Below, piece by piece: positions 1 through 64,000 of a stretch of 64,000 nucleotides of DNA (position 1 is the stretch's first letter; each line of letters begins with the position of its first letter). This stretch comes from TPA_inf: Saccharomyces. Its lineage: Eukaryota. The stretch lies in assembly GCA_000146045.2 (NCBI GenBank), contig BK006943.2, positions 352,001 to 416,000 of the forward strand. Direction: 5' to 3'. Both the position numbers and the translations under genes were made by a program. A model generated the notes under the pieces. That model did not search any database, had not been told where the DNA came from, and worked only from the letters and a program-made list of their open reading frames with translations.

Positions 1-104
1 TCGCTCATCGTTAAATTTATTGTATAGTCCTAAAGCGTTGCTTGCACTCGTCTCTCTGCTTATAGACTCGTGGAATCCTTCTCTCTTGGAAACGCTCTCA
101 TTTA

Positions 105-227
105 TCATTGTTCCTGTGAACCCGTACGAGAATTTATACCAGTAAAAAAGATTGGTGGGTTTAATATCTTGAGGATTCCTTCAAAGTAGTCTTTTAGTGC
201 AAAGATATCGATGATCTTCATTCGCAT
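105..227 (-). CDS. Small ORF (about 40 aa, MRMKIIDIFALKDYFEGILKILNPPIFFTG...) upstream of AIM22, possibly the annotated small ORF YJL047C-A
   Basis: ATG-initiated minus-strand ORF. There is no other support, and I am unsure of its identity. Confidence 0.25.
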   Translation of the reverse strand: MRMKIIDIFALKDYFEGILKILNPPIFFTGINSRTGSQEQ

Positions 228-385
228 TGTTCATATTCATCATTACGCAAAGGATAGCTATGCGTTCCGCTTCGTCATACTTAATCAGGAATATTGAACA
301 TCCAAAAATCTCCGAGCTCACGTATGTAGAATTTTTGATGAATACAAAAGAAGAAAACACTAGACTTTTCTTTGATGTTTACATT

Positions 386-1615
386 ATGTCTATGATGCTA
401 AGTAATTGGGCACTCTCCCCTCGATATGTGGGACAGCGAAACCTCATACATTGCACCACTTTATTTCACACACTTACACGATGGGCAAAAGACGCAGACG
501 ATAAATATCATGATATAAACTCAATGTATGAAAACATGTTTACACCTTCAAATGATAACGTTTCAATTTTGCAGGATGAAGGTAAATCTGATTATGATAC
601 GACGAAGGCCAGCTCTATGGAAGAAGATATCAGTGCTTTTAATAAAGACTTGTACAATTTCTATAATATTGGATATGCCAAACAGATCATGTCTGCTTCA
701 CAATTGGAAAATATAGTAAAGGCAAAGGGCAGATTTGTTATACAAAGTTTATCCACCAGTCCTTATTATAATTTGGCCCTTGAAAACTATGTTTTCAAGA
801 ATACACCAAGAGCCAAAAGAGGTCCCGATAATTGCAGACTGTTATTTTACATCAATGATAGGTGCGCCGTTATAGGCAAAAACCAAAATCTGTGGCAGGA
901 AGTAGATCTTGCTAAGCTGAAGAGTAAGAATTTCGAACTACTTAGAAGATTTTCTGGAGGTGGCACTGTACTGCATGATTTGGGCAATGTTAATTATTCA
1001 TATTTAACATCAAGGGAGAAATTCGAAACAAAGTTTTTCAACAAAATGATAATTAAGTGGTTAAATTCATTGAATCCCGAACTAAGACTAGATTTGAATG
1101 AGAGAGGAGATATTATTCAGGACGGGTTTAAAATTAGTGGCAGTGCTTATAAAATTGCCGGTGGCAAAGCATACCATCATGCAACGATGTTGCTTAATGC
1201 GGATTTAGAACAGTTTAGCGGCTTATTAGAACCCTCACTACCGAACAATATGGAATGGGAGTCAAGTGGAGTTCATAGTGTAAAATCAAAAATCAAAAAT
1301 GTTGGTATAATTACTCCTAATCAGTTCATTGCAGTGGTATCCGAGCGTTTTCAGAAAACATTCAAAGTTGACGGCGAAATACCTATATATTACTGTGACG
1401 AGTTTAAATCTATAAACGATGAGATTAAAGATGCTATGAACACCTTACAGAGCGAACAATGGAAATATTTCTCGGGGCCTAAATTTTCAGTGAAGATTAA
1501 AGATAAAGGCTTAACAATTAAAGTCGAAAAGGGCATGATTTATGATTGTGATAGAAATGATTTAATCGGCTTGGAATTCAAAGGATTTTTGGAGAATATT
1601 GACAGTTACACATAA
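386..1615 (+). CDS. AIM22: Lipoate-protein ligase (mitochondrial), 409 aa. The open frame extends upstream to 227 only through a non-ATG (TTG) start; the first ATG is at 386.
   Basis: ORF-track protein with the lipoate-protein ligase (LplA-type) motif (KIAGGKAYHHATMLLNADL). The ATG at 386 gives the 409 aa that I remember for YJL046W. Position upstream of the SDH1 paralog matches chrX gene order. Confidence 0.85.
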   Translation: MSMMLSNWALSPRYVGQRNLIHCTTLFHTLTRWAKDADDKYHDINSMYENMFTPSNDNVSILQDEGKSDYDTTKASSMEEDISAFNKDLYNFYNIGYAKQIMSASQLENIVKAKGRFVIQSLSTSPYYNLALENYVFKNTPRAKRGPDNCRLLFYINDRCAVIGKNQNLWQEVDLAKLKSKNFELLRRFSGGGTVLHDLGNVNYSYLTSREKFETKFFNKMIIKWLNSLNPELRLDLNERGDIIQDGFKISGSAYKIAGGKAYHHATMLLNADLEQFSGLLEPSLPNNMEWESSGVHSVKSKIKNVGIITPNQFIAVVSERFQKTFKVDGEIPIYYCDEFKSINDEIKDAMNTLQSEQWKYFSGPKFSVKIKDKGLTIKVEKGMIYDCDRNDLIGLEFKGFLENIDSYT

Positions 1616-2243
1616 CGTTGATGAATATTTCAATTCACTTGTAAATAACGTAGGTAAATATCAAAATTAAAGTCTTTCACCGGAAACTGATTCAGCATAT
1701 TTCAGCAGACGCGTCCTAGATTCACAGCAAACTTCAATATAAGCGATACATTAGGAGTGTTCGTACTTTAGATCTATAAGAACTATATTTTGTTACGATT
1801 CAGCCGTCTCTAAATGTGAACTAAATATTTATACTGTTATTTGAGAAACCGACAGATAGTACTTAATTTTATCGATCATCTAAGAATAGCATCGGTATTG
1901 TGGTGACATTTATTGAATTTCTTCCGCTCCAGAATAAAGTTCCTTTTCACTTCAAAAAACTGCCACCAGTAAAGTTGCACCAGTGGTTTTTGAGCATTTT
2001 TTGTCAATGTCGCTTAACCGTTCTTGAACTGTATCCTCTTGACGTCGATAAAATCATTTGTAAAAACCAGGCCAAATCATCATTGAATAATTTACACTGT
2101 GTCTTCAATGTCGCCATTTGGACCAATAATTATCAAACTGTTCACAATTCACTCAAAGTCCTTTCAGCAACATTCTTATGAAACAATACTTTCTTTGAAT
2201 TTGTATGATGAAACAAAATTTTTTGGTTATTAATCATTTATCA

Positions 2244-2332
2244 CTCTCGGTAGCCAAGTTGGTTTAAGGCGCAAGACTGTAATTTACCACTACGAAATCT
2301 TGAGATCGGGCGTTCGACTCGCCCCCGGGAGA
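2244..2332 (+). tRNA. tY(GUA): tRNA-Tyr (anticodon GUA) with 14-nt intron (2283..2296)
   Basis: Read directly: CTCTCGGTAGCCAAGTTGGTTTAAGGCGCAAGACTGTAA, then intron TTTACCACTACGAA, then ATCTTGAGATCGGGCGTTCGACTCGCCCCCGGGAGA. A T7 Pol III terminator follows at 2333..2339. Confidence 0.95.
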
Positions 2333-2439
2333 TTTTTTTAATGTGCTCTAAATAGAATGTGGATGAAATTTCTCTTGGCCGCCGTACCCTTCTTCATAAT
2401 TAATAATTTCTTTCCATTTTGCAGGATTATATCTGATCA

Positions 2440-2525
2440 ATAAGTGATTGTAAAGATTTTGTTTGTGAGAAATATGTGAATTTTTAATTTTGGTTATAAC
2501 TTAATAATTGTTGGAATTCCATTTT
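2440..2525 (-). mobile_element. Truncated Ty1/Ty2 delta LTR fragment (terminal approx. 60-85 bp)
   Basis: TGAGAAATATGTGAATTTTTAATTTTGG...AATTGTTGGAATTCCATTTTTGATAAA resembles the reverse complement of a delta end (…GGAATCCCAACAATT…TCA). Confidence 0.6.
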
Positions 2526-2843
2526 TGATAAAGATGAAAATTGGTGAATTTTGAGATAATTGTTGGGATTCCATTGTTGATAAAGGCTATAATATTAGGT
2601 ATACAGAATATACTAGAAGTTCTCCTCGAGGATCTAGGAATCCTCATAATGGAACCTATATTTCTATATACTAATATTCCGTTTTATTCCTTATTCCGTT
2701 TTATATGTTTCATTATCCTATTACATTATCAATCCTTGCACTTCAGCTTCCTCTAACTTCGATGACAGCTTCTCATAACTTATGCCATCATCTTAGCACC
2801 ATATATGATAATATATTGGTAGTATGACTACTAGTTGATAGAC
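2526..2843 (-). mobile_element. Solo delta LTR (Ty1/Ty2 family), 3-prime-truncated, minus orientation
   Basis: GAATTTTGAGATAATTGTTGGGATTCCATTGTTGATAAAGGCTATAATATTAGGTATACAG...CTCGAGGA...ATTACATTATCAATCCTTGCACTTCAGCTTCC matches the reverse complement of delta. It lacks the canonical ...TTCCAACA terminus. Confidence 0.85.
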
Positions 2844-3203
2844 TGAAGAGAATGTGGATTTTGATGTAATTGTTGGGATTCCATTTTTAATAAGGCAATA
2901 ATATTAGGTATGTAGATATACTAGAAGTTCTCCTCGAGGATTTAGGAATCCATAAAAGGGAATCTGCAATTCTATACAATTCTATAAATATTATTATCAT
3001 CATTTTATATGTTAATATTCATTGATCCTATTACATTATCAATCCTTGCGTTTCAGCTTCCACTAATTTAGATGACTATTTCTCATCATTTGCGTCATCT
3101 TCTAACACCGTATATGATAATATACTAGCAACGTAAATACTAGTTAGTAGATGATAGTTGATTTTTATTCCAACATAGACGATAGTTGATTTTTATTCCA
3201 ACA
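2844..3203 (-). mobile_element. Solo Ty1 delta LTR, near full length, minus orientation. The terminal 28 bp (GATAGTTGATTTTTATTCCAACA-type end) is duplicated in tandem (first end at 3175, second at 3203).
   Basis: TGAAGAGAATGTGGATTTTGATGTAATTGTTGGGATTCC ... GATGATAGTTGATTTTTATTCCAACA is the reverse complement of the canonical TGTTGGAATA...TCTCA delta. Confidence 0.9.
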
Positions 3204-3373
3204 GTGTTGACATATAAATACTAGTCAACTAAATGGTAATTGGTTATTATTCCTCAACATTCTGCTACCAAACGCAAATGTAGTAGGAGAGTTTAGATTT
3301 TCAACGTTGGTTTGCGAGATTGGTGAAATCAAAGCATAGTTTACCTTTAATCCCAATCTTCCAACAAACAGTA

Positions 3374-3445
3374 GCTCGCGTGGCGTAATGGCAACGCGTC
3401 TGACTTCTAATCAGAAGATTATGGGTTCGACCCCCATCGTGAGTG
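3374..3445 (+). tRNA. tR(UCU): tRNA-Arg (anticodon UCU), first member of the Arg-Asp dicistron
   Basis: GCTCGCGTGGCGTAATGGCAACGCGTCTGACTTCTAATCAGAAGATTATGGGTTCGACCCCCATCGTGAGTG; anticodon loop CTTCTAA. Confidence 0.95.
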
Positions 3446-3455
3446 CTTTGTTTCT

Positions 3456-3527
3456 TCCGTGATAGTTTAATGGTCAGAATGGGCGCTTGTCGCGTGCCAG
3501 ATCGGGGTTCAATTCCCCGTCGCGGAG
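3456..3527 (+). tRNA. tD(GUC): tRNA-Asp (anticodon GUC), 10 nt downstream of tRNA-Arg. Pol III terminator T8 at 3529..3536.
   Basis: TCCGTGATAGTTTAATGGTCAGAATGGGCGCTTGTCGCGTGCCAGATCGGGGTTCAATTCCCCGTCGCGGAG; spacer CTTTGTTTCT. Confidence 0.95.
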
Positions 3528-4023
3528 ATTTTTTTTGAAGCTGTTGTAGTTACTACTTTAAGATCCAGATTGATACAGTACGTATGTGAGGCAACAGATA
3601 CTTGCAATATAACAAGTTTTGTGAAGAGATAGTGTGAATACCTATGGTTCCACGCAAGAAATCATCTATTTGAATTTTCGGCTTCTATAAGAATGACAAA
3701 ACTCATAGGAAGCTGCAATGCATTAATTTTCCGTAAGCTTTATTAACCCGTTAGCCGCTCAAGTCGCTTTTCTCAGGTCGCGCTCCTCTTCTCCGGACTT
3801 ATGTGGCTCCCTTTAGAATATAAGGGTCTTCCCTTTAACGGAACAGTAAGGTTCCACAAGGTGGCAAAAAAGGCAATCCAACCGACACTTCGGCAAATTT
3901 CTTTCACTCTAGTCAGAGCTAAGTTCTTATATATACTTTCTAAATAATTATCTGCTAAAATAAGAAAAGAAGGAGCCTAAATACGTATATCTATATACAT
4001 GTATACACGTGAGCTAATAAATT

Positions 4024-5928
4024 ATGTTATCTTTGAAAAAAGGAATAACAAAATCATACATCTTGCAAAGAACTTTCACTTCTTCCTCTGTTGTTCGTCA
4101 AATTGGGGAAGTGAAATCTGAATCGAAACCGCCGGCCAAATATCATATTATCGACCATGAATATGATTGTGTGGTGGTAGGCGCTGGCGGTGCAGGTTTA
4201 AGAGCAGCTTTCGGTTTGGCTGAAGCTGGATACAAGACTGCTTGTTTATCCAAGTTGTTTCCAACAAGGTCACATACTGTGGCTGCTCAGGGTGGAATTA
4301 ATGCTGCGCTGGGAAATATGCATCCAGATGATTGGAAATCGCACATGTACGACACTGTCAAGGGTTCTGACTGGCTCGGAGACCAAGATGCAATCCATTA
4401 CATGACAAGAGAAGCACCTAAGTCTGTCATTGAACTAGAACATTACGGTATGCCCTTTTCGAGGACTGAAGATGGAAGGATTTACCAGAGAGCATTTGGG
4501 GGACAATCCAAAGATTTTGGTAAAGGTGGACAGGCCTATAGGACTTGTGCGGTGGCAGATAGAACAGGTCACGCAATGCTTCATACATTGTATGGACAAG
4601 CGCTGAAAAATAATACACACTTCTTTATTGAATACTTTGCAATGGATTTGTTGACCCATAATGGCGAGGTTGTGGGTGTCATTGCCTATAATCAGGAGGA
4701 CGGTACAATTCACAGATTCAGAGCACATAAGACCGTCATCGCGACAGGCGGATACGGTAGAGCTTACTTCTCTTGCACTTCTGCTCACACTTGTACAGGT
4801 GACGGTAATGCTATGGTTTCTCGCGCTGGATTTCCACTAGAGGATTTAGAATTTGTTCAATTTCATCCGTCAGGAATTTATGGGTCTGGCTGCCTAATCA
4901 CTGAAGGTGCCCGTGGTGAGGGTGGATTTTTATTGAATTCTGAAGGAGAAAGGTTTATGGAACGCTATGCTCCTACTGCCAAGGACTTGGCAAGCAGGGA
5001 TGTTGTTTCCAGAGCAATCACCATGGAAATCAGGGCTGGCAGAGGTGTCGGGAAAAACAAGGATCATATCCTTTTACAATTAAGCCATCTACCACCTGAG
5101 GTACTAAAGGAAAGGCTACCGGGAATATCTGAAACAGCTGCTGTCTTTGCGGGTGTCGATGTCACCCAGGAGCCAATTCCTGTCTTGCCAACTGTCCATT
5201 ATAATATGGGAGGCATTCCCACAAAATGGACTGGTGAAGCATTGACCATTGACGAGGAAACTGGAGAGGATAAGGTCATCCCAGGATTGATGGCGTGTGG
5301 TGAAGCTGCTTGCGTATCGGTTCATGGAGCGAACAGATTAGGCGCTAACTCACTACTGGATTTAGTCGTTTTCGGTCGCGCCGTTGCAAATACCATTGCT
5401 GACACATTACAGCCTGGCTTGCCTCATAAGCCATTGGCTTCAAACATCGGGCACGAGTCAATTGCTAATTTGGATAAAGTAAGAAATGCTCGCGGCTCAC
5501 TGAAAACCTCTCAAATCAGGTTGAACATGCAAAGGACAATGCAAAAAGATGTTTCTGTTTTCAGGACGCAAGACACTCTAGATGAAGGTGTTAGAAATAT
5601 TACTGAAGTGGACAAGACATTTGAGGATGTGCACGTTTCTGATAAGTCAATGATCTGGAATTCTGATCTCGTAGAAACTCTGGAATTGCAAAATTTACTT
5701 ACTTGTGCCACACAAACGGCTGTTTCTGCTTCCAAAAGAAAGGAGTCTCGTGGTGCTCATGCGAGAGAGGACTATGCAAAAAGAGATGATGTGAATTGGA
5801 GAAAGCACACATTATCATGGCAAAAGGGGACATCAACACCTGTAAAAATCAAGTACAGGAATGTAATCGCACATACTTTAGATGAGAATGAATGCGCCCC
5901 AGTCCCTCCAGCTGTCAGATCCTATTAA
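4024..5928 (+). CDS. SDH1b: Succinate dehydrogenase flavoprotein subunit paralog (SDH1b), 634 aa
   Basis: FAD-binding [10 protein letters not shown] motif and SDH/FRD flavoprotein signatures ([15 protein letters not shown]...). The 634 aa length fits YJL045W better than the 640 aa SDH1. Confidence 0.9.
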
Positions 5929-6299
5929 TTCTTATTTATTTATTTATTTATTTTGGAGGGCAAACTTATTTATTGATCTGGCAAAAATGATCTTTCCCTT
6001 TTTTCTTATTTTTCTCTCTATCTCTCTCATTGATTCTTGGTCAATAGTACTCGTTTACTGTCAACTTACACCTTATCTATTATGCTATATAATTTTATGC
6101 AAGACATTGAAGTACAATATACGTCGAGCTGCAATATGCAAAAATATCAGAGGGAAACCAGCTCATTAGGAAATATGACATGTGGGCTATCTGTTTGTTG
6201 GTGGTAGCTGGGTTTTTTTTTTTTTTTTTTTGATTTTGTCGTGCGGGTGTGCAGGCTGGGATTTCAAACAAATAACAACGAGTAATTGACAAGAAAAAC

Positions 6300-7676
6300 T
6301 TATTGGCTTATTTTCTTTTTGTTCTTCAAAATTGTTTGCCTTACCCTCTCCCTCAGTTTGTTTTCGAGTGATTGTCTATTAGGATCAATAGTCAACTTTG
6401 CTGTTTCCATACTTAAAACATCACTAGTCTTTATGCCGAACTTCGCATTTATAAAAGTGTCGCAAATCAATCTCATATCGTCGTAATTTTTTCCATACCA
6501 CAATTCACATAAATTTCCAGTGACCTTACACAGGTCTAAAAACTTTTCATCATCTTTACTGGCATCTTCCTTTTCAAAAATTTTCTTGAAATGCAAAATC
6601 AATTCAACAAATTCATCGTTATTATTCGTATGTTCATAGTCACCTTGGCTCACTAGTTCGTGAAGCTCATCGTAAATGGATAACAAAAGGGTGATGATAG
6701 TGCATGCAATGAAAATATCCAAGGGATAATTGAACGTCAGGACGTGGTCCCAAACGATTAGCACATATTTTAAGGGTAATTCTCTTAAAAATAACAACCT
6801 TGTCCATCGGATGAGCCAGATTAGGTTGGAGTGAATCAGATGGTCTACGTTTTTTTTCTTCCCGCTGCCCGTTTTTGGTGGTTGGTAAAAAACCTTTGAA
6901 AACAAGTCTGGCAAACAAATCCTAAAGATTTTCGTGAATACTCTCTTATCCCAGTTAATCAAATTTTCTTCGTTATAAAAAATCGGTTCGATTTGGTTCA
7001 TTAGCTTGTTAAAGATAATCAGAACGTTTTGCAAATCGGTATTATCGAGATCTGTACCGTGATATAATTGCAGATAAATGACGCTTAATATTTCGTGGAA
7101 CCCTTGTTTATACTGTAGGTGTTCGCTTTGATGTATAAGCAGGTAATTGTACAAAAGTTGTCTCATTTGAGCATGAACCTTGGGTTCCTGAAATATATCG
7201 TCAAGCATTATCCTTGAGAGGTCCAAATCTATAATTTCCAGAGTTTCCCTCAGTGTCAACGGCTTTTCATCACTTCCCTTGGACAAAGAACCTTTAGTTT
7301 TGTCATTGTCATCAGACAAGGGATGTTTTTCAACAGCCTCGACGGGAGTCAGCCTCCTGATTCCCACTGAGGAGGAAACGTTCGAGTGCAAGACCCTTTT
7401 AGGTACATTTGCATTATGATTTTCGTCATAGTTGTCGCCATCTGCCAGCATAGGCACTGGCACCAAGCCGAACTGGTTAAGGTCCAAACCTTTAAAGTTA
7501 TCAGTTAACAAGCAGTTGTTGTTTTCATCACACAGAAGCAAAGCTTTCCAGAGCCAGCCTCTACTATTTTCTTTAAAGATAGAGTCATGGTAGAGTTCAC
7601 CTTTCCAAATTCCCTTCTGCACCAGTTGGTCTCTTGTCTCGTAGTGGTCAATCGCCCATTGTAAGACATCCTTCAT
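6300..7676 (-). CDS. GYP6: Ypt6 GTPase-activating protein (TBC domain), 458 aa. The track ORF extends to 7706 through a GTG start; the first ATG is at 7676.
   Basis: Gene order and length; TBC-like region in the translated protein. Confidence 0.85.
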
Positions 7677-8129
7677 GGTTGCATAAGCGAAAAAATACAA
7701 ACGCACGACAGCTAACCCTCTCTATGTATGCCAATTCTCTTGACAACTCTCCCCCATTGTTCTGAAAAAGGTAATGAAATTAAACGCTGCTGTACCGATT
7801 ATGGAAAACTCAATGGAAAAATTGAAAAAAAAAAAAAAAGGAACTAGTAATGCCGTAGGAGAAGCGGGTAACATAATATCCGGTTTTCCTTTACGACCGC
7901 TTACAGGCCTAAACCAGCGCACCATCCAGTTACAATAACACTTGGAGCATGCGTACACGTGTGCGTATTCTACGGCTGGCATGGGCAAAATAAGACGTGG
8001 AATTTTTCTGTGGTCAGAACTTTGCGTCAGTAAATAATTCAAGAAAAAATAATAATTATGTCGAAAAAAAAATAGAAAAAAAAGAAAAAAAGAATACTAA
8101 AAGGTGAGTGTTCAGGAAAACCGCAAGCC

Positions 8130-8903
8130 ATGTTTGTTGATTATTCCGGACTGGAGCGTTACACGGATATAAATGCATCTTTTGGTAAGTTGGTCAACAC
8201 TTACTGCTGTTTTCAGCGCTGTGAAGCCATCAGCGAACAATTGGAGATTCTGAAAAGTCTAGTACCAAAGTGCCACGACATTGTGGCACTTACTGACGAA
8301 GACTTTGCTAGTGGCCGTACTGCCGGACTGACGCAGAAATTGTTTGCTATGGCGATGACCCTACACCAGATCACCGACTGTATCGACCTCCTGCAGAAAT
8401 GCAACACCATAATACCCATCGAGATCGCCAACCCGGCTAGCTTTGAAAGCGGCGCCGCGACGGCGCCGCTACGTCAAAGCTATGCTAGGCTCTTGGATGA
8501 CTGGTCCCACTACATGGGCCCATCAACGGTAAAACACACAGGCTGTACCAACCGACCCAAGTGGAGATTTCCCTGGCAACAGTCACGGACTATCATCATC
8601 CCCATGCTGTTTATTGGCGAAACTGCAATGAGCACCAGGGACCTAAGGTCTGTGCTGCATGATTGTGAGATCAGGCACGCGAGCGAAATGCCGCTGCAGC
8701 TACTTTGGACGTCGTCACCGGAGTTGGTGTACGCCACACCGCATGTTGACGACTACGACATTTGGTCGCGCTACGGGTCTGATTACAACATGCAGATAGA
8801 GGACGAAGACGAAGCATCAAAAGGGCGACAGCGCAAGTGTGTGGTGCAGTTGGAGGCACTGTTGGGTGCGCTACCTACTACGGACCCGTTGTTCCAATGG
8901 TAG
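8130..8903 (+). CDS. YJL043W: Uncharacterized protein YJL043W, 257 aa, unusually GC-rich for yeast
   Basis: Clean ATG-initiated 257-aa ORF at the expected position between GYP6 and MHP1. Confidence 0.8.
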   Translation: MFVDYSGLERYTDINASFGKLVNTYCCFQRCEAISEQLEILKSLVPKCHDIVALTDEDFASGRTAGLTQKLFAMAMTLHQITDCIDLLQKCNTIIPIEIANPASFESGAATAPLRQSYARLLDDWSHYMGPSTVKHTGCTNRPKWRFPWQQSRTIIIPMLFIGETAMSTRDLRSVLHDCEIRHASEMPLQLLWTSSPELVYATPHVDDYDIWSRYGSDYNMQIEDEDEASKGRQRKCVVQLEALLGALPTTDPLFQW

Positions 8904-9248
8904 CCCGGGCCTTTTTTTTTTTCATCAGCTTCTCTTTTAGGCCGTCGGCCCCGTTCGATGTTCACCCGTCCTGGACAGCTTGCTCTCCCCCCTTCCTCGT
9001 GCTGCGCGACTGTTTACGTTATTGGCTTATTGTATTGTTTTCGCATCTAGAACGTTCAGGTTCAATTTACGCAACGGTGTTTCACTCGAAGCATCTGGCT
9101 GTACAAGCAAATGCTGCGTTCTCATTCTCCTTTATATAACAAGCTTCTGCCTTAAAGCGTTCATATGTACATACATATACACCACTCAGGCACTCGCATA
9201 ATCGCACTTAAATACGCAAAATATACAAGATAGCCCTACAACTGCTCC

Positions 9249-12200
9249 ATGGACTCCAAGGACACGCAAAAGTTGCTTAAGGAGCACCGAATCCCCTGCA
9301 TCGACGTTGGATGGTTGGTCAGGCCCAGTGCCTCCACCAGCAAGAGCTCCAGACCAGGGAAATCCGAGTCCAAGGCCAACAGTGTGGCTCCTGACATCCA
9401 GATGGACACTGCTCGCCCGCCCGTTTTCGAAACGTCTGTAGACTCTTCCAGCAGCATTCTTTCTTCAAACGATAAGGGACGCCGTCACTCCGTAGCTGCG
9501 AGCTTGCTAATGGATAATCAGCGTGCTAACGCTGGGTCTACATCCGTTCCCACAAACATTCCTCCCCCTAGGGGTAGGTCGAAGTCAGTGGTGGAGACTA
9601 ACCTGTCTAACGTTGAGGCTGACTCCGGACATCATCACCACCACCGCCACCACCATCACACGGAAGATGCTCCTGCACCTAAGAAGGTCGGATTCTTTAA
9701 GAGTCTGTTTGGCCATAGGAAGAAGGATCAGGAACAACAGGAGAAGGAACGAGAAAGGAAAGAGCGCTCACCCTCTCCGACTCACGTGGACCGTGGCGCG
9801 GCCATAAGAAGAGAAAGAACGGCTACCATATCTGCGGAATCACCACCGCCTTTGCAGTACAATGCTCCACCCTCTTATAACGATACTGTGGTACCGTTAA
9901 CAAGATCCAAGACGGAATCAGAAGTGTATTACGAAAATCATCCGCAAAGCTACTACCATGGCCGTATGCGCACATACCACTCACCAGAAGAGGGTAAAGT
10001 CGACGGAACTTCCCCCGCAGACGATCATAACTATGGCGGCTCTCGACCTGATCCTAGATTAATGGATTTCTTGCGCTACTACAAATCTAAGGATTACAAA
10101 TTAGCCGCCTTCAAAGAAGGGAACTTTATTAAGTCATCTGCGTCTCCCACAACCAAGAAAAATAGACGCGCTTCGTTCTCATTACATAACGACAAACCAC
10201 AACCTGCCAAATCACTTGCTCACCAGAAATTTGACGCTAAGGGAAGACCCATTCCGCCGCATCCCGACGCACCCAAATTGCCTTCCGCCTTCAGGAAGAA
10301 GCATCCAAGCAACGCATCGATAGTAGACACAGTGGATTCCAATTCGGACGTTTCCTCGTCAGCGCAGAATAATAATCAGACACCTTCTTCTCATAAATTC
10401 GGCGCCTTTTTAAGGAAAGTTACCTCTTATGGGAACAACAACAACAACAGCACCAATGCCTCCTCCCTTTCTGCAAACGTCAATAATCCAGACACCTCAT
10501 CGACGTCCCTATGGTCTTCTAGTTCAATGGAGTTCGACCCTTCAAAGATAACCACCGTCCCCGGCCTCGAGAATATACGGCCCTTGAAACACGTCTCCTT
10601 TGCTACGAACACCTATTTCAACGATCCTCCACAACAAATATGCAGTAAAAACCCTCGTAAAGGTGAAGTGGAAGTGAAGCCTAATGGATCTGTTGTCATT
10701 CATAGGTTGACTCCGCAAGAACGCAAAAAAATCATGGAATCGACTAGTTTGGGTGTTGTCGTTGGGGGGACCGGGCAATTAAAACTATTAAATCCCGAGG
10801 AAGACGACGCAAATGCCAAGAGTAAAGAGGAGATGGCCCCTCAAAAGCAGAACGAAGTGGAGGCACACGACGAGGAGGATAACAATTCTCAAAGGAGAAA
10901 CATCGTTATGGCCGCTGCAGAAGCTGCTGCAGAGGCCAGAGCCAAAGAGGCACCTAACGAATTGAAACGTATCGTGACCAACAATGAAGAAGAAGTCACT
11001 GTCAGTAAGACCGCCAGCCATTTGACCATCGATAAGCCAATGATTTCAAGAAGGGGTGCTTCCACATCCTCTTTGGCCTCCATGGTGTCCAGTGATACCA
11101 ACGGTACGAACGCAGATGATGAAGGAGAAATTCTTCCCCCACCTTCTTTGAAGATACCTCACGACATTGTGTATACCCGTTGTTGTCACTTGCGAGAAAT
11201 TCTGCCCATACCAGCCACATTGAAGCAATTGAAAAAGGGCTCGACGGACCCTATCCCCATCTTACAGTTACGTAACCCAAGACCTTCTATGGTGGAAATT
11301 TGGTCGTTCAGCGATTTCTTGAGCATTGCTCCCGTTTTATGTCTTTCGTTGGACGGTGTACAATTAACCGTGCAAATGCTTAGAATAATTTTGAGTTCGC
11401 TGGTTTACAAACAGCATTTCCAAAAACTTTCTCTAAGAAACACCCCCTTGGATGAAGAAGGATGGAAAGTTCTGTGTTATTTTGTCTCCAAGGCCAAGTC
11501 TCTGCACTCTATTGATTTGACAATGGTCCCTTCCATCAAGACAAATGTACAAAAGCCTTCTAAATCTTCTTTGAAGTCAAAAATTCTGAGAATGCAATGC
11601 AACTTGGAAAATAGATCCGACATGAACTGGGACCTTTTGACAGCTTCTATTGCCCTCATGGGCGGTTTGGAGGAAATTGTCATTTCCGGGGCCAAGATGA
11701 ATTCTGCACAATTCAAAAACTTCATCCTCGTTGCTTGTATAGCAACCGAGAGATTGGGCCTCGCGTATAATGGATTATCTAAGAGCCAATGTGATGATTT
11801 GGCCAAGTGGATGGTTCAATCAAAAGTGACAGGTCTAGACGTTGGTTTTAACGATTTGAATGGCAAACTTTCCTCTTTCACCGATGCTGTTTTAGGCAAA
11901 ATACAAAAAGCTAACGAGAAAAACGTCTTCAAATTTTTATCTCTAAATGGGACAAATTTGAGAGTGAACGAACACGACACTTTTGAGAATAACGAGGTCT
12001 TAAAACTGATAAGCGTTTTATGTTATTTGGAAAATTTAAAATTCTTGGATATATCGAACAATCCTGCCATCTTCCCCCACTGTGTTCCGACGCTGATTGA
12101 TTTTTTACCTGTTTTTGTTAATCTTGTCCGTCTGCATATCGACTACAATAATTTAAGTTCCACGAGTGTAGTGATGCTGGCCGAAATATTACCCATGTGT

Positions 12201-13445
12201 TCAAGATTGAATTATTTTTCCATGTTAGGAACGGAATTGGATTTGGCATCGTCTAAAGCTCTAGCAGAGGCGGTGAGGAAAAGTTCATCTTTGATGACTT
12301 TGGACGTGGACTATGTGTATATGCCAGAGAACATTAAGGAAAAAATTTCATTATATGCTTTAAGAAATATTCAAGGGGAGTTGAAAAGGGTTAATAGTGA
12401 CGATAAAGATATCAAAGATAGCCAATTTTCAAGCCTACAGGACCAACTATCACTTTTATTAACTGAAAAAGCGGATAATTCCGAACATTACAACAAAATG
12501 GTTGAGAATTTCATGGCCAAAATCGCGTTGGCACGTATCAAGATTAGTAAAGTGGTTCATGATCTTTTTGATTTAAAACTGAATGGACAATTAAATTTGG
12601 AAGGTAAGGAAGCTTTGATTAGATTATGCTTCATAGAGGCAAGTTTGGAAAGAGGCTGTGACCTGCTGAAACAAAGACATAACAACACTTTGAAATCACC
12701 AGAGGCCGTCTCAAAAAGTCGGAAAGGGGGAAATCAAGCACAACCCAATTCCGAAAGCTGTCAAAGAATGTTACTAAGCTCATCTATATTACAAAATTCA
12801 GATCATATTGCGCTTATGCCATTCGGTAGTGCAATAGTCGAAAAGTCAAGCCCAGATGCAGAAGATGCCGTCGAATTCAGAGAAGGTGACGACTCCAACG
12901 TAAATCACGAAGACGTACCAGCAAATGATCAACAATTTCGAGATGAAGTTGATATCAAAAACAAATACTCTATCATTAAAAGAGAACTAGAACACGAAAA
13001 GCTTGTCGGTGGTGGCGATTTGCCAGTGGACAAAGAAATCTTAAATCGTGCCGCACAATCCTTAGATAGTGACCAGATAAAGGAATTTCTGTTGAAGAAT
13101 GACGTCTCTACTATCCTTGGCGTCATTGATGAACTGCATAGCCAAGGGTACCACTTGCATCATATTTTCAAAAAACAGGGAAACCAAGAAGAGACCGCGT
13201 TCAGAACAAAGGATGAACAACAGTCCTCCCAATCCAATGATTCAAGTGCTAATGCGTCCCCTACCACTGATCCGATATCCACAGGCTCCAATACTTCTAG
13301 AACGAACGATAATGCTCATATTCCTCCGACCGATGCGCCTGGATTTGATAAATTTATGAACAATGCAGAGGAAAATGCCATTGACGCTGCTTATGATGAT
13401 GTGCTAGACAAAATCCAGGATGCGCGGAACAGTAGTACTAAATAA
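9249..13445 (+). CDS. MHP1: Microtubule-associated protein MHP1, 1398 aa, with a His-rich run (9630..9659)
   Basis: 1398-aa ORF, Ser/Pro/basic-rich low complexity N-half, position matches YJL042W. Confidence 0.9.
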   Translation: MDSKDTQKLLKEHRIPCIDVGWLVRPSASTSKSSRPGKSESKANSVAPDIQMDTARPPVFETSVDSSSSILSSNDKGRRHSVAASLLMDNQRANAGSTSVPTNIPPPRGRSKSVVETNLSNVEADSGHHHHHRHHHHTEDAPAPKKVGFFKSLFGHRKKDQEQQEKERERKERSPSPTHVDRGAAIRRERTATISAESPPPLQYNAPPSYNDTVVPLTRSKTESEVYYENHPQSYYHGRMRTYHSPEEGKVDGTSPADDHNYGGSRPDPRLMDFLRYYKSKDYKLAAFKEGNFIKSSASPTTKKNRRASFSLHNDKPQPAKSLAHQKFDAKGRPIPPHPDAPKLPSAFRKKHPSNASIVDTVDSNSDVSSSAQNNNQTPSSHKFGAFLRKVTSYGNNNNNSTNASSLSANVNNPDTSSTSLWSSSSMEFDPSKITTVPGLENIRPLKHVSFATNTYFNDPPQQICSKNPRKGEVEVKPNGSVVIHRLTPQERKKIMESTSLGVVVGGTGQLKLLNPEEDDANAKSKEEMAPQKQNEVEAHDEEDNNSQRRNIVMAAAEAAAEARAKEAPNELKRIVTNNEEEVTVSKTASHLTIDKPMISRRGASTSSLASMVSSDTNGTNADDEGEILPPPSLKIPHDIVYTRCCHLREILPIPATLKQLKKGSTDPIPILQLRNPRPSMVEIWSFSDFLSIAPVLCLSLDGVQLTVQMLRIILSSLVYKQHFQKLSLRNTPLDEEGWKVLCYFVSKAKSLHSIDLTMVPSIKTNVQKPSKSSLKSKILRMQCNLENRSDMNWDLLTASIALMGGLEEIVISGAKMNSAQFKNFILVACIATERLGLAYNGLSKSQCDDLAKWMVQSKVTGLDVGFNDLNGKLSSFTDAVLGKIQKANEKNVFKFLSLNGTNLRVNEHDTFENNEVLKLISVLCYLENLKFLDISNNPAIFPHCVPTLIDFLPVFVNLVRLHIDYNNLSSTSVVMLAEILPMCSRLNYFSMLGTELDLASSKALAEAVRKSSSLMTLDVDYVYMPENIKEKISLYALRNIQGELKRVNSDDKDIKDSQFSSLQDQLSLLLTEKADNSEHYNKMVENFMAKIALARIKISKVVHDLFDLKLNGQLNLEGKEALIRLCFIEASLERGCDLLKQRHNNTLKSPEAVSKSRKGGNQAQPNSESCQRMLLSSSILQNSDHIALMPFGSAIVEKSSPDAEDAVEFREGDDSNVNHEDVPANDQQFRDEVDIKNKYSIIKRELEHEKLVGGGDLPVDKEILNRAAQSLDSDQIKEFLLKNDVSTILGVIDELHSQGYHLHHIFKKQGNQEETAFRTKDEQQSSQSNDSSANASPTTDPISTGSNTSRTNDNAHIPPTDAPGFDKFMNNAEENAIDAAYDDVLDKIQDARNSSTK

Positions 13446-13783
13446 TAAGGGATTTCTCTTAATTTTTTAATCTCTTTTTTGTATTGGGTTTCGAAAATAT
13501 AATAAGGAGCCCTCAGACATTTACGTATCCTTTCATGTATGATTATTTTAAGTATTTTGTATTTTTTATTATTATTAATGTAAGCATAATGCTTTTGTAG
13601 AACTTGAGACAACCCGGACGGGTCCGATGAGTTTTTTTCTTCAAACTTTTATAGAAAATAATAAATGGTGTTAGCACCACTCAGATGTGATATTTGACGT
13701 GTCGATTGTGATACCTGAAGACGCTATTGGAGAGCCATTGCAACGCACAGTCCAACAGTAATAAGCTCTGATCGTTTTGAAAA

Positions 13784-16373
<2,590 letters not shown>

Positions 16374-16747
16374 TCTAAAAGAAAAAATTCCCTCTATTCT
16401 ACACTTATTTGACATAGGATGTGCTATATTAAATAATTATATATAGGTATCAAAATGTACGCGATGGTTCAGAACCTGCAATTAATTTAACACCTCAATC
16501 ATACTTGTTTTTTTCCTTTTTCAAGAAGTTTTTGTAATGTGTCGTGCCGATCTGTAAACGACCTGGATTTTTATTTCATTAGACAGTAAATACGCACCAA
16601 ATCAGAACCAAAGAAAGGCTTCTGTAGTGTATGAAACTAAAAGCCACTTTTTGTGATAGTTTCTTCTTAGTACTTAGTACACAACCAAATATTTTGCAAA
16701 ATGAAATCGATTCCTAAAAGTAATTCTTAAAAGTGATAATGAATGAC

Positions 16748-19700
16748 TTAATCGTTATTTTGATATCCTGTTAATGTGCATAACATCACAATTAGCTTCA
16801 CCATTTCGTTTAAACTTTGGTTATTAGGATCCGACGAATTTTTCTTATCTTCTTTTTCCCTCAAAAGATCTCTTTTGAATATTCCGATCACTAGCCTCTT
16901 ATACGTATTCAGTAAACCCTTTACCGTTTGAACAACAGCTTTGTTTGAGCTCCCCATGCTCACTAAAACAGCTGATATCAATTGGAATATAGGAACGATT
17001 AACTCAAACAAGGAAACACCATTAGCATCTTTGTCAACTAGTAGCGGATTATCCAAGGTGACGTTAACCTTTAAGAATTTGGAATTCTGAACGTAGACTT
17101 CGTCAAACATAAGGTCTAGACCCAAATCAGGATCAACTTTTAAAAATGACAATTCCGCGATTATTCGGAATAGATTATTTTCAATTAAAGCGCTAGCTCC
17201 ACCTCTAGTTTCGGCAACACGTATTAAAAAGAATACAGTGGCTTTAAAAGCTGTCAATTCATATAACAAATCATCAATGTTTATGTGCTCTGTAGTAGAA
17301 TTTAACAAAGCATCTGTATTTTTCAGCGAACGTATTATTAAGAGCAGTCTTGTAGTTTTCATCAGTGAATCCAATATAAAATTCTCTTTACTTCTATTAG
17401 CCAGTTGAATAAGTGAATCCAATAGTAATATACCTGTAACCCTACTAGTTCCCTCGCCATAAACAACATCGTTCCATATGATCTCTACCAATTTTTTACT
17501 TCCTAGTCTCAAATCCTGCAGAACCTTTTCGGACCCTACTTGGTCGCTTAGAACTCTACTCAAATAATGGTTTGCTAATATATAGAAATCGGACCTTAAT
17601 GCCACAGAGGAGAGTGGGGAGTTTATACCCTGAATACATGTCTTGAACAACTGATATAGCCTGCCGTCTACCGTGCCTTTGTCGGTAATCAACTTACGAT
17701 CGCGGTTATATATATCAAATAGGAAAACGGCGAGAGAAACCAATTCTTCTGAAAAAGTTATATTAAACTCAATATAATCACTAATCTTCGGAATAATTGT
17801 ACCAAAAACCTCCAGAATAAAGTTTGATCTTGTTGATGGTTCCAATTTTCCATCAGTAACAATGATTTGCACCAACTGTACCCAAGAGTGCAGCACAGAT
17901 AGGTTCAACTCCAATGCTTTGTTTCTTGATATAATATTCGTGAAATGGCTTTTTGCTTTTATACACTCGACATCTGCATCCTTCAAAAATTGTTCTTTTG
18001 ACACAGTGAGACTGAAGGAATTAGAATGTAAGCTTTCAGCACGGACTCTTTTAATCAGGCGCATAAGGTTTTCCATTTTGTGAAAGTCATAGATATTGCC
18101 GGAGCAATACTTGTTAAGAGTGACTTGTTCCAAATTTAAAGGAACATTGGTGAAAATTGATAACGTCTCTTTTGGTTCGCAGATATTGCCATAGTTTAAT
18201 GGATCCAAGAAAGAAAACAACCTTACCGAATACATTGTATTTGATATCAAGTAATTCACATATGTTAAAACCTCTGATTTCGTGCCCGAAAATGAAATTT
18301 TATGAATGAACAGACCCAAATATTGTGTCCAATAATTCCTGTAGGCTAAGAATGACAGAAATGCACCAACGGATTCGCTCTCGATGAAGTTCTTACATTT
18401 TTCCTCTGTAGAATTGTCAAAAGGAGAGCCGTTCCATGTCGTGAACCTTGTCACTTGTGGATCGAGGATCATTATTCTCTCAAAAAAGTTTTCTTTGATT
18501 AGGTATGAATATAGTAGACCAGATGTTAACGGATTACGACATAGTTTGAGAATAATTTCCAGTGCTGCTGTAGCCAATCTCATAGGTGCATAATCGATAT
18601 TGTCCTTAGTAATGCTGTTCAATGAAGCTTCCAACACGCTTATGAGGGAATCAAGTAATGAGGTTCCGGAAGATATAAATGTTGCTAGGTTAGGTCCCAG
18701 GGATATAACGTTTGAGACCTGGAAACCTAATAACAGATGAGAAATAGTCATCGTTCGACTATAATTAGAAAGATTTGATGTTAAGAAATCTAATAGTTCT
18801 AACTTCAAAGCAAGGACACCAGCGTCGGTTATTGAGCTTTCCAATTGTGTAATAAATGCATCCTTTATTCTGGCTGATTCATCTACGGAATCGAATATTG
18901 TTAACAACTTATTTCTCTTAGACAAAGACGCAACGGAGCCATTAGAGCGTTCTGAAAGTTTCGCCAAAATACGCAGTGAATTTGTGGCTAAAATTTGATC
19001 ATCGACCCCGACGTATAAACCCAAGTGTGCAACAAGTGGAATATTGAAAAAAATTGCATCGTAAAATGAACGTAATCCGTGAAGAGAATAATTCTTTGGC
19101 AAGAAATAATCCGTCTTGCCATGCTTCTTAACAATTGGAAATAATTCTTCCACGTATGTCTCCTGATAATCCAATACTTTATTGATAATTTTCACAGCTA
19201 ACTGCAACAATTCAGCCTGATTTTTGCCACCTTCTAACTCTATGGACAATTGATCAACACCAACATCAACTACATTAAATATACTTTTGTAAATCTTTTC
19301 CGTGAAAATATAGTTGAATATGGGGATAGCTGGGCATTCTTGAACGTAATTGAAGAAATTTTCGCAATCCACCAAAGCATCCAAATTCGCAGCTGCAGGA
19401 ATAGAATTTAAAATTACACTGTAATCAAAAGAGCATAAGCCCGTATAGATAATTTTCAAAATAGGAAGCTGGACGGCTCTTTTATTTCTGATATCAACAA
19501 TTTGATCCACGTGCGCTAAAATGTCGTTGAAAATGTAGTCAAAATATGGCCATATACCTACCTTCCTATATCCCTGACCTAATCTTGTTGGAAATGCCAA
19601 TTTGCCAAAAACCATGTATTCACTATTATTTTCACGAGAATGAATAGAAATCAGATTATGGAAGAGTTGTAAAAACCCCAAAACGTCAGAGTATTTTGTT

Positions 19701-21799
19701 AACACGTTTGTAAAAGCATTTCTATAAGATTCGGATGAATAATTCAGCGATGAATCCTTGAAAATTAGAGAGTCTAGAAAAGACCAAAATTTTGTTCTAG
19801 AAGATTCAAGTTTTGGAACCAAGTTACTTATAACCTTGAAAGCAGCGCCTACGAGAGGTGTATTTATCTTGGTGAATTCGAATAGGACATCTGAGAAAAC
19901 TTTCGATAGCGAGCTTTTTACATCCTCGTCAACCTGGTATGTAACTGATCCAACTAAAGTTAATAAAGAAGACAGAAATATTACAGCTTCTTCATTTAAG
20001 CCTTCTTCTAAGGCTACCGCAGTCGAATCGATATCGTTATGAGTTGACTCACTAAACTGCTGCCTCTTATGGAGGCTCGAGTTAAAATTGCTTATTTTCT
20101 TAGTGTAGTCACTGAGACACTGTGCAATGTTTTTCCATGAAATCGAGCTGTTTTCGCCAAAATAGTGATAGACATTCAGGGCATTTTCAGGACCAAAGGA
20201 CAAGCTAGAAACCATCAAATAGAAACAAGACCTCATCAAGTTGTCGTTGCATCTCGAACACCACTCAATAAAACCATAAGCGTTTGATTCCTTATCAGAC
20301 CAGAAAGTACATGAATATTCGGGCCTTGATGCATAGAAAAAATATATTGACAGAAAAAATCTTTCTAAGTCAGCCTTTAGTGAGATGTCATCCAAAGTTA
20401 AGTCTTCACCGGACAACAAAGAGTCTTCCTCAGCATCCTTAATCTTTGTAAGCAAAAAGGCACAATCTGTAATAATAGTTTGAAGCACATCATCAAAGGA
20501 TGAGAGGAAAAATTCTTGGGTCTGATCGGATAAAACTATAGTAGTGTAAGAATATTCGTTGACGTTATTGGGCATACTATTTAGTCGAGCGGTACCCGTG
20601 GTTGACATCATCCCAGGATAAGACGGATTCCATAAGCCGCGTCCGCTCATATTATCAGTTGCGGATGCTGGGTTGTAGGTAGAATTCGTCGTTTGACTGA
20701 AAATTTTTTCATCATCAAGTAACTGTTTAGGAATTAGCCTTGGAATATGCCTTTCTAACAGGGACCTTATATCGTAGAAAAGTTCCATACTCTTGTCTTG
20801 TTCCACGATAGATGTATCTGCGGCAAATATTAAAATTTGTTCAATAGCGCCTAGTTCGACGGCAGAAGTCATTGGCTCATCAACATCAGTTTTGAAATCC
20901 ATCGTGTCAGCCCTTCTTTTAGGGTCTTCTTTACACCACCCAATGAAGTAAGCAAAAAAAATGAAAATAAGAGCTACTTTGACCGGTTTGGTATATATGG
21001 AGTCGTCCTTTAAGTCTTTCATAAACTGAGAATGTAATAATTTGACATCTGCATCGGGCAAAACTCTTAAAGATGCGAAAAGGTGGAAAAATGCAGGAGT
21101 ATAATATATTATAAAAAAATCATTGGAATCCAATTCTGACACATGATGAAGTAAGGACAGTATAAAATCCTTATTTTTCATGATGGCTCCTTTATCCACT
21201 AAACCATATAAAATTTGACTCAGAATATCATATTCTCTCAGTAAGAAGTCTCTCCTAAACTTGATATTTTGTTGGAATAAAGCATTATAGTTTTCTAGTA
21301 TCTGAGCCTTATTGATTTGTTGTTTAATCTCAGATAATTGAGTATGAATGAACTTAAAGGCTGAGAGGATATTAGAAACTAAAGCTCCATTCTTTATAAG
21401 CTCTTGGTATAACTCAGTATCTTCGTGGAAACAGTTGACTATAAAAGAAACAATTTGCAGGATATATTGCCTTCTCAAAAAGTATTGTACTTTGCCATTA
21501 TTAGCGGTGGTATCACCAGAAAGTATAAGTTCACATGCAACAATTTCATCCAAGTTTAATTCATCGGACAAAGAAATAGCTTCGAAAATAAACTCCTGAT
21601 TGACCTTAAAAGTAGAGCCATCGGATAGTTCAATTTCACCTTTTTCTAATTGTGATCGGCTAGCATTGTTTTTTAGTTTGTCTGTGTTTAAGTTCAAATT
21701 TTGTAAGTCAGGAAGTACCTCTTTGAACAGATCAAAATCGAACTCACCACTCTCAATAGAGCGATACAATGTTTGGAAAGGAATTGCAGACCATTTCAT
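16748..21799 (-). CDS. NUP192: Nuclear pore inner-ring scaffold nucleoporin NUP192, 1683 aa
   Basis: 1683-aa ORF starting MKWSAIPFQ on the minus strand, convergent with NSP1; matches YJL039C. Confidence 0.9.
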
Positions 21800-22423
21800 T
21801 TTTTCTTATCTGCGGAACAAATCTTTTCAACTAGGTTAGATGCCAAGTGATATAAGTTATATATATTTCGTGCTTAGGAGGCGTGTTGTTAATTGGCGTA
21901 CCCTGAGGAAATAATTTATTAAGTATAGTGTAAACTAAGTGGCTAAGAAAGGTATTGGTAAACTAGTTGAAAGGCAATGGGCGCATTTACTAAATACTAC
22001 ATCACACTTACAAACTAACCTTGTTATTTTCCAGCAGAAAATTTATTTTCATCAAAAGACGAAAACGGAATCATACTACCCGGCCCGAGAAGGACTTTGA
22101 TGAAGACCGTAGTTAGAATGGGCTCACTAGACTCGTGAGCCGTTTCAGTTTAATTATTATTATATATGTATACCAGTGCTTTACCCAAAAGAGAATATTT
22201 ACGTGAAATACTACGCTCTTGCTGGGACCTTAACGTGTATATACTATCATAAACTGAGACTCTTCGTAAATTGCCCCTTAACAACACGGTGCTGTGAATG
22301 CTATCACTTGATTATACGCCAATAAACTTCATATTCTTTGAAGAGCCGCTGCTATTGCATTTAATGCTAAGGAAGGTTAACAAAGCATTAATGAAGAATA
22401 ACTACAGGAGTAGCCAAAAAAAT

Positions 22424-22495
22424 CTCCGCGACGGGGAATTGAACCCCGATCTGGCACGCGACAAGCGCCCATTCTGACCATTAAACTATCACGGA
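22424..22495 (-). tRNA. tD(GUC): tRNA-Asp (GUC), second copy, minus strand
   Basis: Exact reverse complement of the 3456..3527 sequence. Confidence 0.95.
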
Positions 22496-22505
22496 AGAAA
22501 CAAAG

Positions 22506-22577
22506 CACTCACGATGGGGGTCGAACCCATAATCTTCTGATTAGAAGTCAGACGCGTTGCCATTACGCCACGCGAGC
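22506..22577 (-). tRNA. tR(UCU): tRNA-Arg (UCU), second copy, minus strand, upstream member of the second Arg-Asp dicistron
   Basis: Exact reverse complement of the 3374..3445 sequence; identical 10-nt spacer. Confidence 0.95.
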
Positions 22578-22849
22578 TACTATTTGTTGAAGGTTTTACT
22601 ACTTTATTATAGTAAAACCTAATTACGCTTTCAATTACTACAATTTTCGGATTTTCACGGCTGGTGAAATAATGCAGCCTGTATTGCATAAAATGGCCGC
22701 ACTTATGAGAACTGATACAAGTTGTTTACCGTTGGGGCACCAAGGTGTTATTAGTCAGAAATAAATGTAAATTTCTTATACTGCAAAGCAGAGGTACATA
22801 TAACACACATCGATTGGTTCATCTTGGCTACGACTAATATTTTTGGGAT

Positions 22850-22915
22850 GCAGGTGAATAATTAGATAATTGTTGTAATTCCATTGTTATTAAAGGCTAT
22901 AATATTAAAGGTTAT
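22850..22915. mobile_element. Short delta LTR fragment
   Basis: AATTAGATAATTGTTGTAATTCCATTGTTATTAAAGGCTATAATATTAAAGGTTA resembles the delta end seen at 2552-2600. Confidence 0.55.
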
Positions 22916-23114
22916 TTGGGTCTTTCTCTCTCTCGGCTTTATTTTATTTATAGTTTCTATCTTTCAGCTTTCAAAAAATAATATATATGGCGCTTCATGA
23001 AAAGAGAGCTAGCTACAGAAATATAAACAGTCATGGATGAATAGGCGGCGGCAGCTATGCCGGTGCATGCGCACAGTATAATGGACTTAAACTGCCTTAG
23101 TACAACTGTTCAAG

Positions 23115-23774
23115 TTATTGAATAGCATTATATATTAGTGCCAACCAAAATATGAAACCGATGCTTCCAACTGTCACCCCAAGAAGACACGCAAAAGGTG
23201 CTACTGCACATAAATCGGCCACTCCTTGAGCTAGACCCAATTCTAACAGACTTACAGTTAGGATTCTCTTTATTCTGTCTAGTCGTTTCTTTTTTTCCCT
23301 CGCTTCTTTTTCTTTTTCGTCTTCTCTACCACCATTTATAGTAATTCGATTCTGTTCTCTACTGAGGTTTTCTAAAGCATTAACTACCTTGCCCCTGGAG
23401 ACTTCTTTAAACTTTTTGATATATTCAAATGGTGAAACATTCAAAGCCGCATCTAGTGCCTTTTCCACCTTTTCATATTCTATTTCGAGCGACTCTCTCT
23501 CATTATTATCCAAACTTTTCACTTTATAATTTAGCACCGCTTCTAAGCCCTTCAAAATAAAAGTATGCTGCTCATATTTTGCACTAATGTTTTGAATTTG
23601 TCCCTCGATAATAGGCACCTTCTCTGCTGTCAATGTTTCGTATGTTCCATTGTTGTCCAGATTTCTCAATGATGTGATTAACCTATCGCCCGCATCGCTG
23701 AACTGTTGTATTGTGTTAGTTCCTGCAATCACAACAATGGTGAAATAAAAATATATGAAAAGCTGGAACCTCAT
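23115..23774 (-). CDS. LOH1: LOH1, 219 aa, predicted signal peptide plus C-terminal TM. Paralog of the divergently transcribed IRC18.
   Basis: ORF MRFQLFIYFYFTIVVIAGT...; shared motifs with IRC18 (NxSPFxYIKKFK, GLAQGVxDLC, WLxxIYxA). Confidence 0.85.
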   Translation of the reverse strand: MRFQLFIYFYFTIVVIAGTNTIQQFSDAGDRLITSLRNLDNNGTYETLTAEKVPIIEGQIQNISAKYEQHTFILKGLEAVLNYKVKSLDNNERESLEIEYEKVEKALDAALNVSPFEYIKKFKEVSRGKVVNALENLSREQNRITINGGREDEKEKEAREKKKRLDRIKRILTVSLLELGLAQGVADLCAVAPFACLLGVTVGSIGFIFWLALIYNAIQ

Positions 23775-24384
23775 TTGAATTAGTTTACTTCACTAGGCTC
23801 TTTTATCTTCACTTATTGTTTTGTGGTGTCTATTTTTTTTACTGACAGTTTACACTTTTATAGTCTTTAAAAAAGCAAAAAAAATAATTCTTTTATTTTT
23901 ATCCCAAGATAATAAATATTTATGTATTGGATAGTAGTATAATTGAGTATAAAAATTATTTTTGTAGTACTTTTTCAAACTAATCTCTGCAAGACATATC
24001 TTCCATATTTTCACAATTATTTAAGCCGATTGCAACAACATTCACCATAGGTGCCTTTTCTGCGGCAATGCGTAGCCCTATAATTAGCTGCTTGAATGAG
24101 AAAACCACAAAAAGGGGGATTGAATACATAGCATAGCTTACACTGTATCTTAGTAATTTTTTTCCCTTCTACTTTGTTTTTCGCAGGGCCTTTGCCTTTG
24201 GAAAAGGGTACACGAGTCTTAAGAGAAATGAAAAAAAATGACACTAAATCGGTGATAATAATTTGTCGTTGTGACCACAAAAAAGAATTCATAAAAAAAA
24301 AAACTTGATCATTGGCGCCACAACCTAGTCATATTTGAAATCATTTTTTTCCTTTATTTTTTACCACAGGGTGCGTTTAGAAGA

Positions 24385-24394
24385 GACACAAAAT
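24385..24394 (+). promoter_or_regulatory. Middle sporulation element (GACACAAAAT; Ndt80/Sum1 site) in the LOH1-IRC18 divergent promoter. More MSE-like cores lie at 24263..24272 (ACCACAAAAA) and at 23819..23826 (CCACAAAA on the LOH1 sense strand).
   Basis: Matches the DNCRCAAAWD consensus as read directly. Confidence 0.55.
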
Positions 24395-24661
24395 CACTCT
24401 AGGGTTTTCTATCGAACATAAAGTAAATCATTTTTATATTCCAAAATTGCTCGAAGTAAATCTCTTGTTTTCCTCCCAAATGAAGATCAATATTAAACCT
24501 TTCTGAAAATCTTTTTTAATACAGATTACATTATAGAGTTGTATACTCTTCGATCATTTAACTTCTCTTTTATGGGTCATATATCTCTAATTGTCTCTAC
24601 AGTACTTTTTTTGCTTTTCCAATAAAAATCATAATCACAGCCATAGTCACAAAACTATAAG

Positions 24662-25336
24662 ATGAAAGTACAAATGATAGAAAGGATTTTTCTGATCCAG
24701 TTGTGTTTGCTTACCGTTGTATTAGCAAGTAGTAGAGCAGTGGTTGAATTCGAAAGTACCGGAACCAAACTGGTCAACTCATTAAGGGTCTTGGCTGCTT
24801 ACTCGCAGAGTTCTGTCTGTGTTGATGAAAAAATATCTGGAATCGAGAGACAAATAGAGGAAGTTAAAGATATGTATGGTAACCACTCTTTTATTCTAAA
24901 GGGTTTAAATGGTATATTGAATAACAAGGTGAATATGCTAACAAGGGAAATCCAAATGGAAACTGTTGGCAATAACACATTTGAAACAGAAACAGGGAAG
25001 CTAACTAAGGGCCTAAACCGAGCAGTAAATATATCTCCGTTCAAGTACATAAAAAAATTCAAGACCGTTTCAACAAAGAAATTTGAAAGCCTCTTGAATA
25101 AGTATGATCTGGTTGCCAAGAAGGGCGGGGAATTGACAGAGGAACAAAAGAAAAAGAAGGAGGTGCTCTCACGGATCAGTAGAGTAGTCGCTGCAACAAC
25201 GATAGAGGCTGGTCTGGCACAAGGTGTGGTTGATTTATGTATAACAGTGACAACTAGTCTATGCTTAGTCTCGGCCAGCATTGGAGGCGTCGGATTTCTT
25301 ATTTGGCTCACCATTATATACCAAGCTCTGACTTAG
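24662..25336 (+). CDS. IRC18: IRC18, 224 aa, paralog of LOH1
   Basis: [27 protein letters not shown]...; similarity to LOH1 over the full length. Confidence 0.85.
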
Positions 25337-25605
25337 GAAAATGTTGCCGATTTTGTTTTTGCCACTCCTGTACATTGTTTAATCTCAGATCGTTGTATAT
25401 ATATACATATATATAGTGTTTTAACGACATTCTTATATTTGCATTTCTGCTTCTTATTACACCTAACTATTCTGTAACTGCCATGGGTAAGCATTTTTGA
25501 AGTATTAATTAACAATTAAACTTTCAAACATACCCACCCTTTCGTTGGAATAAAAATCAATTAACACCCACTGACTAGTAAATATTACTAGAATAACTGA
25601 TGATT

Positions 25606-25975
25606 ATGCCAATTTTCTGACAGTTGTTGGGTTTCCATTGTTGACGAAGGTCCTATTATTAGATATACGGAACATACTAGATCTCTCGAGCCTATCGGAA
25701 CCTACTAAGCGGAATCGGCAATATACATGTTATTCATTTTTTTCGTTTTTCGTTTTACATTATTAATTTTACGTCTCAACTTGGTTCAATTTCAGAGACA
25801 GCATCTCATCACATCTATCATCTTTTTGTACCACATAAGGTAATATACACGTAATAATAGGCAATAGATGTGTGCGAATGAACTTCCAATATAATCCATT
25901 TAGTAGTGCCTTTTGTTACTAATATTCGTCAGTTTCTCAAGCTGACACTTGATTTATTCTAAACAAATTTCAATC
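25606..25975 (-). mobile_element. Diverged solo LTR (delta/tau-like) remnant
   Basis: AGTTGTTGGGTTTCCATTGTTGACGAAGGTCCTATTATTAGATATACGGAACATACTAGATCTCTCGAGCC parallels the delta reverse-complement end (ATTGTTGGGATTCCATTGTTGATAAAGGCTATAATATTAGGTATACAG...CTCGAGGA). The downstream part is weakly similar. Extent is approximate. Confidence 0.55.
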
Positions 25976-26359
25976 TTGGACAATTAGTTGACATAAACTA
26001 CGTTACTAATTTTTGTTGTATTAAGGGCTTAAATAATACCGGATGTCTTGGCAATTCTATCGTTAGGAGAGTAATAGTTGTCAGACTTATTGTCGGCTTG
26101 TTCGCACATCGTTACTTATCCTATATTATACATAAGATCTGGTGAAGCGAGGAGTCCCATGTCTAAACCGATTGCTCAGGTATTTACAGGTTTAACTGCT
26201 TCATTTAAGCAAGCAATTATTGAATTATATACTCAATCTTGTCTCTCCCGTTACTATTATTTCATTCGCGTTTTATACATCTTTATTATTATAAGTTTGA
26301 TACGGTAACTTTACAATCGATTAATTTCTGCTGAAAGCCCAAGCTTTCATAAATTAATA

Positions 26360-26433
26360 GGTTTCGTGGTCTAGTCGGTTATGGCATCTGCTTAACACGC
26401 AGAACGTCCCCAGTTCGATCCTGGGCGAAATCA
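26360..26433 (+). tRNA. tV(AAC): tRNA-Val (anticodon AAC)
   Basis: GGTTTCGTGGTCTAGTCGGTTATGGCATCTGCTTAACACGCAGAACGTCCCCAGTTCGATCCTGGGCGAAATCA; T-rich terminator follows. Confidence 0.95.
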
Positions 26434-26824
26434 ATTTTTTGTTTTTTTAATTCACAAGAATAACCTGGTATTGTTATAAGCAAGCCACCCTTTGCGTACG
26501 ATCAAACACCCTATAAAATCTATATGCAATACTGAGATATTGTATTTTTTCTCCTTTAATTGTTTATAGTTCAGAATAACAGTTCAAAAATCTATGCCGC
26601 GCTCACAGGGTCCTGCCGGGTATTCGCCCTCCAGCTTGAAAGGGGTGGCAATGCCCAAGAGCGATGTATAGTTTAGTATCAAGGAATTGAGAGAGGTATT
26701 ACACCAAGGATTTCCGTGAACGAAGTGACGACGCAAGATTAACAGATTAAATTCTGGTAGTAGGCTAAGCCGTTATTAAACTTTATTTACGGTATACCAC
26801 AATACTGCTCTTTTTGTTGAGGAT

Positions 26825-28096
26825 ATGACAGACAAAGGCAAGAACGATTTAACAAGCAAAGCTAAGGACAAAGCCAGAGGCAACCCCGAGAAGCCACCAT
26901 ATTGGTTTGAAATCATTGTTTCTGATCCACAAAAAAGAACTGGTGACCCAGGCTCTTCATCTGGCTACGTGAGTTATCAGATATCAACAAAGACTAACAA
27001 CACGTCATTTTATGATAATCGTGGCGATCCAGAATCTATTATAGTTGTACATAGAAGATACAGTGACCTATTGCTCCTGCATGATATTTTACTCAACAGG
27101 TTCCCCACCTGCATCATCCCGCCATTACCTGATAAGAAAGTTTTTCAATACATAGCAGGCGATAGGTTTAGCCAAAGATTTACACAAAAGAGATGTCATA
27201 GTTTGCAAAATTTCCTAAGAAGGGTCTCTTTGCATCCCGATCTTTCTCAATCAAAAGTCTTCAAAACTTTTTTGGTGAGTAAAGATTGGGAATCTCACCG
27301 CAAAGTCCTCCAGGATAGCTTGCAACCAAATAAAGATGAAGTTACTGATGCTTTTATGAATGCCTTCAAAACAGTTCACAAGCAAAACGAAGAATTCACT
27401 GAGATAAGGGAGAAAAGTGATAAACTAGATCGGACTGTGACAAAGATAGATAAACTTTTTCATAAGGTTGTGAAAAAAAATGATTCGATGTCTGAAGACT
27501 ATACAAAGTTGGGCAGTAATTTACAGGAATTACAAGAATTGGTCACAGGCGAAAACGAGGAACTTGCTGCGAAGTTGAAGATTTTTAATGAAGGTGTAAC
27601 ACAGCTGTCATATGGCTTGCAAGATCTTACAAAGTATCTGGATTACGAATATATTGTTGATTTGAAGGATCTTGAACACTACATTGATAGTATGCGACAG
27701 CTGATCAAATTGAAAGACCAGAAACAGATAGACTACGAAGAACTAAGTGATTATTTAACCAGGTCAATCAAAGAAAAAAATAACTTGATTTCTGGATACG
27801 GAGGTAGTAATTTCTTTGCCAATAAATTGGAAGAACTAGCGGGAATAAATCAGGAGGCTTCACGTAGAGAAAAAATCAATAAACTAGAAGGCAAAATAAC
27901 GTCATTAACAGGTGAATTAGAAAACGCTAAAAAGGTGGCGGATGGATTCGAACAGGAATGCTTGAAGGAAATAGACCATTTCGAAAGTGTAAAAACGGCT
28001 GAAATCAAGAAATCTCTGGGCTCACTAGCGGACCATCATATCGAATTCTACGAAAGGATACTTGAAGCATGGGAAAAAGTAGACGATAGTCTATAG
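26825..28096 (+). CDS. SNX4: Sorting nexin SNX4 (PX domain plus BAR-like coiled coil), 423 aa
   Basis: 423-aa ORF with PX-domain features (RRYSDLLLLHDIL...PPLPDKK). Confidence 0.9.
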   Translation: MTDKGKNDLTSKAKDKARGNPEKPPYWFEIIVSDPQKRTGDPGSSSGYVSYQISTKTNNTSFYDNRGDPESIIVVHRRYSDLLLLHDILLNRFPTCIIPPLPDKKVFQYIAGDRFSQRFTQKRCHSLQNFLRRVSLHPDLSQSKVFKTFLVSKDWESHRKVLQDSLQPNKDEVTDAFMNAFKTVHKQNEEFTEIREKSDKLDRTVTKIDKLFHKVVKKNDSMSEDYTKLGSNLQELQELVTGENEELAAKLKIFNEGVTQLSYGLQDLTKYLDYEYIVDLKDLEHYIDSMRQLIKLKDQKQIDYEELSDYLTRSIKEKNNLISGYGGSNFFANKLEELAGINQEASRREKINKLEGKITSLTGELENAKKVADGFEQECLKEIDHFESVKTAEIKKSLGSLADHHIEFYERILEAWEKVDDSL

Positions 28097-28248
28097 TGGT
28101 GCTCTTAATGTTTTCCCATTACTACTGATAATACCTTGGGCACTACGATTATCTGATCACATTTAACAGAGAAATTTAAAAAAAGAAAAATATCTATATA
28201 AAAATATGTAAATGTTGCTATTATTTTATGATGTTCTGATTTTTTTCG

Positions 28249-29013
<765 letters not shown>

Positions 29014-29121
29014 CTAGTTTTTACCGCAGCCACCAGCCGCTTCTCGAGCAAAGTGTAGATCCCATTAGGACTCATCATTCATCTAATTTTGCTATGTTAG
29101 CTGCAACTTTCTATTTTAATA

Positions 29122-29139
29122 GAACCTTCTGGAAATTTC
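29122..29139 (+). promoter_or_regulatory. Heat shock element in KAR2 promoter (GAAccTTCtgGAAatTTC)
   Basis: Four alternating nGAAn/nTTCn units read directly, about 190 bp upstream of the KAR2 ATG. Confidence 0.7.
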
Positions 29140-29157
29140 ACCCGGCGCGGCACCCGA

Positions 29158-29179
29158 GGAACTGGACAGCGTGTCGAAA
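29158..29179 (+). promoter_or_regulatory. KAR2 unfolded-protein-response element (22-bp UPRE GGAACTGGACAGCGTGTCGAAA, core CAGCGTG, the Hac1 site)
   Basis: Exact match to the classic KAR2 UPRE. TATA-like TATATAAAG follows at about 29194. Confidence 0.85.
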
Positions 29180-29326
29180 AAGTTGCTTTTTTATATAAAG
29201 GACACGAAAAGGGTTCTCTGGAAGATATAAATATGGCTATGTAATTCTAAAGATTAACGTGTTACTGTTTTACTTTTTTAAAGTCCCCAAGAGTAGTCTC
29301 AAGGGAAAAAGCGTATCAAACATACC

Positions 29327-31375
29327 ATGTTTTTCAACAGACTAAGCGCTGGCAAGCTGCTGGTACCACTCTCCGTGGTCCTGTACGCCCTTTTCGTGGT
29401 AATATTACCTTTACAGAATTCTTTCCACTCCTCCAATGTTTTAGTTAGAGGTGCCGATGATGTAGAAAACTACGGAACTGTTATCGGTATTGACTTAGGT
29501 ACTACTTATTCCTGTGTTGCTGTGATGAAAAATGGTAAGACTGAAATTCTTGCTAATGAGCAAGGTAACAGAATCACCCCATCTTACGTGGCATTCACCG
29601 ATGATGAAAGATTGATTGGTGATGCTGCAAAGAACCAAGTTGCTGCCAATCCTCAAAACACCATCTTCGACATTAAGAGATTGATCGGTTTGAAATATAA
29701 CGACAGATCTGTTCAGAAGGATATCAAGCACTTGCCATTTAATGTGGTTAATAAAGATGGGAAGCCCGCTGTAGAAGTAAGTGTCAAAGGAGAAAAGAAG
29801 GTTTTTACTCCAGAAGAAATTTCTGGTATGATCTTGGGTAAGATGAAACAAATTGCCGAAGATTATTTAGGCACTAAGGTTACCCATGCTGTCGTTACTG
29901 TTCCTGCTTATTTCAATGACGCGCAAAGACAAGCCACCAAGGATGCTGGTACCATCGCTGGTTTGAACGTTTTGAGAATTGTTAATGAACCAACCGCAGC
30001 CGCCATTGCCTACGGTTTGGATAAATCTGATAAGGAACATCAAATTATTGTTTATGATTTGGGTGGTGGTACTTTCGATGTCTCTCTATTGTCTATTGAA
30101 AACGGTGTTTTCGAAGTCCAAGCCACTTCTGGTGATACTCATTTAGGTGGTGAAGATTTTGACTATAAGATCGTTCGTCAATTGATAAAAGCTTTCAAGA
30201 AGAAGCATGGTATTGATGTGTCTGACAACAACAAGGCCCTAGCTAAATTGAAGAGAGAAGCTGAAAAGGCTAAACGTGCCTTGTCCAGCCAAATGTCCAC
30301 CCGTATTGAAATTGACTCCTTCGTTGATGGTATCGACTTAAGTGAAACCTTGACCAGAGCTAAGTTTGAGGAATTAAACCTAGATCTATTCAAGAAGACC
30401 TTGAAGCCTGTCGAGAAGGTTTTGCAAGATTCTGGTTTGGAAAAGAAGGATGTTGATGATATCGTTTTGGTTGGTGGTTCTACTAGAATTCCAAAGGTCC
30501 AACAATTGTTAGAATCATACTTTGATGGTAAGAAGGCCTCCAAGGGTATTAACCCAGATGAAGCTGTTGCATACGGTGCAGCCGTTCAAGCTGGTGTCTT
30601 ATCCGGTGAAGAAGGTGTCGAAGATATTGTTTTATTGGATGTCAACGCTTTGACTCTTGGTATTGAAACCACTGGTGGTGTCATGACTCCATTAATTAAG
30701 AGAAATACTGCTATTCCTACAAAGAAATCCCAAATTTTCTCTACTGCCGTTGACAACCAACCAACCGTTATGATCAAGGTATACGAGGGTGAAAGAGCCA
30801 TGTCTAAGGACAACAATCTATTAGGTAAGTTTGAATTAACCGGCATTCCACCAGCACCAAGAGGTGTACCTCAAATTGAAGTCACATTTGCACTTGACGC
30901 TAATGGTATTCTGAAGGTGTCTGCCACAGATAAGGGAACTGGTAAATCCGAATCTATCACCATCACTAACGATAAAGGTAGATTAACCCAAGAAGAGATT
31001 GATAGAATGGTTGAAGAGGCTGAAAAATTCGCTTCTGAAGACGCTTCTATCAAGGCCAAGGTTGAATCTAGAAACAAATTAGAAAACTACGCTCACTCTT
31101 TGAAAAACCAAGTTAATGGTGACCTAGGTGAAAAATTGGAAGAAGAAGACAAGGAAACCTTATTAGATGCTGCTAACGATGTTTTAGAATGGTTAGATGA
31201 TAACTTTGAAACCGCCATTGCTGAAGACTTTGATGAAAAGTTCGAATCTTTGTCCAAGGTCGCTTATCCAATTACTTCTAAGTTGTACGGAGGTGCTGAT
31301 GGTTCTGGTGCCGCTGATTATGACGACGAAGATGAAGATGACGATGGTGATTATTTCGAACACGACGAATTGTAG
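29327..31375 (+). CDS. KAR2: ER lumenal Hsp70 chaperone BiP, 682 aa, C-terminal HDEL
   Basis: Hsp70 signatures ([16 protein letters not shown]), N-terminal signal peptide, C-terminal FEHDEL. Confidence 0.95.
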
Positions 31376-31740
31376 ATAAAATAGTTAAAAATTTTTGCTG
31401 CTGGAAGCTTCAAGGTTGTTAATTTATTGACTTGCATAGAATATCTACATTTCTTCTAAAAATACATGCATAGCTAATTCAAACTTCGAGCTTCATACAA
31501 TTTTCGAGGAGATTATACTGAGTATATACGTAAATATATGCATTATATGTTATAAAATTAGAAAGATATAGAAATTTCATTGAAGAGTATAGAGACTGGG
31601 GTTAAGGTACTCAGTAACAGTGTCATCAATATGCTAATTTTGCGTATTACTTAGCTCTATTGCGCAAATGCAATTTTTTCTTACCCTGATAATGCTTTAT
31701 TTCCCGTTCCGAAAATTTTTCACTGAAAAAAAAGTGCTTA

Positions 31741-31764
31741 AGCTCATCTCATCTCATCTCATCC
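31741..31764 (+). promoter_or_regulatory. PAC-like element (AGCTCATCTCATCTC...) plus adjacent RRPE (AAAATTTTT at 31712..31720) in HCA4 promoter
   Basis: Ribosome-biogenesis regulon motifs read directly upstream of a DEAD-box rRNA-processing helicase gene. Confidence 0.55.
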
Positions 31765-31836
31765 CATCACTATTGAAATATTTTGCTAAAACATTATAAC
31801 AGAGAGAGTTGAAAGGCTCGAGAACCTAATACTGAA

Positions 31837-34149
31837 ATGGCCAAAAAAAATAGATTGAACACAACTCAAAGAAAGACTTTACGTCAAAAGGAAGATGAGT
31901 ACATCGAAAACTTGAAAACCAAAATTGATGAGTATGACCCTAAGATAACCAAGGCCAAGTTTTTCAAAGATCTCCCCATTAGCGATCCCACATTAAAAGG
32001 TTTAAGAGAATCATCCTTTATAAAACTTACTGAGATCCAAGCCGATTCTATTCCCGTGTCCCTGCAAGGTCATGATGTATTGGCGGCCGCAAAGACAGGT
32101 TCCGGTAAGACATTAGCATTTTTAGTTCCAGTAATTGAAAAGCTATACCGCGAAAAATGGACCGAATTCGATGGGTTAGGTGCCCTTATCATATCTCCAA
32201 CAAGAGAGTTGGCTATGCAAATATATGAGGTTTTGACGAAAATAGGTAGTCACACTTCATTTTCAGCTGGGTTAGTTATCGGTGGTAAAGATGTTAAATT
32301 CGAACTAGAAAGGATATCAAGGATTAACATTCTTATCGGTACACCTGGTCGTATTTTACAACATTTAGATCAAGCCGTAGGTCTAAATACTTCCAATTTG
32401 CAGATGCTTGTTCTTGACGAAGCTGATAGATGTTTAGACATGGGGTTTAAAAAAACTCTGGATGCCATCGTAAGCACATTGTCACCATCTAGACAAACAC
32501 TTTTATTTTCAGCGACTCAATCACAATCTGTTGCAGACTTGGCTAGGCTTTCCTTGACAGATTATAAAACCGTTGGTACACATGATGTGATGGATGGGTC
32601 GGTTAACAAAGAAGCATCTACTCCAGAAACTTTGCAACAATTCTACATTGAAGTTCCTTTGGCAGATAAATTGGATATCCTTTTCAGTTTTATAAAATCA
32701 CATTTAAAATGCAAAATGATCGTTTTCTTATCAAGTTCCAAACAAGTGCATTTTGTCTATGAGACATTTAGGAAGATGCAGCCTGGTATTTCTTTAATGC
32801 ATTTACACGGTAGACAGAAACAACGTGCTAGGACAGAAACTTTGGACAAATTCAATCGTGCTCAACAGGTGTGTCTTTTTGCTACCGATGTCGTTGCTAG
32901 AGGTATTGACTTTCCTGCAGTCGATTGGGTTGTTCAAGTGGATTGTCCAGAGGACGTTGATACATATATCCACAGAGTCGGTAGATGTGCTCGTTACGGT
33001 AAAAAGGGTAAATCTTTAATCATGTTGACTCCACAAGAGCAGGAAGCGTTCCTAAAAAGACTTAACGCTAGAAAGATCGAACCAGGCAAACTTAATATAA
33101 AACAGTCAAAAAAGAAATCCATTAAACCACAATTGCAGTCATTATTATTCAAGGATCCAGAACTAAAATATCTAGGACAAAAGGCTTTTATATCGTACGT
33201 GAGATCTATATATGTGCAAAAGGACAAACAAGTTTTCAAATTCGATGAGTTACCAACAGAAGAATTCGCTTATTCTCTTGGTTTACCAGGGGCCCCAAAA
33301 ATCAAAATGAAGGGTATGAAGACCATTGAGCAGGCCAAAGAAAGAAAGAATGCTCCAAGACAGCTAGCTTTCTTATCAAAAGCAAATGAAGATGGTGAAG
33401 TAATTGAAGATAAGTCGAAACAACCAAGAACAAAATATGATAAAATGTTTGAACGTAAAAATCAAACCATCTTAAGTGAACACTATTTGAATATAACGAA
33501 GGCTCAAGCACAAGAAGACGAGGATGACGATTTCATTTCTGTCAAGCGTAAAGATCATGAAATAAATGAAGCTGAGTTACCAGCTCTAACTCTTCCAACT
33601 TCAAGGCGAGCACAGAAGAAAGCGCTTTCAAAGAAGGCATCTCTGGCCTCCAAGGGTAACGCTAGCAAATTAATATTTGATGATGAAGGCGAAGCCCATC
33701 CAGTTTATGAACTTGAAGATGAAGAAGAATTTCATAAGAGAGGTGATGCGGAGGTACAAAAGACAGAATTTTTAACTAAAGAATCTGCAGTAATGGCAGA
33801 CATTGACAATATTGATAAGCAGGTGGCTAAAGAAAAAAAACAAGAGAAGAAGAGAAAAAGACTAGAAGCCATGAGAAGGGAAATGGAGGCTGCTATGGAA
33901 GAAGAAATTTCTGGAGATGAAGAAGAAGGGAAGACAGTAGCATATTTAGGAACAGGAAACTTGAGCGATGATATGAGCGACGGTGATATGCCTGACTCGG
34001 AAGGCCACTTGAAAAAGAAAGCTAGAACTGTTGACTATTCCCACGGCCACAATCCATCCAATTCAGTTGATGATGACATTATTGAAGTGGAAGAACCACA
34101 AACTTTGGAGGATTTGGAATCTTTGACAGCTAAATTAATCCAGGGTTAA
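31837..34149 (+). CDS. HCA4: DEAD-box RNA helicase HCA4 (DBP4), 770 aa
   Basis: Motifs [30 protein letters not shown] in the translation. Confidence 0.9.
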
Positions 34150-34367
34150 ACCCTCCTGCATAGTCTAACCTATAGTATTTAGAACTTGTATACATCTATT
34201 CTCTACACTAATATACTTATTTCTTTGTTCAAATCATCGGTAATATTACAATAAAAGAAAAATATGCATATACTTTCGTGCATTGAAGGTGTCAAATGAA
34301 ATCCCGCTTATAGTGAACAGGCTTCCATCATATATACATATATATATATGTTTATATATGTATATCA

Positions 34368-35348
34368 TCACTTATGCTGCTCCAGGAGATGTAGGTATCT
34401 ATTCTTTCTTAACGGATCCGCATCTATTAATTGGACCAAATATTGTTCCGAGCTTCTTTCCGTTAGAGCTTCCTTTTCTTCCAGAATATCTTCGAGAACT
34501 AATAAAATTTTCAAGCACCAAATATTTTGCTTCCCGGAAAATTCAATTTCGTCATTATTTATTAACAGAATGTTTTCTCTCAAGTCTTTCAACATTTTAA
34601 GGTACTCTTGTTCGTCCAGAGTTTTACAAACAATGTCGTTTTTAATGAACCACTTGATATAAAACCATACGGATTGGTCTTCGGCGTCGGTAAACATAGC
34701 GTTGATGATATAAGATATTTCAGTCCGAATATACTCCTTTTGATTCCCAACCTCTCCTTTCTGAAACATTCTGCTTATGATCTGTACTCTTTGGTGCCAT
34801 GCAGAATAATTTGAAATGTTATTGTTAATCTTTATTGTTGTGTATTCAAACTCCTCCTTGTCAAGACTTTTATTAGTGATACTCTCTATGTTACCAACAA
34901 CTATTCTGCGGTAATGCCATCCGTGGTAATTTCTTGCATCTTGTTCCAATAACTTATTCACGACAGCAAGTTCAGTTTGCCACACTTTAGGGGAACTCGT
35001 AGGATAATGTTTCAAGACCCAAAGTCTGTGATTCCATATCCAATAGACTTTGGGGTAATCCTTCAATAGCATCATTACAAAAACTAACTCTTTATCCCAG
35101 AAAGGTATTTCCAACTCAGAAGCCAAACTCGCTATAATATCCCTTCTGTAATTCCAAATAGCATTAAATTCCGGATTTTTCTCAAGAAGTTCTGATGTTT
35201 TCTTCAGAGCTTCAATTGAGTAAATTTTTTCATCTCTCATATTCAAAACATTTTCAGTCAAGCTTCTATAATCATATATTTTCTTTTCGTCTTGAACTCT
35301 CTTTTGTCTCAGTAATTCCTTGGTCCACTGTTTCCTTTTAATGCCATG
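34368..35348 (-). CDS. BET4: Rab geranylgeranyltransferase alpha subunit BET4. Coordinates run from the first in-frame ATG at 35348 (M A F K R K Q W..., 326 aa). A possible ATG-only micro-exon at 35436..35438 followed by GTATGT is described in the findings.
   Basis: Prenyltransferase alpha repeats (WNYRR, WHYRR, AWHQR). The track ORF starts at a TTG; I extended it upstream in frame to ATGGCATTTAAAAGG. Confidence 0.75.
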   Translation of the reverse strand, partial: HGIKRKQWTKELLRQKRVQDEKKIYDYRSLTENVLNMRDEKIYSIEALKKTSELLEKNPEFNAIWNYRRDIIASLASELEIPFWDKELVFVMMLLKDYPKVYWIWNHRLWVLKHYPTSSPKVWQTELAVVNKLLEQDARNYHGWHYRRIVVGNIESITNKSLDKEEFEYTTIKINNNISNYSAWHQRVQIISRMFQKGEVGNQKEYIRTEISYIINAMFTDAEDQSVWFYIKWFIKNDIVCKTLDEQEYLKMLKDLRENILLINNDEIEFSGKQNIWCLKILLVLEDILEEKEALTERSSEQYLVQLIDADPLRKNRYLHLLEQHK

Positions 35349-35656
35349 CTGTTTAATGTGGCAAATATAAAAAATTGCTTGGTAGTCAGTAAAAAAAAGA
35401 ATTCATAATGTAACGAACATTTGAAGTGCACATACCATTGCTGACCTACTGCTTTATAGTATAAATTCAGTATACTAGGTATATGTGGCTCAAAAATGTG
35501 GTTTTTTTCTTTTTTGCCTTTAATTTTTTTCAAATGTTTACGTATGGTTTATGATTTAACATTTCAAGAATAGAAATCGCCCCGAAGAATGATTGATGTT
35601 AAATACTCGTACAAGAGTATTGAAAACCACTTCAAAGGGGCCCAATAGCACATTTA

Positions 35657-36247
35657 ATGTCACAATCAATATCACTAAAGGGTTCAACAAGGACAGTTAC
35701 AGAATTTTTCGAGTACAGCATTAATTCCATTTTGTACCAAAGAGGCGTATACCCAGCAGAAGATTTCGTAACGGTGAAAAAGTACGATCTTACGTTACTA
35801 AAGACACATGATGATGAACTGAAAGATTACATTCGGAAAATTCTTCTACAAGTTCACAGGTGGCTTCTTGGTGGAAAATGCAATCAATTAGTATTATGTA
35901 TTGTAGACAAGGATGAGGGAGAGGTGGTGGAAAGATGGTCCTTCAATGTGCAACACATTTCTGGCAATAGCAACGGGCAGGATGATGTTGTAGATTTAAA
36001 TACAACACAATCACAAATCAGAGCTTTAATCAGGCAAATCACCTCAAGCGTTACCTTTCTGCCCGAACTAACAAAAGAAGGTGGGTACACATTCACAGTA
36101 CTTGCATATACAGACGCGGATGCTAAAGTTCCGTTAGAATGGGCCGACTCCAATAGTAAAGAGATACCTGATGGTGAAGTAGTTCAATTCAAAACATTCT
36201 CTACCAACGATCATAAAGTTGGTGCGCAGGTCAGCTATAAATATTAA
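35657..36247 (+). CDS. MAD2: Spindle assembly checkpoint protein MAD2 (HORMA domain), 196 aa
   Basis: MSQSISLKGSTRTVTEFFEYSINSILYQRGVYP... HORMA-domain N-terminus. Confidence 0.95.
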   Translation: MSQSISLKGSTRTVTEFFEYSINSILYQRGVYPAEDFVTVKKYDLTLLKTHDDELKDYIRKILLQVHRWLLGGKCNQLVLCIVDKDEGEVVERWSFNVQHISGNSNGQDDVVDLNTTQSQIRALIRQITSSVTFLPELTKEGGYTFTVLAYTDADAKVPLEWADSNSKEIPDGEVVQFKTFSTNDHKVGAQVSYKY

Positions 36248-36384
36248 TAGAATTCAAGTCAAAAAAAAAAAAAAAGACGGAAGTCCAAAAAAATCTCGTT
36301 TTCGATGTTTAGAAAGAATATAGATTTATGAACTATATTATACTATACTACGTACTTCCTCTGTAAACCACTTCATGCGTTTTT

Positions 36385-38853
36385 TCAAGTGCCTCTGTTA
36401 AAGAACCTTGAGTGAGAAACGAAGTCTTTGACACTCAAACTTTGCTTTTTTTGTTCTTCTTTTTGTTGTTGTATTTGAGGGGTGGATACTATCCTCTTCA
36501 TAACAGGTGGTGATATTTTCAGATCTTGCCTCACAAATTTTGACCAATTCGGATCTTGCATCCTTGCCAAGTTGTTTTCAAATTGACCCAAAAGTACCTT
36601 GTCCCACTTGAATATGAAAAGATCGCGATTACTGTCTGGCCTGCTGCCCTCGTCAGTGTCGTCTGTTTCTAAGTTGTAGGCACTCCATAGCTTTTTCCAT
36701 AATGCCAGGTCCCATGGAATGCCCTTTAAAGCGAGGACAAAAGACCATACCGCTGAATCAGGGTTATTATTGGTCAATTTGGAGTAGGTCTCGTAATAGT
36801 CATCAGCGGAATCCAGAGGAGCCATTAGAAGTTTAATAAACTTCAGCAGCTGGTCTATATTATTGTCTGCATGTCTTTTCACCCTCTTATAAGAGGTATT
36901 TTCTCGCAAGTCAGAATCGTTACTTACACTTTCTGGTAAAGTGTGAAAAATCTCCTTCAGCAATTCTAAATCAAGGAGAAGCTGCTCGCCAATGTTGACA
37001 ACAGTTCTGGTTTCAAATTTCCTTTTGCTGCCCGCCAGGGAAAAGGGTGGAACGGGCTGCAGAAGGCGGATGGTATTGCTTACAAAATTTGTAGTGATGA
37101 TATCAATCACCTTATCCAAGAAATTCCACTTATAAACATCTCTATTGAATTGCGACAAAATAAATGCCAAAGTCGAAGGTTGCTCTTGCTGTTGTTTAAT
37201 AGAGGCATCTGTTAATGCGGGCATTTTAAGTACGGATTTGAGGGTTACCATGTACCTGCTATAATCTTCTATCGCAGCATTTGACCAATCATTGTTGATA
37301 AACTCTCTCCATACAAAATTTAGATCTAAGGGTATGACACGGTTTAATAGAAAAGAAGTTCCTTTTGCTAGTAAATCGTCGTATATATTTTTCGTTTTCG
37401 TAAAACTGTTTGCCAGCTTTTCACGATTACCGCTGAATTCAGATAATTTATCCTCCAATTGATCTATAGTCGTGGCACAATAATCTGCAGTATTGATCAA
37501 TAAAACGGTATACTTGGCAGCTTCTAGCTTATCCTGGACTTCAATATTGTCGGGCAGCAGTAAAGGAAGAAGAATTTTTTGTGAGTAAGTTTGAAGCCAT
37601 CTACTGAAAAAATTTGCCAATGAAGTCAATATGCTATCATTGGCATTATTATCAATGAGCTCTAAGGTCTGAGTCAGTACGGAACGATATGTCCTGAAAA
37701 GGTCTGCACTCGAGGGTAACACGAGAGATTCTGTTTCATTAGATGGGTACTTCGGCTCACTCATATAAGAAAGAAATTTCTTTTCCATCATTTGGTTTTG
37801 GTGAGACACCCATAAAGTCAAATAAGGTTCGAAGCAGGAACTTAGTTTTGGTTCCTTAATTTTTTTTGAAAATCGTACGTCGATGTATTTTTCGAAATCT
37901 AGCGTCGATTGTAATGCTGTCATGAATAGATCAATGGAAGGGTTCTTGTCTTTGAATTCCCTTTTCAGAAGTGTCTGAAGGTCCTTGTGTGTAATGTGAT
38001 AAAAAGTGGTGGTCAATCTGACTGCCATTTCCCAGTCTTTTAAGAAATAGTCTGCGAACTTTGAATTGAAGTTATTAAGAATTTTTTTGAAGTAAATGTA
38101 TCTTCTCGATAAATTTTCTAGGGATCCGGCTTCATCGTCGACCCTAAATATCTCTTTCATTTCGAAGAGAAGTTTGTCCAAACACCAATCTATCATCTGG
38201 GCTCTCGTACTTGTATCGCAGTCGAGTAGCTCGCAGGCACCTTCGCGCAATTCCATAGTGAGTGCTGTATCATGCTCTGAGATATTGCCGCCGGAAAAGA
38301 GCGCATTGTAGTTTTGTTTAATTTTGGACAAAGTGTCTCCTTTCAGTCTTGAAATGGAGCTCAACAAATAGTTTATCTCGTCCAATGATTTGTAAGAGAT
38401 GAATGTGTTTTCAGCAAGCGAACACATTATCTTATAAGGGGACACCATTTTTTTGAATGAGCCCTGTGAGAGTAATTCATTGCATTGTATGTAACTGTCT
38501 GTCAATATCTTTAAATTTTGGAAAAGAGTCAAAGAGTGGGTGAGGTTTTTCTTGGCAATGTCCAGGTACGAGATACCTTCTGTCAGATTCGATATCGTCA
38601 ACTCGGTGGAGGCTGAGACATCTTGAGTTTCTTTGAAATCTTGGAAAACTTTCCTCAGAGAAGCCTCTATTTCAGCGGAATTTTTAGGGTGTTCCTTCAA
38701 TTCATTCTCTTCTTTGAGAATATCCTCTTGCAATTGCTTTTTGTAGCTTCTGGTAATACTGATCAGTTCATCTATGTTGTTCAGGGATTCTTTTGAAAAA
38801 AGTATATTGGTAATATCTTCCAGCGGGTCATAATCTACCGTACCTTCCAGCAT
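36385..38853 (-). CDS. VPS53: GARP complex subunit VPS53, 822 aa
   Basis: 822-aa minus-strand ORF at the expected position; coiled-coil N-terminus. Confidence 0.85.
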   Translation of the reverse strand: MLEGTVDYDPLEDITNILFSKESLNNIDELISITRSYKKQLQEDILKEENELKEHPKNSAEIEASLRKVFQDFKETQDVSASTELTISNLTEGISYLDIAKKNLTHSLTLFQNLKILTDSYIQCNELLSQGSFKKMVSPYKIMCSLAENTFISYKSLDEINYLLSSISRLKGDTLSKIKQNYNALFSGGNISEHDTALTMELREGACELLDCDTSTRAQMIDWCLDKLLFEMKEIFRVDDEAGSLENLSRRYIYFKKILNNFNSKFADYFLKDWEMAVRLTTTFYHITHKDLQTLLKREFKDKNPSIDLFMTALQSTLDFEKYIDVRFSKKIKEPKLSSCFEPYLTLWVSHQNQMMEKKFLSYMSEPKYPSNETESLVLPSSADLFRTYRSVLTQTLELIDNNANDSILTSLANFFSRWLQTYSQKILLPLLLPDNIEVQDKLEAAKYTVLLINTADYCATTIDQLEDKLSEFSGNREKLANSFTKTKNIYDDLLAKGTSFLLNRVIPLDLNFVWREFINNDWSNAAIEDYSRYMVTLKSVLKMPALTDASIKQQQEQPSTLAFILSQFNRDVYKWNFLDKVIDIITTNFVSNTIRLLQPVPPFSLAGSKRKFETRTVVNIGEQLLLDLELLKEIFHTLPESVSNDSDLRENTSYKRVKRHADNNIDQLLKFIKLLMAPLDSADDYYETYSKLTNNNPDSAVWSFVLALKGIPWDLALWKKLWSAYNLETDDTDEGSRPDSNRDLFIFKWDKVLLGQFENNLARMQDPNWSKFVRQDLKISPPVMKRIVSTPQIQQQKEEQKKQSLSVKDFVSHSRFFNRGT

Positions 38854-39042
38854 TGTCCTTCTGAGAAAACAAAAATGGAAGATGTTGTGAAAATGCAGTA
38901 AGTGACAATAAGCTAGCGACTTTTCAATGATCGCAGATTAAGTATATATACACTTTAGGTCTCCTTCTCTTCTTTACTAGCTACGAAAAAACAAAGAAAA
39001 AAAAAACAAAATAGAGGGAAAAAAGATATACGTATAAAAATA

Positions 39043-39115
39043 TGCTCCAGGGGAGGTTCGAACTCTCGACCTTCAGATTATGAGACTGACGCTCTTCCTA
39101 CTGAGCTACTGAAGC
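39043..39115 (-). tRNA. tM(CAU): Elongator tRNA-Met (CAU)
   Basis: Reverse complement reads GCTTCAGTAGCTCAGTAGGAAGAGCGTCAGTCTCATAATCTGAAGGTCGAGAGTTCGAACCTCCCCTGGAGCA. Confidence 0.95.
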
Positions 39116-39310
39116 ACTATTTCTTGTTCCAACCGAGGAATAATACTAGACCTGTAGAAAAGTACCGCTTATCTAATATCCAACTTTTTCTTCTGTTCCC
39201 TTTAGTGAATTCAAGATGAAGGAACATAACAGAACGGAAAACAAAAAAAAAGGGAAGAAAAAAGATATCACCACCAATTGGCACGCTCGCAACGGTTTCG
39301 GGCCAGATTC

Positions 39311-39646
39311 ATGGCCCTGTGGGGTAGAAGTGCCTACAGACAAAAAACCGTTACGTCCCGCCTCACCAAGCATCGACACACAAGCCCTCTCAACCTCCTT
39401 AATTTCTTTATCTTTTTTTCCCTTCACCTCTGTGCTCTTTTTTTAGCCACAGCTGTGCATTACGCTTGCTTTGCTTGTTTTGTTCTCTTTCGCCATGCCA
39501 TATTACTACTTTTCTACTTACTGGCACGAGGCCGCGCAAGCCAGATCCAAGCACGCCAGAAAGTGCGGTGTACTGGTGCAACCTTTTATCGATTTCTCAT
39601 CATATCGCTATCGCAACGGGCATGGGCGACGAAAAAGCCAATCTAA
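39311..39646 (+). CDS. YJL028W: Uncharacterized small hydrophobic protein YJL028W (111 aa from the first ATG)
   Basis: ATG at 39311 within a track ORF that starts at a non-ATG codon; the position matches. Protein-coding status is weakly supported. Confidence 0.5.
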   Translation: MALWGRSAYRQKTVTSRLTKHRHTSPLNLLNFFIFFSLHLCALFLATAVHYACFACFVLFRHAILLLFYLLARGRASQIQARQKVRCTGATFYRFLIISLSQRAWATKKPI

Positions 39647-39832
39647 AGCGTTGTCTTCCTCGTTCCTCGCGCACGCGATTTTGCGTTCTGCATAGGAAGC
39701 CGAAGTCGAACAAGAAGCAGGCAAAGTTTAGAGCACTGCCCCTCCGCACTCAAAAAAGAAAAAACTAGGAGGAAAATAAAATTCTCAACCACACAAACAC
39801 ATAAACACATACAAATACAAATACAAGCTTAT

Positions 39833-40249
39833 TTACTTGACATCGCGCGATCTTCCACTATTCAGCGCCGTCCGCCCTCTCTCGTGTTTTTTGTTTACGC
39901 GACAACTATGCGAAATCCGGAGCAACGGGCAACCGTTTGGGGAAAGACCACACCCACGCGCGATCGCCATGGCAACGAGGTCGCACACGCCCCACACCCA
40001 GACCTCCCTGCGAGCGGGCATGGGTACAATGTCCCCGTTGCCACAGAGACCACTTCGTAGCACAGCGCAGAGCGTAGCGTGTTGTTGCTGCTGACAAAAG
40101 AAAATTTTTCTTAGCAAAGCAAAGGAGGGGAAGCACGGGCAGATAGCACCGTACCATACCCTTGGAAACTCGAAATGAACGAAGCAGGAAATGAGAGAAT
40201 GAGAGTTTTGTAGGTATATATAGCGGTAGTGTTTGCGCGTTACCATCAT
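39833..40249 (-). CDS. YJL027C: Putative protein YJL027C, 138 aa, overlapping the GC-rich RNR2 upstream regulatory region
   Basis: ATG-initiated 138-aa ORF. Coding status is doubtful because it spans the RNR2 promoter X-box region. Confidence 0.4.
39964..39977 (+). promoter_or_regulatory. X-box / damage-responsive element (TCGCCATGGCAACG) for Crt1/Rfx1 in the RNR2 promoter. Additional GCAAC/GTTGC half-sites lie at about 39919-39943 and about 40033-40046.
   Basis: Near-palindromic match to the RFX X-box consensus GTTGCCATGGCAAC, about 430 bp upstream of the RNR2 ATG. Confidence 0.65.
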
Positions 40250-40403
40250 CTTCTGGATCTATCTATTGTTCTTTTCCTCATCACTTTCCCCTTTTTCGCT
40301 CTTCTTCTTGTCTTTTATTTCTTTCTTTTTTTTAATTGTTCCCTCGATTGGCTATCTACCAAAGAATCCAAACTTAATACACGTATTTATTTGTCCAATT
40401 ACC

Positions 40404-41603
40404 ATGCCTAAAGAGACCCCTTCCAAAGCTGCTGCCGATGCATTGTCCGACTTGGAAATCAAAGATTCCAAGTCCAACCTTAACAAGGAATTGGAGACAT
40501 TGAGAGAGGAAAACAGAGTAAAGTCAGACATGCTTAAGGAGAAATTGAGCAAGGACGCTGAAAATCACAAGGCTTACTTGAAATCTCATCAAGTTCACCG
40601 TCACAAACTTAAGGAAATGGAAAAGGAGGAACCTTTGTTGAATGAAGACAAGGAGAGAACTGTTCTTTTCCCTATCAAGTACCATGAAATCTGGCAAGCC
40701 TACAAGCGTGCCGAAGCTTCTTTCTGGACCGCTGAAGAAATTGATTTGTCTAAGGATATCCATGACTGGAACAACAGAATGAACGAAAACGAGAGATTTT
40801 TCATTTCCAGAGTTCTTGCCTTTTTCGCCGCTTCTGACGGTATTGTTAATGAAAACTTGGTTGAAAACTTCTCCACCGAAGTCCAAATTCCAGAGGCAAA
40901 GAGTTTCTACGGTTTCCAAATCATGATTGAAAATATTCACTCTGAAACTTACTCCTTGTTGATCGATACTTACATCAAGGACCCTAAAGAAAGTGAATTC
41001 TTGTTCAATGCCATTCACACCATCCCAGAAATCGGTGAGAAGGCCGAATGGGCTTTAAGATGGATTCAAGACGCTGACGCCTTGTTTGGTGAAAGACTAG
41101 TTGCCTTTGCCTCCATTGAAGGTGTCTTTTTCTCCGGTTCCTTTGCCTCCATTTTCTGGTTGAAAAAGAGAGGTATGATGCCCGGTTTAACCTTTTCCAA
41201 CGAATTGATCTGTAGAGACGAAGGTTTGCACACCGACTTTGCATGCTTGTTGTTCGCCCATTTGAAGAACAAACCAGACCCAGCCATTGTTGAAAAAATT
41301 GTCACCGAGGCTGTGGAAATTGAACAAAGATACTTCTTGGACGCCTTACCAGTTGCTTTGCTAGGTATGAACGCTGACTTAATGAACCAATACGTTGAGT
41401 TCGTCGCCGACAGACTGTTGGTTGCTTTCGGTAACAAGAAATACTACAAGGTCGAAAACCCCTTCGATTTCATGGAAAACATCTCCTTGGCCGGTAAGAC
41501 CAACTTCTTCGAAAAGAGAGTTTCTGACTACCAAAAGGCTGGTGTTATGTCCAAGTCGACTAAGCAAGAAGCCGGTGCTTTCACCTTCAACGAAGACTTT
41601 TAA
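40404..41603 (+). CDS. RNR2: Ribonucleotide reductase small subunit RNR2, 399 aa. The track ORF begins upstream at a non-ATG codon; the real start MPKETPSK is at 40404.
   Basis: R2 di-iron/tyrosyl-radical motifs ([45 protein letters not shown]). Confidence 0.95.
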
Positions 41604-41966
41604 GAGTATCTCTCTATATATTTCTTTTTACGCAGTCTCTTCAATCTCTTTATGTGGGCTTTCGCACCTCTTATTTATATATATATATATACACTGAATC
41701 ATATAAACTTTTTTTTATATTGAATCTAATATATTATCAAACGGAAACTTCGGCTGAATTTCATACGTATATTGATTAAAGTGGAAAGGGCATCGGAAAA
41801 GTAAGAAAAGCTTAAAAAAATTGAAAAAAAAAAAAAAAAAAATAAAAAATAAAAAATAAAAAAACCTATACAATACATACATATGTATATGAATATAAAC
41901 CTGGAACGATGTGTCTTTAAAAATAGTTGAACGAACTACTCGGACATACCCCTACATCACTTAAGG

Positions 41967-43511
41967 ATGTCTACTTTCATAAGAGGTCCCATCTGCGGTA
42001 CAGACAACTGCCCCTCACGGCTTTGGCGTATCATTGATGGGAGAAGAACCTGCCAATATGGTCACGTTATGGAAGGTGACGTGGAATTTAACGACGATGA
42101 AGATGATCTCAACGGCCTCGGTGCAGGTGTTATCACAAGACGTCTGAATCTTACCACCAATGCCACTGGTAGTTTTCAATCTAGTCAACTTACCAACTCG
42201 CAACTGCTGCAACAACAGCAAAGGCAATCTCATAAAAAATTTAAAAAACTTATCGGTCATGAGGCCAAATTACTATTTCTCAAATCCTTCCAGTTCATCT
42301 TGAAAAGGCAAATCCGCTGGCTCATAACTGAAATGCGGTTTCCGAAAGAGTTCGAACATGTCGCCAAGATAATTTGGCTCAAGATATTAAAGACGATTAA
42401 CGACCAACCGCAAGAAGAACTAAAACTTCAATTACATATGACTTCGACAATTTCGATCCTCTACCTTGCATCCACTCATTTGTCCCTACCAGTTTATACC
42501 TGTGACTACATCAAATGGATATGCACCGCCAAAATGCCGTATTTCCAGGCAAGTGAAATACTACCGAAATCGTGGAGGATCCAGCTGCCAAATTATTATG
42601 TTTCCATACTAGAGGGCTCAATTTCACCTTTTAATGGGCAACTGTACAACAAAATCGCATTGACGTGTGGTATGATCCACTTCAAAGAATTCTTCAACTC
42701 TGAAATTTCGTGTCAGGGCTTATTACTGAAACTAGTGATGCAATGCGCTCTTCCTCCAGAATTTTATTTTTATACCAAACAAGTTATCGAATTTGAAGAA
42801 ACAGACATTCGGAACCTGACACTGTGGGAAAGAACGGACGAACGTCACACAGGGCGAGTAAGTAATCATGCCGAACTCAGGGTCCTCTCTTATTTTATGC
42901 TCACAATAAATTGGATGCTTTCTTTTGATAGAGACCGACAATACCCACTAAAATGGATCCTTTCCCTCACGGAATCATTGACTCAGCGCACAACCACAAG
43001 TGAATCTATCGGCAGAAATATCGTTAAAGTGGTTTACCCAGACAAACCGACTTCTAGTGATTATTTCCAGTGGTCTGAGGAGGAGACCCTAGAGTTTTTG
43101 AAGTGGATGGAAAAGCAATTTTTGCCCACACAAACAAAATCTTTGCATAATGAGAATGGTTCGATGGAGATGACAATTGATCAAAAAATTGCTAGAAGGA
43201 AACTGTACAAGATTTTCCCCTTGGATCGAGAGGCCAATCATGATGGCGAATTTAATGACTCAACGCATCAGTTAACTTTTATTGAAGATCTGCAAGAAAG
43301 ATACGCTAAACAAACCCCCTTTTTTGAAAGCAACAAAATACGTGATTCTCTCAATTATCAAGAGGCTAATCCACCGGCCAGAAAGGAGGCTATCGGTAGA
43401 CTTCTAACCCATATAGCATCACAGCTTTTAGTGGATTTTGCCATTTCTAAAGAGCAACTGAAAGACTGCATTTCAAGGATCAAAAATGCCTGTCTGCATA
43501 GGATGAATTGA
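41967..43511 (+). CDS. RRN7: RNA polymerase I core factor subunit RRN7 (TFIIB-like, N-terminal zinc ribbon), 514 aa
   Basis: 514-aa ORF, N-terminal CxxC...C motif; position between RNR2 and APS3. Confidence 0.85.
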   Translation: MSTFIRGPICGTDNCPSRLWRIIDGRRTCQYGHVMEGDVEFNDDEDDLNGLGAGVITRRLNLTTNATGSFQSSQLTNSQLLQQQQRQSHKKFKKLIGHEAKLLFLKSFQFILKRQIRWLITEMRFPKEFEHVAKIIWLKILKTINDQPQEELKLQLHMTSTISILYLASTHLSLPVYTCDYIKWICTAKMPYFQASEILPKSWRIQLPNYYVSILEGSISPFNGQLYNKIALTCGMIHFKEFFNSEISCQGLLLKLVMQCALPPEFYFYTKQVIEFEETDIRNLTLWERTDERHTGRVSNHAELRVLSYFMLTINWMLSFDRDRQYPLKWILSLTESLTQRTTTSESIGRNIVKVVYPDKPTSSDYFQWSEEETLEFLKWMEKQFLPTQTKSLHNENGSMEMTIDQKIARRKLYKIFPLDREANHDGEFNDSTHQLTFIEDLQERYAKQTPFFESNKIRDSLNYQEANPPARKEAIGRLLTHIASQLLVDFAISKEQLKDCISRIKNACLHRMN

Positions 43512-43930
43512 CTCCTTTTAAATTATTCTCGCTGGATTGCTATTTCTATGCATACTCCTTGAATTACATATACCAATCTGCATATATTATAGGTACATAT
43601 TAATATAGAAATGTATCCTATTTTACATTGTTTCTATAACTTTTACATTATCAGAACTTATTTTTTTCCTGTCAAAAAGAAAGAAAACTCATTCTCTAGA
43701 CACAGCGAGATCTTACTTTTCCTAACGGTGTGACCATATTGTACGTACAATATTATCTATGTTTTATGACCAGATCTAGTTTTAAACAGAATTTTAAAGG
43801 GAGGGTGCCTAATTTTGTATTATATATTAAAAAAGCTGGGAAATGCCCGGCTCAGCTAATTTTCTTCAAGCCGGTTTTACGTGCAGATCTTGACGAACGA
43901 AAATAACCATCATCCGATTAATTTGTTTGT

Positions 43931-44592
43931 TTATTGCCCCGTTGCCCATTGTGCAAATCCGCCTTGAGCAAACGCTTGTAGTGCGCTTCCAAATCCAGTG
44001 GACGTTAGTCTTCCAATTTTACTATCTGTGGACTCGGCAGCTTTGTTGAGTTCGTCAACAGAAGCAACTATTCTGTTCACATTTGTTTCAATGACCATGC
44101 CCCCCTGCACGATTTCTTCTAATACACTTTCCAAAGTTTGCCAGTTAAAAATCAAATCAAGTTCATTGACTTCAGTAAAACAACGGTCCAATGATTCCAC
44201 AAAAGTTTGGATCAGATCTAATATGGCCAGTTCTGATTCTTGATCATCCACGATGAAAGTGAAATATAGTGTAGCGTAGTTTTTATAGATGATTTGAATA
44301 TCTTCATTGTTTACCTCATCATTATTATTTTCATTGCTTAACAGAAGCGATGGTGGCGTGACTAAAAAAGAACTTTGAAAATCGCTATTCCTTTGAGAAA
44401 TCAATTCATATACTTGCTCTAATAGCAGTTTTTGCTTTGGAAGGTCGACCGGCGTGTAGAATTTCACTAATCTTGGTTGGCATTTCTTATTGACTATACC
44501 AAAAATGATGAATTATGTTAGTAATGTATAATTTTGGCAGAAGAAAAGACCCTTGAGAAATCTTACATACATATTAGAACTGCATGAATCAT
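43931..44592 (-). CDS. APS3: AP-3 sigma subunit APS3, 194 aa, two exons. Exon 1 is 44571..44592 (ATGATTCATGCAGTTCTAATAT), the intron is 44494..44570 (77 nt, GTATGT...TACTAAC...TAG), and exon 2 is 43931..44493.
   Basis: The spliced product starts MIHAVLIFNKKCQPRLVKFYTPVD..., a typical sigma-adaptin N-terminus. 22 + 563 nt = 195 codons. Confidence 0.9.
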
Positions 44593-44725
44593 TGTGTAAC
44601 GTTATATGTGTTCTGGCCTCTGTAACCCAGATCTGGTATAGTTACAACAGAAATGATATTGTTCCAGTGGACTATTTAAAAAAAATATACTCCTACAACG
44701 TAAGAGAAGAAATATAAAAAAGAAA

Positions 44726-44796
44726 TGCGCAAGCCCGGAATCGAACCGGGGGCCCAACGATGGCAACGTTGGATTTTACCACTAAACCACTTGCGC
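44726..44796 (-). tRNA. tG(GCC): tRNA-Gly (GCC)
   Basis: Reverse complement reads GCGCAAGTGGTTTAGTGGTAAAATCCAACGTTGCCATCGTTGGGCCCCCGGTTCGATTCCGGGCTTGCGCA. Confidence 0.95.
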
Positions 44797-45354
44797 TTAC
44801 TTTTGATATGAATCTTTCATTCATACTCAATATTAATAAGCAAGATATTTTTTGAAATGAAGAACCTTAATCGAGCCATCGTATTCAAAAAGAAAGAAAA
44901 AAGACTGAATGAGAACTATTTTTTTATTGCCTTATAGAGAATTACTTGAGACTTTTTTTTTTTGCCTAAAATATATGACTTTATTTTCGCTTGGCCTTTC
45001 TTACCTCGTTTTGTGATTACTCATTACTTACATCAGCGTAAGCTTTCCATATCTATAACATTTATGAAAGTGGAACTCCTCATACTCAAAAGTTATTGCT
45101 ATCCATTTATATTGTGATCTTACCATTAAGATATATAGCAGATCATAATGGCTTGATTCTAATACTCCTCGAGTATGACCATGCAACGGTTCAAAATCCC
45201 GGGTTGTAAATATTTCTTTTATCACGAAACATGAGTGACAACCACTTAGACTCGAAAGTGACGTTCTTGTATTTGCACATTCGATGATAAATATTTAAAA
45301 CGTATATGTAGATACATAGTGGACAGCAAGAGAGATGCATGGTTGGCCCATTTC

Positions 45355-46398
45355 TCAGCCTTCTGTTTGTTCTCTTCTTAATTCAAATGGAAACTTGTTG
45401 ATCTCGAGTATCTTGTTAATTGTTTGAACGTTTATACTGTCATTGAACGATTCTACCCAATTTTTGCCTTTCGTGCCTTTTTTTGGGGTCAAGAACCCAT
45501 CCCAATCCAAATTGGCAACCTTTTGAACGCTTCTATTGACCTCGTCATTAAATTCTCCTAACATATCTTTATCAGGAAATATGCTAACAATGTATAAATA
45601 ATAGCCGTCCTTTGCGGTTCCCACAGTACTTCTACCAAGGTTATCTAAAAAACTTTTCTTTGGCTTGCCCTTCATGCTAGCAGGATTAATATTTGGAGAT
45701 CTGTTAAGATTAACGTACTCTCGAATGGCCTTATCACCATTTAGTTTACACCACTCCTTGATAAACGTTGTTTTCACCTTTAATTTTAAATCTCGTCTCA
45801 AGTACGCAAATTCAGAGGGAATACTGTTTCTATGTCTATTTGTAAGCCGTGTCATCGCTGTTTGAATTTTGCTTAGTTCGACTTCATTAGCTTTTGATAT
45901 CCTAGTTTCATTGAAATATTCTTTGTCCTTGTTGAAAACCTTCCCATTTAAATAAAACTTCTTATTGGATTTTACCGTTATTGCTGGTTTACTTTTTCTA
46001 AAACAAGACATAAAATGGTCTTCAGGGAAGTAATGAAGTTGAAAGAATCTACTAGTGTATACCAATGAGTTAGGGGAAAATTTTTTTCCAATCGTCACAT
46101 AGGCTTGGATGGGTGAAATTACACCTCGAAGTTTACCAGCAACAAATTTCACTGGATCCCAGTTTCTTTCTTCTTCTTTTTGTAAATCAGTTAGCGTACT
46201 TAATATAGTATTTTCAGCATTTAAGCACACAGCTGAATTTCCTGAATCGCTTTTTCGAAGGTCACCAAGAGAAAGAGGCTCGGTATTCTTCGTCACTATA
46301 AATTTTGAAAAGGGATCACTACTATGTATAGTGGTTGATGGTCGAATTACCAGTTTGCCTTTAGGTTTTTGCGATAAGAGTGTGGAGAATATCTTCAT
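45355..46398 (-). CDS. PET130: Mitochondrial translation-related protein PET130, 347 aa
   Basis: 347-aa ORF MKIFSTLLSQKPKGK... at the expected position. Confidence 0.85.
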   Translation of the reverse strand: MKIFSTLLSQKPKGKLVIRPSTTIHSSDPFSKFIVTKNTEPLSLGDLRKSDSGNSAVCLNAENTILSTLTDLQKEEERNWDPVKFVAGKLRGVISPIQAYVTIGKKFSPNSLVYTSRFFQLHYFPEDHFMSCFRKSKPAITVKSNKKFYLNGKVFNKDKEYFNETRISKANEVELSKIQTAMTRLTNRHRNSIPSEFAYLRRDLKLKVKTTFIKEWCKLNGDKAIREYVNLNRSPNINPASMKGKPKKSFLDNLGRSTVGTAKDGYYLYIVSIFPDKDMLGEFNDEVNRSVQKVANLDWDGFLTPKKGTKGKNWVESFNDSINVQTINKILEINKFPFELRREQTEG

Positions 46399-46936
46399 GA
46401 TTTGGTTTTTCTATTAACCTTCTTAATCTTTTCTTTCTTCATCTGCCATCGCCTTTCTATGTTTTCCGTATTTCTTCCCCGCAAGTTCTTTAAACTCAGA
46501 TAGTATTAGAATCGATAATTAAGGCCAGGTCAAAGTTCGTATTAATTTCAACCTTTGGGCACCTATATTGGATTAATTTCCGTAAGATAATATATGAGAG
46601 CACTATCATGGAGTGATGAAGAAAAATTCAAACTCTAGGGGCAAACCGTTTGTTACGATTGCTCAAAAATTACTGCGTCTGAAGCCAGAATTGTAGGTAT
46701 ATACGAAAAGGTACAACTTGGGATACTATTGACGGCGGTAAGATAAGTGAATCCTACCTTTCGTTTTGAGCCGCTCAAATAAGACCTGATACAAAAACGG
46801 TTGTTTAATCTTTGTATAGTTTCTTCTGTAGAAGAGTTATGAAAATATACACTTAAACTATAACGATAAGAAAATGCGAAAGGAAAATGATGAAATCGAA
46901 AGCATTCACAATTTCCCCTTGGAAGCATTGGGTAAA

Positions 46937-50473
<3,537 letters not shown>

Positions 50474-50896
50474 TTACTACCGACTTGACGCTACTGTTTC
50501 ACAGTGTGCTAGTAAATACCACTTCTAGTTGAAGTCTTAAGGAGATTATAATTCTGGAGGTAAAATAGGGGCATTGTAGACCTCTAACTATTTTCAGGGT
50601 ATATTCCTATATTATATAGGTTTATTCTTAAAATATGAGGTTTATAAATGATACACATCACTTATTGATAGGGTTATACTCTTTGATACGGGTAACATAT
50701 GAGACGCGAAAATGGAATATAATGACAATGTAAATATCGTCATCTTGAGATAATTATCAACAAGGTTGTCATGAGGAGTTACAGATAAAAGTCAACAGAG
50801 TGGAGTTAGTGGTGTTTTAACTGTAGTGCTCCATAGTTTCACGGCGGTTTCTCTTGTTTTCAGTTGGTAGTAACTTTTATCCTGGAAGTGCTGGAA

Positions 50897-52945
50897 ATGA
50901 ATAACTCAAATGAGCATAGGCGGGAAGAGGCAGGAGCGGCTAATGAACAAATGCCTTACAATAAGGCTGTAAAGTCCGCGTATGCAGATGTCCTCAAGGA
51001 CAAAATGAATAGGGAACAGGAGATTAGCCTACGAGCCATCAAAAAAGGGATATACACCGATGGCGGTGAAACTGACAACTATGATATGGATAAAGAGAAT
51101 GATTCCGCGTACGAAATGTTCAAAAAAAATCTTGATTTTCCGTTAGACCAACATAATGATGACGACGATGATGATCCGTACATTGAGGATAATGGACAAG
51201 AGACCGACGGATATAGCGACGAGGACTATACAGATGAGGCAGACAAGAGTTTTATAGAAGACAGCGATTCCGACAGCTACGATTTGGAAAGTAATTCTGA
51301 CTTTGAAGAGAACTTGGAAAGTTCAGGTGAAGCTAAGAAGTTGAAGTGGCGGACGTACATTTTCTATGGAGGCCTTTTCTTCGTTTTTTATTTTTTTGGA
51401 TCTTTTTTGATGACAACCGTGAAAAATAATGATTTAGAAAGCCATTCATCCGGCGCTACATCCTCTCCAGGCAAATCATTCAGCAACCTACAAAAACAGG
51501 TGAATCATTTATATAGTGAGTTGAGTAAGCGGGACGAAAAGCACAGTTCAGAATTGGATAAAACAGTAAAAATCATTGTCTCTCAATTTGAAAAGAATAT
51601 TAAAAGACTTTTACCCTCAAATTTGGTTAATTTTGAAAATGACATTAACTCGCTGACAAAACAGGTTGAGACAATTTCAACTTCCATGAGTGAGTTACAG
51701 AGGCGAAATCACAAATTTACGGTCGAGAATGTTACTCAATGGCAAGATCAACTGGTAAAACAGTTGGATACACACCTCCCTCAAGAAATACCCGTTGTAA
51801 TTAATAATTCTTCGTCGCTTTTAATAATCCCTGAATTGCACAATTATTTGAGTGCTTTGATTTCAGACGTTATTGAGTCTCCAGGCATTGGTACTGCTGG
51901 AAGCGCTGAAAGTCGTTGGGAGTATGATTTGAATCGCTATGTAAAGGAAATTCTTTCGAATGAGTTGCAATATATCGATAAGGATTATTTCATCCAAGAA
52001 ATGAACAGAAGGTTGCAATCTAACAAACAGGAGATTTGGGAAGAGATCACAAATAGGTTAGAGACACAGCAGCAGCAGCAGCAGCAGCAGGTTCAACAGG
52101 ATTATTCTAACGTGCCACAGCAGTATTCGAGCATATTAATGAAAAGATTAATTCACCAAATTTACAATTCCAATCAACACCAATGGGAGGACGATTTAGA
52201 TTTTGCTACTTATGTTCAAGGTACTAAACTATTGAACCATTTAACTTCACCAACCTGGAGACAGGGCAGTGGGGTACAGCCGATAGAATTACTGACCGAC
52301 TCCAAACAAAGCTCCTCAACTTACTGGCAATGTGAGAACGAACCTGGGTGTTCATGGGCCATAAGGTTTAAAACTCCTTTGTATCTAACCAAAATTTCGT
52401 ACATGCATGGCCGTTTTACTAATAACCTACATATAATGAACTCAGCACCAAGACTGATCTCATTATATGTAAAACTGTCACAGACTAAAGAGATCAAAGC
52501 ATTGCAGACATTGGCAAATCAATACGGTTTCGGGCAGCATCACAAGAGAGACCGAAATTACATCAAGATCGCAAAATTTGAGTACAGGTTGACAGATTCT
52601 AGAATACGCCAACAAATGTATCTGCCCCCATGGTTCATTCAGTTAAAACCACTCGTACGCTCAATTGTCTTTCAAGTGGACGAGAACTACGGGAACAAAA
52701 AGTTCATATCTCTGAGGAAATTTATCATCAACGGAGTGACACCGCAGGATTTGCAAATAATTGAAAATAACGAGTTCCCTGTTTTACTGGGTGACACCCC
52801 AGAATATGGTGTCACTCAGAACACCGACGAAGGCAAGAGGAAAGTTCTCCTATCAAAGCCTCCTTACGCGTCTTCATCTACTAGTACCAAGTTTCATCCC
52901 GCTTCTAACGTCCCATCATTTGGCCAAGATGAGCTAGATCAATAA
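50897..52945 (+). CDS. MPS3: SUN-domain spindle pole body / nuclear envelope protein MPS3, 682 aa from the ATG at 50897 ([10 protein letters not shown]...). The track ORF begins 33 nt upstream at a non-ATG codon.
   Basis: Single TM segment ([22 protein letters not shown]), polyQ stretch, C-terminal SUN-like domain. Confidence 0.9.
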
Positions 52946-53587
52946 ACGACAATAAAAAATTAAACGTTCTAACCCCCTGGCCCCCAGAAAATCGCGCAGA
53001 TTGACGGCACTCCCTTTAAATCATAGAGTTAATCAGCTACTCACCACTCTCTTTCGGTACTGGCGTTATTCTGAATTCCAACCTTGAACACAGCCACACG
53101 GCATTCAGATGTTGCTCCCATGCGTGGACTCACGCTCTGCGATTAACAGCTCATGGAAATTTCCTCGTGCTATTTAAGACTGCAGTCGTTTGGAAATCGG
53201 AATATCTTTTTTCGTGCAGTTTTGCGGGAAATTTTCCCTACTTAAAAAGCTGAATGAAAATCAGAAATATCTGCAAAAAAAAAAGGTAAAAAAGGGAAAT
53301 TTTAAGACATAGCATAAAGGACTTGGTTTTGTTTCAATACTCAGCCCTTTTCATTCATTTCTATCACAAGTTTTTTTTTGCTCTCGTTTCCATTTTCTTC
53401 GTTTACTTATTATTGACGTACATCTTTTTTAGTTTCAAATAACATAGCAAGAAGGCTTAACTAAGTTCCTATATTCTTGGCATATTTATCATCATCAGGT
53501 CTTTTAAAAGTATCTCAGAACGTAACTTCAACGCCTTTAGATTTTTTTCACAACACGACTCTATTGCAAGAGACAAAAAAAATTAAA

Positions 53588-55273
53588 ATGGGCATTTTGG
53601 ACTCGCTGAAAAAACCTGTTAATATCAAGAGTTCGCTCCCCAAATTCTCCCGCAGTGCTACCAGCATCAATTTAAGTAGCCACCCAGTAAGTTCACGGTC
53701 CTTCCTCGAATTACCACCAGAGCTTTTCAGCATCACTAAACCTATATTTAAGCTTCTGCAAGCACACGCAAATAAGATTTACTTCCAATCTTCCGACGCT
53801 GAGGCTGTATGGAATGTTAAGGATTCTTCTGGACATGTTTTTGAAGCAGAGTCAATTTCTTTGCTCGGCTCTCATATAATTATCACAAATTCCTCTGTAC
53901 AAGTCGCAGACGTGGCCATCATAGATTCCCCTTCCAACATAAACCAATGTGAAATTTCAAGCGTTGGAGAGTTCCTGCAATTCAATAATGGCCAACTATC
54001 TATCACATGTAACGATTTTGGTTTACTGGAGAAGTTCAAAAGGTTGTGTATGATTTCTATTTTTGAGTTCATTTCTATATATAAGGCCTTGACAGGCACA
54101 GTGATTTCCTCTTATGGGCTGAGAATGTCTGATATGCATATCATTTTGAACTCGCCGTTCAATTTTAAGGATTGGTGTGAAGTTTATCTTGATGGTCAAG
54201 GTTGGGTGAAAGTGTGGTGTCATATTGATAAAGTGTCTAAAACCAATAATTCTAAAAGTAGTAGTGACAATGATGCTAAAGGAAAGTATCAAATACGGTT
54301 TTATAGAGATGACAAATCCACATCTAGCAAGAACTGCGTTTTTTTTATTCCTGACAATGAGTACGTTCAAGATATTTTCTTTTATAACATCAATGCGGCA
54401 GAACCTTCTAAAAATATGAACGACTTTTTTCAAGGGTTGCAAATGATAAAGCTCGTTGGTAATGTACGCTTTTGCAGTGATACGGACTTTAATGATGTGG
54501 TGGATAGTGGATCCATCTATAGTAGTGCAAACAACGGCAGTGGTGACAGCAGCTCGACAGCATTGAATAATGAAAGTCCTAACACTACACCAAAAAGTAG
54601 AACTTTCTTTTCACCTAAAGGGCACAGAAGAAATAGCTCCCATGTAAGTTCGTTAACTTCTAGATCAACAAAAAAGCCTATAACTAACTTCACTACACGT
54701 ACAAATGGGCTTTTGATTAGGCCATTGCCCCATCATGGCGTACATCACCTGGAAGCAATGATCAGGTTCATTATTCCTTTGATGGATTGTGCAAGACTTT
54801 ATGGGCGTCCAGTTCAATTCAAGACAGAAAGAACCGATATAAATTCGTTAATGTTTGGATTACCTAAATTGCCCTCAGTGGATTATTTTGCTGAAGAGGA
54901 GATTGCCCATTTGATGACCCAGGAATTTAATCCTTTGAAAGAAAAAGATACTGACGATACTATGGCTTTAACTATGTCAAGATTTTCTAGCTACCTGCAA
55001 GAAAGAATGACAAAAGTCTCCAAGAGAAACACAGAACTCAACTTCAGGACCTTTAGTGATGTAATGGGCATGTATAATACTACGAGGGATCACTCTAAAC
55101 TTAATTGCATGAGTGACAAGGATAATTCTGTGAAGGAATTTTCATTGAGTGATAAAAGCAATGTTAGTTCTGAAACGACTAATATGATGAATCAATTGCA
55201 AGTAAACGCCCATGAATACAAAAGTTCTATGTGCGAACGTCCTATCGTCGCAAGTACTTCGCCCATTGCATAG
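53588..55273 (+). CDS. YJL016W: YJL016W, 561 aa from the ATG at 53588 (MGILDSLKKP...). The track ORF starts at TTG 53477. Ser/Asn-rich, PH-like region.
   Basis: Long ORF at the expected position; the first ATG gives 561 aa. Confidence 0.75.
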   Translation: MGILDSLKKPVNIKSSLPKFSRSATSINLSSHPVSSRSFLELPPELFSITKPIFKLLQAHANKIYFQSSDAEAVWNVKDSSGHVFEAESISLLGSHIIITNSSVQVADVAIIDSPSNINQCEISSVGEFLQFNNGQLSITCNDFGLLEKFKRLCMISIFEFISIYKALTGTVISSYGLRMSDMHIILNSPFNFKDWCEVYLDGQGWVKVWCHIDKVSKTNNSKSSSDNDAKGKYQIRFYRDDKSTSSKNCVFFIPDNEYVQDIFFYNINAAEPSKNMNDFFQGLQMIKLVGNVRFCSDTDFNDVVDSGSIYSSANNGSGDSSSTALNNESPNTTPKSRTFFSPKGHRRNSSHVSSLTSRSTKKPITNFTTRTNGLLIRPLPHHGVHHLEAMIRFIIPLMDCARLYGRPVQFKTERTDINSLMFGLPKLPSVDYFAEEEIAHLMTQEFNPLKEKDTDDTMALTMSRFSSYLQERMTKVSKRNTELNFRTFSDVMGMYNTTRDHSKLNCMSDKDNSVKEFSLSDKSNVSSETTNMMNQLQVNAHEYKSSMCERPIVASTSPIA

Positions 55274-55557
55274 TTCTTCGCATATATAGCCACATCTCAA
55301 AAACTTACATACAGTGTATATATTTGTGGTACAGTTTCTGTATAGCCAAATATACCCTGATATAATCTTATGTGATATTATATACTTCCATCCTAATACT
55401 AAACTTTTTCGTTTAACGTGACGCATGGTGCGAAGAAAAAAAAATAGCAAATCGCCACTCAATAAAGTGAGTAGAGAGCATTATATCAAAAAAGCATCGA
55501 TAATATCGAGTGATCATACGTTGAAAATCATCAAGTACAATAGTGATATAAGCCACA

Positions 55558-57162
55558 ATGCAAGCTCCAGTGGTATTTATGAATGCTTCTCAAGAGAGAA
55601 CTACCGGTCGTCAGGCCCAAATCTCCAATATCACTGCTGCAAAGGCAGTTGCCGATGTCATTCGAACTTGCTTAGGTCCAAAAGCTATGTTAAAGATGTT
55701 ATTGGATCCTATGGGCGGTCTTGTGTTGACTAACGATGGCCACGCTATTTTAAGGGAAATTGATGTTGCACATCCAGCAGCTAAATCAATGTTGGAGTTA
55801 TCCCGTACTCAAGACGAAGAGGTTGGTGACGGGACTACAACAGTTATTATTCTAGCTGGTGAGATTTTAGCTCAGTGTGCACCTTATTTGATTGAAAAAA
55901 ATATTCACCCTGTTATTATTATCCAAGCCTTGAAGAAAGCACTGACTGATGCACTAGAAGTTATCAAACAAGTAAGTAAACCTGTCGATGTGGAAAATGA
56001 TGCCGCTATGAAAAAATTGATTCAAGCCTCTATCGGTACTAAATATGTCATACATTGGTCAGAGAAAATGTGTGAATTAGCTCTAGACGCTGTTAAGACT
56101 GTCCGTAAAGACCTGGGACAAACTGTGGAAGGTGAACCTAATTTTGAAATCGATATCAAAAGATATGTCCGTGTGGAGAAGATTCCTGGGGGGGATGTTC
56201 TAGATTCTCGCGTCTTAAAGGGTGTCTTATTGAACAAGGATGTTGTTCATCCAAAGATGTCCCGTCACATAGAGAATCCACGTGTTGTTCTTTTGGATTG
56301 TCCACTAGAATATAAGAAGGGTGAATCTCAAACCAACATAGAAATTGAAAAGGAGGAAGATTGGAATAGGATTTTACAAATCGAGGAAGAACAAGTTCAG
56401 CTAATGTGTGAACAAATTTTAGCCGTTAGGCCAACACTAGTCATCACTGAAAAAGGTGTTTCAGATCTAGCACAGCATTATTTACTAAAGGGTGGATGTA
56501 GTGTTTTAAGAAGAGTGAAGAAATCAGACAATAATAGAATTGCTCGTGTAACTGGTGCAACCATTGTCAATCGTGTAGAGGACTTGAAGGAAAGTGATGT
56601 CGGTACAAACTGTGGATTATTCAAAGTAGAAATGATTGGGGACGAATATTTCTCATTTTTGGATAACTGCAAGGAACCAAAAGCTTGTACCATAATGTTA
56701 CGTGGTGGTTCCAAAGATATATTAAACGAAATAGATCGTAACCTACAAGATGCTATGGCTGTTGCTCGTAATGTGATGTTGAGTCCTTCCTTGTCCCCAG
56801 GTGGTGGTGCCACCGAGATGGCAGTTTCTGTCAAATTAGCAGAAAAGGCAAAGCAATTAGAAGGGATCCAGCAATGGCCATACCAAGCTGTAGCTGATGC
56901 TATGGAGTGTATTCCACGTACTTTGATACAAAATGCAGGTGGTGATCCTATTAGACTCCTATCCCAACTAAGAGCCAAACACGCACAGGGAAATTTTACA
57001 ACAGGTATTGATGGTGACAAGGGGAAAATTGTAGATATGGTTAGTTACGGTATTTGGGAACCTGAAGTCATCAAGCAGCAAAGTGTCAAAACCGCTATTG
57101 AAAGTGCATGTTTACTATTAAGGGTTGATGATATTGTTAGTGGTGTAAGAAAACAAGAATAA
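55558..57162 (+). CDS. CCT3: Chaperonin CCT/TRiC gamma subunit, 534 aa
   Basis: TCP-1 signatures (RTCLGPKAM, VTNDGHAIL, QDEEVGDGTTTV, GGGATEM). Confidence 0.95.
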   Translation: MQAPVVFMNASQERTTGRQAQISNITAAKAVADVIRTCLGPKAMLKMLLDPMGGLVLTNDGHAILREIDVAHPAAKSMLELSRTQDEEVGDGTTTVIILAGEILAQCAPYLIEKNIHPVIIIQALKKALTDALEVIKQVSKPVDVENDAAMKKLIQASIGTKYVIHWSEKMCELALDAVKTVRKDLGQTVEGEPNFEIDIKRYVRVEKIPGGDVLDSRVLKGVLLNKDVVHPKMSRHIENPRVVLLDCPLEYKKGESQTNIEIEKEEDWNRILQIEEEQVQLMCEQILAVRPTLVITEKGVSDLAQHYLLKGGCSVLRRVKKSDNNRIARVTGATIVNRVEDLKESDVGTNCGLFKVEMIGDEYFSFLDNCKEPKACTIMLRGGSKDILNEIDRNLQDAMAVARNVMLSPSLSPGGGATEMAVSVKLAEKAKQLEGIQQWPYQAVADAMECIPRTLIQNAGGDPIRLLSQLRAKHAQGNFTTGIDGDKGKIVDMVSYGIWEPEVIKQQSVKTAIESACLLLRVDDIVSGVRKQE

Positions 57163-57492
57163 TAGCCTCGAGGTTAAACTTCATTACTGCCGTTTAATAT
57201 TTGGTGTTTCTTCACATTTTTTTGTTTTTTTATACTATTGTAATGTATTTATATAGAATTAAAGTCCTCACTATAATTTTGTCATCCCTACAGTATGTCA
57301 TAAGCGTTAATCGGACAAACGTTCATTTTAAAATTGGCCTTTTTATATTTATATTACTCCTCATAGGATTTAATATAGAAGTATCATTCGTTAAATAATC
57401 ATTATATCATCTGTGCTTTAAATAAAAAAGTCGGCCGTCGATGTGTTTACGATTGGCCAGTATACTTACTCATTCATGGGATTAGTTTTATT

Positions 57493-59040
57493 TCAACGCT
57501 GTGGTGGGTACGATATGAAAGACGAACTCGACTTGTCATCATCTGAAATGATCTCAGAATTTTTGCTTTGAGAAAAAGAATTTGATTCTCTCATTTCTAA
57601 AATTGGGGTTAACTGCCGCGGCTTGACAGCTGAGATGATATCAGACGTCTCAGTGCTTCGTCCCTTTGGCGTCATAGGGCAGTTTATGTACTCTTCGCCA
57701 GAAAACATTCTTCCCTGGTTTGAGGGGGTCAACGACTTGGAGACTAAGGCTTTTCTACTTATTTTTGGTCTTTTCGATTGTGCTTCAGCTTCTTTTTGAT
57801 TTGCGCTTTCTTCTTGCCCTAAATTTGCTTCTCTTGGATGTTTCCTATTTGTCCTAACCCTTTTATAAACGTTTCTAGAAATTGCCAAGACTTCTTCTAG
57901 CGAAAATTCTAGTCTACCACCTTTAGATTCCTCATCTTCACAATAAATCAGTTTAAAATTACAGTCAATTTTTTCTGGTTTCTGGTCCTTTGTATTAATC
58001 ATTTGATAAACAGGGTCACTTCTACCTATAGAATCTCTAAAGATCGGTAGTTTTTCATCATATGGTCTCTTTTTTTGCGATAACATCTCATGTTGTTTAA
58101 GCTCACCCAAATTGGTATTTGCTTCTAGCAATGATATTCGAAGGTTGTTTTCTTTGTTCCTTTCTGCCTTTAAGTCAAAATTTTCCCAGCCATCTCTATA
58201 AACACCTCTATTCGGAGTTTCGAATAGTTCTACATCAGACTCTTCTCCATCTACAAATACGTTGTTTTTTGTTAAATTGACGTCACTTGATGTGCCATTT
58301 TGATTTGCAAGCTCTAGTCTATTGACAAATTCAGATCTGGTTTTCCCAAGTACTGTAGACTCTAATGAGTCCATCGATATTTCATTTCCTAGCTGAATAT
58401 TGTTCTCCCCCAGTTCTCTCAGGAGATGGTTTAACCGGTCTTCTAAAACCTTATTAGGCCTAGCCTTATTTTTGATTCCTAGCTGTAGAATTTTCACGGC
58501 ATATTGAAATTTTTCTTTCTGAATTAATAGATTCGTAAATTCTTCATAAAATGACGCTAACTCGGAACCAATTCCATTTCTTAACATATACATGAAAATG
58601 TCTCTGCTTTCCATGAATGAATTTCTGGTAAAAAGTTCTATGTACCAAAACCATATTTTAAGAAACCTAACATCATTGCGATATCTCTCCAAATCCTTTA
58701 AGTGAGATAAACATCGCTCCAAAAGGGTGAGCATTCCAGATTGTTTGGAATTACCGCCTTGTGGATAGGCGTTGTTCAGCCACTTTATGTATTCAAGATA
58801 CAAAGTAATTGGGTCGCTTAATGCAGGGAGCTCATCTATCAGTCTTTGTTCGAAGCTTGATTTAACTTGGTTTATTTCCACCAGTGGTTGATGTATCGCT
58901 TTCGAGAGTGCCGCTGCTGATCTGCCTTCCTTCAGGGGAAGAATGTTTTCTTTTTGAGTTTCGATTTCTTCAAAGTTAATAACATTTTGTGATGGTGACG
59001 ATGGCATGTAAGAGATACGTTTCTTTGCGTACGCTTTCAT
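57493..59040 (-). CDS. MAD3: Spindle checkpoint protein MAD3 (BubR1-like, TPR/KEN region), 515 aa
   Basis: 515-aa minus-strand [18 protein letters not shown]...; position matches YJL013C. Confidence 0.85.
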
Positions 59041-59233
59041 TCTATCAAGTTAACGTCTTTTATTGTATTTTCGCATGATTTTGTTTACTATTTTTGAACC
59101 AGTGTGCGCCTGGTGAAGGTGTGCATTTCAGGCAAGAGGGTAGTTCTCATATATAAAAAAATGGCGCTAAAGAAATTATTATATCTAATATGATTATTAC
59201 TTAATTATACAGTAAAAAAAACACGCTGTGTAT

Positions 59234-61444
<2,211 letters not shown>

Positions 61445-61506
61445 TTAGCCTGTAACTTCTTTCTGATTGCCTCAATATATAAAGATAGTATTGCTTCTTT
61501 TTCATT

Positions 61507-61524
61507 CACGTGTGCAGCCACGTG
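61507..61524. promoter_or_regulatory. Two CACGTG E-boxes (61507..61512 and 61519..61524; the second reads CACGTGG on the VTC4 sense strand), candidate Pho4 UASp sites about 110-125 bp upstream of the VTC4 ATG
   Basis: Read directly: TTCACGTGTGCAGCCACGTGCGG. Confidence 0.7.
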
Positions 61525-62284
61525 CGGATGAATAATAAAAATGCAACATATATGCATAGTGCGGTGTGTGAAAAAGTGAACCTACAAGTCAGTAGCTCTC
61601 CGTCAAAACGCAGACAAACCAATTTTTTGTCGGTGTTTTCCTGTGCAATTCCAGTAAGTAACATATTAATACAATTTCCTATGATGGGTTACGTGGAAAG
61701 CAGAGAGGCAATTGCGTGATTAATTCGGAATATTAGCAACGCTTCTCTTAGTATGAAAAAGCTCTTCGAAAGACTATATTTTTGAAAGCTTTAATATGTT
61801 TATAAGTTAAATATTGTCGAACTTGTTTGCGACAGCTCTTGAAGTCACGGTGCGTCTTTTTTTACTCGTCAACTGGTATAACAATGCGTATGACAATTAT
61901 TATATAACTATTACTTTATTCTTGCCATGAAGGGATTACTGTAACGCCCTCAACTAGTATACCCTTTTAAGCCTCGACAAAAATACAGAATAAACAAAAG
62001 TTAAATCTCACCGAAGTTGCTTGTGGTACTGGCTTTACAGACGTTTATAACGCAGCACTAAATTTCCAAATAATAACCTTCCTCCAATGGAAATAAAAAA
62101 AATCGAGACTAACCCAAAGTGTGCGCAATAAACTCTAAAAAATAAAGTATATTCTTGTAAATATTTCTATATGCTTAAGTTCAATAATACATGCATACTC
62201 ATTGAACATGTTATATTGTTACACAACAAAGTAATTTCTGTTTTTCGGAAGTGCCAGTCCAAATCAATTCAAAGCACTGTACAC

Positions 62285-62770
62285 TCATGCGTAGCCAGAG
62301 ATGATCTCTAGCATTTCCTCAATTGTTTTTTCGTCAAATCTTGCATCACACTCCTCCACTATGGAGTAAAGGTGGACCATATTGGCAGGAAGTTGATTGA
62401 CAATCTGCAGTTTTTCAGCCTTGAATAATTTAAAAGAATTCAGTTTAGTCATCAACTCAGCAAAGCTTTCATCGCTCATTTTGCTTATACCCGATTTTTC
62501 AGCATCTTTTGCACCACTGCTTTCTCGTTCCTCGCCTTCATCTTCCTGGTTGATAAAGTTTTTGTTTATACTGAGATAGTTAACCACATTGCGAGTAATA
62601 CCTTGCAATTCAGGATGATTGTAGGGCCTATTCTGCTTACCTTTCGAGCGACTTTTCTTCAGCGCAGCCAAACTTTTTTGGTCCCAAAGATGTTTTTTTT
62701 CTAGATCTGTTAGGAACTTCAAGACTTCATAGTCACTTAAAAATGCATTCCTTTCCTCAAGAACTTTCAT
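62285..62770 (-). CDS. RPC17: RNA polymerase III subunit C17, 161 aa
   Basis: 161-aa ORF MKVLEERNAFLSDYEVLKFL... Confidence 0.85.
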   Translation of the reverse strand: MKVLEERNAFLSDYEVLKFLTDLEKKHLWDQKSLAALKKSRSKGKQNRPYNHPELQGITRNVVNYLSINKNFINQEDEGEERESSGAKDAEKSGISKMSDESFAELMTKLNSFKLFKAEKLQIVNQLPANMVHLYSIVEECDARFDEKTIEEMLEIISGYA

Positions 62771-62965
62771 AACGTTTAAAGTTTTTTGTTTAAGTGTCGA
62801 TTTTTTCAGTGGTGGGTGTTGGATTCACTCAACTTCTCTTCTACTGTGGCTGTTATTTGCTTAACTTTCATAGATCGATGGCATTGAAAAAAATAATTTT
62901 TCAGGCAATTTTCCTTTTTTTACTTGGTATAATTTTCAGGAATTGAAGGATTTTTCAACGAATTA

Positions 62966-63038
62966 GCCTTGTTGGCGCAATCGGTAGCGCGTATGACTCT
63001 TAATCATAAGGTTAGGGGTTCGAGCCCCCTACAGGGCT
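62966..63038 (+). tRNA. tK(CUU): tRNA-Lys (CUU)
   Basis: GCCTTGTTGGCGCAATCGGTAGCGCGTATGACTCTTAATCATAAGGTTAGGGGTTCGAGCCCCCTACAGGGCT. Confidence 0.95.
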
Positions 63039-63930
63039 AATATTTTTTTCTTGCCCACTTATTCAAGGAATAAGTGCTAATTATCTTTCAACCTTGCAGC
63101 GAAGCTTTCTTTTGTATTTCATCTCATAGAAGGTGAAATATCACACTATTTTGTAAATAGAAATAGTATATGTAGTTCGTGGAGAACCAGACTGCAGACT
63201 ATCAATAAAAGGTTACATTCTGTTCAACTCATGTGACCAGAAGTTTGATTAAGCAAAATTGTTCTTCTCCTTAACATATGATATTATCTGAAGGAATCTA
63301 GAAAAGCTTGATCATTCCGCAGAATAACCTATCAAAATGATTGGGAGGACCATTTTATAATTCATGCTACATATATAACATTATACAGTAAACCCTTTTA
63401 ATGTAATGGATTGCTCATAGTTGTGTACACGAACTGTTTGCTAATAAGCTTGTTTTAGCTTCTATTGCTAAAGAAATTACTGACGAAGAGTTTATGACAA
63501 GGAAAGATGAACGAAAGTACAATTTACCGGTTAGTGTCAGCGCCAAAGGATCCACGCACTAGCAAAATAATGAAAATTGTGCCGGATATTCAAGACTAAG
63601 AGATGTACAAGTTGAAATATAAGTAACCCTCGGCATAAACTACTCTGTCGTAAGATCATTAACATGTCGATTTGCCTGTGACATTTAACGATTCACAAAT
63701 AGCGGAATTAAATGATACTTTATCTATCCTAAAACGCACGAAGCATACTTTAGAATGCATGCTCTTAGTAAGTATGCATTGCCGACTTCTCTGTAAGACT
63801 TTTATCTCGTTTCAGACCTAATCTGCAACAAGAGAAAGGGAAGAGGACGGTATTGTTACGACGTTATTGGCGGCTAGGAAAGAGAGAATCACCATGAACG
63901 ATATGGTGCAAAAAAAATAAAAAAATAAAT

Positions 63931-64000
63931 TGAAACGGACAGGAATTGAACCTGCAACCCTTCGATTGCAATCTTATTCCGTGGAATTTCCAAGATTTAA
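63931..64000 (-). tRNA. tW(CCA): Partial tRNA-Trp (CCA): 3-prime exon, intron and part of the 5-prime half, truncated by the window edge
   Basis: Reverse complement reads ...TTAAATCTTGGAAATTCCACGGAATAAGATTGCAATCGAAGGGTTGCAGGTTCAATTCCTGTCCGTTTCA (tRNA-Trp 3-prime half preceded by its 34-nt intron). Confidence 0.8.

Follow-up and report, generated by a model that had tools for sequence, protein, structure and literature searches.

The start-codon-only first coding exon and 87-nt intron of BET4 (YJL031C) on chromosome X of Saccharomyces cerevisiae

On the minus strand of the DNA studied here an ATG triplet is followed immediately by GTATGT, and a second ATG lies next to the acceptor at which such an intron would end. 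The question raised by this arrangement is which ATG initiates translation of BET4, and whether the sequence between them is an intron of the coding region, an intron of the 5′ untranslated region (UTR), or no functional intron at all. An earlier note, made from the letters of the sequence, had offered two options, a micro-exon or a 5′-UTR intron carrying an out-of-frame upstream AUG, and had regarded the 5′ structure of the gene as ambiguous. We conclude, with a probability of approximately 0.97, that the feature is the already annotated 87-nt intron of BET4, which follows the start codon, and that the product is a protein of 327 amino acid residues. The upstream ATG (35438-35436) is the BET4 start codon, whereas the downstream one, which is out of frame, arises by accident where a His codon meets a Gly codon. 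All positions are those of the window, by which we mean the whole stretch of 64,000 nucleotides that was analysed.

Gene identity, splice signals and reading frame

BET4 of S. cerevisiae chromosome X specifies the alpha subunit of Rab geranylgeranyltransferase. The gene order is HCA4-BET4-MAD2-VPS53, and the upstream region that BET4 shares with MAD2 measures 218 bp. The neighboring open reading frames (ORFs) and the features of BET4 are listed in Table 1. The sequence of the published BET4 intron (chrX 387348-387435) is identical to window positions 35435-35349, and therefore chromosome X coordinates are obtained by adding 352000 to those of the window.

Table 1. Positions in the window of BET4, its splice signals and the neighboring ORFs.
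Feature	Position	Strand	Basis or remark
DEAD-box helicase ORF	31837-34149	+	Pfam label via orthologous loci
Prenyltransferase-alpha ORF (BET4)	between helicase and HORMA ORFs	-	Pfam label via orthologous loci
BET4 exon 2: codons 2-327 and stop codon	34368..35348	-	starts CAT GGC ATT AAA AGG (H G I K R)
Out-of-frame ATG within codons 2-3 (C-ATG-G)	35345..35347	-	opens only MALKGNSGPRNY, then stop
3′ splice site CAG (AG 35350-35349)	35349..35351	-	sequence, conservation, junction reads
BET4 spliceosomal intron, 87 nt, GT-AG, phase 0, directly after ATG	35349..35435	-	sequence and published junction reads
Proximal cryptic 3′ splice site AAG (AG 35379-35378)	35378..35380	-	8 nt past branch A
Branch-site sequence TACTGAC, non-consensus G at position 5	35385..35391	-	sequence and conservation
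5′ splice site GTATGT, consensus	35430..35435	-	sequence and conservation
BET4 start codon ATG; entire coding part of exon 1	35436..35438	-	with exon 2 gives the 327-aa ORF
Minor alternative 5′ splice site GTAGGT, 5′ UTR	35444..35449	-	published junction reads
TATAAA	35453..35458	-	15-20 nt upstream of ATG; inside or at edge of transcribed leader
HORMA protein, 196 aa	35657-36247	+	Pfam label via orthologous loci
Vps53-like ORF	36385-38853	-	Pfam label via orthologous loci

The motifs that had been picked out earlier, namely GTATGT directly after ATG, TACTGAC, the acceptors aaacAG/C and AAG/CAA, and a TATA-like element, are all found on the minus strand. The distal acceptor had been recognized correctly but assigned to 35351..35350, one nucleotide away from its true position. 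Together these signals possess the characteristics of a standard GT-AG intron: the donor is GTATGT, a YAG lies at a workable distance (roughly 10-60 nt) from the branch site, in this case CAG 37 nt past the branch adenosine, an RNA junction is known from the literature, the position is conserved, and removal of the intron restores an ORF. The sole branch-like heptamer, TACTGAC, differs from TACTAAC by one mismatch, retains the branch adenosine and is situated more than 40 nt from the 5′ splice site; the branch adenosine is most probably 35386, which is 49 nt after the first base of the intron and 37 nt before the last. The composite pattern GTATGT-N30-60-TACTRAC-N8-38-YAG has two matches in the 64-kb window, where 0.07 are expected, and the second of these is the genuine intron of APS3. 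The set of splice signals in BET4 exceeds chance. A further copy of ATGGTATGT, the segment formed by the ATG and the 5′ splice site, occurs at 29320-29328 on the minus strand; it was rejected as the beginning of an intron since it is the reverse complement of plus-strand sequence. The latter overlaps what is presumably the start codon of KAR2 on the plus strand.

Joining the upstream ATG to the distal CAG acceptor creates an uninterrupted ORF of 327 codons, beginning ATG/CAT GGC ATT AAA AGG AAA CAG TGG, and no other acceptor inside the intron restores an ORF. Splicing to AAG/CAA, which had been expected to be in frame and to yield 338 residues, leads to a 23-aa dead end (MQFFIFATLNSMALKGNSGPRNY, then stop), and read-through of the unspliced RNA gives a peptide of 11 residues (MVCALQMFVTL). 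The ATG beside the acceptor had been taken for the main, in-frame ATG and located at 35348; it is actually 35347-35345, lies in the +1 frame relative to BET4, and reaches a stop after 12 residues. The N-terminus MAFKRKQW proposed on that basis is encoded nowhere, the spliced ORF giving MHGIKRKQW instead. There is likewise no upstream ORF (uORF) of the form ATG CAT GGC ATT TAA, as the sequence in question is ATT AAA. This uORF was read into the DNA because of a one-base frame slip, combined with the misreading of ATT AAA as ATT TAA. The supposed ambiguity of the 5′ structure disappears at the level of the sequence, where a single acceptor restores the ORF and this ORF begins with the conserved MHG.

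No additional ATG occurs in the 123 nt upstream of the BET4 start codon, so the ATG at 35438 is the first AUG for any plausible transcription start site in the region shared with MAD2. The coding part of exon 1 is this first AUG and nothing more. An intron of the 5′ UTR with an out-of-frame upstream AUG does not describe the locus: the start codon precedes the 5′ splice site, and once the mRNA has been spliced the upstream AUG heads the main ORF of 327 residues rather than a uORF.

Junction reads and minor isoforms

RNA evidence for the junction already exists. In the “Standard introns” section of S1 Table of Talkish 2019 the BET4 intron is recorded as chrX 387348-387435(-), 87 nt, with 1239 junction reads (319/274/339/307), the signals GTATGT, TACTGACT and CAG, a distance of 50 nt from the 5′ splice site to the branch point, and 37 nt from the branch point to the 3′ splice site. 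The “Ares intron” sequence given there is identical to window 35435-35349. The standard SGD/Ares intron of BET4 and the feature studied here are the identical object, matching in coordinates, length, signals and full sequence. The earlier note had chosen the same donor, branch sequence and acceptor (GTATGT ... TACTGAC ... AACAG/C), and its micro-exon option was the right one, the coding part of exon 1 being ATG only, with published junction reads at exactly this intron. Its proposed check by RNA-seq is answered by the same data, in which the 1239 reads join the ATG to the distal CAG acceptor. For the orthologous junction the read counts are 28 (S. mikatae) and 59 (S. bayanus) (Talkish 2019).

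Other studies are congruent with this. Table 2 of Ma and Xia 2011 (PMC3226532) gives the first coding exon of BET4 as AUG only (3 nt); YJL031C is entered with GTATGT and CAG in Kawashima et al. 2014; and a study combining metabolic labelling with targeted sequencing follows BET4 RNA over time in its unspliced, pre-first-step and lariat-intermediate forms. BET4 is absent from the text of the lariat-sequencing paper PMC4712674, and the exact spliced junction, GGTCAGCAATG joined to CATGGCATTAAAAGG, had no match among JGI metagenome contigs. The BET4 intron is already known, being part of the reference annotation and of every yeast intron catalogue.

Two minor isoforms are documented in Talkish 2019. 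The AAG acceptor is represented by 17 junction reads among the events overlapping standard introns, and the GTAGGT donor by 59 reads, which define a 101-nt intron (chrX 387348-387449) whose excision removes the BET4 start codon. Each accounts for 1-5% of the junctions, and the two together for approximately 6%, even in the absence of nonsense-mediated decay (NMD). The S. cerevisiae reads were obtained from a upf1-deletion strain, with and without rapamycin, and deficiency in NMD inflates minor isoforms; the conclusion on the main intron is unaffected by this background. From the GTAGGT reads it is evident that transcripts, and with them exon 1, reach upstream of 35449. These reads bear on the possibility of a transcription start downstream of 35430, the finding that had been named as refuting the intron; transcription would begin upstream of 35449.

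The events at this locus are as follows. Exon 1 comprises the 5′ leader and terminates in the start codon, directly after which comes an ordinary spliceosomal intron with the signals GTATGT, TACTGAC and CAG. Its removal connects AUG to CAU GGC AUU AAA AGG, and translation from the first AUG produces MHGIKRKQW and the remainder of the 327-residue protein. On rare occasions use of the AAG acceptor results in the 23-residue dead end, or use of the GTAGGT donor in loss of the start codon, and NMD is the presumed fate of the non-productive RNAs. This model draws upon established results: the reading frame, the exact match to the reference protein, junctions sequenced in three species, and splice signals and an intron position that are conserved. 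No evidence contradicting an exon 1 with ATG as its only codon was found.

Conservation of the intron and of the Bet4 N-terminus

The BET4 loci of S. cerevisiae, S. paradoxus, S. kudriavzevii, S. uvarum and S. mikatae were aligned, the last being represented by two Logan contigs in which the intron is identical to the entry in S6 Table of Talkish et al. The splice signals stand out in this alignment. All nine positions of the ATG-5′ splice site segment are invariant, as are 13 of the 14 positions comprising a T-run and the branch-site sequence, and both positions of the acceptor AG, where the invariance extends to AG/CA. By comparison, only 23% of the positions in the 5′ part of the intron, 48% of those between branch site and acceptor, and 24% of those in the 100 nt upstream are invariant. 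Intron lengths are 87, 88, 88, 92 and 94 nt, and the differences are not multiples of three. The change in length is confined to the 5′ side of the branch site, the distance from the branch adenosine to the acceptor being 37 nt in all five species. An invariant ATTTGCCAC block (35366-35358) lies between branch site and acceptor. Exon 2 evolves as coding sequence in the CAT-GGC-ATT frame, with 16, 8 and 31 variable sites at codon positions 1, 2 and 3, respectively. S. uvarum lacks the proximal AG.

A hairpin in the conserved branch-to-acceptor block that would hide the proximal AG was also considered. The block can form a stem of only 3-4 bp, GCA(A)/(T)TGC, with calculated energies of -2 to -7.6 kcal/mol, and no compensatory changes are seen in the invariant core of this stem; these results provide no structural evidence for such a fold.

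The intron is also found beyond the genus. In Vanderwaltozyma polyspora, Nakaseomyces glabratus and Torulaspora globosa the start codon and donor read ATG/GTATGT, and in Lachancea quebecensis ATG/GTAAGT; the introns measure 172, 157, 70 and 58 nt, respectively. The branch site is TACTAAC in the three other genera and AACTAAC in Lachancea, and the acceptor is followed by CAY GG in all four species, in which the first in-frame acceptor alone gives MHG[IV][KR]R. In total, a phase-0 intron after the ATG is conserved in eight other species of Saccharomycetaceae. Since the same phase-0 intron occurs in four further genera, its position is old, and TACTGAC is a Saccharomyces-specific variant.

The protein obtained by splicing is an exact match, over 327 residues, to “Rab geranylgeranyltransferase BET4” of S. 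cerevisiae S288C. Prenyltransferase alpha repeats (PF01239) are present in all BET4 homologs. Among solved structures, residues 1-316 of Bet4 align with residues 1-308 of 4ehm_A (“Geranylgeranyl transferase type-2 subunit alpha”; E = 2.6e-40), with MHG placed upon MHG, so that residue 1 of Bet4 corresponds to residue 1 of mammalian Rab geranylgeranyltransferase alpha (MHGRLKVK). The repeats and a similarity that begins at residue 1 identify the product as a Rab geranylgeranyltransferase alpha subunit. Most of the fungal homologs read begin with MHG[IV]KR, in a range that extends from Saccharomycetaceae to basidiomycetes (Agaricus, Coprinopsis, Vanrija). Because MHG is common to most fungal homologs and is aligned with the mammalian subunit, the residues encoded right after the acceptor are the genuine and ancient N-terminus of Bet4. 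The ATG that this MHG needs can be supplied only from the upstream exon.

Alternative readings and comparison with known introns

Two other accounts of the start site deserve consideration, each of which we regard as extremely improbable. According to one, the intron would belong to the 5′ UTR, the upstream ATG would head a 4-codon uORF, and translation would begin at the ATG beside the acceptor. Its attraction is the location of this ATG, a single nucleotide past the acceptor. It is contradicted by the frame and the missing TAA described above, and by S. kudriavzevii and S. mikatae, which have CAC GG in place of this ATG, whereas splicing of the upstream ATG yields the exact reference protein, whose N-terminus is conserved even in mammals. 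A one-base sequencing error in the window, which might have concealed a different frame, is excluded by the public strain sequences, which are identical. The other account dispenses with a functional intron and places the start inside or after it, giving a Bet4 of 290 residues from Met38, the next in-frame ATG, the form found in older annotations and in many automated ones. Entries of 290 aa are indeed common in strain assemblies (P0122 on 624 contigs), and the TATA-like TATAAA is close to the ATG. The 1239 junction reads for the intron speak against this account, however, and TTG stands in the place of the Met38 codon in S. paradoxus, S. mikatae, S. kudriavzevii and S. uvarum. Conservation with a third-position bias extends over codons 2-37, which can be aligned with the solved mammalian enzyme beginning at residue 1, and the four other Saccharomyces species of the alignment show no conservation of TATAAA. 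The 290-aa annotations fit an intron left unmodelled and do not constitute evidence of a second start.

The start-codon-only exon is not peculiar to BET4. In RPL30, RPS17A/B, MND1, BOS1, DCN1, QCR9, MPT5 and UBC12, too, the ATG is followed by the 5′ splice site of a phase-0 intron. BET4 differs from the other genes with ATG-only exons in that it is a low-expression, non-ribosomal gene with a non-consensus branch site; the weight-matrix score of its 5′ splice site, 4.30, is among the lowest in Table 2 of PMC3226532. The introns of MTR2, USV1, MCR1 and RPS25B share with that of BET4 a location near the 5′ end of the transcript. In these genes both splice sites are upstream of the start codon (PMC3226532 Table 1), whereas in BET4 the intron comes after the start codon, and splicing connects the latter with the ORF.

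The closest counterpart to the branch site is found in intron 1 of SUS1, which likewise has TACTGAC, with G next to the branch adenosine. The two introns differ in that the 5′ splice site of BET4 is the consensus GTATGT, and in that SUS1 has been linked to regulated splicing. Hossain et al. 2011 described TACTGAC as unique to SUS1 among S. cerevisiae introns; the same heptamer in BET4, conserved throughout the genus and assigned as the branch site by Talkish et al., contradicts this statement.

This likeness invites a further interpretation, which accepts the intron as real and holds that its weak, conserved branch site makes splicing rate-limiting and regulated, such that non-productive isoforms (the retained intron and those using the AAG acceptor or GTAGGT donor) tune the level of Bet4. 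We consider it possible but rather unlikely. In its favor, TACTGAC is present in all five Saccharomyces species, as against TACTAAC in three other genera and AACTAAC in Lachancea; the heptamer is functional in SUS1, where it is linked to regulated splicing; and a UACUGAC branch site worked in a reporter screen. From S1 Table of Talkish, with its column names as we interpret them (inex2 being log2 intron/exon 2), coverage of the BET4 intron is approximately 16-33% of that of exon 2 in the upf1-deletion strain, and the intron/junction ratio is lower by 0.63 log2 units following rapamycin (column names again as interpreted). The intron coverage and the drop with rapamycin fit a weak intron that is a poor competitor for the spliceosome. 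On the other hand, no experiments on the regulation of BET4 were found in the literature, the minor isoforms are scarce even in cells lacking NMD, and conservation of TACTGAC within one genus may reflect shared ancestry. By analogy with what has been proposed for SUS1, TACTGAC, the fixed 37-nt spacing and the invariant block might conceivably render splicing tunable and sensitive to competition for the spliceosome, and in this manner set the level of Bet4 and hence of Rab prenylation, a suggestion that we offer tentatively and to which we give rather little weight.

The biological weight of identifying an 87-nt intron after the BET4 start codon is small, as the intron is already in the reference annotation. 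A mildly useful by-product is the recognition of the rare TACTGAC in BET4 and of its conservation across the genus Saccharomyces. The case also carries a caution, in that a one-base frame slip made an ATG-only first exon look like a uORF puzzle. Automated annotations still miss or mis-splice this intron, as witnessed by the 290-aa Bet4 in many S. cerevisiae strain assemblies. A 317-aa Bet4 in one N. glabratus assembly is a further example of mis-annotation.

Truncated and probably misplaced Bet4 N-termini

The Bet4 protein is frequently found in Saccharomyces cerevisiae strain assemblies and public contigs as a 290-residue product beginning at Met38; entry P0122 of our protein collection by itself occurs on 624 contigs. 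This form is the outcome of leaving the first exon, which consists of the ATG only, unmodelled. The protein cluster concerned (P0122, P0123, P0124, P0128, P0129 and P0130) also contains versions of 320 and 204 residues. In Nakaseomyces glabratus the deposited model (orthologous locus L006, positions 801-1941) specifies 317 amino acids starting MELLKQ, the acceptor chosen giving an intron of 187 nt. The first in-frame acceptor defines an intron of 157 nt and yields the conserved N-terminus MHGVRRRQW; an error of splicing in the deposited model is therefore probable. In N. bracarensis the protein (P0014) begins MGLNDIQHGIRRKQW, a start that was probably read in from the intron's 3′ end.

Features of the BET4 locus and other intron-signal matches
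Feature	Window position	Strand	Basis
Minor alternative 5′ splice site GTAGGT, BET4 leader	35444-35449	−	Junction reads, Talkish S2 Table
A-rich block AAAGGCAAAAAAG, BET4-MAD2 intergenic region	about 35509-35523	−	
Branch sequence TACTGAC, BET4 intron	35385-35391	−	Same in five Saccharomyces species
ATTTGCCAC block, branch site to acceptor of BET4 intron	35358-35366	−	No variation in five Saccharomyces species
Second complete yeast intron signal match, GTATGT...TACTAAC...TAG	44494-44570	−	Pattern search of window
Further ATGGTATGT occurrence	29320-29328	−	Sequence match

Leader and divergent promoter

Use of the GTAGGT donor, for which 59 junction reads are recorded in a upf1-deletion strain (Talkish 2019), removes the BET4 start codon. 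These reads place the transcript start upstream of 35449; the TATAAA at 35458-35453 therefore lies at or within the transcribed leader of the transcripts spliced in this manner. Within the 218-bp divergent promoter region shared with MAD2, conservation among the Saccharomyces species compared is highest at AAAGGCAAAAAAG; the TATAAA closer to the BET4 ATG is not conserved across these species.

Branch site and intron 3′ segment

TACTGAC is the branch point of the BET4 intron according to Talkish 2019. Hossain et al. 2011 (PMC3201863) considered this sequence to be exclusive to SUS1 among S. cerevisiae introns; it is found in both genes. Other genera possess TACTAAC or AACTAAC at this position. 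The branch-to-acceptor spacing is constant (37 nt) in the five Saccharomyces species, where differences in intron length are confined to the part 5′ of the branch site. Folding of the ATTTGCCAC segment predicts nothing stronger than a weak hairpin with a 3-4 bp stem (GCA/TGC), in which covariation was looked for and none was found. Across 35538-35250, seven S. cerevisiae strain loci display a single polymorphism, T>C at 35413 in the 5′ part of the intron, and their splice signals are identical.

Other matches in the window

The further ATGGTATGT was rejected as an intron start and is regarded as a chance match; its reverse complement overlaps the plus-strand start ATGTTTTTCAACAG..., which we take to be that of KAR2. 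The second complete match interrupts the reading frame MIHAVLI|FNKKCQPRLVKFYTPVD and is the known intron of APS3 (YJL024C). Kawashima et al. 2014 give the intron signals of YJL024C as GTATGT/TAG.
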